Part shown: in pieces, positions 1 through 64,000 of the stretch
Layout of the letters: each line of letters starts with the position of its first letter
How positions within the stretch are numbered: the first letter of the stretch is position 1
Assembly (NCBI GenBank): GCA_900769815.1
Contig: CAAGID010000030.1
Coordinates: 2,993-66,992, forward strand
DNA length: 64,000 nt
Direction: 5' to 3'
Source of the DNA: Clostridia bacterium
GTDB lineage: Bacteria; Bacillota; Clostridia; Christensenellales; QALW01
Notes under the pieces: generated by a model
Told to the model about the DNA's origin: nothing
The model's input: only the letters and a program-made list of their open reading frames with translations
Databases searched by the model: none
Made by a program: the position numbers and the translations under genes

Positions 1-788
1 TCTAACGATTTCTCATCAACGCGAATGCCCATTGAAGAAATTTCCAAAGCACAATCCATAACTTCATTCCAAAAAAGAATGTCGCCGTTTAACTTCCAAT
101 CGTCATAGTCGGGAGCTCTGCCATCGTGGGGCTTGCCTGATTTAAGGTTATCGCCTATCTGCATTAAAAACACAGTTCCGTATTCCTTGGTAATGGCGTT
201 TTCCCTTTCCTTGCCTGTCATTTCAGGATAAAGGTCCTCAAGCTCCTGCGTGGTTATAAACTTAACGTTACGGTTAATATTAATGTCTACTGTAGGAAAC
301 TCTTTTTTTATCATATCGGCAGTATCGCAGATAGCATCAACGATATCCTGGACAGTCTGTTTTAAATATTCTTCATTTCTATCTTCTCTGGTAATAACCT
401 TTTCCCAATCCCATTGATCAACGTAAATAGAGTGGAAGTTATCTAAATCTTCATCTCTGCGGATAGCATTCATATCAGTATAAAGACCGCAGCCTGCAGA
501 AAATTTATATTCGTGCAGTGCCATTCTTTTCCACTTTGCAAGAGAGTGAACTACCTGCACCATTTCCCCCGTTGCCTTAACGTCGAACTGAACTGCACGT
601 TCAACGCCGTTAAGGTCATCGTTAAGTCCTGTTTCAGGCTGAACAAAAAGAGGTGCCGTTACACGCTTTAAGTTAAGCTTCTGACAGAGTTTTTGTTGAA
701 AGAACTGTCTTAAAATTCCAATAGCAAGCTGTGTCTGATAAATATCAAGTTTTTCAACGTATTTCTCAGGTAAAATAACTCGGTTCAT
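1..788 (-). CDS. asnA: aspartate--ammonia ligase (asparagine synthetase A); C-terminus cut by the window edge
   Basis: Absent from the ORF track because it runs off the left edge. Reverse-complement translation from the ATG at 786-788 gives MNRVILPEKYVEKLDIYQTQLAIGILRQFFQQKLCQKLNLKRVTAPLFVQPETGLNDDLNGVERAVQFDVKATGE..., which is typical of AsnA. Confidence 0.85.
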   Translation of the reverse strand, partial: MNRVILPEKYVEKLDIYQTQLAIGILRQFFQQKLCQKLNLKRVTAPLFVQPETGLNDDLNGVERAVQFDVKATGEMVQVVHSLAKWKRMALHEYKFSAGCGLYTDMNAIRRDEDLDNFHSIYVDQWDWEKVITREDRNEEYLKQTVQDIVDAICDTADMIKKEFPTVDININRNVKFITTQELEDLYPEMTGKERENAITKEYGTVFLMQIGDNLKSGKPHDGRAPDYDDWKLNGDILFWNEVMDCALEISSMGIRVDEKSL

Positions 789-891
789 AAAAATACCTCA
801 ACATCTGTTATATACCTGAAAAGTATATCATTGAACTTAAAAAAAGTCAACGATAAACATTACGCCCACTAAGAATTTTAGACGGTTTTAC

Positions 892-920
892 TTGTTTAAT
901 ACAGAAAATTAGTATATAAT
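892..920 (+). promoter_or_regulatory. sigma-A-type promoter for the 951-3802 operon
   Basis: TTGTTT (892-897), 17-nt spacer, TATAAT (915-920). AAAGGAG lies 9 nt before the GTG start at 951. Confidence 0.45.
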
Positions 921-950
921 ATAAAAAAATAATTAAAGGAGTTATCGGTT

Positions 951-1697
951 GTGGAATTTTCACTTAATCACCCCATACTGTTTGTGCTTGCAGGCATAAT
1001 AATTGCCGCCGTACTTGCACAGTCAGTTTTCTTTCTTATAAAAGCGTGGAAACGCGGTAAGGAAATCGGTATGGCAAAAGAGAAACTCCGTAAAATTGCC
1101 ATTACTGCTGCAATATTTACCATTGCCCCTGCTATTGCAATTATTATTTGTGTTTTTGCATTAGCAAAATCCTTGGGTTTACCTCTGCCCTGGCTGAGAT
1201 TAAGTGTTGTAGGCTCAATGTCCTATGAAACCATTGCCCAAGAAAACGCAATTAACGCTATAAATAAGGTAAACGGCACCGAAATATCAATTATTACAAA
1301 TGCTTCACAGTATGTTACCGTCGTCCTTGTTATGACAATCAGTATTTTAGTTGGCATCTGGCTTGTGCCTGTGCTTGCAAAAAGAATGCAAAAAGGTATG
1401 ACGAACCTTGAAAAGCGTGACAAAAAGTGGGCTGAAATTTTTCAGAATGCAATTTTCCTTGGTATGATTGCCACTTTCGTTGGCTTTATCTTCTGTAATT
1501 TTTCTACTGTTTTTTCAGGGGAAACAAAAGGTCTTATTCCTGTTTTTGTAATGCTTGTTTCCGCAGTCGTTATGTGCTTATCGGGAATTTTAGTTAAGAA
1601 ATTCAAAAACATACATTGGATATCTGATTACGCCTTGCCCTTGAGCCTCATATTAGGTATGGCAAGCGCTATTCCGATATCTGCGTGGTTAGGTTAA
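951..1697 (+). CDS. polytopic membrane protein (DUF5058-like by recollection); first gene of a membrane-membrane-M20 operon
   Basis: 248-aa ORF with GTG start and AAAGGAG RBS. Several hydrophobic helices. The next gene follows after a 13-nt gap. Confidence 0.7.
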   Translation: MEFSLNHPILFVLAGIIIAAVLAQSVFFLIKAWKRGKEIGMAKEKLRKIAITAAIFTIAPAIAIIICVFALAKSLGLPLPWLRLSVVGSMSYETIAQENAINAINKVNGTEISIITNASQYVTVVLVMTISILVGIWLVPVLAKRMQKGMTNLEKRDKKWAEIFQNAIFLGMIATFVGFIFCNFSTVFSGETKGLIPVFVMLVSAVVMCLSGILVKKFKNIHWISDYALPLSLILGMASAIPISAWLG

Positions 1698-1710
1698 GGA
1701 GGTAAATGCT

Positions 1711-2364
1711 ATGAAATATATGGATAAAGTTCATTTGTGGGGTACAATTTGGAATTTAAGCATTATGCTTTTATTTATTCTTTTTCCCGTGCTTATTATG
1801 ATTCTTTTCGGCGTTATGCCTGATTGGAACGCTCTTTTAATGGGTTTAGTTGCAACTGCACCTATGTATTGGGCAGTTGGCGTTATTGAAACCATAACCT
1901 ACATACCTATGCTTGGTGCCGGCGGTTCGTATCTTTCCTTTGTTACGGGAAACATATCTAACTTAAAGCTTCCCTGCGCATTAAACGCTCTTGACCAGGC
2001 AGGCGTTAAGGCAAACTCAGAAGAAGGCGAAGTAGTTTCAACTATCGCTATTGCCGTTTCAAGTATCGTTACAACTCTTATAATTGTTTCAGGCGTTATA
2101 CTTATTATTCCCCTTACGCCTATCCTAAATGCACCGGTGCTTACACCTGCCTTTGACCAGATGATTCCTGCACTGTTTGGCGGTTTAGGCGTTGTATTTA
2201 TCTCAAAAAACTGGAAGATTTCCATTGCACCTATCGTGCTTATGCTTATTCTTTTTATTGCCATCCCCGCTTTAAACGAAGGTACTGTGGGCATTATGGT
2301 GCCTGTAAGTGCAGTATTCTCACTTATCACAAGCCGCATTATGTATAAGAAGGGTTGGTTATAA
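1711..2364 (+). CDS. polytopic membrane protein, uncharacterised
   Basis: 217-aa ORF with GGAGG RBS (aaggaggtaaatgct ATG) and 5-6 predicted TM helices. Tightly packed between the flanking genes. Confidence 0.7.
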   Translation: MKYMDKVHLWGTIWNLSIMLLFILFPVLIMILFGVMPDWNALLMGLVATAPMYWAVGVIETITYIPMLGAGGSYLSFVTGNISNLKLPCALNALDQAGVKANSEEGEVVSTIAIAVSSIVTTLIIVSGVILIIPLTPILNAPVLTPAFDQMIPALFGGLGVVFISKNWKISIAPIVLMLILFIAIPALNEGTVGIMVPVSAVFSLITSRIMYKKGWL

Positions 2365-2365
2365 T

Positions 2366-3802
2366 ATGTTTATCCTATATATTATTCTTGCCTTGCTTTC
2401 TATATTGCTTTCAGTTCTTTTTATACGCACACTTCTTTTTAAGCCAAAGGATACTTTAAAAGCAAGCAATGAGGACGTTTCCTTTGATAAGGAAAAAGCA
2501 ATCTCAGCTCTGCAACAGCTTATCAAATGTAAAACTGTATCATATTATGATTCTTCTCTTGAAGACGATATAGAATTTGAAAAGCTTATTTCACTTTTAC
2601 CGCAGTTATACCCTGCAGTTTTTAAGACCTGCTCATTTTTAAAGCTTGAAGACCGAGCCTTATTATTCTGTTTTAAAGGCAAAAGCAGTAAAAATCCTGC
2701 CGTTATGATGGCTCACTATGACGTTGTACCAGTTAATGAGGTGTTTTGGGAAAAGCCTCCTTTTGAGGCTATAATCGAAGATAACGTTATGTGGGGGCGT
2801 GGTGCACTTGATACAAAAGTTACCTTCAATGCAATTTTATCTTCGGCAGAAGCACTTATAAACAATAATTTCGTTCCTGAAAATGACATATATTTTGCCT
2901 TTTCTGGCGGCGAAGAAATAAACGGCAAGGGTGCTGAAAATATTGTTAAGTGGTTTAAGGATAATGATATTACCCCTGCTCTTGTTGTTGATGAAGGCGG
3001 TGCAGTTGTTGAAAACGTCTTTCCCGGTGTAAAAGAACCCTGCGGACTTATAGGCATTGCTGAAAAAGGAATGATGAATCTTACCTTTAAGACTAAATCA
3101 TCAGGAGGACACGCTTCCGCACCTAAGCCACACACTCCCATCGGTGTCTTAGCAAAAGCCGTAAAAAAAGTTGAAGATACTCCCTTTAAGATGCACCTTA
3201 CAACTCCTGCAAAGGAGATGTTTAACGTTCTTGGCAGACATTCTAACTTCCTTTACCGAATGATTTTTGCAAATATGTGGCTTTTTAAGGGCGTTATAGA
3301 TATGCTTGCAAAAACTTCGGGCGGAGAAATGAATGCACTTTTAAGGACGACGGTTGCATTCACTCAGGCTGAAGGAAGTTCTGCACCCAACGTTATTCCT
3401 CCTGAAGCATCAGTTACGGCAAATATGCGTCTCAATCCCGAAGATTCAGTTGAAGGTGCAATTAACCGTATTAAAACCGTTATTAAAGATGATTCTATTG
3501 AGCTTATTTTAGGTAGTCATATGGAGCCAAGTCCCATTTCCGAGGTTTACTGTGACGCCTATTATAAGGTTGCACAAGCCGTTAAGGATACGTGGAAGGA
3601 TGCAATAGTTGCTCCCTATCTTATGGTTCAATGTTCAGATTCACGCCATTATAAGGATATTTCAAATCACGTATATAAATTCTCGGCAATGGCTCTTACA
3701 AAGGAAGAACGAGCCTCTATACACGGCAACAACGAAAAAATCCGTTTAGAAGCAATTACCCAAGCCGTTGAATTTTATATAAGACTTCTTAAGTTATGTT
3801 AA
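2366..3802 (+). CDS. M20/M25/M40 family metallopeptidase with an N-terminal membrane anchor
   Basis: ORF 2309-3802. I prefer the ATG at 2366, immediately after the upstream stop (MFILYIILALLSILL... is a TM helix). M20-like motifs: MAHYDVVP, GRGALDTK, SGGEEINGKG, VVDEGG. Confidence 0.85.
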   Translation: MFILYIILALLSILLSVLFIRTLLFKPKDTLKASNEDVSFDKEKAISALQQLIKCKTVSYYDSSLEDDIEFEKLISLLPQLYPAVFKTCSFLKLEDRALLFCFKGKSSKNPAVMMAHYDVVPVNEVFWEKPPFEAIIEDNVMWGRGALDTKVTFNAILSSAEALINNNFVPENDIYFAFSGGEEINGKGAENIVKWFKDNDITPALVVDEGGAVVENVFPGVKEPCGLIGIAEKGMMNLTFKTKSSGGHASAPKPHTPIGVLAKAVKKVEDTPFKMHLTTPAKEMFNVLGRHSNFLYRMIFANMWLFKGVIDMLAKTSGGEMNALLRTTVAFTQAEGSSAPNVIPPEASVTANMRLNPEDSVEGAINRIKTVIKDDSIELILGSHMEPSPISEVYCDAYYKVAQAVKDTWKDAIVAPYLMVQCSDSRHYKDISNHVYKFSAMALTKEERASIHGNNEKIRLEAITQAVEFYIRLLKLC

Positions 3803-3804
3803 AA

Positions 3805-3830
3805 AAGGTCGCTGACTTCTCAGCGACCTT
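3805..3830. terminator. bidirectional intrinsic terminator between convergent genes
   Basis: AAGGTCGCTGA-cttc-TCAGCGACCTT, an 11-bp perfect stem with an A-run before and a T-rich tract after. Confidence 0.7.
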
Positions 3831-3834
3831 AATT

Positions 3835-5130
3835 TTATTTTTCCTTATTCTGTGCTTCGTTAAGCTTATGCTGACGGCGATTCTTAACGTGGTCAGGCAT
3901 AGGAGCAATTTCTCCTGCGGCAGAAAGTGCCTGACGCGTAAGGAGCGGGCCTACAAGCTCATAAATAAGCACCGCAAAAAGAGTTATATTGCGGATAAGG
4001 TTGCCCTGTTCCCCTAATGCCATTGCAGTTGCACACATCCCTAAAGCAACGCCTGCCTGAGGTAATAAAGTGATACCTAAATACTTGCAAATCTGAGGCT
4101 GGCACTTTGCTGCTTTGGCGCTTACAAAAGAGCCAAAATATTTACCTAATGACCTGAAGATTATATATACAATACCGATAACAACGATTGCCCAATCGGT
4201 AAATACGTTTAACTCAAGCTCAGCACCGCTTATAACGAAGAATAACGCAAATATAGGCGATGTCCATTTATCGGTTGCACCCATAAGGTCGTGTGACAAG
4301 GGACAGATGTTACAGAATACCGTACCCAGCATCATACAAACGAGAAGTGATGAAAACTGAATATGCACCGGACCCACTGAAAAATTTATCATAGAAAGTG
4401 ATGCAGTTATAAGTACAATACCTATAGTAAGATTAAGGCGGTTTGTGTTTGAATTGAACAGCTTTTCAAGCTGAGTAAGAACCCAACCCATTATTGCACC
4501 TAAAACAAGGGATAATGAAATCTCAATAAGTGGGTTTACAAGTATTGAGAATAAGTCTATCTGTCCTGAAACAAGAGTCTTTGCGATACCAAAGGAAACT
4601 GCAAACACAACAAGACCTACAGCATCGTCAAGAGCAACGATAGGTAACAAAAGCTTCGTTAAAGGTCCCTTTGCCTTATACTGTCTTACAACCATAAGAG
4701 TTGCGGCAGGTGCGGTAGCCGTTGCGATAGCACCTAAGGTAATAAGCTGAGGTACCGTTAACTTATCAGGCATCAGGAAATGCACCCCTAAAAGTGCAAG
4801 GTCAACTAAAACAGTTGCCGCAACAGCCTGAACGATACCGATAACAAGTGCCTGCTTACCCGTCTTTTTTAAATCGTCAAGTCTGAATTCGTTGCCGATT
4901 GAGAAGGCAATAAAACCTAACGCAACGTCAGAAACAAGTCTGAGACTTTCAAGAAAATCATGGGTATCAAAGCCTACGCCGTGAACACCTATTCTGCCAA
5001 GGCAGTAAGGGCCTACAAGAACACCTGCAATTAAATATGCAGTAACTGACGGCAATTTTAAGGGCTTAAAAAGTCTTGTCATTAAAAGACCTGCCAAAAG
5101 CGCAATTGAAACAACTAAAAGTGTGCTCAT
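3835..5130 (-). CDS. cation:proton antiporter (CPA family, Kef/NhaP-like)
   Basis: ORF 3835-5190. The likely start is the ATG at 5130 (MSTLLVVSIALLAGLLMTRLF...LPSVTAYLIAGVLVGP), preceded by GAAGG. About 12 TM helices. Confidence 0.85.
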   Translation of the reverse strand: MSTLLVVSIALLAGLLMTRLFKPLKLPSVTAYLIAGVLVGPYCLGRIGVHGVGFDTHDFLESLRLVSDVALGFIAFSIGNEFRLDDLKKTGKQALVIGIVQAVAATVLVDLALLGVHFLMPDKLTVPQLITLGAIATATAPAATLMVVRQYKAKGPLTKLLLPIVALDDAVGLVVFAVSFGIAKTLVSGQIDLFSILVNPLIEISLSLVLGAIMGWVLTQLEKLFNSNTNRLNLTIGIVLITASLSMINFSVGPVHIQFSSLLVCMMLGTVFCNICPLSHDLMGATDKWTSPIFALFFVISGAELELNVFTDWAIVVIGIVYIIFRSLGKYFGSFVSAKAAKCQPQICKYLGITLLPQAGVALGMCATAMALGEQGNLIRNITLFAVLIYELVGPLLTRQALSAAGEIAPMPDHVKNRRQHKLNEAQNKEK

Positions 5131-5160
5131 AAAAACCTTCTTCTCTCTGTAAAAACATTT

Positions 5161-5187
5161 AAAAAAGCGGCAAAATACCGCTTTTTT
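5161..5187. terminator. intrinsic terminator hairpin in the ddh-antiporter intergenic region
   Basis: AAAAAAGCGG-caaaata-CCGCTTTTTT, symmetric with an A-run and a T-run. Only about 30 nt lie between it and the antiporter start codon. Confidence 0.6.
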
Positions 5188-5198
5188 CAACAGGTGTG

Positions 5199-5227
5199 AT
5201 TATATCACTATTCTATTTTTTTAGCAA
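5199..5227 (-). promoter_or_regulatory. sigma-A-type promoter upstream of the 5161-5187 hairpin
   Basis: Minus strand: TTGCTA (5222-5227), 17-nt spacer, TATAAT (5199-5204). The -10 sits in the palindrome GTGATATAATCAC. Confidence 0.4.
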
Positions 5228-5248
5228 CTGCTTTTTTAATAAATTTTA

Positions 5249-6229
5249 TTAAAGCAGTCTCTTTCTTAAATCTTCATCAGTTTCCTTGGAAAGATACTTG
5301 GGTGCAACGTCAAAAACAGTTTTGCAGCCTTTCATACCTTCAAGCTTCATTTTATAAACTGCCCTTGCGTAAGCAACGATTACCGAAGAGGTAAACTCCG
5401 GGTTTGAATCAAGATTGAGTTTATATTCAACAACGTGGGTATTTTCCTTATTAAGCCCCGTATTACCTGAACGGATAACGTTACCGCCGTGAGGAATGCC
5501 TGAATGGTCACGCTTTAATTCATCCATTGAAATAAAGTGAACAATTGTATCATAATCAGCAAAATAATTGGGCATTGTAACGATTTCATTTTCAATACGC
5601 TTTAAGTCAGCACCGTCTTCAGCTACAACAAAGCACTCTCTTATGTGCTTTTCTCTTGTGGTTAATTTGGGATTTTCGCCCTTACGTACCCTTTCAAGAG
5701 CGCTTTCAACGGGAATAGTATACTGTCTTGCATCTTTTACGCCGTTGATTCTTCTTATGGCATCTGAATGACCTTGTGAAACGCCTTTACCCCAGAAGGT
5801 ATAGGTTTCGCCCTCAGGCAAGATACACTCAGCATAAAGACGGTTTAATGAGAACATACCTGGGTCCCAACCGCAGGAAATCATTGCAACATTTTTGCCT
5901 TGTTTTGCACTGTCATCAACATTTTTAAAATGCTCAGGAATTTTTGCATGAGTATCAAAACTGTCGATAACACAAAAATTCTTGGCAAGTTCAGGTGTCT
6001 GCACGGGAAGATCTGTTGCACTTCCGCCACAGAGAATCAAAACGTCAATATTATCTTTATGATTGAGAATATCATCTATTTTATATGCAGGTACTCCTGT
6101 TAAAGTTTTAAGGTCTGAGGGGTCACGTCTTGAAAAAACTCCGTAAAGAGTCATATCGTCGTTCTGCTTTATAGCACATTCAACGCCCTTACCTAAATTA
6201 CCGTAGCCTACTATTCCGATTCGTATCAC
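5249..6229 (-). CDS. ddh: meso-diaminopimelate D-dehydrogenase
   Basis: ORF 5249-6247. Collinear with known Ddh: IRIGIVGYGNLGKGVE...GSATD...GWDPGMFS...FWGKGVSQGHSDA...PHGG. I prefer the GTG at 6229, 6 nt after GAAGGA. Confidence 0.9.
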   Translation of the reverse strand: MIRIGIVGYGNLGKGVECAIKQNDDMTLYGVFSRRDPSDLKTLTGVPAYKIDDILNHKDNIDVLILCGGSATDLPVQTPELAKNFCVIDSFDTHAKIPEHFKNVDDSAKQGKNVAMISCGWDPGMFSLNRLYAECILPEGETYTFWGKGVSQGHSDAIRRINGVKDARQYTIPVESALERVRKGENPKLTTREKHIRECFVVAEDGADLKRIENEIVTMPNYFADYDTIVHFISMDELKRDHSGIPHGGNVIRSGNTGLNKENTHVVEYKLNLDSNPEFTSSVIVAYARAVYKMKLEGMKGCKTVFDVAPKYLSKETDEDLRKRLL

Positions 6230-6262
6230 TAAAAATCCTTCTTTCAAATAAGATATGAAAAT

Positions 6263-6291
6263 ATTATACTTAAAATATTTTAATCAGTCAA
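6263..6291 (-). promoter_or_regulatory. sigma-A-type promoter for ddh
   Basis: Minus strand: TTGACT (6286-6291), 17-nt spacer, TATAAT (6263-6268). Confidence 0.5.
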
Positions 6292-6299
6292 AATATTTT

Positions 6300-7571
6300 T
6301 TACTTTTGAGTAAACTTTTTAATTAAAAGAAGCACGATATGCAAGATAATGCCTGCAACGATAGCAACAACGAGGTCAAATACAACCGTTAAAATAAAGG
6401 TTACCATAAGCACAAGAATGTTTGAAAAGTCTTTCAATTTGAATATTTCAACGAACTTCTTCCATTCACTCATATTATAGGCAACCATAAAGAGTATTGC
6501 TGCGATGGTTGGCATAGGTATAAGCTTCGCATAAGGCATAAGGAACAATATAACAAGCAATAAAATTATTGCGTGCACCATTCCTGCTATGGGAGTCCTT
6601 CCCCCGTTTTTAGCGTTTGCTGATGTTCTTGCAATGGCACCTGTTGCAGGAATACCGCCAAATAAAACTGAGCCGATATTACCAAAACCTTGGGCAACAA
6701 GTTCCATATTGGGATTATGCTTAGCATTTACCATACCATCGGCAACAACGCAGGATAAAAGAGATTCAACTGCGGCAAGAATTGCAATGGTTATTGCATC
6801 GGGAAGTACGGTAAGCGTTTTTGAAAAATCAATACCTGCAAAGTTTACTTGAGGCAGCCCTGCGGGAATATTATTATAAAGCTCGCCTATAGTATAAACA
6901 CCTTCATTTACTTCAGGTATAAGGTTAACAATCAATGCACTTACGATAACTGCAATCAAAGAAGGTGGAAGCTTCTTTTCAAACTTAGGATAAACAATAA
7001 GTATCAAAAGACTGATAGCACCTATAAGAAGGGCCCAAAAACTCATTGTAGAAATGTTTTCAATATTAGCACTTACCTTTTCAAAGGTTTCAATGGGCTT
7101 CTCGCCATTTATATAGGTAATGCCTAAAAAGTCCTTGACCTGACCTAAAAGAATAGTTACTGCAATACCGCCTGTAAAGCCTACAGTTATGGTATGAGGC
7201 ATATATTTTATAAATGAGCCCAGCTTAAATACGCCCATCAAAATAAGTAATATACCTGCAATAACGGTGGCAATAAAAAGTCCGTCCATTCCATTAGCTG
7301 CAACAACGCCTGCAACAATTGTGGCAAATGCTGCCGTAGGACCTGCTATCTGAATTTTGCTTCCGCCTAAAAGTGAAACGATAAAGCCCGCTGCGATGGC
7401 AGTGTATATACCGCACTGTGGATCAACGCCTGATGCAAGGGCAAGTGCGATAGATAATGGTAAAGCAATTATAGCAACGATTATACCGGCAATAACATCG
7501 TTAAAAAACTGCTTTTTCGAATACTTTTTAAGCGATAAAAACAATTCGGGTGTTAAATAAAAATTCTTCAT
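6300..7571 (-). CDS. SulP-family inorganic anion transporter (no C-terminal STAS domain visible)
   Basis: ORF 6300-7595. The ATG at 7571 follows GGAGGG. MKNFYLTPELFLSLKKYSKKQFFNDVIAGIIVAIIALPLSIALALASGV is a classic SulP N-terminus. The protein ends right after the last TM helix. Confidence 0.85.
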   Translation of the reverse strand: MKNFYLTPELFLSLKKYSKKQFFNDVIAGIIVAIIALPLSIALALASGVDPQCGIYTAIAAGFIVSLLGGSKIQIAGPTAAFATIVAGVVAANGMDGLFIATVIAGILLILMGVFKLGSFIKYMPHTITVGFTGGIAVTILLGQVKDFLGITYINGEKPIETFEKVSANIENISTMSFWALLIGAISLLILIVYPKFEKKLPPSLIAVIVSALIVNLIPEVNEGVYTIGELYNNIPAGLPQVNFAGIDFSKTLTVLPDAITIAILAAVESLLSCVVADGMVNAKHNPNMELVAQGFGNIGSVLFGGIPATGAIARTSANAKNGGRTPIAGMVHAIILLLVILFLMPYAKLIPMPTIAAILFMVAYNMSEWKKFVEIFKLKDFSNILVLMVTFILTVVFDLVVAIVAGIILHIVLLLIKKFTQK

Positions 7572-7648
7572 ATTTTTCCCTCCATTTATAACCATATAAT
7601 TATACCACTACTGAAAATGATGTCAAGAAAAAAAAGACTCTCAGTTGT

Positions 7649-9529
7649 TTATAACTGTGAGCTCTTATATTCTTCTAAAACTAAGTAATGATTTTCAGCA
7701 TCTTTTACAATATCTTCCCAACATATAAGTTTGTTATCATCCTTTATAATAATGTTATATTCCGTTTCCTTGCTAAAGCCTGAGGCTCTTACGCCACAAA
7801 TGTTCATATGTGCATTTATTGCTTCATATAAGGGTTTTGGACTTATTTTGTGCCCTATGCCTGAATTGGATATATGCACTACTGTTTTACCGCCGTTTAT
7901 TGTTCTAACCGCTGTGCCGGGACCTTCGGTACGAAGCCCGTCAAACAAAATATCAGAGCCGTCGTTTAATACTGCAAGGTCGGCCCTTTCAACGTTGACA
8001 CCACGACCAATAACCGTCTGATTATGAAATTCAAGAGGAATATTTTTGCAATAGATAGGTTGTAAATCTCCTCTTTGTAAGATTATGTTTTCGCAATAAG
8101 TACCCGTCGTCATAAAAACGTTATCAAGGTAAATTTTGCTTCCGCCAACGGTGTTAACATACATACATGCCATTGTTGTCTGTAAATCGCTTAAAACAAC
8201 ATCACGAACACAAGTTTGTTTCAAAAGATGCATATATCCGTAAAACTGTTCCTGTGTATAAAGATTTTCAACAAAAAGAATATCTTTAGAATCTTTATTT
8301 ATTTCAAAGGCACAGTCAATATCCCCTGAAATAATTTTTTCGCCTGCAGCCAGTTGGCAGAAGTTGAAATCAATATACTTTACCCTTTCAGGCACGAAAA
8401 CTTTATTTGTCATTAAATACAAACCTTCGCCAAATAAAACGATGGATTTACCGCTGTTAAAGGCTTTTTGTATCGCTTCTGTACAATCAGTAATACCGTC
8501 GCCCTTTGCACCAAAATCGTCTACAAAAGCATAGTTATCTTCTGTAAATTCAATATTATTTTGGGGAAATTCATATTTTGTTTTATCAGTATAAACGATA
8601 TTATTATTTAATTCGCCGTAAGTAACTGTATCATCAAAATAACATCTGCCCTTTTTCTCGCCATCGATGAATTCAACCGTTTTTAAATCGCCCGATATAA
8701 TATTTCGTGCAGTTAAAGGAGAATTTCCTGTTAATATACCAGCTTTTCTGTTTTGAGATACGTCGATATTATTCATAGTAACTAAGTTAGCATACTGTAT
8801 ATCAAAGCCGTAATCAAAGCCTGAAACAATAATATCAATAAGATTTACTTCTGAGCCGAAAACAGTATAAACACCTGCCGTACCGTTTTCGCCGATAATA
8901 TTTACGTTTTCCACTCTGCCTATATTTGAGGAAAGGTATTTTAAGCCTACACCGCCGTTATTGCCCATTAAAAGAGTAATATCCTCAAGCATATTCATCT
9001 GTCCCGTGTTTGTAACTTCTTCATTACGGGGTTTAGTGTTATTATTAAAGGATATTAAAGGTTTAAGGCTTCCTTTTGTAAAGCCCTCTGCATCATCTTT
9101 TAATTTTATAAACGTATTTTCCTTGCTTTCACCGAGAATATGAATATTACGGCTCAAGTCATACCTATCGCCATACTGATAATACTTATTTATTAAGTCT
9201 GTAAGAGTATATGTAACCGTATCACTTACAAGATAGGTGCCTTGAGGGAAATAAATTATTTTCGTAAAAGGCTCAAATTCAGGCATAGTAATATTTAGTA
9301 CGCCGTTTTCAACTCTTCCGCTCTCAAAGCCTACAAAAGTATCTTTCTTTAAATTATTGCTTAATAAAAGCATTTTTTCCTTAAATTTTTCCGTTGCTTC
9401 AATATGGCGGACAAGAACGTCATCAAGCACTTTTCTTAATACTTCCGTACAATCAATTTTGCCTGTATTATCTGCATTATAAGGCGATTTTGTTACGTCG
9501 ATTAATACTGAATTGTTTGGGTATTTCAT
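7649..9529 (-). CDS. pectate-lyase-superfamily / GH55-like double beta-helix protein
   Basis: ORF 7649-9562. The ATG at 9529 follows AAAGGAGAAG and overlaps the upstream stop (ATGA). Two copies of the N-cap motif (YNADNTGKIDCTEVLRKVL and FGAKGDGITDCTEAIQKAF) are typical of Pectate_lyase_3/GH55 folds. Confidence 0.65.
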   Translation of the reverse strand: MKYPNNSVLIDVTKSPYNADNTGKIDCTEVLRKVLDDVLVRHIEATEKFKEKMLLLSNNLKKDTFVGFESGRVENGVLNITMPEFEPFTKIIYFPQGTYLVSDTVTYTLTDLINKYYQYGDRYDLSRNIHILGESKENTFIKLKDDAEGFTKGSLKPLISFNNNTKPRNEEVTNTGQMNMLEDITLLMGNNGGVGLKYLSSNIGRVENVNIIGENGTAGVYTVFGSEVNLIDIIVSGFDYGFDIQYANLVTMNNIDVSQNRKAGILTGNSPLTARNIISGDLKTVEFIDGEKKGRCYFDDTVTYGELNNNIVYTDKTKYEFPQNNIEFTEDNYAFVDDFGAKGDGITDCTEAIQKAFNSGKSIVLFGEGLYLMTNKVFVPERVKYIDFNFCQLAAGEKIISGDIDCAFEINKDSKDILFVENLYTQEQFYGYMHLLKQTCVRDVVLSDLQTTMACMYVNTVGGSKIYLDNVFMTTGTYCENIILQRGDLQPIYCKNIPLEFHNQTVIGRGVNVERADLAVLNDGSDILFDGLRTEGPGTAVRTINGGKTVVHISNSGIGHKISPKPLYEAINAHMNICGVRASGFSKETEYNIIIKDDNKLICWEDIVKDAENHYLVLEEYKSSQL

Positions 9530-10158
9530 TGTATCTTCTCCTTTATACAAATTTCGATACATTTATTAAGATATTCTTTTACTTCTTTCTTCCCATCCGC
9601 AATACTGCCTAACGGTTCGTATTCGTGGGCTGCAACAATTTTTTCTATATCCATATTTTTTAATTTATTGCAAGAATTTATATACTGTTCAGAATATGCG
9701 ATACCGCCTCTGTACTTTCCTATTCCCGCAAGTTGAAGGCAATCTCCCGACATAAGAGTTTTTGTTTTTAAATCAAAATATCCTACTGAATTATCTGTAT
9801 GCCCGGGTAAATATATCGCCTGAAGATTACCAATAATCGTTTGTCCGTCAGTTAGAATATGGCTATCTGATAATTCCGTTTTAAAGGTGGCACAAATACG
9901 TGCATCAGAAAATATTTCTTTAAGCCGATAAATTCCACCCATATGGTCATCGTGGTTATGTGTCAACAATAAATACTTTACCTTTTCAATTTTAAGCTCC
10001 CTTAATGCAGGTATAATATATTTATCTGCATCTTCAGAATAAGTTGCACTGTCAATTAGTGCAACTCCTTTTTCACAAATGTAAACATATACAGTTGTAA
10101 AAATGTCATCGAAGGGAACTTTTATTCTAAAGATACCTTGTGCTAATTTATCAGTCAT
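9526..10158 (-). CDS. MBL-fold metallo-hydrolase
   Basis: 210 aa with the HNHDDHMGG (HxHxDH) motif and later His/Asp ligands. Its stop overlaps the next start. Confidence 0.85.
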   Translation of the reverse strand: MTDKLAQGIFRIKVPFDDIFTTVYVYICEKGVALIDSATYSEDADKYIIPALRELKIEKVKYLLLTHNHDDHMGGIYRLKEIFSDARICATFKTELSDSHILTDGQTIIGNLQAIYLPGHTDNSVGYFDLKTKTLMSGDCLQLAGIGKYRGGIAYSEQYINSCNKLKNMDIEKIVAAHEYEPLGSIADGKKEVKEYLNKCIEICIKEKIQ

Positions 10159-10240
10159 AATAAAATATATCCTTTTTTATTTTACTTATTATGCCATGTT
10201 CGCATTTAAAAATCAAGAAAACAGATATTTAGTATCTCTT

Positions 10241-11371
10241 TTATTTTATAAGTCTGAAAACTTGATATGCCGTATCTGACAAATTTTTATAGGCATTTTC
10301 GTGTTTCAAGGCTTCTTCCAGTGTTACAACAGTTCTCATTATAGGAAAGAAAGCATCTATTCCGTGTTCGTTACATACGCACGCGTCTTCTGTTACGCAA
10401 CCGGAAAATGCAATTACCTTTTTACCATATTTTTTGGCAAGTTTTGCAACGCCTATAGGTGCCTTACCCATAACCGTCTGAGCATCTAATCTGCCTTCGC
10501 CCGTAACGACTAAATCCGCATCTTTGATGTATTCTTCAAGATTTGTTTCATCTAAAATAATATTGACGCCTCTCTCTAAGGTTGCATTTGTAAAGGTTAA
10601 GAAGGCAAACCCCAAACCTCCTGCCGCACCTGCACCGGGATAGTTAATATTGGCTTTTGAAGATACTGTTTTTGCAATTTCAGCATAGTTTTTTAGCCAT
10701 AAATCCATATCTGTTATCATTTGAGGCGTAGCACCTTTCTGAGGTCCGAAGACACTACTACAGCCGTTTTCTCCGCAAAGAGGATTTGTAACGTCGCAGG
10801 CTATGCGGAAAGTACATTCTTTAAGCTCAGGAATAACATTTTGGGCAGATATTGAATATAACTCTTTGAGTCCTCTTGCTCCTAAAGAGATACTTTGATT
10901 GTTTTTATTCAAAAACTCAAAGCCCAAAGCACTGAGCATACCAACACCACCGTCATTGGTGGCGCTTCCACCAATACCTACGATAAAATGACGACAACCT
11001 CTTTTTATGGCATCCTTAATAATTTCGCCAACACCGTAAGTAGTGGTCATAAGTGGATTACGTTCTTCCTGAGATACTAAAGTTATTCCTGCTGCCGATG
11101 CCATTTCAATAACGGCAGTAGTATTATTACCTAATATGCAATATCTGCCTTCTACAGGTTTTAAAAGAGGCCCTGATACTGTAAGTTCTATATTTTTTCC
11201 GCCAAGACAGGTTGAAAGTGCTTCAACAGTTCCTTCTCCGCCATCTGCTAAAGGACGAATAAATACTTCGGCTTTACTGTCTACTTTTAAAGCGGCATCT
11301 TTTACTGCATTTCCTGCCTGAAAAGACGTAAGACTTCCTTTAAAGGAATCAATAGCAATTACTATTCGCAT
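10241..11371 (-). CDS. glxK: glycerate kinase
   Basis: ORF 10241-11416. The ATG at 11371 gives MRIVIAIDSFKGSLTSFQAGNAV...PLADGGEGT...GIGGSATNDGG...VVTGEGRLD, which are glycerate kinase family hallmarks. Confidence 0.85.
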   Translation of the reverse strand: MRIVIAIDSFKGSLTSFQAGNAVKDAALKVDSKAEVFIRPLADGGEGTVEALSTCLGGKNIELTVSGPLLKPVEGRYCILGNNTTAVIEMASAAGITLVSQEERNPLMTTTYGVGEIIKDAIKRGCRHFIVGIGGSATNDGGVGMLSALGFEFLNKNNQSISLGARGLKELYSISAQNVIPELKECTFRIACDVTNPLCGENGCSSVFGPQKGATPQMITDMDLWLKNYAEIAKTVSSKANINYPGAGAAGGLGFAFLTFTNATLERGVNIILDETNLEEYIKDADLVVTGEGRLDAQTVMGKAPIGVAKLAKKYGKKVIAFSGCVTEDACVCNEHGIDAFFPIMRTVVTLEEALKHENAYKNLSDTAYQVFRLIK

Positions 11372-11388
11372 ATCCTTCAAACCTTCTC

Positions 11389-12108
11389 TTATTTTAGTAT
11401 TGAGTTGAAAGCACATTCGTTAAATTTAATACACATTTCTTCTGTTAAACTGCAGTGGCCTCTTTCAGGAATCGAAAAATAGGTTATATTGTGCTTTTCC
11501 TGCATTTTTTTAACAAAACGGTCACTGTGCTTTTGTTTATTGACTGCTTTATCCTCTTCACAATGGAAAATATAATAATCAGTGTTTTCAGGCATTTTCT
11601 CTACAAGATGAATTGGCGATGCTGTACGCAAAGCCTCATCCATTGTTCCTTCATACGTTCCGAACGCACTATAAAGCGTACGTGGAAGGTCATAACGCTC
11701 CGTAAAGTGGTATGGTAAGTCGCATACGGGACAATTTACTACACAGGAAACGGGTGTACGCTTCGCATAGGCAGTATATACAAGTGCCGATAAACCACCC
11801 ATACTTCCGCCGGAAGAAACAATAGGCATATCATCGGGAAGATTATATTCTTTAATCAGTACGTCTATAATTTCATCAACGAAATCAACGGTTTGTCTAT
11901 TCATCCACGCCCAAGGATTATGATACGTTACAAGATAAAGTATACCCTTTTCTGCATATTTACGACCTTCTTCTGTATCTTCATAATACATTTGAGCACT
12001 GCCCAAACCATAAAAGAATACAACTAACCCTTTTATCGGTTTTTTACAAATCTGATCATTACAGTAAGCAAAATTCCGTAAATTTTCCATTGTAATTATT
12101 TTTTCCAT
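11389..12108 (-). CDS. alpha/beta hydrolase (S9/dienelactone-hydrolase-like esterase)
   Basis: ORF 11389-12150. The ATG at 12108 follows AGGAGGGAC. GGSMGG nucleophile elbow and a C-terminal His (ERGHCS). Confidence 0.7.
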   Translation of the reverse strand: MEKIITMENLRNFAYCNDQICKKPIKGLVVFFYGLGSAQMYYEDTEEGRKYAEKGILYLVTYHNPWAWMNRQTVDFVDEIIDVLIKEYNLPDDMPIVSSGGSMGGLSALVYTAYAKRTPVSCVVNCPVCDLPYHFTERYDLPRTLYSAFGTYEGTMDEALRTASPIHLVEKMPENTDYYIFHCEEDKAVNKQKHSDRFVKKMQEKHNITYFSIPERGHCSLTEEMCIKFNECAFNSILK

Positions 12109-12238
12109 AAAAGTCCCTCCTAAATACATAAAATTTGCATAAAAAATCATACCACACTTTTTTATTCTTTACAAGTCTTAATTAAGTATGGTATGATAAT
12201 TTTTTAATAAAAAATATATATGTTGTATATTATTAAAA

Positions 12239-13996
12239 TCAGTCCATAGCGTATTTCTGCTTGTAGCTTTCATACATATTGCTGAACTCAGCAACTTCGC
12301 CTGATTTTAATTGGTTAAGATATTCGTGAACCTCGAAAGAGTCATTTGTTATTTCAATAACACAAACAGCTATATTGGAGCAATGGTCGGATATTCTCTC
12401 AAAGTCATTTAAAATGTCTGAAAGAACAAAACCTAACTCCATTGTGCAGTCGCCCTGGCGAAGTCTGGAAATATGTCCATTCTTAATCTTTCTCTTAAGC
12501 CTGTCTATAACCTGCTCAAGAGGTTCTACGTGCTTTGCAAACTCCAGATCCTCGTTAAAAAGAGTCTGTGTTGAAAGCTCTAATATTTCTTCAACTGCAG
12601 ATGCCATTATTCCAATATCCTTCTTTGCTTTATCGGAAAATTTGATCTGCTTATCAAAAACTTCTTTACCAGCTTCTGCAATATTAAGGGTATGGTCAGA
12701 TATTCTCTCAATATCGCCAATGCAATGCAAGAGCTCTGTTACCACCTTACTGTCTTTAGATGATAATTGAGTTTCAGCTATTCGTACAAGATAGGTGCTT
12801 GTCTTATCTTCATATTTATCAACAAGACTTTCCAATTTTTGTACTTCTGCAAAAACTTCAGGCGAATAATTATCAATTAACGAAACTGACAATTTATATG
12901 CCTTTGATGTAATCCTTGCCATTTCATAAACAAGATCTTTACACTTTTCTACAGCGAATGCCGGTATATCTAAAAATCTTTCATCAAGAGTAGCAAATGC
13001 ATCCTGTTCTTTATCGTGTTTTTTATCCGGTATAGTTTTCAACGCTAAATTTTCAATTAACTTGCAGAATGGTAAAAGTATAACAGTTGATAAAATATTA
13101 AACAGTGTGTGAACAATAGCAATATCCATAGCTCCCACATCATTATGCAAAAATTCAAATCCGATAAAGGCATTAAGAAGATAGAAAACTCCTGCAACTA
13201 CAATAACACCGATAGTTTTAATGTATAAGCAACTTATTGCAACTCGCTTTGATTCGGTGTTTGCGTTAATTGATGATATTATAGGAGTTACAGTAGTACC
13301 GATATTCTGTCCTAAAATAACGGGAATTGCCGTAGAAAAAGGAATGTTGCACGTTAATGCTAATGCCTGCAAAACACCTACCGATGCAGATGAAGACTGA
13401 ATAATAGCAGTAAAAATAGTTCCGAACAGGATTCCTATAAGAGGATTGGAAAAAACGGTAAGCATCTGAGTGAAGGCTGCGTTATCTTTAAGTCCCTCCA
13501 TAGCACCGCTCATAGTCTCCATACCAAACATCAGCACTGCAAAACCCATAAGAATATAGCCCGTATTCTTTTTCTTGTCGTTTTTACCAACAACTGTCAT
13601 TAAAAAGCCGATTAATGCAAGTATTGGTGTAAAAGATTCAGGCTTAAATAGCTTTATAAGAGTTGCTGTTCCTTGAATATCAGCCGTACTAAGAAGCCAT
13701 GACGTAACAGTAGTACCAATATTCGCACCCATAATTATGCTTATTGTCTGTCCAAGCTTCATAATACCTGAGTTAACAAAACCAACAAGCATAACCGTCG
13801 TTGCCGAAGAAGATTGTATGATGGCAGTAACGATAAATCCTAAAAGGAAACCTTTTATTCTTGTTGAAGTTAACTTTGCAAGGGTGGATTCAAGTTTTCC
13901 GCCCGCCAGCTTTTTAAGGCTGTCGCCCATTAAATCCATACCGTAAAGGAAAAGAGCTAAACCGCCTATTAAAGTTAATACAGTAAAGATATCCAT
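12239..13996 (-). CDS. Na/Pi cotransporter family protein with C-terminal PhoU-like repeats
   Basis: 585 aa. The N-terminal half has duplicated Na_Pi_cotrans motifs (QSSSATTVM / QSSSASVGV). The C-terminal half has two PhoU-like helices (ERISDH twice). RBS is CAGGAGGG. Confidence 0.9.
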   Translation of the reverse strand: MDIFTVLTLIGGLALFLYGMDLMGDSLKKLAGGKLESTLAKLTSTRIKGFLLGFIVTAIIQSSSATTVMLVGFVNSGIMKLGQTISIIMGANIGTTVTSWLLSTADIQGTATLIKLFKPESFTPILALIGFLMTVVGKNDKKKNTGYILMGFAVLMFGMETMSGAMEGLKDNAAFTQMLTVFSNPLIGILFGTIFTAIIQSSSASVGVLQALALTCNIPFSTAIPVILGQNIGTTVTPIISSINANTESKRVAISCLYIKTIGVIVVAGVFYLLNAFIGFEFLHNDVGAMDIAIVHTLFNILSTVILLPFCKLIENLALKTIPDKKHDKEQDAFATLDERFLDIPAFAVEKCKDLVYEMARITSKAYKLSVSLIDNYSPEVFAEVQKLESLVDKYEDKTSTYLVRIAETQLSSKDSKVVTELLHCIGDIERISDHTLNIAEAGKEVFDKQIKFSDKAKKDIGIMASAVEEILELSTQTLFNEDLEFAKHVEPLEQVIDRLKRKIKNGHISRLRQGDCTMELGFVLSDILNDFERISDHCSNIAVCVIEITNDSFEVHEYLNQLKSGEVAEFSNMYESYKQKYAMD

Positions 13997-14205
13997 AATA
14001 CCCTCCTGAAATATTATTTATTTAATCATATCATATTTTTACAAAAAGCACAATTAAATTGCTACAAAAAAAAATAAAAAATAGAGAAATATTTACATAT
14101 AACTTTAATATTATATTTATAAAACATATTTAATTAGTAACACAGGTATTGAAAGTTAACGCCGCAGCGGCTGTTAACCTTATTGTGAGAGATTAAAGTC
14201 TGTTT

Positions 14206-14260
14206 ATGATGACAATAGCAACGCTATCGTTGATGATATACCATTTCTTTCGCAATGGAT
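14206..14260. repeat. short copy of the ATGATAT-punctuated mini-hairpin pattern
   Basis: Plus strand: ATGATGA caatag CAACG-ctat-CGTTG ATGATATA CCATT-tctttcgc-AATGG AT. It directly abuts the tRNA-Leu terminator. Confidence 0.5.
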
Positions 14261-14287
14261 AAAAAAACCTCGCTCCGAAGAACGAGA
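14261..14287 (-). terminator. intrinsic terminator of tRNA-Leu
   Basis: Minus strand: CTCGTTC-TTCG-GAGCGAG (7 bp including one G.U pair, UUCG tetraloop), followed by GTTTTTTT. Confidence 0.75.
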
Positions 14288-14292
14288 TTTTC

Positions 14293-14381
14293 TGGTGCCG
14301 AAGACCGGGGTCGAACCGGTACGGGTATTACTACCCACGGGATTTTAAGTCCCGGGCGTCTGCCTATTCCGCCACTCCGGC
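14293..14381 (-). tRNA. tRNA-Leu (anticodon UAA), class II long variable arm, CCA encoded
   Basis: Minus strand: GCCGGAGTGGCGGAATAGGCAGACGCCCGGGACTTAAAATCCCGTGGGTAGTAATACCCGTACCGGTTCGACCCCGGTCTTCGGCACCA. Acceptor GCCGGAG/CTTCGGC, anticodon loop CTTAAAA, T-loop TTCGACC. Confidence 0.93.
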
Positions 14382-14405
14382 AAGGAGTTTTTATTTGACG
14401 AACAT

Positions 14406-14434
14406 ATTATACTTCAAAATAAAAAATTAGTCAA
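14406..14434 (-). promoter_or_regulatory. sigma-A-type promoter for tRNA-Leu
   Basis: Minus strand: TTGACT (14429-14434), 17-nt spacer, TATAAT (14406-14411), about 25 nt upstream of the mature 5' end. Confidence 0.55.
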
Positions 14435-14610
14435 CAGAATATTTTATACTTTTTCTTTATTTTTTATGAGAATGTTATATAATAATTATAAAATATTAAA
14501 GTATTACTAATTTTACATTTTTTACTATTTATTATAAAACCATATTTCTATTTAAATATTGGCGATTTTTTACATATTAGAGATATAAAACACATCTATT
14601 TCATTACATA

Positions 14611-14640
14611 TTGCCAACCATATTAAAGATATGCTATAAT
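14611..14640 (+). promoter_or_regulatory. sigma-A-type promoter (extended -10) for the 14704 gene
   Basis: TTGCCA (14611-14616), 18-nt spacer, TGcTATAAT (14632-14640). Confidence 0.45.
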
Positions 14641-14703
14641 TATAAAAAATATAATTTTTTCTAATTTAATACAAGTATATAACATACCATAGAGGTGTAA
14701 AAA

Positions 14704-15078
14704 ATGTCACAAAAGGAAGAAAAAGTCATTTATGGCGAATATACCGTTTGCAGAGCCGATTTCGAAAGACTGCATCAGCTTGATACCAATGAAGCAAAAT
14801 TAAGAAGCCGCGCCGAGCTCGGTGTAAAAACTCTGGCGGACCTTGAGTTTAACGATATAAAAAATATTAAAACAATACAGAAATATATTGATACCACGTT
14901 TCCTAACTCATTAAAGCTTATTGAAGAAAAACGGCAGAAAATTTTAGAAAGATATAAAAAAAGAATATATCTTTCACCAAAATTGCTTAATATTTTCTTT
15001 AACGTTGCTTTTCTTTCCATCGCAACGGCTGTGGTTATTATTTTAGTTATATATTTAGTAAAAACAGCCGGTTTATAG
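14704..15078 (+). CDS. hypothetical tail-anchored membrane protein
   Basis: 124 aa with a GAGGTG RBS. Charged helical N-terminal part and a single C-terminal TM helix (LLNIFFNVAFLSIATAVVIILVIYLV). No family recognised. Confidence 0.6.
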   Translation: MSQKEEKVIYGEYTVCRADFERLHQLDTNEAKLRSRAELGVKTLADLEFNDIKNIKTIQKYIDTTFPNSLKLIEEKRQKILERYKKRIYLSPKLLNIFFNVAFLSIATAVVIILVIYLVKTAGL

Positions 15079-15152
15079 CCGGCAGCAAGCGTTTATTGAC
15101 AATATCTACAAGGAGTTATATAATTAAGATAATATTTTAAAGGAGCAATTAT

Positions 15153-16037
15153 ATGCTTGATTTTAAGCCGCTTTCAACAGATATAAAAGAAGAATATGAA
15201 AAATTTTCCTTCAACCATACAAGGAGCTGTCTTCATTCCTTCGCAACAATGTTTATATGGGGACAAGCACATTACACTGTGGTTGACGGATTCTTTGTGT
15301 TTTTGGTAAAATACGGTGATAAATACTTATATCCATTTCCCGTAGGTAATGGCGATATTAAGCATATAATCGAAATTTTAATTAACGATGCAAAAGAAAG
15401 AAATATTCCTTTAAGAATATCAGGACTTAATAAAGATGATGAAAAGCTTTTGAATAAACTTTTTCCTGAAAAATTCACATTTCTTTCAAAGCGTGATTCC
15501 GAAGATTATATTTATCTTTTAGATGACCTTAAAGATTTAGAAGGCAGAAAGTTTCACGCAAAACGCAATCACTTAAATAAGTTCAAAAGACTTTATCCTG
15601 ACTTTTCTCTTGAAGAAATCAACAAAAGCAATATTAAAAAAGTTTGGGAATTTGCTTTAAAGTGGTACGATATTCGCAATGACGAAGATATAGTTTACGA
15701 AAAGAAAGCATTAAAACGTGCTTTTGATGATTATGAAGTTTTAGGCTTTGTCGGTATGCTTTTATCTGTTAACGGGCAGATTGTTGCCTTTACATTAGCA
15801 TCGCAGACAACAAATAACACCTTTGACGTACACTTTGAAAAGGCATTAAAGAATTTTGACGGTGCATACACTGCAATAAATTACTTTTTTGCAAACCATA
15901 TTTCTGAAAACTATCCTTTTATAAAATACCTTAACCGCGAGGAAGATATGGGCATTGAGGGCTTAAGAAAGGCTAAATTAAGCTATAACCCTATCTTTCT
16001 GCAAGAGCGTATTACTGCTACAGAGGTTAAGTTATGA
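15153..16037 (+). CDS. DUF2156 domain protein (stand-alone homologue of the MprF C-terminal aminoacyl-tRNA-dependent transferase domain)
   Basis: 294 aa with an AAAGGAG RBS. The N-terminus LDFKPLSTDIKEEYEKF...SFATMFIWGQAHYT and the HAKRNHLNKF motif match my recollection of DUF2156/LPG_synthase_C proteins. Confidence 0.7.
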   Translation: MLDFKPLSTDIKEEYEKFSFNHTRSCLHSFATMFIWGQAHYTVVDGFFVFLVKYGDKYLYPFPVGNGDIKHIIEILINDAKERNIPLRISGLNKDDEKLLNKLFPEKFTFLSKRDSEDYIYLLDDLKDLEGRKFHAKRNHLNKFKRLYPDFSLEEINKSNIKKVWEFALKWYDIRNDEDIVYEKKALKRAFDDYEVLGFVGMLLSVNGQIVAFTLASQTTNNTFDVHFEKALKNFDGAYTAINYFFANHISENYPFIKYLNREEDMGIEGLRKAKLSYNPIFLQERITATEVKL

Positions 16038-16783
16038 TTATAAGGCATTCAACAGTCAACGATATTCCCATTTTAAAATCACTTTGGCGTGAAGCCTTCA
16101 ATGACAGCGATTCTTTTATTGATAATTTTTTAAATTGTGCCTATAAAGAAAATTGCTCTTTGATTCTTGAAAGCGATAACAAAATCGCTTCAATGCTTTA
16201 TTGGTTTGATTGTGCCTTTAACGAAAAACCTGTTGCATACATTTATGCCGTTGCTACCTTTAATGAATTTCAAAAAAAGGGATTATGTAACGCCTTAATG
16301 GAGGCTTTACACAAGCATTTAAAGGCTTTGGGATACGTTGGGGCATGTCTTGTGCCATCAAATGAACATCTCTTTAATTTCTACGGCAAAATGGGCTATA
16401 TAAAGTGTATATACAATAATGAAAAAGAAGTTATTCCCGAAAAAGGCAAGGTTAATTTTGTAAAAATCTCTGCTGAGGAATATATAAACTTAAGAAAAAA
16501 TCATCTACCAAAAAACTGTATCACGCAAAATGATACTGAATTTTTAAAACTTCAATTAAACTTTTTTAAAGGCCAAGATTTTCTTTTTTCTGCAATGAAA
16601 GAAAAAGAAACTCTTTTTGTTCCCGAATTTTGGGGCAATAAAAATAGTCAAGGGAATATTGTTTATTGCCAGAATGCAAAAAAAGGTCTTTTCCGCACAA
16701 TAGGCAGAGAAAAACCTTTTGCTATGTATCTTCCCTTTATAGAAACTCAATTACCTGAATATTTAGATTTTGCATATGATTAA
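16034..16783 (+). CDS. GNAT-family N-acetyltransferase
   Basis: 249 aa. The start overlaps the upstream stop (ATGA). The acetyl-CoA motif region is YIYAVATFNEFQKKGLCNALMEAL. Confidence 0.75.
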   Translation: MIIRHSTVNDIPILKSLWREAFNDSDSFIDNFLNCAYKENCSLILESDNKIASMLYWFDCAFNEKPVAYIYAVATFNEFQKKGLCNALMEALHKHLKALGYVGACLVPSNEHLFNFYGKMGYIKCIYNNEKEVIPEKGKVNFVKISAEEYINLRKNHLPKNCITQNDTEFLKLQLNFFKGQDFLFSAMKEKETLFVPEFWGNKNSQGNIVYCQNAKKGLFRTIGREKPFAMYLPFIETQLPEYLDFAYD

Positions 16784-16809
16784 AGCACTTCAAAATGAAG
16801 TGCTTTTTT
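16783..16809. terminator. bidirectional intrinsic terminator
   Basis: AAGCACTTCA-aaa-TGAAGTGCTT followed by TTTTT, located between convergent genes. Confidence 0.7.
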
Positions 16810-16810
16810 C

Positions 16811-17122
16811 TTATTTAAATTTTACTGCGGTACCGTAAACAATAACTTCTGCCGCACCTTGCATAACTGCCGAGGATGCGTAGCGGATATTTACGACGGC
16901 ATCTGCACCTAAGGCTTCTGCCTCTTGAACCATTCTCTTTGTAGCGATTGCTCTTGCTTCATTCATCATTTCATTATATGATTTTAATTCGCCGCCCACA
17001 AGAGTTTTAAAGCTTTGTGCAATGTCTTTACCCAAATGCTTTGACTGAATAGTGCTTCCTTTAACAAGTAATAACGTTTCCAAGTCCTTACCGCTGATAT
17101 AATCAGTATTTACTAATATCAT
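16811..17122 (-). CDS. ybjQ: YbjQ-family protein (UPF0145)
   Basis: 103 aa: MILVNTDYISGKD...GGELKSYNEMMNEARAIATKRMVQEAEALGADAVVNIRY, a textbook YbjQ sequence. Confidence 0.88.
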   Translation of the reverse strand: MILVNTDYISGKDLETLLLVKGSTIQSKHLGKDIAQSFKTLVGGELKSYNEMMNEARAIATKRMVQEAEALGADAVVNIRYASSAVMQGAAEVIVYGTAVKFK

Positions 17123-17327
17123 CTTCTTCGCCTTCCTTTATTTCTTTAATTCTTTCTATTAAAACAATGACCGTTAATATGCAAAAAACAAGAGGAATAA
17201 TGGTTAAAAGATACTTCCATAAACCTTCAAGCATCGATATTAAGAAGCCAAAGTAAATAACAAAATACAAAATACAGATAGCCGTTACCACAATGGGTGC
17301 TATCATTTTTTTGCCGTGATTTTTCAA
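17103..17327 (-). CDS. small two-TM membrane protein
   Basis: ORF 17103-17387. The start must lie after the promoter at 17359-17387. The TTG at 17327 is 5 nt after GAGGTGG, and the ATG at 17306 is the alternative. The 3' end overlaps the ybjQ start. Confidence 0.55.
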   Translation of the reverse strand: MKNHGKKMIAPIVVTAICILYFVIYFGFLISMLEGLWKYLLTIIPLVFCILTVIVLIERIKEIKEGEEDDISKY

Positions 17328-17358
17328 GGCTACCACCTCAGATATTATATGTGATTTG

Positions 17359-17387
17359 ATTATAATATATTGAAAAATCTTTGTCAA
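17359..17387 (-). promoter_or_regulatory. consensus sigma-A promoter for the small-membrane-protein/ybjQ pair
   Basis: Minus strand: TTGACA (17382-17387), 17-nt spacer, TATAAT (17359-17364). Confidence 0.6.
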
Positions 17388-17441
17388 TATTTAAATACAG
17401 CCTGATGGCTAATGATATGCAAAAAGCACCCCGAATCAAAA

Positions 17442-17774
17442 TCATTCGTAAAACAAAGTAATTTTCGATTTGAAATACCGCTCTTGGAAATAGGTTAACT
17501 CTATGATTTCTCTTTTTGTAAAAGTAACGCCATCTGGTGCTACCACCCATTTGTGTTCGATGTCATCTTCACGGTTAATAATTGCAATAATTCTTCCGGT
17601 AAATTCAGAAACAGGTTCGGTTACGCCTAAAATATATGCATCCTCTTCTTCATCATCTGCCGCTATTGTTCCTTTAATATAACCATAATTTATGGGGTAG
17701 TATAAATTAGGATGTTCCGGATGAAAACTGCCAAGAGGCCTGTCAACTGTTACTGTAACAATTGGACCAATCAT
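17442..17774 (-). CDS. miniature inorganic-pyrophosphatase-like protein
   Basis: 110 aa. YPINYGYIKGT...DDEEEDAYILGV...IIAIINREDDIEHKWVVAP parallels the family I PPase core (YPxNYGxIPxT...DGDPxDxLV...D.K.i.V), but the N-terminal third is missing. Confidence 0.6.
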   Translation of the reverse strand: MIGPIVTVTVDRPLGSFHPEHPNLYYPINYGYIKGTIAADDEEEDAYILGVTEPVSEFTGRIIAIINREDDIEHKWVVAPDGVTFTKREIIELTYFQERYFKSKITLFYE

Positions 17775-18124
17775 TCCGTGCTCCCCTTTGCGGTTTTGCA
17801 GGAGGCAATTAAAAGTCTACGGATATTACCACAGAGTTTTTCAGTATGCCGATATGTGGCAATATCAATTCTTTTTGTTTCATACATCAGTTTTAACCAA
17901 TAACTTGTTTCATTTGATTCCTTCAAAGCAATTTCAAGTTTTGAAACAAAATCCTTTTTCCCCTGTGCATACTGTGCTTCGTGAATATTTGCACCAACCG
18001 ATGTGCTTGCTCTTGCAAGTTGATCGGTCATATAAGAACTTTTGGGTGCAGTTACGCCGTCAACAAGATTCAAAATAGCAACTGCAAACTCAAAAGATAA
18101 GTCTAGTAATTTATTATCAGACAT
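17771..18124 (-). CDS. four-helix-bundle protein (23S rRNA intervening-sequence protein / Avd family)
   Basis: The track ORF 17771-18340 is over-extended. The ATG at 18124 follows AAAGAAGGTG and lies downstream of the promoter at 18147-18175. MSDNKLLDLSFEFAVAILNLV...QLARASTSVGANIHEAQYAQGKKDFVSKLEIALKESNETSYWL is the family signature. The stop overlaps the next ATG (ATGA at 17771-17774). Confidence 0.8.
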   Translation of the reverse strand: MSDNKLLDLSFEFAVAILNLVDGVTAPKSSYMTDQLARASTSVGANIHEAQYAQGKKDFVSKLEIALKESNETSYWLKLMYETKRIDIATYRHTEKLCGNIRRLLIASCKTAKGSTE

Positions 18125-18146
18125 AAAAGCACCTTCTTTTAATATG

Positions 18147-18175
18147 ATTATATCATAAATTATTTCATTCTTCAA
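18147..18175 (-). promoter_or_regulatory. sigma-A-type promoter for the four-helix-bundle/mini-PPase pair
   Basis: Minus strand: TTGAAG (18170-18175), 17-nt spacer, TATAAT (18147-18152). The -10 sits in the palindrome ATGATATAATCAT. Confidence 0.55.
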
Positions 18176-18342
18176 TGATATATCGCTATCGCGATATGAT
18201 ATACGGCGTTGCCGTATGATATATTTGCGATGCAAATATGATATAATATCCGTCCCTTCATACGCGAAGCGTATATCATCTGCAAAGCAGATATCATACC
18301 CGCAGGGTATATCATCCGTTCCGATAGAAACGGATATCATTG
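18173..18342. repeat. branched palindrome: 7 mini-hairpins flanked by 4 ATGATAT and 4 ATATCAT punctuation motifs
   Basis: Perfect stems at 18180-18197, 18201-18217, 18221-18239, 18260-18274, 18278-18292, 18296-18310 and 18314-18335. The linkers are GAT in the left half and ATC in the right half. See findings. Confidence 0.8.
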
Positions 18343-18381
18343 AAAAAAGTTACTTTTGTCAGTAACAAAAGTAACTTTTTT
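18343..18381. terminator. intrinsic terminator of the tRNA operon (bidirectional geometry)
   Basis: AAAAAAGTTACTTTTGT-cagta-ACAAAAGTAACTTTTTT, a 17-bp perfect stem, starting 3 nt after the tRNA-Val CCA end. Confidence 0.85.
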
Positions 18382-18383
18382 CT

Positions 18384-18459
18384 TGGTGGGAACAATAGGG
18401 CTCGAACCTATGACCCTCTGCTTGTAAGGCAGATGCTCTCCCAGCTGAGCTATGCTCCC
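18384..18459 (-). tRNA. tRNA-Val (anticodon UAC)
   Basis: Minus strand: GGGAGCATAGCTCAGCTGGGAGAGCATCTGCCTTACAAGCAGAGGGTCATAGGTTCGAGCCCTATTGTTCCCACCA. Anticodon loop CTTACAA. Confidence 0.93.
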
Positions 18460-18464
18460 GATAT

Positions 18465-18540
18465 TGGTGATCCATCCGGGATTTGAACCCGGGACACCCT
18501 GATTAAAAGTCAGGTGCTCTGCCGACTGAGCTAATGAATC
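18465..18540 (-). tRNA. tRNA-Lys (anticodon UUU)
   Basis: Minus strand: GATTCATTAGCTCAGTCGGCAGAGCACCTGACTTTTAATCAGGGTGTCCCGGGTTCAAATCCCGGATGGATCACCA. Anticodon loop CTTTTAA. Confidence 0.93.
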
Positions 18541-18557
18541 ATATTTTTTTGATTTTA

Positions 18558-18632
18558 TGGCTGGGGTGGCTGGGCTCGAACCAGCGAATGACGGAATCAA
18601 AATCCGTTGCCTTACCGCTTGGCTACACCCCA
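18558..18632 (-). tRNA. tRNA-Gln (anticodon UUG)
   Basis: Minus strand: TGGGGTGTAGCCAAGCGGTAAGGCAACGGATTTTGATTCCGTCATTCGCTGGTTCGAGCCCAGCCACCCCAGCCA. Anticodon loop TTTTGAT. Confidence 0.93.
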
Positions 18633-18642
18633 ACATAAAAAA

Positions 18643-18720
18643 TGGGGTGAGTAGAGGGAGTCGAACCCTCGACCTCCAGAGCCACAATCTGGCGCGCTAA
18701 CCAACTGCGCTATACCCACC
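18643..18720 (-). tRNA. tRNA-His (anticodon GUG) with encoded G-1
   Basis: Minus strand: GGTGGGTATAGCGCAGTTGGTTAGCGCGCCAGATTGTGGCTCTGGAGGTCGAGGGTTCGACTCCCTCTACTCACCCCA. Anticodon loop TTGTGGC. The extra 5' G pairs with C73. Confidence 0.93.
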
Positions 18721-18738
18721 ATTTTTAAAAGGTGTTTT

Positions 18739-18815
18739 TGGTGCGCCAGAAGGGAGTCGAACCCCCGACACACGGCTTAGAAGGCCGTTGCTCTATCCAA
18801 CTGAGCTACTGGCGC
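18739..18815 (-). tRNA. tRNA-Arg (anticodon UCU)
   Basis: Minus strand: GCGCCAGTAGCTCAGTTGGATAGAGCAACGGCCTTCTAAGCCGTGTGTCGGGGGTTCGACTCCCTTCTGGCGCACCA. Anticodon loop CTTCTAA. Confidence 0.9.
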
Positions 18816-18840
18816 ATAAACACCACGCCTTGAATAAGGC

Positions 18841-18914
18841 TGGAGCGGGTGATGGGAATCGAACCCACGCAATCAGCTTGGAAGGCTGAGATTCTACCAT
18901 TGAACTACACCCGC
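18841..18914 (-). tRNA. tRNA-Gly (anticodon UCC)
   Basis: Minus strand: GCGGGTGTAGTTCAATGGTAGAATCTCAGCCTTCCAAGCTGATTGCGTGGGTTCGATTCCCATCACCCGCTCCA. Anticodon loop CTTCCAA. Confidence 0.93.
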
Positions 18915-18945
18915 AAATCGGTCTTCTTTATCAAAGGCACGTGTT

Positions 18946-18974
18946 ATTATATTATTAAAGCTGTTTTTTGTCAA
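18946..18974 (-). promoter_or_regulatory. consensus sigma-A promoter of the six-tRNA operon
   Basis: Minus strand: TTGACA (18969-18974), 17-nt spacer, TATAAT (18946-18951), about 30 nt upstream of tRNA-Gly. Confidence 0.65.
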
Positions 18975-18993
18975 CGACTTTTTTGTGAACAAA

Positions 18994-19809
18994 TTAAATT
19001 TTTGCTCTTTTTTCCAAAGTTTTTTCAAGATTTCTGTAAAGTATGCCTTTTATAAGTCTTTCTGAATAGTTTCTTTTATAAAATTCATCTATAAGATCGT
19101 TAAAAATTCTGACGTCTTGATATTTAGATGCAAAGGTTGAACATCCGTCAAGGTCGCTGCCGATACCTAATATTTCTTCCCCGCCCATATCTAAAACGTA
19201 TTCTATATGCTCAAAAAACTTATTTATATTGTTTCCGCCTACAAAGCCTAAATACAAAGTTAAGCCGAAAAAACTTTTCCTTTGGATAAGTTTTTTTATT
19301 TGCTCCCTTTTTAAGTTTCTTGGGTGAGGGCAGATATCAAATACATTGCCATGAGAAAACATAATGTTTTTAAAGCTATGTATGCAGGAATCAAACATTT
19401 GTTCCCCTGAATGAGCAAGGTCAATAAAAACGCCTTTTTCATCAAGCTCATTAAGAAAACACTGTCCAAAAACGGTAAGTGGCATATCTTCATAGGCACT
19501 TCCGCCAAACTCGTTTTTCGTATTCCACATAGGCCCTACGTAGACGGGGCTTGTTTTGATTATATCATCAAGGTCCCAAAGGCTTTTAACCCAACTCAGA
19601 CCCTCGAAGGCTATGTATGCTTCATCTACGGGTTTGTTAAGGGAATATACTTCTATTTCCCTTTTAACGAGCTCTTTATCTGCCTGACTTCCTTCAAACA
19701 CTGCAAAAATACTTTTTTTATGTTTTGTCTCCTTTATATTTTTTAGCTGGCTTTCCTCGCCTATTGCTTTAATCCACAAATAATCGCAATGTGCATCAAA
19801 TATATACAT
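18994..19809 (-). CDS. M19-family (renal-type) dipeptidase-like protein
   Basis: 271 aa. MYIFDAHCDYLW..., DLAHSGEQ and GIGSDLDGC resemble membrane-dipeptidase metal-ligand motifs. RBS is AGGGTG. Confidence 0.65.
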   Translation of the reverse strand: MYIFDAHCDYLWIKAIGEESQLKNIKETKHKKSIFAVFEGSQADKELVKREIEVYSLNKPVDEAYIAFEGLSWVKSLWDLDDIIKTSPVYVGPMWNTKNEFGGSAYEDMPLTVFGQCFLNELDEKGVFIDLAHSGEQMFDSCIHSFKNIMFSHGNVFDICPHPRNLKREQIKKLIQRKSFFGLTLYLGFVGGNNINKFFEHIEYVLDMGGEEILGIGSDLDGCSTFASKYQDVRIFNDLIDEFYKRNYSERLIKGILYRNLEKTLEKRAKI

Positions 19810-19852
19810 TTATTTCACCCTGTATAATATATGTCAAAATCTTTTACGGCGT

Positions 19853-19879
19853 TAAAAAAACTCCCTCGACAGAGGGAGT
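19853..19879 (-). terminator. intrinsic terminator of the DUF5050-DUF5050-DUF1934 operon
   Basis: Minus strand: ACTCCCTC-tgtc-GAGGGAGT (8-bp perfect stem) followed by TTTTTTT. Confidence 0.8.
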
Positions 19880-19888
19880 ATATAAAGA

Positions 19889-20019
19889 ATGCACAACGTA
19901 CATACCTCAACATTTTTTGCAAGGCGAAAATATATCGCTTTTGCACAGCAAAAATATCGCACGACGAAGGCGTATATCACACATTCACAAAGGAATGTAT
20001 ATCGTTACACCGAAGGTGT
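19889..20019. repeat. tandem array of six variable mini-hairpins, the last four ATATC(G/A)(C/T)-punctuated
   Basis: Plus strand: ATGCAC-aac-GTACAT; TTTTGC-aag-GC(g)GAAAA t ATATCGC; TTTTGC-aca-GCAAAA ATATCGC; ACGAC-gaa-GGCGT ATATCAC; ACATTC-acaaag-GAATGT ATATCGT; ACACC-gaa-GGTGT. Confidence 0.75.
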
Positions 20020-20055
20020 TTTAACACGCAATTTCAAGGATTTTTTGTGCTCTTC

Positions 20056-20466
20056 TTATATATATTCCAGTTTAATATCCATCCCCATCTTCCCCACGTT
20101 TGCGCCGGCAAGAAAGAGCTGATAATCAACTGTGGCGGTTACACCTTTTTCATCCTTTGAAATATCAAGATTAGTGGTAAAAATCTTCATATCAAGGGAA
20201 AAACCGCCCGTAGCATAATATCTTGTTTCATAAGTAGTAGTTTGTTTAAAGAACATATTACCGCCTGCATCCCCCTCACGTTCAACCATAATGATATCCT
20301 CGCCGATAGTAAGTTCAGTATTTACATTATCTTCTTCAGAAAGACTTTCTTCATAATTAACCTTTAAACCGTTTTCCGTTTCAAAGCATTCGGTACGTGT
20401 TGTAAATGTCATCTCTTCTTCAATTTCAGGTTGTTTTGTTACTATTGTTAAAAGTGCTTTTTTCAT
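20056..20466 (-). CDS. DUF1934 (YwiB-like beta-barrel) protein
   Basis: 136 aa. The length and pattern (…NYEES…VEREGDAGGNMFFKQ…YATGGFSLDMKIFT…VDYQL) fit DUF1934. The start overlaps the upstream stop (TAATG). Confidence 0.65.
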   Translation of the reverse strand: MKKALLTIVTKQPEIEEEMTFTTRTECFETENGLKVNYEESLSEEDNVNTELTIGEDIIMVEREGDAGGNMFFKQTTTYETRYYATGGFSLDMKIFTTNLDISKDEKGVTATVDYQLFLAGANVGKMGMDIKLEYI

Positions 20467-21584
20467 TATTGCTCCTTAATTACCGTTAACTGTCCGCTTC
20501 CATCTGCGGGAACGTAATACATTTTACCGCTTTGGGCACTGTCGAATATAAAGAGAAGATTATCAACGATATCCATTGTATCAGCCCTGTATATTGACTC
20601 CATTTTTCCTAACACGGTTTTTTCGGTGCCCTCAAAAGTCATTCTGTATATATCTCCCGTTCCCTCTTCAACAAAGAAGATATAATCGTCATTTGCACAT
20701 AATGCTGCCGCATTTTTCGGATGAATTTTTTTTCTTGCAAGATTGCCGCCTTCCTCAACGGGTCTGCCTGCAACATTATCAATGGGCTGAGTGTAAATAC
20801 CTTGATTATTTTCATCACTTTCTACGCAAATGATTACACGATGGGTCATATTTATGAGGGTGGTCTGATAGTACGTTTCGCTTATCTGTGTTTTTTCCAT
20901 TGTATTGGTGTTTACCTTAAAGGGAATACGTGTTGAAACAAAAAAAACCTCAGAATCACTTGCCCAAAGCAATAATCCCGCTTCGTCACATAATGTTTCA
21001 GTGTTACCCGTGCTTATTTCAATGCGTTTTGTACCTGCAACAGTTTCGGAAAAATAATAAATATAACTGTCACTTAATCTTATTCCGTCAACATTACCTG
21101 TATCAAAGGTTTGTTTTTTCAATGTCTCATAATCAAAATAATGTATTTTATCATCTGTACCTACCGCAAGACCTTTTTCGCCGTATACTATAAAGTCTCC
21201 TGAATTAAAGGTTAGCAGTTTTTTGTTTTTTGTAGCATCGATACCGATACAATAAAGAGCAACCTGGGTTTGTGTAGGCGTTACGTAGAATATTTTATCT
21301 TCATACACGTACATATTCTGTGCTTTTTTCTTTGTAACGGGCTGAAGCTGACTTCCATCAACCTTCATACGGTATATTTTGGCAACCGGCGTATTTGAAA
21401 GGGCATTATCTACCGTTTCAGGCATTGCACCATTTATAAAATATATCCAATCCCCTTGCTTAACCGCAATACCGCCGTTTGACACGATTTCTCCGTCAAG
21501 CTGAGCATTTTCAAGTTTCTTTGCACAGCCGCATATACTGAAAAGCATAAGCACTATGCACAATACTGATATTAGTTTTTTCAT
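20466..21584 (-). CDS. DUF5050-type beta-propeller lipoprotein
   Basis: 372 aa. Signal peptide plus Cys (LMLFSICGC). SNGGIAVKQGDWIYFING and recurring IY(R/Y)...DGS blades are seen. Confidence 0.7.
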   Translation of the reverse strand: MKKLISVLCIVLMLFSICGCAKKLENAQLDGEIVSNGGIAVKQGDWIYFINGAMPETVDNALSNTPVAKIYRMKVDGSQLQPVTKKKAQNMYVYEDKIFYVTPTQTQVALYCIGIDATKNKKLLTFNSGDFIVYGEKGLAVGTDDKIHYFDYETLKKQTFDTGNVDGIRLSDSYIYYFSETVAGTKRIEISTGNTETLCDEAGLLLWASDSEVFFVSTRIPFKVNTNTMEKTQISETYYQTTLINMTHRVIICVESDENNQGIYTQPIDNVAGRPVEEGGNLARKKIHPKNAAALCANDDYIFFVEEGTGDIYRMTFEGTEKTVLGKMESIYRADTMDIVDNLLFIFDSAQSGKMYYVPADGSGQLTVIKEQ

Positions 21585-21597
21585 AAATATTCTCCTT

Positions 21598-22761
21598 TTA
21601 TTCCCCTACAAAAGAAATATCATCAAATTCAATACACTCCGTTTTTTGCGTGTCCATATTCAATCTGTAAATGCGGTCATAATCGCTGTCAGATACAAAA
21701 TACAGATAATTATCGACGATATCAAGAGTATCAAAATCATATACAAATTCTTCACTGACCAGCTGGTCAACCGTTCCGTCAAGTGAACAGCGATAAAGCT
21801 GATTTAAAACCGTGGCGTTTATATAGTAAATATAGCCGTTATAATACGCCATACATTTTCCGCTGTTTTGGGAAATCTTCGTTTTTTTACCATCAGTTGT
21901 GCTTATAACATACAAGCCGTCAAAGGTTTCGTTATCACGTTCAATAGTGGAGGAAAAGCCGTAAAAACCTGCCTCCTCCTTAAATATATAATCAGTATAT
22001 CCACCGTATATAATAGGCTCAGAAGTGCCTTGTTTAGCGTTATACTTATACACCACACCGTTATTTAACACGTAATGATAGGCAGTTTCTTTATTGACTG
22101 CAAGAACGTATGCCGCAGATGCGGTTATTTCTATAAAAGAAGCTTCACCGTCAGCTATCTTATAAAGATTTCCGATATTATCATCGTTTTCACGGGTAAA
22201 ATAGATATAATCTTCCCCCACACGGACGTTATAAACGGGAAAATCAGTAAGCTGAATCTGATTTTTACCATTTAAGTCCATTCTAAAAAGCCTGAAGTTA
22301 TCAGTATAATAAATATACTCTCCGGAAAAACCGTAACAGCCACCGTAATATATATCGTCAATAATTTTCAGTTGTTTATAGTTTGTACCGTCAATATCAA
22401 GAGATGCTACAATGCTTTGATTATTTTCATAAACACACACGTATATTTTTTCATTAAGGATATTAAAAAGAGATACGTCTTTATTAAGGACAACTGCTTT
22501 TTCCGTGCCGTCCTCCTTCATTCTGATAAGAGCACCTGCATATTCGGAAAAACGCTCGCCCTCGTGTCTTGTAAAATTATCGCCGTTAATATAGTATATC
22601 CATTGCCCCTGCTTTACGGCTAACCCGCCGTCGGAAACAGTTTCACAGTGAGGTTCTGCTCCCTTTAAGGGTTCGCTAAGCCCCGAATACCCTTTTTTAC
22701 ATCCTGTAAAAAGCATAAAGCACAAGGCTGCGGCACAAAATTTTAATAGGAATTTTGTCAT
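21598..22761 (-). CDS. DUF5050-type beta-propeller lipoprotein (tandem paralogue)
   Basis: 387 aa. Signal peptide plus Cys (FMLFTGC). SDGGLAVKQGQWIYYINGDN parallels the neighbour, with repeated YY..D...L(Y/F)R..LDG blades. Confidence 0.7.
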   Translation of the reverse strand: MTKFLLKFCAAALCFMLFTGCKKGYSGLSEPLKGAEPHCETVSDGGLAVKQGQWIYYINGDNFTRHEGERFSEYAGALIRMKEDGTEKAVVLNKDVSLFNILNEKIYVCVYENNQSIVASLDIDGTNYKQLKIIDDIYYGGCYGFSGEYIYYTDNFRLFRMDLNGKNQIQLTDFPVYNVRVGEDYIYFTRENDDNIGNLYKIADGEASFIEITASAAYVLAVNKETAYHYVLNNGVVYKYNAKQGTSEPIIYGGYTDYIFKEEAGFYGFSSTIERDNETFDGLYVISTTDGKKTKISQNSGKCMAYYNGYIYYINATVLNQLYRCSLDGTVDQLVSEEFVYDFDTLDIVDNYLYFVSDSDYDRIYRLNMDTQKTECIEFDDISFVGE

Positions 22762-22809
22762 ATTTTCTTTTATAAGTCATATATTTTTACTACAAAGGAG
22801 TGAAAATAT

Positions 22810-22971
22810 ATGCGCAAATTCAATTTTAACAGTTTTAAAAAGCAGGAAACTCCTGCAAAGCAGACGCCCCAGAAGCCCCGCTACAGTGCATACCGCACCA
22901 TTATATCAAGGCACGATGCCATTAAAGCGAAGCTTCAGGATGAGCCTATTGCTAATATAAAAAGCCCCTGA
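22810..22971 (+). CDS. small basic hypothetical protein (53 aa)
   Basis: Not in the track (under 60 aa). AAAGGAGTG lies 7 nt before the ATG. MRKFNFNSFKKQETPAKQTPQKPRYSAYRTIISRHDAIKAKLQDEPIANIKSP. An intrinsic terminator follows immediately. Confidence 0.55.
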   Translation: MRKFNFNSFKKQETPAKQTPQKPRYSAYRTIISRHDAIKAKLQDEPIANIKSP

Positions 22972-22999
22972 CAGTCGGTAAAAACACCGACTGTTTTTT
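22972..22999 (+). terminator. intrinsic terminator of the small basic gene
   Basis: CAGTCGGT-aaaaac-ACCGACTG followed by TTTTTT. The T tract overlaps the stop of the convergent gene. Confidence 0.75.
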
Positions 23000-24593
23000 A
23001 TTTTGTGGGCATTCTTCCTTCAAGAAGCAGGTTAAGTGCTTCCTTTACTTTATCAAGTGACGTTTTTCTTACTGTGAACACTGCATTTTGGCTTTGATTA
23101 CTTTCAAATACGGCAAAGGTATCATTTATAAGATAGTAAGTACCTGTATAAGTGATTTCCCTCATTTCGTACTGTTTGGTATCATTATTAAGCACGGGAA
23201 TTACAACCTCAAGCTCATATTGCCATACAGCATCCTTCTTTTCAGTATCAGCAGGTGTTACACCCTCAATTTGAAGGAAAAGGAAGGTTCTATAGAAATA
23301 CTTAAACTGTGTTTCATCAAGCTTTTTACCGTTTATATAATAGGTATTTGAAGTGTTTTCACTTCCGTCATCGTTATAGATAATTTCGCCTTCATCGTTA
23401 TATTTAAACTGACGATCAATTTTAATTTCATAAACCTCATCGTCTACCACGATTTTTCCGCTTCTGAGCCAGTTAATATTAAGTGAAAGCAGATAAGGAT
23501 TTGCAAGTGTTACCGGATTTGCATATACCGTCTTAAGCACATCCTTTTTAACAAGATATACAGGAGAGGTTTCAATTTTGTCATCCTTACCTAAAAGCAC
23601 GCAGTAATAACTGTCAGTATCCTCTTCACAAGTCTTGCCGACGAGGAAATGGTCAAGCAATTCAAATTTCTCCGAATAGCTTTGTAATTCAAATTCAGGC
23701 TTATCAAAGCCGAATTTTGTTATATCCTCGCCAACTGCCTCACAGTAATATGAACTTAAAGTAAGTCCGCTTATCTGACTAAAATAATTATCAACGGCTT
23801 CTGATTTAGTTTCTGAATCAGTGGGAAGCACAAGGAACCAAGCCTCTGTGCCGTAAATGGGATTTGGAAGATATGAAAGTACTGTATTGTTTCGCTCTTT
23901 ATCAAAAATGGATAATGTCTGTGCGCTTGTTGCAGTCCTTGAAAGTGAAGGAAGGTTCAATAAATCGGAGAGCTTATAAGTAAAGAACACACGTATGTAA
24001 TTGCTTACAATATAAATCTTATCTTTGCCTTCAACGGTAACATAAGCACCTTCGCTGTTGCCATAGCTGTTGCCTATTTTAAGTTTGTTTATATTGCCGT
24101 CAGAATAAGTAATCGTGACTTCTGCACAAGGGTTATCAAGACCGTACTCATTAAGATTTGCATTTTCTGACTCAAGAACGTATTTACTTTCAAGGTATTC
24201 TGCGCTTTGGGCAATATTCCTTACCAGTAACTGGTTAACGTCATCGTATTTTTGTCCTTCAATATTCCAATTTTGAACCGTACCGTTCATAAAAGGCGTA
24301 AGCACAATATTATCGCCTACAAGATGGTTTTGTATTTCTATTTTAGAAACCTGTGAAGCTTCATAATCATATATCACTTCAATCGTCTGCGTATTTTCAG
24401 TTCCTGACTGAGGCTCTTTGCCCAAAAGATTTTTAAAAACAATTATACCAATGATTGCAAGAACAATAAGAGCGGCAACTATAATTATTGGAGCTTTTCT
24501 GCCTACGTGGTGTATTTTTGTGTTCTTTTTTTCAACAGAAAGAATGTCTTCTTCCTTTTCTTCTGTTTCAATTCCTAATTTTTCTTCATTCAT
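22998..24593 (-). CDS. DUF4340 domain protein (accessory to the GldG-type ABC system)
   Basis: ORF 22998-24677. I prefer the ATG at 24593 (MNEEKLGIE...), which overlaps the upstream stop (TAATG) after AGGAGG. One N-terminal TM helix and a large extracytoplasmic part. The family call is from recollection of gene context. Confidence 0.6.
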   Translation of the reverse strand: MNEEKLGIETEEKEEDILSVEKKNTKIHHVGRKAPIIIVAALIVLAIIGIIVFKNLLGKEPQSGTENTQTIEVIYDYEASQVSKIEIQNHLVGDNIVLTPFMNGTVQNWNIEGQKYDDVNQLLVRNIAQSAEYLESKYVLESENANLNEYGLDNPCAEVTITYSDGNINKLKIGNSYGNSEGAYVTVEGKDKIYIVSNYIRVFFTYKLSDLLNLPSLSRTATSAQTLSIFDKERNNTVLSYLPNPIYGTEAWFLVLPTDSETKSEAVDNYFSQISGLTLSSYYCEAVGEDITKFGFDKPEFELQSYSEKFELLDHFLVGKTCEEDTDSYYCVLLGKDDKIETSPVYLVKKDVLKTVYANPVTLANPYLLSLNINWLRSGKIVVDDEVYEIKIDRQFKYNDEGEIIYNDDGSENTSNTYYINGKKLDETQFKYFYRTFLFLQIEGVTPADTEKKDAVWQYELEVVIPVLNNDTKQYEMREITYTGTYYLINDTFAVFESNQSQNAVFTVRKTSLDKVKEALNLLLEGRMPTK

Positions 24594-26074
24594 TAAAGGT
24601 TCTTCCTCCTGAGCCATACAACGATACCAAATATGAATATAATTGCAGGAACTGCCACTACAAGAATGCTGAACCAAACCTGCGTTTGGAACTGTGTAAG
24701 CTGAACGTAATGGTCTGAAAGGTCTATTGACATACCAACGCTTACAATATAATCAGTTGCTTCTCTGCCTGCAAGCCAATTTATGCCGTTACGAAGAATA
24801 TTTGAGTTACCAAGATATTCGCCTGTTGCTAAAGTTTCCGAGCCAAACAAAAGTATTCTTGTTGTGGTTGTTGCAAGCGTGCCTGAAATTGAAGTATTCT
24901 TTCGTTCGTATGCACAACCGATACCCCTTATCCCCAATTCATAATCACTTGCCTCATAATCGCTTGAGTTTTCCCAAGGTACAAGAACGCTTGATTGATA
25001 GCTTGTAAGTATATTCGTAAAAGTTTCGCTATGAGTGCCTGTAGTAATATCCGTGTTATAGTTATAAGAATAGCTTGCCGTCTCATTTACGTAGACGGGC
25101 TCGTTTGCTGAGCGCACCGATTTTGAAATATCGTGCACCTGATCAGCAATAAGCTTAATATGCTTAGGCGAATTGTTATAATAGTTTTTGTTGTTTGTTT
25201 CAGCAACAAAGCCATCTTCAAGAGTTATATGGAAGTTATCAAGAAGATTTCTGTAATTTGTAAGAGGCTGACCGCTGTCATCACTAAGACGCGAACACAT
25301 AAACAGCATTCTGCCGTAACTGTCAGAAAGAAATGACCGTATCTCCTCATACTCGCCTTTTGATAGGTCGCTTTCAGGCTCAAGCACAACTAAAATATCG
25401 CCCTGCTGAAGCTTCTTTTCATCAGTTAAGAGGTTAATTTGTTCAACATTGCAGTTTTCACGGCGTATGCGGTTTATCATTATAAGCGTTTCATTAGAGG
25501 TAACATCCTCGCCGTGTCCGGTAAGAATATACACATTAGGCTTGTTGCCAGTACGCATATAGATAAGAGCACTTGTAAGTATACGCTGAAGAACAAAATA
25601 TTCCTTCATTGTATTTTCGTTATACTCGTGAAGTTCACTCTCGTTAAATGCCTGATAATTACTTTCGTCATCATTCTGACATATTACAACTGAAAACTCC
25701 CCAAGCTTTTTAGTGTCACTTGAAAATTGTTCAAGCTTTGATGGATTTACTCTGGGGTCTACGTTAACGTAGGTAATTTTATCGCTTGCACCGTCAAACA
25801 TAGACGAAATATTCTGTGTATAGGTGCTATAGGCACTTGCGTTGTCCTTAGGAATAAAGGTGTATATTTTTACTTCAGTATTTAAGTTAGCTATAGCCGC
25901 TTCGGCATTTCTGTCAAGAGTATATGAACGTGTAGGCGTAAAATCAAGACGGAAACCATTATTATTTTCAACGTAAGTCGCAAAGATATTTACTGTAAAA
26001 ACTGCAATTATTACAAGTACAGTTATTACTATTGAAAATCCGCCGTATTTAAGTTTATCTTTAAAATTGCTCAT
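24593..26074 (-). CDS. GldG-like ABC-transport auxiliary protein (N- and C-terminal TM anchors)
   Basis: 493 aa with TM helices at both ends. It follows the ABC-2 permease and ATPase as in gldA/F/G-type clusters. Confidence 0.65.
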   Translation of the reverse strand: MSNFKDKLKYGGFSIVITVLVIIAVFTVNIFATYVENNNGFRLDFTPTRSYTLDRNAEAAIANLNTEVKIYTFIPKDNASAYSTYTQNISSMFDGASDKITYVNVDPRVNPSKLEQFSSDTKKLGEFSVVICQNDDESNYQAFNESELHEYNENTMKEYFVLQRILTSALIYMRTGNKPNVYILTGHGEDVTSNETLIMINRIRRENCNVEQINLLTDEKKLQQGDILVVLEPESDLSKGEYEEIRSFLSDSYGRMLFMCSRLSDDSGQPLTNYRNLLDNFHITLEDGFVAETNNKNYYNNSPKHIKLIADQVHDISKSVRSANEPVYVNETASYSYNYNTDITTGTHSETFTNILTSYQSSVLVPWENSSDYEASDYELGIRGIGCAYERKNTSISGTLATTTTRILLFGSETLATGEYLGNSNILRNGINWLAGREATDYIVSVGMSIDLSDHYVQLTQFQTQVWFSILVVAVPAIIFIFGIVVWLRRKNL

Positions 26075-26078
26075 TTAA

Positions 26079-26822
26079 TTACACCCCCGTCCATCTTCTT
26101 CTCTCAATGGCACGTACCGTAAGAAATATAAAGAGACCTGAAACGGATACGTAATAAATAACAGGCGCAAAGCCGACTATACCGTCAGCAAAGTTCTGGT
26201 ATCTTGAGAGCATATTTATTGATGATGCAACCGCGGCAGCAAGATCACTGCCGATGCTTGAAATAACGCTGTTGCCAAGCCAAATAATAAATGCAACTGC
26301 AAAGCTAATAACTGCTGCAACCACCTGATTTTCTGTCATTGAAGAAATAAACACACCGATAGCCATAAATGTTGCACCAATAAGGAAGAAGCCAATATAC
26401 TGAACGAACAGCATTGCAAGGCTTAATGAACCTGACGATGTATACACAGCAAGCACAATGGGAAAAATAAGATTAAGCACCATTGCAATAATAAGCACCG
26501 TAAGGCAAGCGGCATACTTACCTAAAACAACACTTGTGATGCTTATTGGTGAAGTAAGATAAAGCTGGTCAGTTTTATTTCTTCTTTCTTCAGCAAAAAT
26601 TCTCATTGTAAGAACCGGTGTAATAAAACTTAAATAAATGACCATATTCTGCAGTGACGTAGCATAATCGCCTGCTCCTGAATATCCTGTGCCATAGGTA
26701 TTTTGCTTAAGGTTGATACTGAAGAAAATTACTGCGCTTATAAGCATAAAGATTGCAATAAACACATAACCTATGGGAGAATAAAAATAATTCTGTAATT
26801 CTTTTTTACATACTGCCCACAT
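26079..26822 (-). CDS. ABC-2 type transporter permease
   Basis: 247 aa with six TM helices. MWAVCKKELQNYFYSPIGYVFIAIFML is a typical ABC-2/GldF-like N-terminus. Confidence 0.8.
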   Translation of the reverse strand: MWAVCKKELQNYFYSPIGYVFIAIFMLISAVIFFSINLKQNTYGTGYSGAGDYATSLQNMVIYLSFITPVLTMRIFAEERRNKTDQLYLTSPISITSVVLGKYAACLTVLIIAMVLNLIFPIVLAVYTSSGSLSLAMLFVQYIGFFLIGATFMAIGVFISSMTENQVVAAVISFAVAFIIWLGNSVISSIGSDLAAAVASSINMLSRYQNFADGIVGFAPVIYYVSVSGLFIFLTVRAIERRRWTGV

Positions 26823-26824
26823 AA

Positions 26825-27769
26825 TTAAATCTCCCTTTCTGTGCCCGTCAGTTTCATAAAGATATCTTCAAGAGTGACGTCAACATATTTTATCATTAAA
26901 ATAGGCATATTAGCCTTTGCCATAGCGTTGAACATAGGTCTTCTTATATCAATGCCCTTTTCCGTTTCAATTAAAATATCAACAGTGTCCCTTTCCTTTG
27001 AGCCAAGACCTGCAATATAATGAACTCCGGGAAGCGTACGTATAAGCTTAGTTGCGGCTGATTCACTGCCTGCAATACGTACCACCATATTTGCACTTTC
27101 CTGAATACCGTCCTGAAGATTAGAAAGTGTATCCTGTGCAACTATCTTACCGTCGTTAATGATAACTACCTGCTCGCAGACGTCAGCTACCTCAGGAAGA
27201 ATATGTGACGAAAGAATTATGGTATGCTTTTTACCCAAGGATTTTATCATACGGCGAATCTCAATAATCTGTTTGGGGTCAAGACCAACAGTAGGCTCGT
27301 CAAGAATCAAAACCTCGGGATTACCTACAAGTGCCTGAGCCATACCTACACGTTGCTGATAACCCTTTGATAAGTTACCGATACGCCTTTTCATAACATC
27401 GGTAAGCTTCACAAGCTGAGCAATTTCATCAATGTGCCCTGATACAGCACTTGCCTTAACGTCCTTGATTGCACAAACGAATTTAAGATATTCCTCAACT
27501 GTCATTTCCTGATAAATAGGCGGTTTTTCAGGAAGATAACCGATACATTTTTTAACCTCGCGCGGGTTTTTAAGAATATCGTAACCGTTTATTCTTGCCG
27601 TGCCACTTGTTGCAGAAATATAACCGGTAATAATATTCATCGTGGTACTTTTGCCTGCACCGTTTCTGCCTAAAAAGCCCACTACCGAGCCTTTTTTTAC
27701 CTTGAAGCTGATATTATCAACTGCAAGCTTATCTCCGTAACGTTTGGTAAGATTTTCAATTTCTATCAT
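26825..27769 (-). CDS. ABC transporter ATP-binding protein
   Basis: 314 aa. Walker A GRNGAGKST, signature LSKGYQQR, Walker B LILDEP. Confidence 0.92.
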   Translation of the reverse strand: MIEIENLTKRYGDKLAVDNISFKVKKGSVVGFLGRNGAGKSTTMNIITGYISATSGTARINGYDILKNPREVKKCIGYLPEKPPIYQEMTVEEYLKFVCAIKDVKASAVSGHIDEIAQLVKLTDVMKRRIGNLSKGYQQRVGMAQALVGNPEVLILDEPTVGLDPKQIIEIRRMIKSLGKKHTIILSSHILPEVADVCEQVVIINDGKIVAQDTLSNLQDGIQESANMVVRIAGSESAATKLIRTLPGVHYIAGLGSKERDTVDILIETEKGIDIRRPMFNAMAKANMPILMIKYVDVTLEDIFMKLTGTEREI

Positions 27770-27783
27770 ATATATCCTCCAGA

Positions 27784-29130
27784 TTATTCTTCGCGGTATG
27801 AACGGCTTAAGAACTGAGTAAGTTCAGGCTTCCAGGTAAGCTCTACCGTACCTGTTGAGCCGTTACGCTGTTTTGCAATTATTATTTCAGCAAGATTTTT
27901 ATCAACTTCTTCATCTTCATCTTGATAATAACCGGGTCTGTGAACAAGCATTACAAGGTCAGCATCCTGCTCAAGTGAGCCTGATTCACGAAGGTCAGAA
28001 AGCATAGGCGTATGCCCCTTTCTGCCTGAGGTAACACCACGGTTAAGCTGTGAAAGGACTATTACGGGAACGTTTAAAGTTCTTGCAAGACCTTTAAGCT
28101 GACGTGAAAGAAGCGAAACTTCCTGCTGACGGCTTTCCTTATTATCAGTTGACATAAGAGAAATATAGTCGATAACAACAAGAGCAAGGTCATTGATTCT
28201 TCTGCACTTGCTTCTTATTTCGGTAACGCCTATCTGAGTAGTATCATCAATATAAAGCTTTGAGTTATTTAAAATCTCCGTTGCCTCATATATACGCTCC
28301 CAATCAGTATCGTCAAGATCCCCTGAACGTATTTTATTTCCGTCAACTCCTGCAGCTGTGCCAACAAGACGCATAAGAAGATCATTTTTGCTCATTTCAA
28401 GGGAGAAGAAGGCAACTGCCTTCTTTTCAACCATCGCAACGTGAGATGCCATATTCATAGCAAGTGACGTTTTACCCATACTTGGACGGCCCGCTATAAT
28501 AATAAAGTTTGCAGGCTGTAATCCGCCCGTCATCTGGTCGATTTCATAAAAGCCCGTAGGTACGCCACGTGTCTGACCGTGATTTAAAAAGCGTTGACGG
28601 ATTTCCTCATAAACCTCAGTTACCGTTTCACTTACGTGGGTAAGTTTGGAGGCTTCATTGTTCATGGAAATATTAAAAAGTGAGCTTTCGGCACCTTCAA
28701 TAATTTCCTTTGCCTCACGCTCAGAACCATAACACTCAGAAACTGAACGGCCTAATTCGGTAATAAGCCTTCTTAATTTGTATTTTTCAACAACGATGTC
28801 TGCATAGTGCTCAACGTTTGCTACCGAGGGCACTGTTGCAGTAAGCTCGGTAAGATACGTTATACCTCCTACATTATCAAGCATACCTCTTTTCATAAGT
28901 TCACTTGAAAGAGTTACAATATCAATAGGTGTATCAGCCTTTAAAAGCTCGCACATGGCATCGAATATTTCACGGTTATTTGAGCGGTAGAAATATTCGC
29001 TGTTTTTAATTTTTTCGTATACGATATTTATGCAATCACTATTAAGCAGAATTGCACCGAGCACAGAACGTTCACTTTCAATGTCATTGGGCATATTCCG
29101 TTCACTATGCATTATCTGTTCGTTTTCCAT
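27784..29130 (-). CDS. dnaB: replicative DNA helicase
   Basis: 448 aa. PNDIESERSVLGAILL, GRPSMGKTS (Walker A), VVIDYISLM and LSQLNRG are DnaB hallmarks. No intein. Confidence 0.95.
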   Translation of the reverse strand: MENEQIMHSERNMPNDIESERSVLGAILLNSDCINIVYEKIKNSEYFYRSNNREIFDAMCELLKADTPIDIVTLSSELMKRGMLDNVGGITYLTELTATVPSVANVEHYADIVVEKYKLRRLITELGRSVSECYGSEREAKEIIEGAESSLFNISMNNEASKLTHVSETVTEVYEEIRQRFLNHGQTRGVPTGFYEIDQMTGGLQPANFIIIAGRPSMGKTSLAMNMASHVAMVEKKAVAFFSLEMSKNDLLMRLVGTAAGVDGNKIRSGDLDDTDWERIYEATEILNNSKLYIDDTTQIGVTEIRSKCRRINDLALVVIDYISLMSTDNKESRQQEVSLLSRQLKGLARTLNVPVIVLSQLNRGVTSGRKGHTPMLSDLRESGSLEQDADLVMLVHRPGYYQDEDEEVDKNLAEIIIAKQRNGSTGTVELTWKPELTQFLSRSYREE

Positions 29131-29164
29131 ACTATCACATCCTAAAAAATCTTAAGTCGGGGAA

Positions 29165-29503
29165 TCAACCAAAACTCTCGGAAAATTTCTTCTTACCTAA
29201 AATGTGGAAATGAAGGTGCTTTACGGTCTGTCCGCCGTCTGAGCCTACGTTAGAAACAAGACGGAATCCATTTTCAAGCCCCTGTTTATCAGCAATCTCT
29301 CTTATAACCTTGAATATGTGTGCAATAAGTTCATTATCTTCTTCCGTTAATTTTACCGCACTTTCAATATGCTTTTTGGGAATTACAAGAATATGTACCG
29401 GTGCACAAGGGTTAATATCGTTAAAAGCAAGTACCAAATCGTCTTCATATACTTTGCTTGATGGAATTTCACCCTTAACTATCTTACAAAAAATACAATC
29501 CAT
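29165..29503 (-). CDS. HIT-family (histidine triad) protein
   Basis: 112 aa. MDCIFCKIVKGEIPS... and HLHFHILG. Confidence 0.9.
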   Translation of the reverse strand: MDCIFCKIVKGEIPSSKVYEDDLVLAFNDINPCAPVHILVIPKKHIESAVKLTEEDNELIAHIFKVIREIADKQGLENGFRLVSNVGSDGGQTVKHLHFHILGKKKFSESFG

Positions 29504-29504
29504 T

Positions 29505-30785
29505 TTAATCTATCCTTTCGCCCCATAGTCCTTCAGGGGTAATTTTTGTAATTTTTATTTCTGCAAACTGATTTTCTATAGTTTCGCTTTCAAAGAAAAC
29601 TGAAATATGTTCTTCCGTCAAGCCCTCTTGAATACCATTTGTATTTGTTTCACAAAGAACCGTTTTTATTTGTCCCACGAACTGCTTCCTATATTCCGCG
29701 CCTTTTTTCACACAAAGCTCTGATAAAATATGGGCGCGCTTGTTTTTTGTGCTTTTATCAAGCTGACCTGCCATTTTAGAAGCAACTGTGCCCTCTCTTA
29801 CTGAATAGGGAAAAACGTGAACCCACGCAAATCCTACTTTCTCAGCAAAATTAAGCGTTTCATTAAATTCTTCCTCAGTTTCGCCGGGAAAGCCTGTTAT
29901 TATATCTGTTGAAATAGCTGAAGGAGCATAATTCTTTCTGATACGCTGAACTGCGTTAAAATAATCTTCTGTTGTATATTTTCGGTTCATACGTTTTAAA
30001 ACGGTGTCGGAGCCTGATTGCAACGACAGATGGTACTGCCTTGAAAATTCCTTATGCCTTGTAACCTTTTCTAAAAACTCATCAGTTACAATATTAGGTT
30101 CAAGAGAGCCTAAACGCACACGCTCGATTCCGTCAATCGCGCAGATTCTTTCAACAACGTCGCCAAGGTCAGGTTTAAAATCCCATTCCTTACCGTAAGA
30201 AGATAAGTGAATGCCGTTTATAACGATTTCTTTAAATCCCTTTTCTTTAAGACTTTTACATTCTGCAACAATGCTTTCAATATTTCTTGAACGCTCTCTA
30301 CCCCGCACGTAAGGGATTATGCAATATGAGCAAAAGTTATTGCAGCCATCCTGAATTTTAATAAAAGCACGTGTTTTTTCTCCTGCACTGTCAGGCATAT
30401 CCTGATAAACAGAAAATTTAGACATATCCTCGACGAAAATATCGTCAAGCTTGGCCTTTATCATTTGAGGTAACAGATGTTTTTGTGAGTTTCCCGCCAC
30501 AATGGAAACGCCTTTTATTTTTTTAAACACTTCAGGTGTTTTCTGCGCCGCACATCCCGTTACACATATAACTGCATTTTCATTTAAGCCTAATGCCCTG
30601 CGTACTGTCTGCCTTGATTTTCTTTCACCTTCTGCCGTTACACAACAGGTGTTAATTATATAAACGTCAGCAAATTCAGAAAAATCAACTATCTCATAGG
30701 AAAGAGCTCGCATTTCTTCTTTTAAAGCTTCTGCCTCGCATTGATTAACTTTACATCCTAAAGACGTTACCGCACATTTAAACAT
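29505..30785 (-). CDS. mtaB: tRNA (t6A37) methylthiotransferase, MiaB-like radical-SAM enzyme
   Basis: 426 aa. UPF0004 N-domain (LGCKVNQCE), radical-SAM CNNFCSYC and a C-terminal TRAM-like end. Conserved rsmE-mtaB context. Confidence 0.85.
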   Translation of the reverse strand: MFKCAVTSLGCKVNQCEAEALKEEMRALSYEIVDFSEFADVYIINTCCVTAEGERKSRQTVRRALGLNENAVICVTGCAAQKTPEVFKKIKGVSIVAGNSQKHLLPQMIKAKLDDIFVEDMSKFSVYQDMPDSAGEKTRAFIKIQDGCNNFCSYCIIPYVRGRERSRNIESIVAECKSLKEKGFKEIVINGIHLSSYGKEWDFKPDLGDVVERICAIDGIERVRLGSLEPNIVTDEFLEKVTRHKEFSRQYHLSLQSGSDTVLKRMNRKYTTEDYFNAVQRIRKNYAPSAISTDIITGFPGETEEEFNETLNFAEKVGFAWVHVFPYSVREGTVASKMAGQLDKSTKNKRAHILSELCVKKGAEYRKQFVGQIKTVLCETNTNGIQEGLTEEHISVFFESETIENQFAEIKITKITPEGLWGERID

Positions 30786-31512
30786 TCATTTCTCCCATAA
30801 GTGCAAGGACAACTGCACCCGTTGCTATTGCGGCAGTTTCAGCACGAAGGATTCTTTTGCCTAAAGACACGCTGATAAAGCCCTGCTCTTTCAAAAATTT
30901 ATGCTCGTCCTCAGTAATACCGCCTTCAGGGCCAATAAAATAACCTAAACATTCAGTCTTCTTAACAGTTTCCATAATGCTTTGAGTTTTTTCTTCCTCG
31001 TAGCAGACTATTTTTTCACTGCACTCATTAAAATATTTTACAGCATCCTTTAATTTTACCGCTTTTAAAACTTCGGGGATACGGCTTCTACCACATTGTT
31101 TGCAGGCTTCAAGGGCAATTTTTTGCCATCTTTCCTGCTTCTTTTCTTCCTTTTTAGTATCCTCTATTTTAACTACCGTACGCTCGGTTATAATGGGAAC
31201 GATTTTTGTAATACCAAGTTCGGTAACTTTTTGCACTAAAAAATCCATTTTCTCGTTTTTTATTACCGACTGAAAAAGTATTATCTCCGTTTCAGGCTCG
31301 TTTTCGTTTTTAACAGTTTTAATAATCTCTGCAGTACATTCTTCGCCGGAAGTAATAAGGGTACAGTATCTGTCTAATCCGTCACCTGTAGAAACGATTA
31401 ATTCTTCTCCCTTTTCAAGGCGGAGAACTTTTGAAATATGTTTTGACTCACCACGGTCAAAATATACTCTATCGTCTTTTATATTGTCAGCGTTGCAATA
31501 GAACCTACGCAT
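30778..31512 (-). CDS. rsmE: 16S rRNA (uracil1498-N3)-methyltransferase
   Basis: 244 aa. MRRFY...HISKVLRL, GPEGG and LGKRILRAETA motifs. Confidence 0.88.
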   Translation of the reverse strand: MRRFYCNADNIKDDRVYFDRGESKHISKVLRLEKGEELIVSTGDGLDRYCTLITSGEECTAEIIKTVKNENEPETEIILFQSVIKNEKMDFLVQKVTELGITKIVPIITERTVVKIEDTKKEEKKQERWQKIALEACKQCGRSRIPEVLKAVKLKDAVKYFNECSEKIVCYEEEKTQSIMETVKKTECLGYFIGPEGGITEDEHKFLKEQGFISVSLGKRILRAETAAIATGAVVLALMGEMNV

Positions 31513-31586
31513 ATAATACCCCTATTATCTTATTATTTAATAAATTATACTATATAAAGCGAAAATTGTAAACAAGAAAAAACTTG

Positions 31587-31615
31587 TCATATCTTAAAAA
31601 AAATCATCATAGTTA
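31587..31615 (+). promoter_or_regulatory. possible sigma-E-type sporulation promoter of spoIVA
   Basis: TCATATC (31587-31593), 14 nt, CATAGTTA (31608-31615), compared with my recollection of the SigE consensus (ATATT ... CATACA-T). Weak, by eye only. Confidence 0.3.
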
Positions 31616-31648
31616 TTAGTGTGTTTAAAAGGTTAAGGAGGATAATTT

Positions 31649-33124
31649 GTGGAACAGTTTGATTTATACAAAGATATTTCTGAACGTACTAACGGTGATA
31701 TTTACATAGGCGTTGTAGGCCCTGTACGCACAGGCAAATCTACCTTCATAAAAAAGTTTATGGATTTACAGGTACTGCCTAACATAAAAGACGAAAACGA
31801 TAGACTTCGTGCTCTTGATGAGCTCCCTCAATCGGCAAGCGGAAAAACGATTATGACTACACAACCTAAATTTGTACCTAACGAGGCCGTTGAGATAAGC
31901 CTTGATGAGCATACAAGCGTCAAGGTACGGCTTGTTGACTGCGTAGGTTATCTTGTTGACGGTATTTTAGGTCATACTGAGGACAATATGCCAAGAATGG
32001 TAAGAACGCCCTGGTCAGATGACGAAATGCCCTTTGAAAAAGCCGCTGAATTAGGTACGAGAAAGGTTATTTGCGACCATTCAACCATCGGAATAGTGGT
32101 TACAAGCGACGGCTCATTTACAGGACTTCCTCGAAGCAGTTATATTGATGCTGAGGAAAGAGTTATCTCTGAGCTTAAGGAATGTAAAAAGCCTTTCCTT
32201 GTTATTCTTAATTCAAGTGAGCCTTACTCAATGGAAACCCAAAAGCTTCAGCTCGCCCTTGAAGAAAAATACAAGGTGCCCATACTTGCCGTAAACGTAT
32301 CTGAAATGGAATTACCTGATATACGTGCTATTCTTGAAAAAGTATTATTTGAATTCCCCTTAAAAGAATTGCGTATTCGCATCCCACGCTGGATTCAGGC
32401 ATTGCCCTCTGACCATCCCCTTATTGAGGAAATTTTTAAAAGCATCTCTTTCGACGGACAGATGCTTAAAATGTGTCATTATGCCGAGCTATTATCAGAT
32501 TTCCAACCCAGCGAAAACATAAAAGGAATCTCCCTTGATAAGGTGCTTTTAGGTGAAGGTGCAGTAACCTATGACCTTAATGTGAACGCAGACCTTTTCT
32601 ATAAAATTTTAGGGGAAGAATGCGGTACTGAAATTAAGGGCGATTATCATCTCATTACCCTTATGCGTGATTTGTTAAGTGCAAAGAAAGAATACGACCG
32701 CATTAAAGATGCTTTGGAACAGGTACGCCTTACAGGTTACGGCGTTGTTTCGCCCTCAATGGAAGAAATGACCTTAGAAGAGCCAAAAATTGTAAAACAG
32801 GGCGGACATTTTGGCATAAAATTAAAGGCAAGTGCTCCAAGTTTACACTTAATGCAGGTAAACATTGCAACGGAAGTCAATCCCATAGTAGGCAGTGAAA
32901 AGCAAAGCGAGGAGCTTGTAAATTATCTTATGAGCGAATTTGAAAACGATCCGCAAAGAATTTGGGAAAGCAATATGTTCGGAAAAAGCCTTAACTCATT
33001 GGTTATGGAGGGGCTTGACACAAAACTTAATAATATGCCCTTTGAGGCAAGAAAAAAGATACAGAAAACTATGGAGCGCATCGTAAATGACGGTAGCGGC
33101 GGTCTTATCTGCATACTTATCTGA
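31649..33124 (+). CDS. spoIVA: stage IV sporulation protein A
   Basis: 491 aa with GTG start after AAGGAGG. MEQFDLYKDISERTNGDIYIGVVGPVRTGKSTFIKKFM is near-identical in pattern to the Bacillus SpoIVA N-terminus. Confidence 0.95.
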   Translation: MEQFDLYKDISERTNGDIYIGVVGPVRTGKSTFIKKFMDLQVLPNIKDENDRLRALDELPQSASGKTIMTTQPKFVPNEAVEISLDEHTSVKVRLVDCVGYLVDGILGHTEDNMPRMVRTPWSDDEMPFEKAAELGTRKVICDHSTIGIVVTSDGSFTGLPRSSYIDAEERVISELKECKKPFLVILNSSEPYSMETQKLQLALEEKYKVPILAVNVSEMELPDIRAILEKVLFEFPLKELRIRIPRWIQALPSDHPLIEEIFKSISFDGQMLKMCHYAELLSDFQPSENIKGISLDKVLLGEGAVTYDLNVNADLFYKILGEECGTEIKGDYHLITLMRDLLSAKKEYDRIKDALEQVRLTGYGVVSPSMEEMTLEEPKIVKQGGHFGIKLKASAPSLHLMQVNIATEVNPIVGSEKQSEELVNYLMSEFENDPQRIWESNMFGKSLNSLVMEGLDTKLNNMPFEARKKIQKTMERIVNDGSGGLICILI

Positions 33125-33140
33125 AAATTCAATAAATAAA

Positions 33141-33182
33141 GCACTTATGCATATATGTTAATATATACATAAGTGCCTTTTT
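33141..33182. terminator. bidirectional intrinsic terminator
   Basis: GCACTTATGCATATAT-gtta-ATATATACATAAGTGC (16-bp stem, one mismatch) followed by CTTTTT. Confidence 0.7.
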
Positions 33183-33882
33183 ATTTAGTTATTTTACAGG
33201 AAAACATAAGATTTTCTTTTTGCATCCCCTTTGCAAGAATAACGTCGTTCTCCTCTATAAAAATTGCCGTTTCTTCGCCGGTTAATTCCTTGTGAAAATC
33301 CAGCTGAAAAGTTTTTATATTCAAAGGTTTTTGAGGTTTCATGGCATTTATAACGTAATCGGCATAGCGGATATTATTAACGTGATCATTGGAATCAAAG
33401 TCCGAAAATCCGCTCGCAATAATATACTGTGGCTCGGTTTCATTAAAATCAGGTACCCTTATAAGCTTTTCATCAAAAACTTCATCCTGACAGAAGCGGT
33501 CAATATTTTTATAAACGTCAGTTACTCTTGCAAGCTTGCGGGTATCCTTATCAATTACTGCCCATTGGCTTGTACCTTTAATAATTACTTTTCCGATTTC
33601 ATCAAAAATCTGATAACTCCTTATAAAATCAAGGCGTTTAGGTTCTAACGGCCAAGTTGCCACAGTAACGTTTTCATACATTCCGGGCATTCTTATAACT
33701 TCATATTTAACTTTAAGAATAACCCACAAAAAACCTCTTTCGAGCATCGCATTAAAGCCAACGCCCAATTTTTCGGCGTGAAGCCCTGCAACAGTTTGGA
33801 AAAGATCAAGGATAGCACTTGGTTTTATCTCTAAAAACCTGTCAAAATCGGAACTTCTTAAATTGTACTGTTTTTTAAACAT
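33181..33882 (-). CDS. acyl-ACP thioesterase
   Basis: ORF 33181-33903. The ATG at 33882 follows AGGAA, while the ATG at 33903 would overlap the upstream gene. The double hot-dog pattern (…FLWVILKVKYEV…, …DSNDHVNNIRY…) fits. Confidence 0.8.
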   Translation of the reverse strand: MFKKQYNLRSSDFDRFLEIKPSAILDLFQTVAGLHAEKLGVGFNAMLERGFLWVILKVKYEVIRMPGMYENVTVATWPLEPKRLDFIRSYQIFDEIGKVIIKGTSQWAVIDKDTRKLARVTDVYKNIDRFCQDEVFDEKLIRVPDFNETEPQYIIASGFSDFDSNDHVNNIRYADYVINAMKPQKPLNIKTFQLDFHKELTGEETAIFIEENDVILAKGMQKENLMFSCKITK

Positions 33883-33893
33883 AGCTTTATTTC

Positions 33894-34508
33894 CTATTCG
33901 CATACAGAGGGTACAACTATCAGATTATTTTCATCAGGAAGTTCAAAAAACTCGCTTGTGGTGGTAACTGCAATTTTTCTGTCTGATTTAGTTAAAAAGT
34001 CAGATAAATTTTCTAAAACCTCAAAGCCGTATTTGCCGTTTCTATAGTGCATTGGAATGACAATTTCAGGCTCAACCTTTTTAATTACTTCCCAGGCTTC
34101 CTCAATATTTATTGTATAAGTACCGCCGATGGGAATCATAAGACAATGGCAATTTTTAATAAAGGGAAGCTGTTGGTCATTTATAACGTGACCTAAATCG
34201 CCTAAATGTACGTATTTTTTATTGTTGCAGGTAATAATATGAACGATATTCTCTCCTCTCTTTGCACCTTTTTCCTTATCGTGAAAGGTCTTCATCATAG
34301 TGATCCCAAAAGGATTCTGTACTCCCGATACCTTACGCTTTATCCCCGAAACTGCATTATGGTCAAAATGGTCGTGACTGCACAAAACCATATCTGCCCC
34401 TGTTTTAACGTCTTTGTAACCGTCAACGTCCTTAAAGGGGTCTATTACTATTTTGTAGCCATTCTCATTAAACAAAAAACAGGAATGACCGAAATATGTT
34501 ATTTTCAT
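33894..34508 (-). CDS. MBL-fold metal-dependent hydrolase (UPF0173-like)
   Basis: 204 aa. MKITYFGHSCFL... and LCSHDHFDHN motifs. Confidence 0.85.
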   Translation of the reverse strand: MKITYFGHSCFLFNENGYKIVIDPFKDVDGYKDVKTGADMVLCSHDHFDHNAVSGIKRKVSGVQNPFGITMMKTFHDKEKGAKRGENIVHIITCNNKKYVHLGDLGHVINDQQLPFIKNCHCLMIPIGGTYTINIEEAWEVIKKVEPEIVIPMHYRNGKYGFEVLENLSDFLTKSDRKIAVTTTSEFFELPDENNLIVVPSVCE

Positions 34509-34556
34509 TTTGTACTCCTTTAAATAAAGGGTCGAAATTAATAGACCCTTTGTAAA

Positions 34557-36347
34557 TTACTCTAATACTGCCTTAATACGGCGAACGCCTGCCGATGAGC
34601 TTTCTTCTTTCTTAATCTTGAATTTACCAAGCTCGCCTGTACGGCTTGCGTGAGGACCGCCACAGATTTCCTTTGAATACTGACCCATTGTGTAAACCTT
34701 AACAACAGTATCATACTTGCTCTCAAATAAGCCGATAGCGCCTGATGCTTTTGCTTCTTCAAGAGGCATCTGTTCACAGATAATTTCAACGTCAGCTTCT
34801 ATAGCCTCATTAACAAGCTTTTCAACCTCGTCAAGCTCTTCTCTTGTAACCTTTCTGCCGAAAGTGAAGTCAAAGCGGAGACGCTCGGAAGTAATGTTAC
34901 TGCCCTTCTGTGCTACATCTGGGTCGTTAAGAACTTTGCGGAGTGCTGAATGCATAAGGTGCGTTGCAGTGTGAAGTCTTGCAGTTTCTTCTGTCTGCTC
35001 GGCAAGACCGCCCTTAAAGCGTTGCTCTGATCCTTGTGAAGACTTTTTTTGATGTTCCTTAAAGCATTCTTCAAAGCCTGCCATATCAACCGTATAGCCC
35101 TTTTCCTTTGCCATTTCGCCTGTAAGCTCAGGTGGGAAGCCAAAGGTATCATAAAGATGGAAGGTTGTATTGCCGTCAACAACGGTTTTATTTTCTTTCT
35201 GCATCTGATTTGAAACTTTTTCAAATTCCTTAAGTCCCTGCTTAAGCGTGCGTGTAAAGCGTTCTTCTTCAAGCTTAAGCTGTTCAATAATAAATGCACT
35301 GTTTTGGCTAAGCTCAGGATATACTGCTTTATACTGCTCAATATATACCTTTGAAATTTCAACAATTGAGTTTACCGGCATATCAAGAGAGTTTGCAAAA
35401 CGGATTGCACGGCGGATAAGTCTTCTTAAAACGTAACCCTGGTCAACGTTTGAAGGCGTAACTGCCTTGGGGTCGCCTAAAATAAAGGTTGCGGTACGAA
35501 TATGGTCGGCAATAACGCGGAATGCCTTTGTAACATCTTCGCTTTCGCCGTATTTCTTGCCTGAAATTTCTGCGATTTTAGCTAAGGATGCAGTAAAAAG
35601 ATCAGTTTCATATACTGATTTTACGCCCTGGAGAACGCCGATTGTGCGCTCAAGACCCATACCTGTATCAACGTTCTTTTTCTGAAGCTGAGAAAGCGTA
35701 CCGTCAGCATTTCGGTTATACTGCATAAATACGTCGTTCCAGATTTCAAGGTACTTACCGCAATCGCAGGCAGGAGAACACTCATCACAGCACTTGGACT
35801 TGCCGGTATCAATAAACATTTCAGTATCAGGGCCGCAGGGACCCTGTGTACCTGCCCACCACCAGTTATTTTCCTTGGGAAGGTAGAAAATATGGTCTTC
35901 CTTTACTCCGTTCTCCATCCAATACGATGCAGCTTCGGTATCCTTGGGGCTGTCCTCATCCCCTGCAAAAACCGTAAAATAAAGTTTATCGGGGTCAAGA
36001 CCAAGCCATTCCTTTGAGGTTAAAAACTCATAAGACCAGGTAATTGCTTCTTTCTTAAAATAATCGCCCAATGACCAGTTACCTAACATTTCAAAGAATG
36101 TAAGGTGTGATGCATCGCCAACTTCATCAATATCGCCTGTACGAACACACTTCTGTACGTCAGTAAGACGTGTGCCCTGGGGATGAGGCTGACCTAAAAG
36201 GTAAGGTACCAACGGATGCATACCTGCCGTTGTAAAAAGTACGCTGGGGTCATTTTCAGGGATAAGGGATGCGCCTTCAATTACCGCGTGACCCTTAGAA
36301 TGGAAAAAGTTAATAAATTTACTTCTGAGTTCATCTGATTTTATCAT
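34557..36347 (-). CDS. alaS: alanine--tRNA ligase, short form (catalytic and editing domains, no C-Ala domain)
   Basis: 596 aa. ELRSKFINFFHSKGH, FTTAGMHPLVPYLLG, FFEMLGNWSLGDYFK, editing-site HTATHLMH and ICGGPH. The protein ends soon after the editing domain. Confidence 0.85.
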   Translation of the reverse strand: MIKSDELRSKFINFFHSKGHAVIEGASLIPENDPSVLFTTAGMHPLVPYLLGQPHPQGTRLTDVQKCVRTGDIDEVGDASHLTFFEMLGNWSLGDYFKKEAITWSYEFLTSKEWLGLDPDKLYFTVFAGDEDSPKDTEAASYWMENGVKEDHIFYLPKENNWWWAGTQGPCGPDTEMFIDTGKSKCCDECSPACDCGKYLEIWNDVFMQYNRNADGTLSQLQKKNVDTGMGLERTIGVLQGVKSVYETDLFTASLAKIAEISGKKYGESEDVTKAFRVIADHIRTATFILGDPKAVTPSNVDQGYVLRRLIRRAIRFANSLDMPVNSIVEISKVYIEQYKAVYPELSQNSAFIIEQLKLEEERFTRTLKQGLKEFEKVSNQMQKENKTVVDGNTTFHLYDTFGFPPELTGEMAKEKGYTVDMAGFEECFKEHQKKSSQGSEQRFKGGLAEQTEETARLHTATHLMHSALRKVLNDPDVAQKGSNITSERLRFDFTFGRKVTREELDEVEKLVNEAIEADVEIICEQMPLEEAKASGAIGLFESKYDTVVKVYTMGQYSKEICGGPHASRTGELGKFKIKKEESSSAGVRRIKAVLE

Positions 36348-36385
36348 AAAAAATTCTCCGTTTCAGTATTTATAAACATAAATAT

Positions 36386-36414
36386 ATTATATATAATACT
36401 AGGGTTTGTGTCAA
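36386..36414 (-). promoter_or_regulatory. consensus sigma-A promoter for the alaS-like gene
   Basis: Minus strand: TTGACA (36409-36414), 17-nt spacer, TATAAT (36386-36391). There is no room for a T-box leader. Confidence 0.6.
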
Positions 36415-36417
36415 TTT

Positions 36418-37248
36418 CTATTTGTATAAACTTCTTAATATTTGAATTTCTTTTTTGTATCCGTCAAGCTCGTTAGGTGTTTCAAGTAAGAAAGGTATGC
36501 CTTTTAAGGCTTTATGGTTAATTATTCTTTCAAAAGCATCGATGCCGATAAAGCCCTCGCCTATCTTCTGATGTCTGTCCTTATGACTTTTAAAAGGGTT
36601 CATCGTATCGTTTATATGAATAGCTTTAAGCCGATCTAATCCGATAACCTTATCAAATTTTTCTAACACTCCGTCAAGGTCATTTACAATATCATAGCCT
36701 GCATCAAAAACGTGGCACGTATCAAGGCAAACGCCAAGCTTTTCTTTTAATTGAGTGTTATCTATTATTTTTCTTAATTCCTCAAAGGTTGAGCCTACTT
36801 CACTACCCTTTCCCGACATCGTTTCCAATAAAACCGTTGTAGTAGTTTCCGTTGTTAAAACACGGTTTAATATATCACAAATAAGTTCAATACCTTTGTC
36901 AATACCCTGTCCTACGTGACTTCCGGGATGGAAATTATATAATTGGTTAGGTGTATATTCCATTCTTGAAAGGTCATCTTTAAACACACTATAGGCAAAA
37001 GCACGGGTTTCCTCTTTATCTGAACACGGATTAAGAGTATAAGGAGCGTGTGCAAGAATTTTTGCAAAGTTATTTTCCTTTTGAAAAACGTTAAAGGCAT
37101 CGGTATCATCTTTATCTATTGCCTTTGCCGCACCTCCTCGTGGATTACGGGTAAAAAACTGAAAAGTGTTTGCACCTAACTCTTTAGCCGTTTGTCCCAT
37201 ATTAAGATATCCCTTTGATGAAGATAAATGACAACCTATATTAAGCAT
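36418..37248 (-). CDS. nfo: deoxyribonuclease IV (endonuclease IV)
   Basis: 276 aa. [32 protein letters not shown] and HINDT motifs. Confidence 0.92.
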
Positions 37249-37324
37249 AAAATCACCTGCATAAAAATCATTTATATAATTATACCAATTTTTTCTATTT
37301 TTTGCAATATGTAAAATTACTGCC

Positions 37325-38413
37325 TCAAGAATGAGACAGTATTTTTTTCTGTGCTTTTTCCTTGATAAGCATAATCACCCACATTATTATGGGTATAATG
37401 AATAGGAAAATAAGATTCAGGGGAATAAAGATTTTTTCGGACAGCAATTCAAGCTCAAAGGTTGTTTTGCCCATCATTGGCACGAGAGTTACGCATATTA
37501 CAAAAAAAGGAATAAGAAGTTCCTTTGTGTTGCTTATTCGTGTTATACCCCCAAACAGTTTTACCGTTGCCGCACCGATAAAGGATATAAGCACAAAATC
37601 CGAAAGTATCCATAAAGTAATAACAAAGGCCTCTATATGCTGTAAAAACTCGCCTAAGGAAATCTGCTTTACAACAGAGAAAAAGGGATATGGCAGTTTT
37701 TCAATAATTTTTGGTCCCAAAGTGCCGATAACCGTTATAAAGAGCCACACCGTAAACAAGGTAACTGCTATTGTACCGAAAATTGCCTGTTTTTTAAACC
37801 TTTCCCTTTCATTGATTTCATCGAGAAAGAATAATACGAAGGTAATATAACCAAAGCTTGCTACGTTAAATACCGCAACGTGCGTAAGACTTCTCCAATC
37901 ATATATGGGCACAAGAACCTTTGTTTCAACATCAGGTGTTAAAAATGCAAGCAATATAACGGAAACAACCATAATTGTAGGTAAAAGTAATTCGTTCATT
38001 CTTGCAATAACGCTGATGCCGTTTCTAAGTGCATAAATACAGATAGCCACAAGAATTATTACAAAAATATCCATACCGATTTCGGTATATATGGTGCTTG
38101 CTACACGTTGTGCATAATAGCGAATCTGTATACTTGTTAATAGGGTGCCCCATATAACGTAGATAACACCCATAATCTTGCTTATTATGGTGCCAAAGGA
38201 ATATTCCATTTGCTGATAAAAGTTTCTGTTTCTTTTTATGAGCGACCACAGTACAAATATAAAAAGTATTATAAATGCACCTGAAAACAATGGTGCTATC
38301 CAACTTGATTGGTCTCCCCTGCCTGAAACAAAGGAGGAAAAAAGTCTTACTGCAGGGGAAAACACCATTGCAACTATTATCATAAGTGCCTGACGCATAG
38401 ATATTTTTTTCAT
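37325..38413 (-). CDS. spore germinant receptor B subunit (GerAB/GerKB-type permease)
   Basis: ORF 37325-38422. The ATG at 38413 follows GAGGTGG and overlaps the upstream small-ORF stop (TAATG). About 10 TM helices. [14 protein letters not shown] is a typical N-terminus. Confidence 0.85.
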
Positions 38414-38586
38414 TACGCCCACCTCTTTACTATATCCGCTAAAGTGGGCTCAATCATAATATTTATCAGCCCCAATATTACTGCAATAAGCGTCAATAAA
38501 AGATATATCCCCTTATTTTCAACCTTTCTCACTATAAATACTTTTATAAAACTATATATAAAAAACAGAATAAAAAGATATTTCAT
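38413..38586 (-). CDS. small two-TM protein inside the ger operon (possible D subunit)
   Basis: Not in the track (57 aa). The ATG at 38586 is 7 nt after AGGGGG. MKYLFILFFIYSFIKVFIVRKVENKGIYLLLTLIAVILGLINIMIEPTLADIVKRWA. It exactly fills the gap between the C and B subunit genes. Confidence 0.55.
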   Translation of the reverse strand: MKYLFILFFIYSFIKVFIVRKVENKGIYLLLTLIAVILGLINIMIEPTLADIVKRWA

Positions 38587-39693
38587 TTAATCGCCCCCTT
38601 GTTTTACGGGTTTTCCTGAAGTCTTTGACGGGTCAAGCTTTGAATCTACTGAGATTTCAAAAGTTATCTTAGAAAAAGTTTCGCCCCAAGCATCAATATA
38701 TTTTTCTGCAGTTTTAGGCGAAATGTTATGAAAAGAGTCGCCAAAGGTGGCAACGTCGCACTTTTTACTTTTTAAATAAATTAGCGTTTCTTTCGTAATC
38801 CTCTCTATTTCGCCATTTTGAAAATCAATAATTTTTTCACTTAACATACTATCGAATTTTTCAATATCACTGTCAGCCTGAAGGACTTCCGTCTGAAAAT
38901 TTATACCAATTTTAAAAATTCCGTCCTCCATTTTGATTTTCGATTTAAAATCAGAAACTTTAATAGTGACTTTTTTTTCATCAATATCACTTATTAAAAC
39001 AAGATTTTCAACGTCGCTGTTTAAAAAGTTTATACCTAACGACTTTTCCTTATCGGCAAAATCAAGAACACGATCTTTCTCAAATATGCAGTAGCCTTCA
39101 ACTCTGAATCCGTCTTTTTCGTTGTCAGTAACTATATATGGCAAATATGGTGAGCGAAAGGGGTCTTCAAGCATCTCAACAAGCTGTGATAATTCCACCT
39201 GTCCTGACGACGAGGTGCTGTAATTTGATTCAAGAAGCTTCGTTATCCTGTCAGAAATATGTCTTTCTTGACCGCTGTTATCTTCAATTATCTTTTTTGC
39301 TTCTTCGCCTTTTACCACAATTACCGGAATATCAAACCTTAATTCATCTGACCTGACAAGATAATCAACCGTATCTATAATACCTTTGCGTGCCATATTT
39401 TCGCCTAATAATACGCAGCTTATCTGCCCAAAAAACATTTTGTTATCAGTTGATGCTTCAAGCATATTAAAACCCTCTGAAAGAGTTTCACATTCAACGG
39501 AAATATAGTCCTTGCTTTCTACCTTCTCGGTATCCTTTGATTTTGGCAACTGTATTCCCGCAGTTACCCTTAGCCCTTTTTCACATTCATCTATTGCAAT
39601 TATTTTTACAAAAGCTATTTCGTCTATCTGCTCCCCTTCTTTACAAGAACAGAACAATAAAGGAATAAGCAATATCAGTAATAATTTTTTCAT
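38587..39693 (-). CDS. spore germinant receptor C subunit (Ger(x)C lipoprotein)
   Basis: 368 aa. Lipobox LLFCSC and the typical GerC N-terminus (...IDEIAFVKIIAIDE...). Confidence 0.85.
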   Translation of the reverse strand: MKKLLLILLIPLLFCSCKEGEQIDEIAFVKIIAIDECEKGLRVTAGIQLPKSKDTEKVESKDYISVECETLSEGFNMLEASTDNKMFFGQISCVLLGENMARKGIIDTVDYLVRSDELRFDIPVIVVKGEEAKKIIEDNSGQERHISDRITKLLESNYSTSSSGQVELSQLVEMLEDPFRSPYLPYIVTDNEKDGFRVEGYCIFEKDRVLDFADKEKSLGINFLNSDVENLVLISDIDEKKVTIKVSDFKSKIKMEDGIFKIGINFQTEVLQADSDIEKFDSMLSEKIIDFQNGEIERITKETLIYLKSKKCDVATFGDSFHNISPKTAEKYIDAWGETFSKITFEISVDSKLDPSKTSGKPVKQGGD

Positions 39694-41120
39694 TTGCTCC
39701 TCCGCTTATTTGATACGTTCAATTCATTAGGTCGCTCTTTATTAAGCATATCAGGCACCACTACAAGAGCATCCTTTAATCTGATTTTTTTAACGCCCGC
39801 AAAAGGTGCAAGATAGGGTACGCCAAAGCTTTCAAGAGAAGCAAGATGAGCAAGTAATACTATTCCGCTTGCAACAACACCAAAAAGTCCTAAAACTCCG
39901 CCTGCAATAGTTATAATTATCCGCCACAATCTTAAGCCGTTTGAAAATTCCTGATTTGGCATTGCAAAGGAGGATATTGCCGAAACTGCAACTATAATAA
40001 GTGCGGCAGGAGAAACAAGGTCGGCAGCAATGGCGGCTTCGCCTACAACAAGAGCTCCTACAATGGATACCGCCTGCCCTGAGCTTTGGGGCATATGAAG
40101 GCCCGCTTCTATTAAAACTTCAAAAAGTGCAAGCATCGCTAACACTTCAAATACCACCGGAAACGGTACGCCAAGCTTGGCTTCTGCTATAGATAAAGCA
40201 AGTTTTGACGGAAGCATTTCATAGTGAAAGGTAGTTAACGCCACGTAGCCGCCTGGAAGAAGCACCTCAACAAACAAAAGACAATATCTTAATAGTCTTA
40301 CCACCGATGCAAAAATAAAGTTACCTGAATAGTCTTCGGGAGTTGACATAAGCTGTGATATGGTTGCAGGCAGAATATAGCCTATAGGAAGACCGTCAAC
40401 CAATATTACACATCTGCCGTTTAAAAGACTTCTTGCAACCTTATCGGGACGCTCAGTAATTATTGATTGCGGAAAAAATGAATAGAGACTGCTTCTTAAA
40501 TACTGCTCAACCGTGCCCGGCGTAATTATGCCGTCATTCTGAATGTTTTTAAGTTTATTCTTTATTTCCTTAACAAGCTTTTTGTTAACTATGTTTTTCA
40601 TATAGATAACGGCAACAGCGGTATTTGCTTGCTTGCCTATGATACTTTGTTCAATCATTAAGTTTTCACTTACGATTTTCTTGCGAAGTAGCGACGTATT
40701 TACCCTTAATTCTTCAACAAAGCAGTCCTTTGATGCCTTGACGGCACTTTCCTCGCTTGGTTGCTCAACAGACCGTTTCTCAGTTCTTCTTACGTCAAAA
40801 AGATATACTTCGTCCTGACAAATTACCGCCGCCTTACCGCGAATTATGCCTTGAACAACCTCTTTTTTATCAGTCGCTTCAGTGCTGTCGCAAAAAGATA
40901 TTAAACCTGTTTCAACGGCATCCTTGATATTATGAACGTGCCTTAACTTTTCAACAACGAATCTTGAAAGAGTTGCACTGTCTATCATTCCGTCTATATA
41001 AAATATTCCGCAGGTCTTACCGTTTATTTTAATAAACCGCTTTTTAAAATCGGCATTACCTGAAAAAACCTCCAAAATATCTTCCTGCGTTATAGGTACT
41101 TTTCCATACATATTTTTCAC
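39690..41120 (-). CDS. spore germinant receptor A subunit (GerA/GerKA family)
   Basis: 476 aa. Soluble N-domain plus C-terminal TM bundle. PTIITERPDKVA-like (PQSIITERPDKVARSLLNGR) and PEDY motifs. Confidence 0.9.
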   Translation of the reverse strand: MKNMYGKVPITQEDILEVFSGNADFKKRFIKINGKTCGIFYIDGMIDSATLSRFVVEKLRHVHNIKDAVETGLISFCDSTEATDKKEVVQGIIRGKAAVICQDEVYLFDVRRTEKRSVEQPSEESAVKASKDCFVEELRVNTSLLRKKIVSENLMIEQSIIGKQANTAVAVIYMKNIVNKKLVKEIKNKLKNIQNDGIITPGTVEQYLRSSLYSFFPQSIITERPDKVARSLLNGRCVILVDGLPIGYILPATISQLMSTPEDYSGNFIFASVVRLLRYCLLFVEVLLPGGYVALTTFHYEMLPSKLALSIAEAKLGVPFPVVFEVLAMLALFEVLIEAGLHMPQSSGQAVSIVGALVVGEAAIAADLVSPAALIIVAVSAISSFAMPNQEFSNGLRLWRIIITIAGGVLGLFGVVASGIVLLAHLASLESFGVPYLAPFAGVKKIRLKDALVVVPDMLNKERPNELNVSNKRRSK

Positions 41121-41175
41121 CTGTTTTCACAAATTTCCATTATTATTTTTAATAAAAATAAAAAAAATATACTTG

Positions 41176-41204
41176 TTGACCTTAACCTTTTTAATTGGTA
41201 TAAT
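41176..41204 (+). promoter_or_regulatory. sigma-A-type promoter for the 41233 gene
   Basis: TTGACC (41176-41181), 17-nt spacer, TATAAT (41199-41204). Confidence 0.55.
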
Positions 41205-41232
41205 ATTGGAAATGCCATTCTAAGGAGTATTT

Positions 41233-41508
41233 ATGTTAAAATTTTGGTTGAAAATTTATCAAAACAACAAGCTCATTAACGATACGGTTTGCGACGTTGA
41301 CGATAAAAAAAGTGCTAAAGAAATTTTAGAAGATTCACTAAAGGAATGCTGCTATAACCTTGACATTCCTAATCCTATGATTATGAAAAAGCATATAAAG
41401 GACATAAAGGAATATTCTCTTACACGTTTCTTACCTGATGATTTCCCTGAAAGTGTCGATTTTGACAGAGTGGAAATAAATGTCTTTGACGATTCAAAGA
41501 AAAAATGA
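41233..41508 (+). CDS. hypothetical protein (91 aa)
   Basis: AAGGAG RBS 7 nt upstream. No recognisable family. Confidence 0.55.
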   Translation: MLKFWLKIYQNNKLINDTVCDVDDKKSAKEILEDSLKECCYNLDIPNPMIMKKHIKDIKEYSLTRFLPDDFPESVDFDRVEINVFDDSKKK

Positions 41509-41556
41509 ATTTTTTTATTAGCTCCGTCCATACTAATATGCGAAGGAGTGATAAAT

Positions 41557-41766
41557 ATGGCAATTGATAAAACTGCTCTTGCTATTACAATTATCGGCGC
41601 ACTTAACTGGCTGCTCGTAGGTTTATTCTCTTTTGACCTTGTAGCTTTTATCTGCGGCGGCGGTGCAACCATCGCAGCAAGAATCATTTACGCAGTTATC
41701 GGTATTACAGCCCTGTGGTCAATTACTTTACTTTTCCGCAGAATACGGCCTGTCACCGAAACTTAA
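41557..41766 (+). CDS. DUF378 membrane protein
   Basis: ORF 41548-41766. The ATG at 41557 lies 8 nt after GGAG. MAIDKTALAITIIGALNWLLVGLFSFDLVAFI is the DUF378 signature. Confidence 0.8.
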   Translation: MAIDKTALAITIIGALNWLLVGLFSFDLVAFICGGGATIAARIIYAVIGITALWSITLLFRRIRPVTET

Positions 41767-41778
41767 ATATTGACAAAT

Positions 41779-41822
41779 CCCCCTTTTTAGTGCATAATAA
41801 AAGCATTAAAAAGGGGGTTTTT
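41779..41822 (+). terminator. intrinsic terminator of the DUF378 gene, overlapping a promoter and the RBS of the next gene
   Basis: CCCCCTTTTTA-(17 nt)-TAAAAAGGGGG followed by TTTTT. TTGACA (41770-41775), 17 nt, CATAAT (41793-41798) places a -10 in the loop. The right arm GGGGG is the only SD-like element before the ATG at 41827. Confidence 0.6.
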
Positions 41823-41826
41823 ACTT

Positions 41827-43536
41827 ATGATTATAAACTTAAAGGATTTCTTGTATCTTAAAGAAGACAACGATTTTACACTTTGTGTGCAGGAAGCCTT
41901 ACATACTTTAAAAAAGCATCCGGGCGCAACCTTAAAATTGGGCGGAGGCGAATACCATTTTTATGAAAAATACGCATTTCAAAAGGATTATTACATCTCA
42001 AACAATACCTATGGCAAGAAAAATATCATCTTTCCTTTAATTGATATGGAAGACGTTACCGTTGACGGCGAAGGTGCTGACCTTATGTTCCACGGCGATA
42101 TCCTTCCCTTTGTTATTGATAATTCAAAAAATGTTACCTTAAAGAATTTTAAAATTGACTATCCTAATCCCTTCTTTTTTCAAGGCGAAATAACTGATGC
42201 ACAAGAAGATTTTATCGAGATTACCTTTGACCCAAAAGGCACAAGCCTCAAAATTGAAGACAATAATATGGTATTTTTCAGTCCTGAAGACGGTTGGGAG
42301 ATTAAAAAGGACAGAGCACTTACAACTGAGTTTGATATAAAAACCTCAGGTCCTTCAAGTCATATTTCCCCATACATTCTGTTTTTAAGCGACAAAAGTG
42401 ACGGTAGTTTTTTAGAGAGAATGTACCGCTATATGAAAGCAACCCAATTAGCAGAAAATAAAATTCGCTTTGACGGTCATTTCAAGCACACCCATAATAT
42501 CGGAAATATGTTCGTTTGCACTTGTGCACCGGGAAGAACGTCACCGGGCATCTTGATTAACGAGGCAAAGGATACCTTGCTTAAGGATGTTACATTACAT
42601 TCAAGCATTGCTATGGGTATTATCGGTCAGCTTTCTGAAAACGTTACTCTTGAAAACGTAAAAACTGTTCCCAGAGAAAACAGCGGAAGATATTTGTCGG
42701 TAAATGCTGATTCTACGCACTTTGTTAACTGTACCGGTGCTATCAGATACGAAAACTGTATTTTTACAAATATGCTTGACGATGCAGGAAACGTACACGG
42801 TAACTACTTAAAAATCGCAAAGGTTATTGATAAACATACTCTTTTATTAACCTTCGGTCACGAGGAGCAGGTTGGCGTAAGTATATTTTCAAAGGGCGAC
42901 GTTGTACGCCTTGTAGACAATAAAAAAATGACTGAAATTGCCTGCGTTACGGTAAAGGAATCTACTCTCCTTTCAACAGATTATATTCGACTTGAAGTTG
43001 AAGAAGATTTACCTGAATTAAATAAAGGCAACACCGTTGAAAACTTCACTAAAATGCCTGAATTATACATAAACAACTGTATATCAGGTCATAACCGTCC
43101 TCGCGGATTCCTGCCCTCAACCTGGAGAAAGACTGTTATTACAAACAATACTTTCTATAATATGTCCCAGGCACTTCACTTTACGGGTGACAGTAATGAT
43201 TGGTTTGAATCAGGTCACGTTGAAGACGTTATAATAAAAAACAACAACTTCAAAAACTCGGCTTATACAGGCGGTTGCGCAATAATAATCGACCCCCACG
43301 TTTTAGAGGGCGATACCCCCTATCACAAAAATATTATTATTGAGGACAACGTTTTTGAAATGCACGAGGAACGCTTCCTGATTGCCAAGCACGTTGAAAA
43401 CCTTGTTTTCAAAAACAATAAATTTATTAAAAACGAATTGCTGCCTGCACATAATAAACCCAACGAAAAAGGCATTGTAATTGCCGACAGTTGTGTTAAT
43501 TCAATAATTGAAGACGTAAAAAAATGCACCGATTAA
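41827..43536 (+). CDS. right-handed parallel beta-helix protein, probable glycoside hydrolase (GH110-like by recollection)
   Basis: 569 aa. No signal peptide. Repeated beta-helix rungs (…NVTLKNFKI…, …DVTLHSS…, …NCIFTNM…, …IIKNNNFKNS…, …IIEDNVFE…). Confidence 0.6.
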   Translation: MIINLKDFLYLKEDNDFTLCVQEALHTLKKHPGATLKLGGGEYHFYEKYAFQKDYYISNNTYGKKNIIFPLIDMEDVTVDGEGADLMFHGDILPFVIDNSKNVTLKNFKIDYPNPFFFQGEITDAQEDFIEITFDPKGTSLKIEDNNMVFFSPEDGWEIKKDRALTTEFDIKTSGPSSHISPYILFLSDKSDGSFLERMYRYMKATQLAENKIRFDGHFKHTHNIGNMFVCTCAPGRTSPGILINEAKDTLLKDVTLHSSIAMGIIGQLSENVTLENVKTVPRENSGRYLSVNADSTHFVNCTGAIRYENCIFTNMLDDAGNVHGNYLKIAKVIDKHTLLLTFGHEEQVGVSIFSKGDVVRLVDNKKMTEIACVTVKESTLLSTDYIRLEVEEDLPELNKGNTVENFTKMPELYINNCISGHNRPRGFLPSTWRKTVITNNTFYNMSQALHFTGDSNDWFESGHVEDVIIKNNNFKNSAYTGGCAIIIDPHVLEGDTPYHKNIIIEDNVFEMHEERFLIAKHVENLVFKNNKFIKNELLPAHNKPNEKGIVIADSCVNSIIEDVKKCTD

Positions 43537-43550
43537 GGTGCATTTTTTCA

Positions 43551-44641
43551 TTATTCAAAAAGTTCTGCTGCCTGTTTTAAAAATTTACGGATATCAATAA
43601 ACTGCGGGCAGGCATCTTCGCATTTACCGCACATAATACAGTCGTTTGCTCTGCCGTGGTCTTCAATGGCTTTAAGATACTTTTCTTTTCCGTTTTCGCC
43701 CCTTTTTGCTTTATTATAGGCTCTGAATATATTGGGAATTTGAATATCCTTAGGACAACCATCAACACAGTAACGGCAGGAAGTACATTTAATTGTAGTT
43801 TGCTCGTTGATAATATCTTTAGCTTTCAAAACTGCATCTAATTCTTCTTTGTTCAGAGGTTTAAAATCCTTCATAAAGCTAATATTATCAAGCATTTGCT
43901 CCATATTGCTCATACCCGAAAGCACCATAACAATACCTTCAAAGCCTGCAGCATATCTTAATGCGTAGCTTGCAGGCGACATATCGCCTAAGTTTTTAAA
44001 TATTTCCTGTGCATCATCAGGCACGCTTGCTAAAGCACCGCCCTTAACGGGCTCCATAACGATAATGGGTTTATTATGCTTTCTTGCAACTTCATAACAA
44101 CCCATACTTTGAACCGAAGGGTTATCTATATCAATATAATTAAACTGCAACTGCACAATTTCAATACATGGGTTTTCAGTTAAAATCTTATCAAGAAACT
44201 CAGGGGAATCGTGGAAAGATATACCTATATGGCGTACCTTTCCTTCTTTTTTGTATTGAATCGCCTTTTCGTATGCCTTGCAACTTTTATATTTATCATA
44301 ATTTCCTTTACACTGTGCATGAAGAAGCAAAAAATCAAAATACTCAACACCGCAAAGCTCAAGCATAAGGTTAAAATAACCGTCAATATCCTCCTCTTTT
44401 TCAAAGAAGGGACTTGAAATTTTTTCGGTTAAAATATAACTTTCACGGGGATAACGCTTAGTAAGACATTCCCTTAATGCAGTTTCGCTTTTGCCTTTTA
44501 TGTAAAATGAGCGGTATCAAAATAATTGAAGCCGTTTTCCATAAAAACGTCAACCATTTGCGAAACCTGGCTTAAATCAACTTCATCGCCTATCATAGGC
44601 AAGCGCATAGCACCAAAGCCAAAATTTTTGTTAAACTTCAT
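43551..44641 (-). pseudogene. aldo/keto reductase with C-terminal 4Fe-4S ferredoxin domain, disrupted by a -1 frameshift
   Basis: The ATG at 44641 gives MKFNKNFGFGAMRLPMIGDEVDLSQVSQMVDVFMENGFNYFDTAHFT*. The other frame continues YIKGKSETALRECLTKRYPRESYILTEKI...MLELCGVEYFD, which joins track ORF 43551-44366. The span is 1091 nt (3n+2). The break lies in the T4/A4 run at 44504-44507. C-terminal CxxCxxCxxxCP motifs are present. Confidence 0.8.
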
Positions 44642-44643
44642 AA

Positions 44644-46440
44644 TTACTCCTGTGGTTCTTCAGTTTCGCCTACAACCATTTTATCAAAATCGGCAATATA
44701 TGTAACGGGTGTTGCACCATTTTCGCCTTGATAAATAACGCTGATTATTATTTCGTTAGGCTTATCTGAGGGATATACAACGCTGTTAATGCATTGAGCT
44801 AAAGTATATGTTTCCTTTTTATCTATATCGTAACGGACTATCTGATAATAATATTCAGGGTCGCCCGTTTCAAGAACGTAGAAAATACTTTTGCCGTCGG
44901 AATTAAAGAAAAATTCGCTTGTTACAATATCTCCAAGAACGATTTCGCTTGCTTTAGTTTCAATATCAACTAAGCGAAGGTCGCATACTGCCGTTTCATA
45001 ATCCTCTATAATAACTGCTATATTTTTGCCGTCAGGAGAAACTACAAACTGTGAGCCCTTATGTACAAGTTCAACGTCGCTGCCATTTACACTCTGACGC
45101 ACAACAGCTTCATACTCATTTATAACGTCGCAATAATAGAGATAGCCGTTATTGTATTTAAGATTACCTTCAAGTAAAATATTGTCCTTTAGGGTTGTAA
45201 CCTCTCCACTTGCAAAATCGTAAGTCTTAATTGAATACGTGGTATTTCCGCTGAGGCAATAAAGTTTGGTGCCGTTACCGTTAAGCTGAACACCCATAAT
45301 TATTTCGCCCCAAGGGTTGTTTTCATCATTTATAACGGTTATTTTGCCCGTTTCGACGTCAAGCACCGTTACAAGGGAGGTTTCTTCCGCCTGTTCAATA
45401 AAGGCAACTCGGCTGCCGTCTGAGGAAAAGTTTGCTTCTACTACAGTTGCAAACTCTTTTTCAGATATGAGGTGTTTCGTACCCGTTTTGTCGGCAATAT
45501 ACAGCTTTTCCAAACCGTTTTCATTCTTTGCAAAAAGTGCTCCGCTTCCGTCAGGCAGCCAGCAAAGGAATCGGGCATCAGCATAAAACAAGGGCAAAGT
45601 AGTTTTTGCACCGTTAATACTCAATACTGATTCGCTTAAAAGTGCTTGTGCATCGGAATTATCCATATACTGAGGCAACTGACTTTCCTTTAAAGAGATT
45701 ATACGAATGTTTCTGCCTTCAAGGCTTGAAGTAAGTAATTTATCCATTTCCCTATTGGCTTCTTCTTGCGTATTATAAGCCTCACTTATCATAATTACAC
45801 TGATTTTATCATCACAAAGCATTGGTGTAAAGCCACAGTCGGGCATATTTCCTACCTGATATTCGTAATACAAATCAGATATAAGATACCATTTTTCACT
45901 ATCGTCCTCAATATCTTCAGGCTTAAGGGATACGGTAAGCCCATTTTCATTTTCACTTATTTTAAACCTAACGGTTTTTGTAAGGCTGAAATATAAATCA
46001 ACATTTCCGCCTTCATTCTGCGGACTCATCTGGAACATCCCGTTAATAAGACCCGTTGTATCCTCAGGAGTGCCGGTAATCATATAATCCCAATATACAA
46101 CTGATGAAAAACTGATTTTAAGGCGTAAAGGCGAAGGCAAGAAGCTTACGTTATACTGAGGGATTCCGCAAGGCTTAACTTCTGTCTCCGTGCCGCTGCC
46201 CGAAACGAATGAAAGTTTTATATTTACCGCACCGTCAACATTTTCAAAAGTTATCCTATTTATGTTGGCATCATCCTGCATTTGACCGCCTGACACGTTA
46301 TGTACGGTACCGTTATAATTATTGGGATCGTATTTTTCCATTTTCCAAGGATTTATACATATAAGCACGATTATTGTAATAACAAGTATTACTGTAACCG
46401 CAATAAATATCAAATTCCTCGTCTTTAGTTTTTCACTCAT
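44644..46440 (-). CDS. N-terminally anchored protein with C-terminal PD40/TolB-like beta-propeller
   Basis: 598 aa. One TM helix (LIFIAVTVILVITIIVLI). C-terminal repeats such as FSSDGSRVAF, VSPDGKNIAV and FNSDGKSIFY. Confidence 0.7.
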   Translation of the reverse strand: MSEKLKTRNLIFIAVTVILVITIIVLICINPWKMEKYDPNNYNGTVHNVSGGQMQDDANINRITFENVDGAVNIKLSFVSGSGTETEVKPCGIPQYNVSFLPSPLRLKISFSSVVYWDYMITGTPEDTTGLINGMFQMSPQNEGGNVDLYFSLTKTVRFKISENENGLTVSLKPEDIEDDSEKWYLISDLYYEYQVGNMPDCGFTPMLCDDKISVIMISEAYNTQEEANREMDKLLTSSLEGRNIRIISLKESQLPQYMDNSDAQALLSESVLSINGAKTTLPLFYADARFLCWLPDGSGALFAKNENGLEKLYIADKTGTKHLISEKEFATVVEANFSSDGSRVAFIEQAEETSLVTVLDVETGKITVINDENNPWGEIIMGVQLNGNGTKLYCLSGNTTYSIKTYDFASGEVTTLKDNILLEGNLKYNNGYLYYCDVINEYEAVVRQSVNGSDVELVHKGSQFVVSPDGKNIAVIIEDYETAVCDLRLVDIETKASEIVLGDIVTSEFFFNSDGKSIFYVLETGDPEYYYQIVRYDIDKKETYTLAQCINSVVYPSDKPNEIIISVIYQGENGATPVTYIADFDKMVVGETEEPQE

Positions 46441-46452
46441 ACTCTACTCTCC

Positions 46453-47157
46453 TTAAAATACTGATTTCAGTACGTTAAATATTATATTACCGTTGAAAAA
46501 CATTCTGCCGAAGAAGGATTGTTGAATTAGCTCATTAAAATTCTCAAGGGGCAGCACTGACATAAATATGGGAGCTATCGCAAAAAATACCCAAACGGCA
46601 ACGGTTGCCAATAAAACGCCTACTGCACCGCCTATTATTTTATCAAACTGTCTTAATACGGGCAGTTTAACAACGTAATCAACAAGTCCAATAACAAAAA
46701 TACAAACAAGCTTTACCGCAAAAAAGATTATAAGGAAGCTTATCAGACTTAAGCTGAGGTTAATAAGCGTCTGGTTAAAATAATCACTGAGCGTCGTTAT
46801 GCCCATAGAAGCAAAGGCATTATTGCGTATATTTTCAAGCATCATACCTTCAACAGGGGCAGGAATTTCAGAAGTAGAAAGAATCTGCTCTATTCTTTCA
46901 ATTCCGATATCGCTTACGGGTACGTTGGCAACTGACATATCACTTAATTTTTCAGCACCCGCAGTAAAATATAAAAGCGTACTTCCTAGCTTTGTTTGCT
47001 GGATATATGATGCAAGAGGCGAGTAGGTGCTTAGTGCGATAACCCAAGAAACAATATATGAAACAAGATTAAGTGCCGAAACAAGAAAACCTTTATACCA
47101 CCCAAGAACAAAGCCTAATGCAAATATAACAAGTATTCCAATATCAATAATATTCAC
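46453..47157 (-). CDS. cvpA: CvpA-family membrane protein
   Basis: 234 aa. MNIIDIGILVIFALGFVLGWYKGF is a typical CvpA N-terminus, with four TM helices. Confidence 0.85.
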   Translation of the reverse strand: MNIIDIGILVIFALGFVLGWYKGFLVSALNLVSYIVSWVIALSTYSPLASYIQQTKLGSTLLYFTAGAEKLSDMSVANVPVSDIGIERIEQILSTSEIPAPVEGMMLENIRNNAFASMGITTLSDYFNQTLINLSLSLISFLIIFFAVKLVCIFVIGLVDYVVKLPVLRQFDKIIGGAVGVLLATVAVWVFFAIAPIFMSVLPLENFNELIQQSFFGRMFFNGNIIFNVLKSVF

Positions 47158-47169
47158 AAAACTCCTCCT

Positions 47170-48255
47170 TTAAACCTTTAAATCATAGCGATAAACATCT
47201 TGACCAGACTGAATTATAACGTAGCCATCGCCTTGCACAATACCGTCAATTCTTACGGGGAATCTGTACTTTATAATTTTATCCTTTTCGGGCTTTATTT
47301 TATACATAAAATAATTGCTGAAGCCGAAATAATTATTGCCGCTTATGGCAACATAACAAAGTTTTTCCTCACAAGTAATATCCTTTACACCTTTTTCGCC
47401 TACGGCCTTGATGTTTCCGTCGTTATTAAGAAGCATATGTACGTTTTTACCTATTTTACCTACTGCAACAACGTCATAGCCGTTTACGTTATAGTCCTTT
47501 GATATTGAGCCGGTATAATCGCAATCCCTTACCATTATTTTATTGGTGCCGAAAATATAGCATATCTTATCATCAAAATAAGCGTCATACATCATCTGAC
47601 TATCATCGGTAAAAGTAACTGTTTGTGTTTTTTCAGTATCATATTTATAGGTTGAAAGCTGATACTCAGGCTTATAGCCTGAATTTTCAACTGAAATTAC
47701 CCATACACTGTTCTGATTATATACGCCGAAGCGGATATTTGTTCCGTTAACGGCTGAAACAATACGGTCGATTTCCTCACCAGTGCCGTTAAGGATTATG
47801 GTATCATCCGAATTACTTAAACTTACTGCAATAATTTTATCGCTCAACGTAACTGCAGAAATATTTTTATCAAACTCTTTACTGAAAACAAGTCTGCCTT
47901 CTTTATCAATTACCTGAAGCTTTTTGCCTACCGTAACACCAACTTTATTTTCGCCTGCGTAAAGCTTCATTTCAGGCACCGTGCCTTCAAAGCCCCACAT
48001 AATTTCGTTGCGGTCATCAACGTAAAACATCTGATTTTTCGTGTTATCAATATATACCGCACCGCCCGCAAAGGGAACATAAGTACTGTCATTTTTAAAG
48101 GGCAAAAGCTGAAGGCCGTTTTCCTTTACGCTTTTAGTTTTTCCTGCAGCAAGGGAACATATTAAAACAATTATAAGAATTACTGCCACAACACACAAAA
48201 TGGCAGGTATGTAATTTACAATATCAAATCTCTTTCTTGCTTTTATAACCTTCAT
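47170..48255 (-). CDS. N-terminally anchored beta-propeller-like hypothetical protein (DUF5711-like by recollection)
   Basis: ORF 47170-48270. The ATG at 48255 follows GAGG. One TM helix, then a beta-rich repeat region. Confidence 0.65.
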   Translation of the reverse strand: MKVIKARKRFDIVNYIPAILCVVAVILIIVLICSLAAGKTKSVKENGLQLLPFKNDSTYVPFAGGAVYIDNTKNQMFYVDDRNEIMWGFEGTVPEMKLYAGENKVGVTVGKKLQVIDKEGRLVFSKEFDKNISAVTLSDKIIAVSLSNSDDTIILNGTGEEIDRIVSAVNGTNIRFGVYNQNSVWVISVENSGYKPEYQLSTYKYDTEKTQTVTFTDDSQMMYDAYFDDKICYIFGTNKIMVRDCDYTGSISKDYNVNGYDVVAVGKIGKNVHMLLNNDGNIKAVGEKGVKDITCEEKLCYVAISGNNYFGFSNYFMYKIKPEKDKIIKYRFPVRIDGIVQGDGYVIIQSGQDVYRYDLKV

Positions 48256-48357
48256 ATAAAAAAACCTCACAATACGGCACTATCTATATATAGATTATAT
48301 CACATATTTTTAATAAATACAAATAAAAAAAGGGCAAATTTTACTTGCCCTAAAAAA

Positions 48358-49410
48358 TCATTTAACTTTCGCAAATATAATCTTCCCTGCGTTGGTCTGT
48401 AACAGGCTTGTCACCTGCACAGTTACAACGCTATCAAGATACTCGGCACCGTTTTCAATAACAACCATCGTGCCGTCATCAAGATATCCTACGCCTTGAG
48501 ATTCTTCCTTGCCTTTTTTGGAAACCTCTATCTGAAGCTCATCTCCTGCTATAAGAGTAGGCTTTAATGCATTGACAAGCTCGTTTATATTAAGTATCTT
48601 TACGCCTTGCACAGATGCAACCATATTAAGAGAATAATCATTGGTCATTACCTTTGCACCTATTTCTTTTGCAAGGGCGATGATTTTTTCATCAATACTT
48701 TCTCCTTCGACCTTACTTTTCTTTAAAATAATAACATTTTTATTTTCCTTTAATTTTTTTACCGTATCAAGACCAATACGACCACGGGTACGCTTTTTGT
48801 TTTCATCAGAATCCGAAAGCGAAGTAAGCTCCTCAAGAACAAACTGCGGTATATATATGGGCTCAGATAAAAATCCTGTTTTATATATATCATATGCCCT
48901 GCCGTCAATAAGAATGCTTGAATCAAGTATTGTTCCGCTTACGTTTTCTTCCTTATCGCCTTTTTTATATTTTACGTTAAACCCTATATCCTCACGTCTG
49001 AGATATGCTACTCTTGCGCCGAACGCCCCAAGACATATGTATATAAGTGCATTTATGCAGGTGACAAGTAATTCATTACTTATTTTAACAAAAATCTGGC
49101 AAATAAGAAAGGCAAATAAGAATCCGATAAGCAAGCCCATAGTTACTGAAAAAAGCTCAGAAGCAGACATTTCCTTTGCTTTTTTAGTGGCTTTTGCAAG
49201 CATATATGCCACCCATTTTGAAATAGGCTTGCCCACAAAGTAGCCAACAACTGCTAAGACCGAAACACAGGCAATTTCACAAAGTATTGCCGCCCAGCCC
49301 CATAAAACAATATTGAAATTTGCAAGGATCGTCTCTGTAAGTATCCAGAGCCAATATCCCAAAGCACCGCCAATAGGTGCAAATAAAATCTGTATTATTC
49401 TCTTAATCAT
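48358..49410 (-). CDS. yacL: PIN/TRAM domain membrane protein (YacL-like)
   Basis: 350 aa. Four N-terminal TM helices, a PIN domain (ILDSSILIDGR...) and a C-terminal TRAM domain (…GVGYLDDGTMVVIENG…). Conserved radA-yacL context. Confidence 0.85.
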   Translation of the reverse strand: MIKRIIQILFAPIGGALGYWLWILTETILANFNIVLWGWAAILCEIACVSVLAVVGYFVGKPISKWVAYMLAKATKKAKEMSASELFSVTMGLLIGFLFAFLICQIFVKISNELLVTCINALIYICLGAFGARVAYLRREDIGFNVKYKKGDKEENVSGTILDSSILIDGRAYDIYKTGFLSEPIYIPQFVLEELTSLSDSDENKKRTRGRIGLDTVKKLKENKNVIILKKSKVEGESIDEKIIALAKEIGAKVMTNDYSLNMVASVQGVKILNINELVNALKPTLIAGDELQIEVSKKGKEESQGVGYLDDGTMVVIENGAEYLDSVVTVQVTSLLQTNAGKIIFAKVK

Positions 49411-50776
49411 TTTTTCCTTTTATCGCCGCAAGAGAAAGTGCCGTAAATACGTTATCGGCAAACAACAGTTTTATATTCTCATTGCCGGTGAAACTCCTTT
49501 TATTACCTTTAGGAAGAATTACTTTTTTAAAACCAAGCTTTATACATTCATCAATACGCTGTTTTGCCCCGTTTATTGCACGAAGTTCCCCTGTAAGACC
49601 AACTTCGCCTAAAATAACCGTGTCATTAGGTAACGGCAGATTTTTATATGCCGATGCTACTGCGGCTATCAAAGGCAAATCGAGAGCAGGCTCATCAATT
49701 CTCAGACCTCCTGCAATATTAACGTAGACGTCCTGATTATAAAGAGTATAGCCTAATCTTTTTTCAAGCACAGCAAGTAACGTTACCATACGGCTATAAT
49801 CAATACCGCTTCCTACCCTGCGTGGGTTATTAAAGCCCGAATTTCCCGTTAACGCCTGAATTTCAACCATTACTGGACGTGTGCCCTCAAGGGAACACAT
49901 AATCGAAGTGCCTGCAACGGGCTCGTTGCGTTCAGACATAAAAATTTCAGAGGGGTTAAGTACGTCAACCATACCCTGCTCGTTCATTTCAAATACACCG
50001 ATTTCATTGGTTGAGCCGAATCGGTTTTTATTTGCCCTTAAAACACGGAAAGCAGAATTTCTTTCTCCCTCAAAATACATTACCGTATCAACTATATGCT
50101 CAAGAACTTTAGGCCCTGCAAGAGTCCCCTCCTTTGTAACATGACCTACGGTAAACACCGTAACACCTGATTCCTTAGCAACACGCATAAGTCTTGAGGC
50201 ACACTCCCTTACTTGGGAAACAGTTCCTGGGGCTGAGCTTAAATAAGGTGCATAAACCGTTTGTATTGAATCTATAATTGCCATTTCAGGTTTTTTAGAG
50301 GAAATTTGAGCACAAATTTCATCAATATCGATTTCAGCAAGAATATATATTTCATCGGAAGTACAATTTAATCTGTCGGCACGAAGTTTTATCTGATGGG
50401 CAGATTCTTCAGCGGAAACATAAAGAACTCTTTTATCCTTTGCAACGTAATTACAGACTTGCAAAAGCAAAGTCGATTTACCTATTCCCGGGTCGCCACC
50501 GCATAAAACGATACTTCCCGGCACTATACCTCCGCCTAAAACACGGTCAAGCTCTCCGCTGCCTGAAGAAAACCGCTGATAGCTTACCGTTTCAACGTTT
50601 TTAAGCTTCTGCACGTCTTTTTGCGGAGAAAAAGTATTGCTTCTTACATTTTTAGGTTCTTGTTTTATTACCTGTTCTTCTAACGTTGACCAACTATTAC
50701 AGCCTGGGCATTTGCCAAGCCATTTTGCAGTTTCGTAACCGCATGAAGAACATACGTACGTTGTTTTTTCTTTCAT
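49403..50776 (-). CDS. radA: DNA repair protein RadA
   Basis: 457 aa. Zn ribbon CSSCGYETAKWLGKCPGCNSW, Walker A GGDPGIGKST, KNRFG motif and a Lon-like C-domain. Confidence 0.95.
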   Translation of the reverse strand: MKEKTTYVCSSCGYETAKWLGKCPGCNSWSTLEEQVIKQEPKNVRSNTFSPQKDVQKLKNVETVSYQRFSSGSGELDRVLGGGIVPGSIVLCGGDPGIGKSTLLLQVCNYVAKDKRVLYVSAEESAHQIKLRADRLNCTSDEIYILAEIDIDEICAQISSKKPEMAIIDSIQTVYAPYLSSAPGTVSQVRECASRLMRVAKESGVTVFTVGHVTKEGTLAGPKVLEHIVDTVMYFEGERNSAFRVLRANKNRFGSTNEIGVFEMNEQGMVDVLNPSEIFMSERNEPVAGTSIMCSLEGTRPVMVEIQALTGNSGFNNPRRVGSGIDYSRMVTLLAVLEKRLGYTLYNQDVYVNIAGGLRIDEPALDLPLIAAVASAYKNLPLPNDTVILGEVGLTGELRAINGAKQRIDECIKLGFKKVILPKGNKRSFTGNENIKLLFADNVFTALSLAAIKGKND

Positions 50777-50780
50777 TTTT

Positions 50781-52046
50781 TTATTCCATTATATTATATT
50801 TGAAAACGTCGCTTCCGCTCGTTTTGGTCTTATCCTCCCAAACGATAAGGGAACCAAATGCCTGCGGAAGAATTGCACTGCAGTCAGATTCAGAAACTTG
50901 AAGCAGAATATCCTTTTTATAGTAATAAGCATAGACTATCTGATTTGAAACGAACACTATAAAATCCTCGCCCAAGGAATACTGCGTAACATTATCCCAG
51001 AAGGCTACAGGGGGCTTTGCACCGCTTCTATAAGCATAATAAAGCGTTGAATCGGGTGCGTTGTTTTTATCTATCCAAAGATAAATATCGTCATTGCAGA
51101 TAGGCTTATGCACATAAGTTCCTGCAGAGAATATTTCAGGCTCCATTTCGCCCGAATCCTCTTCTTCCGTTTCGTCCGTTTCCTCATCAAGAGTATCGTT
51201 TTCGCCTAAATCTTCAAAAACAAGGCTGTAAATGGCACTTACGTTTTCGCCTTCTCTTTCAGGGTCGTGGTCAGCCCAAATAACGGTGTTTTTGTAAATA
51301 AAAGGTGTGCTCACGGCGTAGTTTGTGCTTTCAAAAAGCTTGATTGCCATATTTTCGTCTGAAGTAAGGTCAATGAAATAAAGCTTATCTTCTTTATCAC
51401 TTACCTGCTCCATCCATACAAGGTAATCGCCGTAAAGTCCCATTCGTGGCATATGGTTTTCAGTTTCACGAACCTCGGAAACGGTGTTTGCCTTAATACC
51501 GTCTATCTCAACGCGGTTCATTTTATAAATAACGTTTTTCCCCTTATGGTCGGTATCAACCCATACCGCCCAATTCTCCGAAAGATACGTTTCGAAAATT
51601 TCTCCGTCCTTCATTTTACTTTGTGCTATTTTTTGGGCAGTACCGTCAACTGCATTAAAAAGATATAAATTAGTAAGAACCGAGCCCTCCAAAGCACCCT
51701 CTCCTGCGGAGAAAAGCATTTCGTGGCCGTAAATACTTGGCTGATTTATTCTTACCTCGTTAACCTTCATTTCTCTTACACTGCCTGAACGGTCAACAAC
51801 CGTAAGCTCAGCGTTTCCGCTTGGTTCAGGCGTTGCCCAAGGCTCTATTTCAGGAGTAGTTGATGCAGGTTTAACGTTAAATACACCTTTAACAAAAAGC
51901 ACGTTCAAAACTATCGCTGTAACAAGCAATACTGACGCCACCCCGTAGAAAACCCTGTTTAATTTTTTACGTAATTTTATTTTTTCGGGGTCTTCTCCGT
52001 CACCGTATTTATATTTCAAAATATCGTTAATCTGTGAAAATTTCAT
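50781..52046 (-). CDS. N-terminally anchored hypothetical protein with beta-rich repeats and an acidic insert
   Basis: 421 aa. TM helix VFYGVASVLLVTAIVLNVLFV. Recurring (V/I)W(V/A/M)(D/E) strands. Acidic tract DEETDETEEEDSGEMEPE. Confidence 0.65.
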   Translation of the reverse strand: MKFSQINDILKYKYGDGEDPEKIKLRKKLNRVFYGVASVLLVTAIVLNVLFVKGVFNVKPASTTPEIEPWATPEPSGNAELTVVDRSGSVREMKVNEVRINQPSIYGHEMLFSAGEGALEGSVLTNLYLFNAVDGTAQKIAQSKMKDGEIFETYLSENWAVWVDTDHKGKNVIYKMNRVEIDGIKANTVSEVRETENHMPRMGLYGDYLVWMEQVSDKEDKLYFIDLTSDENMAIKLFESTNYAVSTPFIYKNTVIWADHDPEREGENVSAIYSLVFEDLGENDTLDEETDETEEEDSGEMEPEIFSAGTYVHKPICNDDIYLWIDKNNAPDSTLYYAYRSGAKPPVAFWDNVTQYSLGEDFIVFVSNQIVYAYYYKKDILLQVSESDCSAILPQAFGSLIVWEDKTKTSGSDVFKYNIME

Positions 52047-52057
52047 AAATTACCTCT

Positions 52058-53167
52058 TTATTTCAAAATAGTAACTGTTGCCTGTGCACTTATACCTTCT
52101 TCTCTTCCCACAAAACCAAGCTTCTCAGTTGTCGTCGCGGCAACATTCACTCTTTCAACATCTACCCCTGCATTTACTGCAATATTTTTATTCATTTCCT
52201 CTATGTAAGGTTTAAGCTTTGGCTTCTGTGCCATTACGATTGCACTTATGTTATTAACTTTGTAGCCTTTTTCCTTTAAAAGATTTATTACGTGCTTAAA
52301 AAGAAGCATACTGTCTATGCCCTTATATTTTTCATCAGTATCGGGAAAATGTCTTCCTATATCGCCTAACCCTGCCGCACCTAAAAGTGCATCCATTATA
52401 GCGTGAAGAAGCACGTCGGCATCGGAATGTCCCATCAAGCCTCTTTCATAGGGAATATTTACACCGCCTATAATAAGGGGTCTGCCCTGACACAGAGCGT
52501 GCACGTCAAAACCTGTCCCCACAAGATACGTTTCAGACATTTTCACATCATCCTCAGTCGTAATTTTTTTATTTGAATATGCACCTTCAACCATTTTTAC
52601 AGAAAAACCTGCTTCCTCAAATACTGCACCGTCATCAGTCATATTGACTCCCGCTTTTTCATAGGCTGAAATAAGCTCTTTTGTCAAAAATCCCTGAGGC
52701 GTCTGTGCTGCCCAAAGAGTTTGGCGAGAAGGTGTTAATATAACCTTTCCCTCTTCATCGGTCTGCTTTATGGTATCGGTAACCTTTACGCCTGCAACTA
52801 TGCCCTGTCCCGCTTCAATATTATCAATTACGCGTTCAATAATATCAGCAGTAATAAAGGGTCTTGCACCGTCGTGAACAAGAACCGTATCGTATTTATC
52901 CTCTATTGCCTTTAAGCCGTTAAGTACCGATTCGCCTCGTGTTTTGCCACCGCGAATATACTGAACATTACTTCCGAAAAGCTGTTTAAGACGGTCTTCG
53001 TCTTTTTCAGTACAAATAATTGCAACACCGTCAATACGGTTATGCTTTAAAAAGCAGTTTACCGTTTTTTCAATTATAGTTTCATTATCTAACTTAAAGA
53101 ATATTTTATTTTCATTTAATTTTGTACGGCTTCCGCTTCCTGCCGCAGGAATCAATGCACAAATCAT
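52058..53167 (-). CDS. ispDF: bifunctional 2-C-methyl-D-erythritol 4-phosphate cytidylyltransferase / MEcPP synthase
   Basis: 369 aa. IspD N-half (ALIPAAGSGSR, VLVHDGARP) is fused to the IspF C-half (GTGFDVHAL, GHSDADVLLHA, ATTTEKLGFVGR). Confidence 0.92.
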   Translation of the reverse strand: MICALIPAAGSGSRTKLNENKIFFKLDNETIIEKTVNCFLKHNRIDGVAIICTEKDEDRLKQLFGSNVQYIRGGKTRGESVLNGLKAIEDKYDTVLVHDGARPFITADIIERVIDNIEAGQGIVAGVKVTDTIKQTDEEGKVILTPSRQTLWAAQTPQGFLTKELISAYEKAGVNMTDDGAVFEEAGFSVKMVEGAYSNKKITTEDDVKMSETYLVGTGFDVHALCQGRPLIIGGVNIPYERGLMGHSDADVLLHAIMDALLGAAGLGDIGRHFPDTDEKYKGIDSMLLFKHVINLLKEKGYKVNNISAIVMAQKPKLKPYIEEMNKNIAVNAGVDVERVNVAATTTEKLGFVGREEGISAQATVTILK

Positions 53168-53406
53168 TGTACTTCCTCAAACATAGGCATGCCCGTTTTT
53201 CTTGCAACGTTATCATCGGTAAGCAATATCTTAAAGGAATGGGTTTTTTCGCCAAAGGTAATGGAAATAACGTCACCTTCCTTTACCTGATAGCCTGCCT
53301 TCTGTGTTTTGCCGTTTATGCTTACTCTGCCTGCATCGCAAGCATCGTTGGAAACAGTCCTGCGTTTTATAATACGGGACACCTTCAAAAATTTATCAAG
53401 ACGCAT
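53164..53406 (-). CDS. S4-domain RNA-binding protein (YabO/Hsp15-like)
   Basis: 80 aa. MRLDKFLKVSRIIKRRTVSNDACDAGRVSINGK. The stop overlaps the ispDF start. Confidence 0.85.
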   Translation of the reverse strand: MRLDKFLKVSRIIKRRTVSNDACDAGRVSINGKTQKAGYQVKEGDVISITFGEKTHSFKILLTDDNVARKTGMPMFEEVQ

Positions 53407-53546
53407 TTTGCATCCTCCATTGTAACACTTTTGTTATATTATAACACACTTTATTGATTTTGAATAGAGATAATTTTGTGTAATTTTTCTGACAAAATAA
53501 GGTTTTCGTGCTATAATATTTTAAAGTTTATTTTAAGGGTGATTTT

Positions 53547-54740
53547 ATGTTTAAGGCATTTATAAAACTTTTTATAAAGGACTATGATGACGTAGGTAAT
53601 TCTCTTGTACGCCAGAAATACGGTTTGCTTTCAGGTGCTTTGGGTATAATCTGTAATCTTATACTTTTTATTATTAAAATATCCGTTGGCTTTATCCTCG
53701 GCAGTGTTGCGGTAATTTCCGATGCCTTTAATAACTTTTCAGATATGGGTTCAACGGTAATTTCAGTTATCGGTATAAAATTAAGCAACAGAAAGCCTGA
53801 CCGCGACCACCCCTTCGGTCACGGAAGATTCGAGTATATTTCGGCTCTTATAGTGGCATTTATCATTATGCTTGTTGGCTTTGAGCTTTTTAAATCCTCC
53901 TTTACAAAAATCCTTAACCCTGAAGAAGCACAGGATATTAATTGGCTTTTAATAGGAATTCTTGCAATTTCAGTACCCGTAAAACTCTTTATGTTTGGCA
54001 TAAACAAGTTTTTGGGAAAATCAATTTCCTCGCCTACTCTCATTGCAACGGCTCTTGACAGCCGTAATGATGCAGTCGCAACAGGTGCGGTAATTATTTC
54101 AACGATAATTGACGGACTTCATATCCTGCCCTTTGTTATTGACGGCTACGTCGGTGCACTTGTTTCACTTTTAATTATTTATGCAGGCTTCTCTGTTGCA
54201 AAGGACACCGTTGGCATATTATTAGGCAAGGCCCCCGAAAAGGAGACAGTTGATGAAATTACCTCTATGCTTCTTGAAACACCTGAAATTTTAGATATTC
54301 ACGACCTTATTATTCACGATTACGGACCGGGAAGAATCTTTGCTTCGGTTCACGCTGAAGTGGAAAGCACCTCTGACGTAATTACCGTTCACGAAGCCAT
54401 TGATTTAACTGAGAAAAATATTTTCCTGAAAACCGGCTGTGAAATAACCATACATATGGACCCTATCTGTTCAGATGACCCTATTCTTAATAACATTAAA
54501 ACCGTCGTGTATGATATTTTTAAGGAAGAAAACTGTGTTTACACCATTCACGATTTAAGAATGACAAAGGGTGAAGACAATATGAATATTATTTTCGATA
54601 TGGTTGTGCCCTTCGATGAAAAAACAGATACAACAAAGCACATTATACAAAGAATTAAGGAAGCAATTTTAAAAACAGACTGCCGTTTTTCAACGGTAAT
54701 TCAAATAGACAGAGATTTTGTACAAACGCTTGACAAATAA
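53547..54740 (+). CDS. cation diffusion facilitator family transporter
   Basis: 397 aa. Six TM helices with SDAFNNFSD and a second metal-site helix. C-terminal cytoplasmic domain (IHDLIIHDYGPG). Confidence 0.88.
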   Translation: MFKAFIKLFIKDYDDVGNSLVRQKYGLLSGALGIICNLILFIIKISVGFILGSVAVISDAFNNFSDMGSTVISVIGIKLSNRKPDRDHPFGHGRFEYISALIVAFIIMLVGFELFKSSFTKILNPEEAQDINWLLIGILAISVPVKLFMFGINKFLGKSISSPTLIATALDSRNDAVATGAVIISTIIDGLHILPFVIDGYVGALVSLLIIYAGFSVAKDTVGILLGKAPEKETVDEITSMLLETPEILDIHDLIIHDYGPGRIFASVHAEVESTSDVITVHEAIDLTEKNIFLKTGCEITIHMDPICSDDPILNNIKTVVYDIFKEENCVYTIHDLRMTKGEDNMNIIFDMVVPFDEKTDTTKHIIQRIKEAILKTDCRFSTVIQIDRDFVQTLDK

Positions 54741-54757
54741 AATATTTTTGTTAAAAT
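54730..54757 (+). promoter_or_regulatory. sigma-A-type promoter (extended -10) of the CNNM-gene leader
   Basis: TTGACA (54730-54735), 16-nt spacer, TGtTAAAAT (54749-54757). The -35 overlaps the last codons of the CDF gene. Confidence 0.5.
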
Positions 54758-54791
54758 ATATCTGAAATTAATATTTAAGGAGTTCTTTATT

Positions 54792-54875
54792 ATGGATAGC
54801 GACAGTAGCGACGAAGATAACTACTGTAAGTTTTATAAAAAATTTAGCACATCTAAACCAATAGAATTGGTGTAG
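54792..54875 (+). other. candidate leader peptide ORF (27 aa)
   Basis: AAGGAG lies 9 nt before the ATG. MDSDSSDEDNYCKFYKKFSTSKPIELV. The last 10 codons lie inside the terminator hairpin 54846-54886. Confidence 0.3.
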
Positions 54876-54886
54876 GTGTGCTTTTT
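54846..54886 (+). terminator. intrinsic terminator / attenuator in the 5' leader of the CNNM-type gene
   Basis: AGCACATCT-aaa-CCAAT-aga-ATTGG-tgt-AGGTGTGCT followed by TTTTT. It ends 20 nt before the ATG at 54907. A separate upstream hairpin is ACAGTAG (54802-54808) / CTACTGT (54821-54827). Confidence 0.6.
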
Positions 54887-54906
54887 ACATTTTTAAGGAG
54901 AGAAAA

Positions 54907-56160
54907 ATGACTACACAAATTATTCTGATGATAGTATGTATTATATTTTCAGCATACTTCTCAGCAACGGAAACTGCTTTTTCATCACTAAATAAGACAA
55001 GGCTGAAAACTATGGCAGAAAAAGGAAATAAAAAGGCTGAGCTTGCCTGCAGATTATCGGATAATTACGATAAGCTTATTTCCACAATCTTAATCGGCAA
55101 TAACATAGTTAACATTGCCGTTGCTTCTATCGGCACTGTTTTATTTGTTAAAATTTTAAATAATCAGGATTTAGGTGCAACTGTTTCAACTATTGTTGTT
55201 ACTGTAGCCGTTCTTATTTTCGGCGAAATCACGCCTAAGAGCATCGCGAAAGATTTCCCTGAAAAGTTTGCTATGTTCTCTTCCCCCTTTATCCGTTTGC
55301 TTATATGGATTTTAACACCTATATGTGCAATTTTCTCAGGCTGGAAAAAGCTTGTTTCAAAGCTCTTTAAAGCAGACGAAGAAGATATAATGTCACAGGA
55401 AGAGCTTTTAATGATAGTTGACGAGGCTGAGCAGGAAGGCGGTATTGATACCGATGAAGGCGATCTTTTAAGAAACGCCATCGAGTTTACCGAAATCCGT
55501 GCTGAAGATATTTTAACACACCGTGTTGACCTTGAGGCAATTCCTATGGATGCACCTAAAGAGGAAATTGCTCAAAAATTTTCAGACACCCGTTTTTCAA
55601 GATTGCTTGTTTATAACGAAAACATCGACGATATCGTGGGCGTTATTCACTTAAAGGATTTTTATAAGGATAACGGCATCTTAAAGGACGATATTAAGAC
55701 CATTATGTCGCCGCCCCTATTTATACACAAGTTTGAAAAAATTGATGACCTTCTTAAGCAATTACAGCAAGCAAAATCACATATCGCTGTTGTCGTTGAT
55801 GAATACGGCGGAACCTTAGGTATCGTTACAATGGAGGACATTTTAGAGGAGCTTGTAGGCGATATATGGGATGAGCACGACGAAGTTATCGAGCAGTTTA
55901 ATTTAGTTGGCGAAAATACGTATCTTGTTGACTGTTCAACCAATTTTGAGGAATTCTGCGAGTTCTTTGAGCTTGAGCCCGAGGAAACGGAAAGCATCTC
56001 CTTAGGCGGTTGGATTATGGAGCAGTTAGAAAGAATTCCCTCCGTAAACGATAAATTCTCCTACCAGCATCTTGATTTTATTATTGAGGAATCTGACTCC
56101 CGCCGAGTTATTTCCACTAAAGTTATTAAGAACGAAAAAATTGAAAAAAATGAGGACTAA
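54907..56160 (+). CDS. CNNM/CorC-type hemolysin-family protein (DUF21, CBS pair, CorC_HlyC)
   Basis: 417 aa. Four N-terminal TM helices, a CBS pair and C-terminal CorC_HlyC (…[18 protein letters not shown]…). RBS is AAGGAGAG. Confidence 0.88.
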
Positions 56161-56166
56161 AAAAAC

Positions 56167-56398
56167 GGCAGATTAAAAAATCTGCCACAGTCTGCTGACT
56201 TTGTCAGCAGACTGCCAGAGTTCGAGAAACCCTTGCAAGTCAAGGCGCAGAACTTGTAAAAGAGGGAGTTTACACAGACGTAAATGACTGAATTTTGCAA
56301 GTGAATGCAACGAAGAAAATATACCCCTGCAAAATTTTTGCAGGGGTATATGTTTGTAAGGGTTTGTCAGTGCTCTGCGGCAGATTGAAAAATCTGCC
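56167..56398. repeat. duplicated terminator hairpin flanking an insert of about 190 bp with inverted-repeat ends (MITE-like, or a structured RNA)
   Basis: GGCAGAT-N6-ATCTGCC occurs at 56167-56186 and again at 56379-56398. 56180-56199 matches the reverse complement of 56366-56385 at 15 of 20 positions. AAACCCTTGCAA (56227-56238) pairs with TTGTAAGGGTTT (56354-56365). Internal perfect palindromes lie at 56188-56214 and 56321-56349. Confidence 0.6.
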
Positions 56399-56408
56399 AT
56401 TTTTAATA

Positions 56409-57383
56409 TTAAACCTCTAAAACTACCTTGCCGACGTTTTCACCCTTATATAAAATATCATGGGCGGCTTCAGCTTCTTTAATGGGAAGAACCTTATAAA
56501 CAGTGGGTTTGACTGATCCGTCTTCGACCTTGGGGAATACTTCCTTAACAAGGCTTTGAAGAATCTGTGCCTTCATTTCAGGTGTACGTGAGCGAAGTGT
56601 TGAGCCCACAATGCGAATATTCTTTTTATAAATATTTTTAAGATCAATGTTGGTGTTTGCACCTGCAAGTGCCGCAATAACTATCCAGCGGCAACCGTAT
56701 TTAACGTAAGGAAGACAATCGCCAAGATTCTGTCCGCCAAGACAGTCAATAGCGATATCAACTGCCCTGCCTGCTTCTTCCTCCTTCTTCAAAACTTCGG
56801 GGAGGCTTTCCTTTCTGGTATCAACAATAAGATCAGCACCTAAATGCTTAATATTTTCAGGGTCAGAAATTACAGTTGTAATAACGCGTAAGCCAAAGGA
56901 TTTTGCCAATGGTATAATTACACTTGCAAGACCTGAAGCACCTGCCTGCATTAAAAGTGTATCTCCTGCCTTCGCTTTACCTTCAATAAATAATTTAAGA
57001 TATGCCGTTGCATAGGCTTCGGGAATTGCTGCCGCCTCAGCCATCGTGCAATTTTCAGGAACGGGCATACACATACCATACTCAACTGCAACATACTCAG
57101 CATAACCGCCGCCGCCAAGCAATGCACATACCTTATCGCCTATCTTATAGTTTGATTTTGCTTTTGCACTTTCGCTCATTTCAACAATTTCACCTGAAAC
57201 CTCAAGCCCCATCCATTCAGGGCAACCCTCAGGCGGCGGATAATCGCCTTCACGCTGCATAAGATCAGCACGGTTAAGTGCAGCATATTCAACTTTTAAA
57301 AGAACCTCGTTTTCCTTTAATATGGGGTCAGGCACGTTATCCCATCTTAAACTTTTATCATCGTTTACAAGTATTGCTTTCAT
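56409..57383 (-). CDS. qor: NAD(P)H:quinone oxidoreductase (zinc-type ADH superfamily)
   Basis: 324 aa. LNRADLMQREGDYPPP and the GASGLASV Rossmann motif. Confidence 0.85.
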   Translation of the reverse strand: MKAILVNDDKSLRWDNVPDPILKENEVLLKVEYAALNRADLMQREGDYPPPEGCPEWMGLEVSGEIVEMSESAKAKSNYKIGDKVCALLGGGGYAEYVAVEYGMCMPVPENCTMAEAAAIPEAYATAYLKLFIEGKAKAGDTLLMQAGASGLASVIIPLAKSFGLRVITTVISDPENIKHLGADLIVDTRKESLPEVLKKEEEAGRAVDIAIDCLGGQNLGDCLPYVKYGCRWIVIAALAGANTNIDLKNIYKKNIRIVGSTLRSRTPEMKAQILQSLVKEVFPKVEDGSVKPTVYKVLPIKEAEAAHDILYKGENVGKVVLEV

Positions 57384-57500
57384 AAAAAATCCTCTCTTTA
57401 ATCTTAATATACATTTTTATTTTATCATCTTGCCAAATTCTTTTCAATATGTTATACTGTAAAAAAAGTAACTATTCTGCAATTTTGGAGTTTTAAGCCT

Positions 57501-58256
57501 ATGAAAAACAAAATTTTTGTGTCAGAGCTTTCTTTTGAGAAGCATTGCTTCAGTAATTATCATTTCTGTAGAGGTAATAACAGCAAGCGTAAATCAAGGC
57601 TTGGTATTATCTTACAGGGTTCAGGCACTTATTTATATTTAAACAAGAAGCTTAAAGTATCAGAAGGCGACGTCGTATTTATTCCCGAAAATATTTTCTG
57701 CTATTCCAAGTGGCAGGGCAATCCTGAAATTGAGGTTTTATACATTAGCTGTTTTATACATTATGAGGGCTTCCAATATGAGCCCCAGATAATAAATTGC
57801 GACGCAGATACAAAAAATAATCTGATTAAAATAGCTGAACTTTTAAATTCTGATTATCTCGATGAACTTGAGGCTTATTCCCTGTTTTATAGCGTGCTTA
57901 AAAATATTCTTCCCAATATGGAGCAGTCAAAATTTGCCTTTGATAAGACGTTGCAGATAGCCATTGAATATTTAACTGAAAATTGGGATAAAGACTTTGC
58001 TGTAAGCCATCTTGCAAAAAGATGTTTGGTAAGCGAATCATCAATATATCATTTGTTTCAGCGTGAAATGGGTCAGACTCCCGTAAGCTTTCTTAACTCC
58101 ATAAGAATAAACAAAGCCATTGAGTTTTTGGAAAACACAAACTATTCCGTTTCTGCAATAAGCAGTATGGCAGGCTTCAATTCAGAAAATCATTTTAGAA
58201 AAGTTTTTGCTGATTTTACAGGCACAACACCATTAAAATTCAGAAAAAAGACATAA
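57501..58256 (+). CDS. AraC-family transcriptional regulator (cupin N-domain plus HTH)
   Basis: 251 aa. The C-terminal double HTH is …SHLAKRCLVSESSIYHLFQREMGQTPVSFLNSIRINKAIEFL…SMAGFNSENHFRKVF. Confidence 0.88.
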   Translation: MKNKIFVSELSFEKHCFSNYHFCRGNNSKRKSRLGIILQGSGTYLYLNKKLKVSEGDVVFIPENIFCYSKWQGNPEIEVLYISCFIHYEGFQYEPQIINCDADTKNNLIKIAELLNSDYLDELEAYSLFYSVLKNILPNMEQSKFAFDKTLQIAIEYLTENWDKDFAVSHLAKRCLVSESSIYHLFQREMGQTPVSFLNSIRINKAIEFLENTNYSVSAISSMAGFNSENHFRKVFADFTGTTPLKFRKKT

Positions 58257-58258
58257 AA

Positions 58259-58280
58259 AAACGGCGATTTCTCGCCGTTT
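58259..58280. terminator. bidirectional intrinsic terminator
   Basis: AAACGGCGA-tttc-TCGCCGTTT with an A-run before it, located between convergent genes. Confidence 0.65.
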
Positions 58281-58283
58281 CTA

Positions 58284-59798
58284 TTATTTTATAAAATCCT
58301 TTAACTTTTCGCTGTCAAGGCTGTCAAAGTTTTTAAGTATGGGATAAAGCTTTTTAACAATAGCTTTTACACCGCCTTCAATATTGCTTTCAATATTAAG
58401 GGGCATAAGAGGCTCGTGAAGTGACATTCTCAGTAAGAACCAGCCATCCTCATCGTTAAATGATACGCGGATACCCTCATAGTTATCAGGTGCAACGTCC
58501 CAGCCGTCAGTTGCCAAAGCGTAGTCGTTTACTGCTTTGATTACCTTTTCGCCGTAAGGCTTAAAATCGTCAAGGGCAATATTCATTCTGAATTCTTTGC
58601 TCTCTTTGGGCTCTTCAAGACCAATCAAGAGATCTTCAAGCTTTTTATTCTCTTTCTTTAACTGTGCCATCTTAATTATAAGCTTTGTAACAAGATATGC
58701 ACCGTCATCAAGGAAATAGTTTTCCTTTAATGCGGCGTGACCGCTTGTTTCAATGGCTAAAGGACAGTACTTACCTTCCTTATTAAGGCGTATTGCCTCA
58801 TTAATAACGTTCTTATAACCGCGTTTAAAGCGATGATGCATACCACCGTGATTTTCAATAAACTTCTTAAGTCCACTTGAAGTAATTGAGTCGGTTACGA
58901 TAACAGAGGGAGTTTTTTCCTCTAATAAAATTGCAGAGATAAGAGCAATAAGGCGGTTACGGTTGATTTCCTTACCAAGAGAATCAACTGCACCTGCACG
59001 GTCAACGTCAGTATCAAAAATAATACCCATATCGGCTTTGGCATTTATAACCGCACGTGTTACAAAGCCCATAGCCTCTTCATTTTCAGGGTTAGGTATA
59101 TGGTTAGGAAAAGTTCCGTCAGGCTCTAAGAACTGGCTGCCTGTAGTATCTGCACCTAAAGGCTCAAGAACCTTAGTTACGTAGAAGCCGCCTGCACCGT
59201 TACCTGCATCAACAACGATTTTAAAGCCTTTTAAGGGCTTTTCAAAATCAGTTTCAGAATTAACTGCATTACGAACCTTATTTACTAAAATATCGGCGTA
59301 CTGGCTTAAGAAGTCATACTCGATTACAGAACCTTCTTTTAAAGGAAGCTTGTTGCCGTTCTGTGCATTTAAAAGAATTGCCTCAATGTCACTGCTTTCG
59401 CATCCGCCTGCTTTTGTAAAGAACTTTAAGCCATTGCGGTCATAGGGCAAGTGGCTTGCAGTAATCTGAATTGAACCGTCGCAATCAAGTTCGGGCACAA
59501 TATTTGTCATAAACATTGCAGGGGTTGACATAAGTCCGCAATTATAAACAGTTAAACCTGCATTTTTCAATTCAGTAATAACTGCAGTTTTGATTCTGTC
59601 AGCAGAAATTCTTGAATCGTGACCTACTGCTACCTTAATATCATCCTTGTTTGTTTTTTCCTTTAACCAATAAGCGAAGCCTGCTGCTATTGCTTTTACC
59701 TTTTCGTCAGTAAGGTTAATTTTGCCGTTTTCACTTTCAACAGCGATACCTCTTATATCAGAGCCGTTTTTTAAATTTTTCCATTCTTTTTCTAACAT
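58284..59798 (-). CDS. phosphohexomutase (phosphoglucomutase/phosphomannomutase family)
   Basis: 504 aa. Active-site loop ITASHLPYDRNG, metal loop FDTDVDRAG and sugar loop ETSGH. Confidence 0.88.
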   Translation of the reverse strand: MLEKEWKNLKNGSDIRGIAVESENGKINLTDEKVKAIAAGFAYWLKEKTNKDDIKVAVGHDSRISADRIKTAVITELKNAGLTVYNCGLMSTPAMFMTNIVPELDCDGSIQITASHLPYDRNGLKFFTKAGGCESSDIEAILLNAQNGNKLPLKEGSVIEYDFLSQYADILVNKVRNAVNSETDFEKPLKGFKIVVDAGNGAGGFYVTKVLEPLGADTTGSQFLEPDGTFPNHIPNPENEEAMGFVTRAVINAKADMGIIFDTDVDRAGAVDSLGKEINRNRLIALISAILLEEKTPSVIVTDSITSSGLKKFIENHGGMHHRFKRGYKNVINEAIRLNKEGKYCPLAIETSGHAALKENYFLDDGAYLVTKLIIKMAQLKKENKKLEDLLIGLEEPKESKEFRMNIALDDFKPYGEKVIKAVNDYALATDGWDVAPDNYEGIRVSFNDEDGWFLLRMSLHEPLMPLNIESNIEGGVKAIVKKLYPILKNFDSLDSEKLKDFIK

Positions 59799-59938
59799 AA
59801 CTTATCCACCATTTAAAAAATTTTCTTTATTAATTATATTGGAATTTCGGGCTTTTGTCAATAAAAAGGTTAGTTTTGTTTGTGTTTTTCCCGCTTTTAT
59901 GTTAATATATATGATACTGTTTACAAAAGGAGTTTTTT

Positions 59939-60961
59939 ATGAATAAAATCAGGCAAAACGTGTTACCCATACTTGCGGCCATAATATGGGGCCTTGCCTT
60001 TTCTGCTCAGGCTGACTGTGCCGAAAAAGGTATGGAGCCTTTTACCTTTAATATGTCACGTGCTCTAATTGCGACTGTAGTATTATTTTTCGTGGCAGTT
60101 ATTTTCTCAAGAGGTTTTACTAATCTTTTTGCGCAGTTAAAGGATAAAACCTATCTTAAAAATCTTATATTGGGCGGACTCTGTTGCGGTGGTGCGTTAT
60201 TTTTAGCCTCCAACTTACAGCAGGCAGCATTTTCAACAGATACTGAAAGCGGAAAAGTTGGCTTCATAACGGTTTTTTATCTTATGCTCGTACCAATCTT
60301 TGGGTTGTTTGTTAAAAAAAAGGCTACGATAAACGTATGGGTAAGCGTCATTATCGCTATGATCGGTATGTACTTTCTGTGCGTTGAAAACGAAACGTCC
60401 TTTAACGTAAATATTCACGATGTGTACGCATTCTTGTGTGCGATTATGTTTGCCGTGCAGATTCTTTTTATTGACCACTTTGTGAATAAGGTTAACGGCG
60501 TACACCTTTCATTTATGCAGTTCTTTTTCGTTACTGTGTTTTCTTTTATTGGAATGTTGCTCTTTGAAAGCCCTACCCTACCGTCCTTCAAAGAATGCTT
60601 CTGGCAAATAACCTACGTTGGTGTATTTTCTTCAGGCGTTGCATATACCTTGCAAATTATCGCACAAAAGGATTCAAACCCTACTGTAGTTTCCCTTTTA
60701 TTGAGCCTTGAATCAGTCTTTGCAGTAATATTCGGTGCAATTATCTTAAAAGAAGTTATGTCCTTACGCGAATATATCGGTTGCGGAATTATGTTTTTTG
60801 CAGTAGTGCTTGCCCAACTGCCCACGTTTAAAATCAAAAATAAATTATCTCTTATTTTAATTATACTTTCAATAGTTTTAATTGCACTTGTATGTGTGCA
60901 TTGGGCATTTTTGCTTGCAGGAATCTTCCTTTTTATTTCTGCAATATTATTTAGAAAATAA
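59939..60961 (+). CDS. DMT-superfamily (EamA) transporter with an extra C-terminal hydrophobic tail
   Basis: 340 aa. Ten EamA-type TM helices plus a further hydrophobic segment (LSLILIILSIVLIALVCVHWAFLLAGIFLFI). Confidence 0.8.
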   Translation: MNKIRQNVLPILAAIIWGLAFSAQADCAEKGMEPFTFNMSRALIATVVLFFVAVIFSRGFTNLFAQLKDKTYLKNLILGGLCCGGALFLASNLQQAAFSTDTESGKVGFITVFYLMLVPIFGLFVKKKATINVWVSVIIAMIGMYFLCVENETSFNVNIHDVYAFLCAIMFAVQILFIDHFVNKVNGVHLSFMQFFFVTVFSFIGMLLFESPTLPSFKECFWQITYVGVFSSGVAYTLQIIAQKDSNPTVVSLLLSLESVFAVIFGAIILKEVMSLREYIGCGIMFFAVVLAQLPTFKIKNKLSLILIILSIVLIALVCVHWAFLLAGIFLFISAILFRK

Positions 60962-60965
60962 AAAA

Positions 60966-60998
60966 TACCGTGTAGATCAAACTGCACGGTACTTTTTT
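60966..60998. terminator. bidirectional intrinsic terminator
   Basis: TACCGTG(tag)-atcaaa-(ctg)CACGGTA with AAAAA before and TTTTTT after. The T-run overlaps the trxA stop. Confidence 0.65.
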
Positions 60999-61311
60999 AC
61001 TCATTAATGATTGCTTCCAACTGTTGCTTAGTTCTGTAGCCGATAATTGTTTTCTTTACCTCGCCGTCCTTAAAAAGAATCATACAAGGAATACTGCTGA
61101 CAGAAAATCTTTCAGCAAGATGATTATTTTCATCAACGTTTACTTTGGCTACCAGCACGTCATCACGGCTTGCTGCAAGGGCTTCCAATTCAGGCTGAAC
61201 CATTTTGCAGGGACCGCACCACTCCGCATAAAAATCAACTAATACGGGAGTCTTTGAGGCCTCAACTTCCTGACGGAACGTACTTTCCGTCACATGTTTA
61301 ATTTCTGCCAT
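60997..61311 (-). CDS. trxA: thioredoxin
   Basis: ORF 60997-61320. The ATG at 61311 follows AGGTGGAG. WCGPC active site. Confidence 0.93.
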   Translation of the reverse strand: MAEIKHVTESTFRQEVEASKTPVLVDFYAEWCGPCKMVQPELEALAASRDDVLVAKVNVDENNHLAERFSVSSIPCMILFKDGEVKKTIIGYRTKQQLEAIINE

Positions 61312-61530
61312 AATCTCCACCTATAAATTACGCCTTTCGGCTTTACTTCATTTAAATTATCATATAAAAACGTATTTATGTCAAACGAAAATAACCGAGT
61401 ATATATTAAATTTACAAATTATCCATTTTTATATAGAAAATTTTGTATTTCAAATAAAAAAAATAATTGATAATATAAAAAAAATGTGATATACTTTATC
61501 CATAAAATTAAAATTGCGGAGGTTTTTTCT

Positions 61531-62232
61531 ATGAAACAAGTATATGTTGGTAAAACTAAAGACGTTTACGCTCTTGATAACGGCAACGTTCTTTTAAAAT
61601 TCAAGGATGACTGCACCGGCAAAGACGGCGTTTTTGATCCCGGCGAGAACAGCGTAGGTCTTACTATTGAGGGTATCGGCAAGGCTAATCTTCAGACCTC
61701 TGTTTATTATTTTGAAATGCTCAAAAATGCAGGAATTAAAACACACTACATAAGCGCTGATATTGATAACGCAACTATGGAAGTTCTTCCTGCTGAAAAC
61801 TTTGGTAAGGCTCAGGGCGGTAACGGTCTTGAAGTTATCTGTCGTCTTGTTGCAACAGGCAGTTTTGTAAGAAGATACGGCGAATATATTAAGGACGGCA
61901 CAGCTTTAGAGGGTGGCTACGTTGAATGTACCTTTAAAAATGATGCAAAGGGCGACCCCTTAGTTACAGGCGAAGGTCTTGCGGCACTTAAGGTTATGAC
62001 TCCTGAAATGTTTGAAAGCATGAAAGAACAGACCTTAAAGATTACAAAAATCGTTGCTGACGACCTTAAAACCATCGGCCTTGACCTTTGGGATATTAAG
62101 TTTGAGTTTGGCTACACCAAGGATGGCGAGGTTGTTCTTATCGACGAAATCGCATCAGGCAATATGCGTGTTTATAAGGGCGACAAAATCGTTGAACCCG
62201 TTGAACTTACAAAGCTTATTTTAAACAGATAA
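61531..62232 (+). CDS. purC: phosphoribosylaminoimidazole-succinocarboxamide synthase
   Basis: ORF 61486-62232. The ATG at 61531 follows [18 protein letters not shown]...LIDEI... is short-type SAICAR synthetase. Confidence 0.9.
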
Positions 62233-62244
62233 TTACATAAAATT

Positions 62245-62275
62245 AAAGGTGCGAAAAATTCGCACCTTTTGTTGT
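62245..62275 (+). terminator. intrinsic terminator of purC
   Basis: GGTGCGAA-aaa-TTCGCACC (62248-62266), flanked by AAA and TTTTGTTG. Confidence 0.75.
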
Positions 62276-62426
62276 TTAGTTTAAATCTGGCTCAAAATCC
62301 GCAAAGTGAGTTGGAAATACTTTTATCAAAAACAAAATACCATACTTAATGGTTTTCTGTTATTTTTGCCATAAAAATACCTCCGTTTTTCCATCGGTTA
62401 CTATTTTTGATGTAACTTTCTTAAAA

Positions 62427-64000
62427 TTAACGGATTATTTTTAATTTATCACAGCCATAAAAAACTCTATCTTCTGAAATTACAACATTTTCAGGCAATT
62501 TTATAGTTTCAAGATTTTTGCAACCCAAAAATGCACAATACTCGATTTTTACCACACTTTCAGGTATTATTATATCTTTAAGACTTGTACATCCTTTAAA
62601 AGCTCTTGCACCAATTTTGACTACTCTTTCAGGAATATTAATACTTGTTAAATTAATACAACCATTGAAAGCATCAGTAGGAATATAATTAATGCCCGAA
62701 GGTAAAATGACTTCTTCTAGACTTTGACAATCTTCAAACGCGCCTTGTTCTATTGTTTTAACACTTTCAGGTATTATTATATTTTTAAGGTTTATACAAT
62801 GAGCGAAGGTTCGGCTTTTGATATCTCTAACCTTTTCAGGGATATTTATACTTGTAAGGTTATGGCACCCATAAAAAGCTTCATACCCAATAAATTCAAC
62901 ACTTTCAGGCAAAACTATTTTTGTTATCTTAGTTAAATTTTGAAAAGCTTGCTCATCAATATGGGTTACCCCATCAGCAACAATAATTTCTCTACAAAAA
63001 GGCAATTCTGCTACCGAAGCCCGTGCTCCATCACTCCACGATCCAAAATAGATAACTTTTTCAACATCAAGGCATAATTCAGATTTGCCCATATATACTG
63101 CGCAAGTTGCTTTATAAGCATTGCTATCCTTATACCATTCTATTTTATCAAACTCAGTATAAAGGCGTGCAAAATCACTTGTTGTATCATACATTTCGTT
63201 AACCAAGGTATTATACTTATTATCAATAATAAAATATGAGGCTATCACACCTGCACAAATTAAAATAAAAGCAGCAACACTTAAAAAAATCTGCGTTTTC
63301 TTTCGTTTTTTCCTTGCTCTTGCTATGCTTTTAAACTTTTCATTTACGTAATCATCTGCATATTCTATTGCTTTTAGGTAATTTTCATTTTTTAAATATT
63401 TTTTCTTTGCAAAAGCTTTTTCTGAAAAAGTTTTTACTTTCAAATCAATCATTAACTTGCCAACATATGCCATTACATTTTGTGGATCAAAGATCAACAA
63501 TTCATTGCAAATACTTTTTGCCGCCCCAAAGCTTCCATCTTCAAGCATAGAAAAGATTCTATCCTCAAGTATTTTTATTTGTGTTTGATCAGTTTTTCCT
63601 TTTTGTGGAACATTTACAACATTTTTAAGTATTTTTTTTATGCCGTACACAAGGTCTTGCATTGCGCCGACCTTTGCCATATCCTGCGCCTGAAGGTGTG
63701 AAAAAGCTTCGGGTAAATCGTATGGATCCATATTCTGATATACGGGAATAAGTGTTTTGTCTGCACCCTTTTTTACTAATGCTAAATATCTTGACCACTC
63801 GTTTTTAACCCACACAGCATTAAAATGTTCGGGTTTTGTTCCCAACACAACCATTGCTTTTGCACTGTTTAAGGCGGCAAATATATAAGGTTCGTAGGCA
63901 ACGCCCAATTTATCTTCAAGCGTTACACGGGCAAAGAAGGTTCTTATACCTTCTTTTTCAAGCTGATAATAAAGCTCTTGGGCAATAACACTATCTTGAG
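62427..64000 (-). CDS. TIR domain / helical linker / TM helix / BspA-type leucine-rich-repeat protein; N-terminus cut by the window edge
   Basis: Track ORF 62427-63908. The frame stays open to 64000 (…DSVIAQELYYQLEKEGIRTFFARVTLEDKLGVAYEPYIFAALNSAKAMVVLGTKPEHFNAVWVKNEWSRYLAL, TIR_2-like). TM helix IFLSVAAFILICAGVIASYFII. Six or more LRR_5-type repeats (I.IPESV..I...AF..C..L). Confidence 0.8.
   Translation of the reverse strand, partial: QDSVIAQELYYQLEKEGIRTFFARVTLEDKLGVAYEPYIFAALNSAKAMVVLGTKPEHFNAVWVKNEWSRYLALVKKGADKTLIPVYQNMDPYDLPEAFSHLQAQDMAKVGAMQDLVYGIKKILKNVVNVPQKGKTDQTQIKILEDRIFSMLEDGSFGAAKSICNELLIFDPQNVMAYVGKLMIDLKVKTFSEKAFAKKKYLKNENYLKAIEYADDYVNEKFKSIARARKKRKKTQIFLSVAAFILICAGVIASYFIIDNKYNTLVNEMYDTTSDFARLYTEFDKIEWYKDSNAYKATCAVYMGKSELCLDVEKVIYFGSWSDGARASVAELPFCREIIVADGVTHIDEQAFQNLTKITKIVLPESVEFIGYEAFYGCHNLTSINIPEKVRDIKSRTFAHCINLKNIIIPESVKTIEQGAFEDCQSLEEVILPSGINYIPTDAFNGCINLTSINIPERVVKIGARAFKGCTSLKDIIIPESVVKIEYCAFLGCKNLETIKLPENVVISEDRVFYGCDKLKIIR

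Follow-up and report, generated by a model that had tools for sequence, protein, structure and literature searches.

An inverted pair of Gut-1-type hairpin arrays at the head of an apparently mobile, tRNA-linked gene cassette of gut Oscillospirales

The Gut-1 motif and the hairpin cluster

Gut-1 was described in 2010 as a free-standing 77-nt sRNA candidate without known function, seen in human gut metagenomes only, whose motif comprises three to four short hairpins with UGAAAU/UGAUAU linkers between them (Weinberg et al. 2010, PMC2864571). Since then it has been an orphan family of Rfam, i.e., without organism, context or function. ORFs of the protein family PF05635, which adjoins the locus studied here, travel in insertions within rRNA genes. 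Avd proteins bind nucleic acid. PF05635 bears a resemblance to Avd, which serves diversity-generating retroelements as their accessory protein (PMC10053308).

Here, we study a 170-bp cluster (18173-18342) that, on inspection of the sequence, is an inverted array of seven perfect mini-hairpins. It is part of the window, i.e., the whole stretch of 64,000 nt of Clostridia DNA that was analysed. The respective features are as follows (window coordinates).

17418-17462, minus strand: possible degenerate right-end repeat (weak resemblance only)
17442-17774, minus strand: cargo gene, 110 aa, weakly pyrophosphatase-like; its ATG overlaps the TGA of the PF05635 gene (ATGA)
17771-18124, minus strand: PF05635/TIGR02436 four-helix-bundle (Avd-like) gene, 117 aa (Pfam 3e-23)
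18130-18137: SD of the PF05635 gene, AGAAGGTG, conserved along with the ATG at 18124
18147-18175, minus strand: sigma-70-type promoter by sequence match, TTGAAG-17-TATAAT with upstream TG
18173-18249, plus strand: proximal half-array, the inverted copy (stems 1 to 3)
18180-18197, plus coordinates: stem 1 of 7, perfect pairing
18201-18217, plus coordinates: stem 2 of 7, perfect pairing
18221-18239, plus coordinates: stem 3 of 7, perfect pairing
18240-18259, no strand: centre between the distal and proximal half-arrays
18260-18274, plus coordinates: stem 4 of 7, perfect pairing
18278-18292, plus coordinates: stem 5 of 7, perfect pairing
18296-18310, plus coordinates: stem 6 of 7, perfect pairing
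18314-18335, plus coordinates: stem 7 of 7, perfect pairing
18268-18342, minus strand: distal half-array, sense linkers UGAUAU (hairpins in the order of stems 7, 6, 5 and 4)
18342-18382, minus strand: terminator, an 18-bp perfect hairpin between A6 and T6; first element of the module
18384-18459, minus strand: tRNA-Val(tac), found by ARAGORN; last gene of a six-tRNA operon

The linker ATGATAT is found on the plus strand at 18175, 18196, 18216 and 18238 and on the minus strand at 18273, 18291, 18309 and 18334; a ninth copy (18150, minus) lies inside the -10 element of the promoter. On the gene-sense (minus) strand, the linkers of the proximal half read AUAUCA. The centre reads GAAGGGACGGATATTATATC on the minus strand, i.e., the 3' arm of hairpin 1 recurs there together with a degenerate linker in inverted orientation, and its plus strand carries TGATATAAT (18239-18247). 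It is nearly invariant in 56 loci and is where rearrangement breakpoints and insertions fall (L133, L135, L153, L171, L193). A preliminary description had already read the cluster as AT-clamped hairpins with conserved linkers, variable stems and inverted halves, placed between the tRNA-operon terminator and the promoter (18175..18147), with linkers complementary in nested order. The sequence bears out this anatomy and position, and all the proposed pairings are present.

That description overlooked both the match to Rfam and the fact that the array is part of a cassette which recurs at tRNA 3' ends. The distal half (18268-18342, minus strand) is a Gut-1 RNA (RF01706) according to the Rfam covariance model (52.8 bits, E 6.6e-10; gathering threshold 50 bits), while its inverted copy (18173-18249, plus strand) scores 48.7 bits, just below this threshold. 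Every above-threshold match in related loci is likewise the distal half on the sense strand. The model alignment and 56 loci display what defines the family, i.e., three hairpins with UGAAAU-like single-stranded linkers plus covariation. It is thus well supported that the 170-bp cluster consists of two Gut-1-type hairpin arrays in inverted orientation. The window copy is like Gut-1 in that its distal half passes the family threshold and shows short hairpins with UGAUAU linkers. It differs from Gut-1 as described in that it is paired with an inverted second half and has a closing helix to the centre, and in its place within the terminator-array-promoter module of a tRNA-linked cassette. Arrays are furthermore present in gut genomes of ruminants and other animals, in contrast to the human-only origin reported. 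An upstream terminator, a tRNA 3' end and an inverted second half are also seen in the flanks of the Gut-1 seed sequences of Weinberg et al. (PMC2864571). That is, the new element here is the genomic context of Gut-1 arrays; the motif itself is already catalogued. Within the literature on Gut-1, on PF05635 with tRNA and on cassettes, we found no account of this element.

Chance statistics, folding and strand bias

ATGATAT occurs 28 times in the window compared to 12.9 +/- 3.6 times after shuffling (0/100 shuffles reach 28), and 9/28 copies fall inside 190 bp. The folding z-score of the array is -6.55 as RNA (minus strand) and -5.89 as DNA (plus strand), with 0/200 shuffles equally stable in either case. 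The 170-bp hairpin cluster is a real feature, far beyond chance; what the preliminary description had observed is confirmed. The reading as a chance AT-rich intergenic feature, or as an N-terminal coding extension of the PF05635 gene, is refuted. The frame is indeed open through the array: gene callers predict a 189-aa ORF running through it, and public gene calls use that ORF, which is why an exact look-up of the 117-aa protein gives no match. Chance is opposed by the shuffle statistics and by the conservation of arrays in >150 loci. Coding is opposed by the conserved SD and ATG at 18124, by N-terminal extensions that range from 0 to about 88 aa among near-identical PF05635 proteins, and by conservation that tracks base pairing, not codons.

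The same array layout is found in 56 aligned loci, where 95.5% of the stem cells are paired. Two-sided pair changes number 19, compared to 8.7 +/- 1.6 in shuffled alignments (0/500 shuffles as high). As judged from these alignments, the hairpin structure is conserved while the stem sequence varies, i.e., the stems covary, which is what had been claimed. The conserved repeat comprises 7 nt per unit only, namely the invariant linker, whereas stem sequences vary from unit to unit and from locus to locus. A CRISPR array, discounted from the start, would have identical direct repeats of at least 23 nt and unique spacers that are not palindromic; it is ruled out by this 7-nt repeat in two orientations and by the palindromic intervening segments. 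An iteron-like array had been suggested earlier, but the units do not qualify as the identical 17-22-bp iterons of a plasmid origin: each conserves just 7 nt, and a rep gene is absent. As stated before, the array hairpins are no terminators: none of the seven is followed by a T run, and only 18342-18382 qualifies as an intrinsic terminator. UUCG tetraloops as an RNA signature are ruled out as well; the loops are TTC triloops closed by C-G (GAA on the opposite strand).

The whole cluster had been suggested to fold into a rod of stacked junctions. In favour of this, the rod is the minimum-energy fold of the window copy, and in each of five linker subfamilies (TGATAT, GAAAT, ATGATG, GTGAAG and ATGAAG types) distal and proximal linkers stay reverse complements. 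The linker numbers of the two halves are nearly independent: the canonical 4+4 is found in about 97/129 arrays, and deviations in the distal and proximal half are uncorrelated (r = 0.23). The rod has a competitor in a closing helix P1, in which 18330-18340 (linker 1 and the 5' arm of hairpin 1) pairs with 18242-18252 in the centre. RNAalifold predicts a 14-bp long-range helix for the 56 loci, and the closing-helix complementarity is kept with at least six different arm sequences across subfamilies. The comparison thus also supports P1, in competition with the rod.

With regard to the strand, wobble pairs of the proximal half favour the minus (gene-sense) strand (GT 43 / AC 7; inner pairs 23 / 1), and so do those of the terminator (GT 25 / AC 6), while the inner stems of the distal half show no bias (GT 7 / AC 6). 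Rfam and Weinberg class Gut-1 as a structured RNA, and on this reading the hairpin/UGAUAU array would act at the RNA level. The sense-strand transcript would arise when transcription of the very active tRNA genes runs past the terminator or, in unidirectional copies, would be part of a 3' UTR. The array might serve as a multi-site platform for a protein (e.g., the PF05635/Avd-like one), as an exonuclease barrier, or as a processing site at which tRNA read-through is separated from the cassette mRNA. Covarying stems, the G.U bias on the sense strand (proximal half, terminator, helix P1) and the better RNA consensus energy of that strand (-69.3 vs -58.7) are consistent with it, as are the resemblance of PF05635 to Avd (PMC10053308) and the PF05635 ORFs that ride in rRNA-gene insertions. 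An RNA role is further hinted at by two unidirectional arrays (phage L109; window 19920-20030), which lie in predicted 3' UTRs ahead of a terminator and should thus be transcribed. Apart from the phage L109 array, a loose viral scan for three TGATAT boxes returned almost only chance matches. Against this reading, a hairpin with T-run stands directly upstream of the array pair in 80/91 cases of the array-first sample, i.e., a strong terminator separates tRNA promoter and array. The cassette promoter is located downstream of the array, and neither the window nor the related loci show one from which a sense RNA could start. Some array pairs are bounded by terminators on both sides (L154), and on any one strand the two halves bear different linkers, UGAUAU and AUAUCA. 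We consider a structured RNA possible, if doubtful.

The cassette behind tRNA and tmRNA genes

The comparison set comprises 80 species-level Oscillospirales genomes and >100 metagenome loci. The order of the module is tRNA/tmRNA-CCA, terminator, distal array, centre, proximal array, near-consensus promoter, PF05635 gene, cargo and right-end repeat. Its edges are sharp, with homology from the tRNA CCA to the PF05635 stop; among the 80 loci, homology starts at the tRNA 3' end, and the CCA end of tRNA-Val is the respective left junction in the window. A tRNA/tmRNA gene ends a median 44 nt upstream in 55/62 loci, and 4 further loci hold tRNA 3' fragments. The terminator is conserved or covarying in other loci; its core TTTGTC-TACC-GACAAA is not a general crossover site, because several modules carry unrelated terminators. 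The proximal half-array occupies -120..-52 relative to the PF05635 start in at least 60/80 loci. On this comparative evidence, it is well supported that the array pair and the preceding terminator form the conserved non-coding head of a ~1-kb gene cassette in gut Oscillospirales.

The PF05635 protein also matches TIGR02436 (3e-26) and PDB 2RLD (4e-24) and has >5800 homologues, of which the best 120 show 83-93% identity. In about 45/60 loci the same ATGA junction connects its gene to unrelated cargo genes (GNAT, methyltransferases, MatE, NUDIX, MazG, immunity proteins). A right-end motif TACTTTTRGKC..TCTTTCGCA follows the cargo in about 30/59 related loci; in the window, no clear copy was found by pattern search. 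The right end is a pair of direct, non-palindromic repeats, and its motif differs from that of the head. The parts of the cassette also come apart: PF05635 accompanies 52/115 arrays of the array-first sample, arrays persist in loci without PF05635 gene or promoter, and one cassette (L134) has terminator, promoter, gene and right end without an array.

Related loci share the promoter form TTGAAA-17-TGATATAAT but differ in the spacer and in the sequence downstream. The preliminary description had noted a likeness of the linker punctuation to an extended -10. A role of the linkers as mimics of such an element or as a decoy for RNA polymerase fails, since the promoter -10 remains constant where the linker motif changes (TGTTATAAT or TGATATAAT in GAAAT-type modules) and the central TGATATAAT, invariant in TGATAT-type arrays, is not retained in other linker subfamilies. 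This also bears on a putative antisense small RNA gene, in which transcription would start from the central element in the direction of the tRNA, yield the complement of the distal half and end at a bidirectional terminator. The element matches an extended -10 perfectly on the antisense strand, and the terminator is flanked by A6 as well as T6. However, there is no -35, the wobble pair of P1 becomes an A.C mismatch on that strand, and A-runs are also common at tRNA terminators without an array. Such a gene is thus very improbable.

The -35 of the promoter directly adjoins the last array linker, which holds for every linker subfamily. This contact fits a reading of the array as an operator, as had been suggested earlier, or as an architectural element of double-stranded DNA: the 4+4 inverted boxes would be sites for a linker-specific protein on one helix face beside the -35. 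The cassette promoter would thereby be repressed or insulated or, as in BIMEs, gyrase or nucleoid proteins would be recruited downstream of highly transcribed stable-RNA genes. The mean linker spacing of ~21 bp (two helical turns), the boxes inverted symmetrically around the centre, the prevailing 4+4 linkers and the position just downstream of tRNA/tmRNA genes fit such an array. It leaves unexplained, however, why near-perfect palindromic spacers are kept by compensatory changes and why wobble pairs are strand-biased, and arrays exist without a downstream promoter or gene. We regard it as unlikely.

The cassette behaves as an insertion, i.e., it is apparently mobile, as suggested by the following comparisons: 25 different tRNA/tmRNA genes precede cassettes; two copies from different species (L127, L139) are 99% identical over 1354 bp, one behind tRNA-Tyr and the other behind tRNA-His; some loci show chained cassettes and array pairs in tandem; and the orthologous tRNA-Val site is empty in two relatives (L213, L214). 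Inverted termini TTCAATGATAT...ATATCATTGAA are present at the array. An earlier idea saw in the array an empty mini-element whose two ends abut; this does not fit, since both halves sit together at one cassette end. In the 4-kb flanks of the 80 loci there is no recurrent recombinase, transposase or reverse transcriptase, and neither a direct target-site duplication (filled vs empty sites) nor a circular junction of the cassette was seen. The sole integrase observed (L218) is part of a different element at the same tRNA.

Possible function and relation to known systems

As a tentative reading, well short of probable, we propose that the array is a strand-specific, self-folding cis site by which the head of the cassette is marked out to be mobilised. 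Once the gene-sense strand becomes single-stranded, every variable palindrome would snap into its own small hairpin. The strand might be exposed as lagging-strand template, assuming that the tRNA genes are co-oriented with replication, or alternatively as terminator read-through RNA. The hairpins would act as spacers that keep the invariant 7-nt linkers in register, and the linkers would be displayed or zipped to complementary partners in the other half, with the closing helix to the centre as an alternative. The outcome would be a repeated strand-specific platform for a linker-specific factor, i.e., a mobilisation site of the cassette head comparable to a folded attC site or a REP/BIME unit. 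The recognising factor would act in trans, with the PF05635 protein as one candidate binder. Several observations point the other way. The ~21-bp spacing and the -35 contact fit a double-stranded-DNA binding array equally well. Neither a cis recombinase, transposase or reverse transcriptase nor a duplication or circle was seen, the right end is distinct, and the distal inner stems are unbiased. Arrays are maybe dispensable for the cassette structure, since one cassette (L134) lacks them.

More speculatively, and quite doubtful as a whole, Gut-1 arrays could be the folded strand-specific recognition sites of an undescribed cassette system of gut Clostridia that is integron-like in cargo and chaining. 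Its cassettes would be anchored at the CCA of tRNA/tmRNA genes (or at a right-end mimic) and insulated by a terminator and a promoter that they bring along, and an Avd-like PF05635 gene would usually come first. Together with the PF05635 rRNA insertions, they would form one class of mobile elements associated with stable-RNA genes and be moved by an enzyme acting in trans, perhaps a reverse transcriptase that works with the Avd-like protein.

Through the comparison, Gut-1 gains hosts, i.e., Oscillospirales from the guts of humans and animals, and a fixed layout in which a terminator is followed by the inverted array pair (with its closing helix) and by a promoter. It also gains a regular genomic place immediately after tRNA/tmRNA genes and a frequent partner, the PF05635/Avd-like gene, to which variable cargo is translationally coupled. 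Should the cassette reading be true, abundant gut bacteria would have a widespread route to shuttle and express small accessory genes, e.g., those for acetyltransferases, nucleotidyltransferases, efflux or immunity proteins. A role of PF05635 outside diversity-generating retroelements would then be suggested as well.

Among known systems, the array resembles the REP/BIME elements of Enterobacteria and Pseudomonas, i.e., multi-copy extragenic palindromes of alternating orientation with short linkers, located near terminators at 3' ends. The extragenic 3'-end position and the inverted units recur here (terminator before 80/91, inverted halves), and for both, roles in DNA (gyrase, IHF for REP/BIME) and in RNA (3' end protection) have been proposed. 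In REP, however, the palindrome is conserved and the linkers vary, whereas in the window array the linkers are conserved and the stems vary, such that the array is no genome-wide palindrome of conserved sequence. No RAYT (Y1/HUH) or IS200-like gene recurs in the 4-kb flanks of 80 loci, and the ties to tRNA ends and to a PF05635-led cassette are foreign to REP. Terminal hairpins or single-strand origins of ssDNA replicons, which had also been considered, differ in that the array is chromosomal and internal; neither a Rep/HUH gene nor a sign of a nick site was found. In shape only, the distal half is like a parvovirus ITR, since a 14-bp stem can close it around three internal palindromes.

Integron cassettes share the small, diverse and often single-gene cargo of similar functional types as well as the possible chaining, and folded attC sites share the conservation of structure and short boxes, not sequence, and the strand bias. 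Integrons have an adjacent IntI, while no recombinase recurs in the 4-kb flanks of the 80 array loci. Their attC is a single imperfect palindrome at the 3' end of a promoterless cassette anchored at attI; the array is at the 5' head of a cassette with its own terminator and promoter, which ends in two direct repeats and is anchored at a tRNA/tmRNA 3' end. The likeness to the intervening sequences of rRNA genes (23S rRNA IVS; CPR rRNA insertions) concerns the PF05635 gene itself, which in both travels on a small insertion linked to a gene for a stable RNA and has extensive inverted-repeat structure beside it. An IVS is located inside an rRNA helix and removed from the transcript, whereas the cassette follows the tRNA CCA behind a terminator and, unlike an IVS, brings its own promoter and cargo.

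An inverted Gut-1 pair behind tRNA-Val

The array at 18173-18342 is real and non-random. The sequence is as given in the preliminary description, its seven stems are all perfect, AT-clamped and 6-8 bp long, and every nested complementarity listed there among the ATGATAT boxes is present (four plus-strand boxes in the left half, four minus-strand boxes in the right half). Compared with shuffles, the segment is far more stably folded (z = -6.55 as RNA of the minus strand; z = -5.89 as DNA of the plus strand). ATGATAT is in excess as well, with 28 copies in the window vs. 12.9 +/- 3.6 expected, and 9/28 fall inside 190 bp. The array lies, as described, between the terminator of a tRNA operon and a promoter-like site, followed by the PF05635 gene:

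18384-18459, minus strand: tRNA-Val of a six-tRNA operon
18342-18382, minus strand: terminator hairpin of this operon
18175..18147, minus strand: promoter-like site TTGAAG-17-TATAAT
17771-18124, minus strand: 117-aa gene matching PF05635/TIGR02436, a four-helix-bundle protein family

Public gene calls use a 189-aa ORF (17771-18340, minus strand) that runs through the hairpin array. Many PF05635 homologues likewise carry spurious N-terminal extensions of variable length (up to ~88 aa) from gene-calling across the array.

With the Rfam Gut-1 model (RF01706; threshold 50 bits), 18268-18342 on the minus strand scores 52.8 bits and 18173-18249 on the plus strand 48.7 bits. The feature thus consists of Gut-1 in duplicate, the copies pointing towards each other. 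As its consensus, Gut-1 has CAaUGAAAU-hairpin-GUGAAAU-hairpin-GUGAAAU-hairpin-UGAAAU; the window copy carries UGAUAU linkers. Weinberg et al. (PMC2864571) listed Gut-1 without further comment as a probable non-coding RNA from human gut metagenomes only; on its function, nothing later was found in the literature searched. Their seed alignment and its flanks contain a terminator in front, a tRNA 3' end in one case, and the inverted second half after the centre GCGAAUAUAAUAUCAC. The feature thus belongs to a motif family that is known but unexplained, and it shows a more complete architecture and setting than before; we found neither described in the literature searched.

Since the seven hairpins lack T runs, they are not terminators, as had been stated; CRISPR and coding sequence are excluded for the array, again in agreement with the earlier reading. 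Iterons are excluded as well. Nor does the linker imitate a -10, given that the promoter -10 varies independently of the linker type. An antisense-strand TGATATAAT at the centre is peculiar to the window's subfamily. UUCG tetraloops are ruled out, the frequent TTC loops being triloops.

Relatives, layout and cargo of the cassette

The PF05635 protein has 5825 homologues at E < 1e-10, the best 120 of which are all 83-93% identical. We took 80 loci from species-level genomes. Their sources are without exception uncultured gut bacteria, and nearly every one carries the label Clostridia or Oscillospirales (among them Acutalibacteraceae, Faecousia, Oscillospiraceae and Ruminococcus). DNA homology to the window extends with sharp edges from the tRNA CCA to the PF05635 stop codon. 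The shared layout is:

Left part: CCA, A-run-stem-loop-stem-T-run, CAATGATAT, sequence-conserved hairpin 1 (CCGTTCC..GGAACGG)
Distal hairpins: three variable ones after hairpin 1 with TGATAT linkers, then the centre GGAACGGATATTAT
After the centre: three variable hairpins with ATATCA linkers, TTGAAA-17-TGATATAAT, AGAAGGTG-ATG

A same-strand tRNA or tmRNA gene is found upstream of the array in 55/62 evaluable loci, its end a median of 44 nt away, and 25 different such genes are used. Four more loci (L148, L181, L203, L204) show a tRNA 3' fragment rather than a whole gene ~40-50 nt before the terminator, which suggests rearrangements or further insertions splitting the tRNA.

We also sampled from the array side. 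A metagenome scan with the 18-nt centre gave at least 120 loci, and 104/120 are real array pairs. Among the matches listed, a hairpin plus T-run lies directly upstream in 80/91, a tRNA/tmRNA in 56/86 (again 25 kinds), and PF05635 follows downstream in 52/115; the remaining arrays directly drive other genes, or nothing. Thus, the terminator is the array's constant partner, while tRNA linkage and PF05635 are frequent, not obligatory. Only four matches were found in 2.9 million viral contigs.

A Shine-Dalgarno sequence lies within the last PF05635 codons (..GCAAAGGAGAAnnnAAATGA), as does an ATG overlapping the stop, and in about 45/60 loci an unrelated gene begins at exactly this ATG. This cargo is small and diverse: GNAT acetyltransferases, SAM methyltransferases, a nucleotidyltransferase, MatE, NUDIX, MazG, histidine and low-molecular-weight phosphatases, ASCH, a CAAX-protease-like protein and a WapI-like immunity protein. 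About half of the loci have a right-end motif after the cargo, i.e., two direct repeats (TACTTTTRGKCnTTCTTACC .. TACTACTTTTRGTCnnTCTTTCGCA), then a terminator and often another array of different linker type. Two loci from different species (L127, L139) are 99% identical across 1354 bp and start at tRNA-Tyr vs. tRNA-His. Two relatives that keep the window's flanking genes (M19 peptidase 67-73% identical) show tRNA-Val-CCA, a plain terminator and a convergent GNAT gene, and lack the array, PF05635, cargo and two following genes. In other relatives this site holds different content, including an integrase-Rep element. Taken together, these results show an insertion-like unit that has been relocated repeatedly; its mobility is proposed on comparative evidence only. 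As for the enzyme responsible, the 4-kb flanks of the loci contain no recurrent family of recombinases, transposases or reverse transcriptases. What the comparison shows is that the inverted Gut-1 pair forms a conserved head on an insertion-like cassette linked to tRNA genes.

Several neighbouring elements were recorded. The integrase-Rep element in L218 (5421-6974; tyrosine integrase plus Rep_OBD/RepB gene) means that the tRNA-Val operon end is also used by a classical integrative element. In L189 (3641-3981) and L199 (3560-3960), the stretch from tRNA to PF05635 gene holds the whole array pair twice in tandem. In L135 (3730-3868) and L172 (3640-3740), the array or terminator is abutted by a repeat of another kind, which has several GCACCCCC boxes and closes with ..GGTTAGTYTTCA; it is possibly the terminus of a further cassette type. 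After the terminator of tRNA-Leu(taa) (14293-14381), the window carries at 14225-14292 (minus strand) a small hairpin, gtATATCATCA and a second palindrome, resembling a vestige or a minimal version of the proximal array. Near-identical 'hairpin + ATATCATCA' stubs stand behind terminators in L215 (after tRNA-Val) and L193.

Folding, strand preference and candidate roles

Pairing within the seven local hairpins reaches 95.5% in an alignment of 56 sequences vs. 24-52% for slid controls. Two-sided changes occur at 19 pairs vs. 8.7 +/- 1.6 after shuffling (0/500 shuffles as high), i.e., the stems covary among relatives. Strand bias was assessed by counting wobbles vs. A.C mismatches on unique stems. 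GT/AC counts are 25/6 for the terminator, 43/7 for the proximal half (23/1 for inner pairs) and 7/6 for the distal inner stems; the sense strand also has the better RNA consensus energy. Thus, terminator and proximal half favour the gene-sense strand, while the distal inner stems show no bias.

RNAalifold pairs linker 1 and the hairpin 1 5' arm with the centre in a predicted 14-bp helix, which is invariant inside the window's subfamily. Its arm differs in other subfamilies (CCACCC, AAATCCC, TTTGCC, GTTCCGC) and in Weinberg's seeds (TTCGCC), and the centre changes along. Distal and proximal linkers are reverse complements in five subfamilies (TGATAT/ATATCA, GAAAT/ATTTC, ATGATG/CATCAT, GTGAAG/CTTCAC, ATGAAG/CTTCAT), which would fit single-strand linker-linker pairing or one protein reading both duplex-DNA halves. 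Linker number is mostly 4+4, with nearly independent deviations of the two halves. For the rod of nested linker pairs proposed earlier, the complementarity is kept, while its outermost helix, like hairpin 1, competes with the predicted closing helix.

Unidirectional arrays also exist. One in the window (19920-20030, minus strand; more degenerate, (T)GATAT linkers) lies in the DUF1934 gene 3' UTR, directly ahead of a terminator (19857-19880) and of the M19 dipeptidase gene promoter; together with its long spacer it is absent from L214, L215 and L218. The motif CACAAAAAATCCTTGNAANTGCGTGTT, another small repeat family common to window and L213, occurs in this DUF1934-M19 spacer once in the window (20010-20045) and twice in L213 (4205-4400). 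Another array, on phage contig IMGVR_UViG_3300018494_004896 (L109, 8620-8790; likewise in L206 and L209), has six hairpins with GATGATATGCA linkers and an intrinsic terminator behind them. The replication module flanks it on one side and a terminase-small-subunit-like gene on the other, the place where one would expect a pac/cos region; no PF05635 gene is near it.

That these two arrays sit in transcribed 3' UTRs, and that the partner protein is Avd-like, speaks for a structured RNA; the paired form, however, has a terminator in front and no sense promoter, and we consider an RNA role slightly less likely than the reading preferred below. A duplex operator or architectural site, which we rate lower still, would account for the phasing of 21 bp and for the array touching the -35, whereas maintained palindromes do not fit it. 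Our tentative preference is a self-folding, strand-specific cis site used in cassette mobilisation. Here, the variable hairpins would hold invariant linkers for recognition or zippering, and the folded array would be used when the cassette is mobilised.

In its logic, this proposed cis site is close to folded attC sites and to REP/BIME units, but it belongs to neither. For Gut-1, so far an orphan motif, the locus and its relatives supply an anatomy, a host clade and a genomic rule, together with mechanisms that can be tested.
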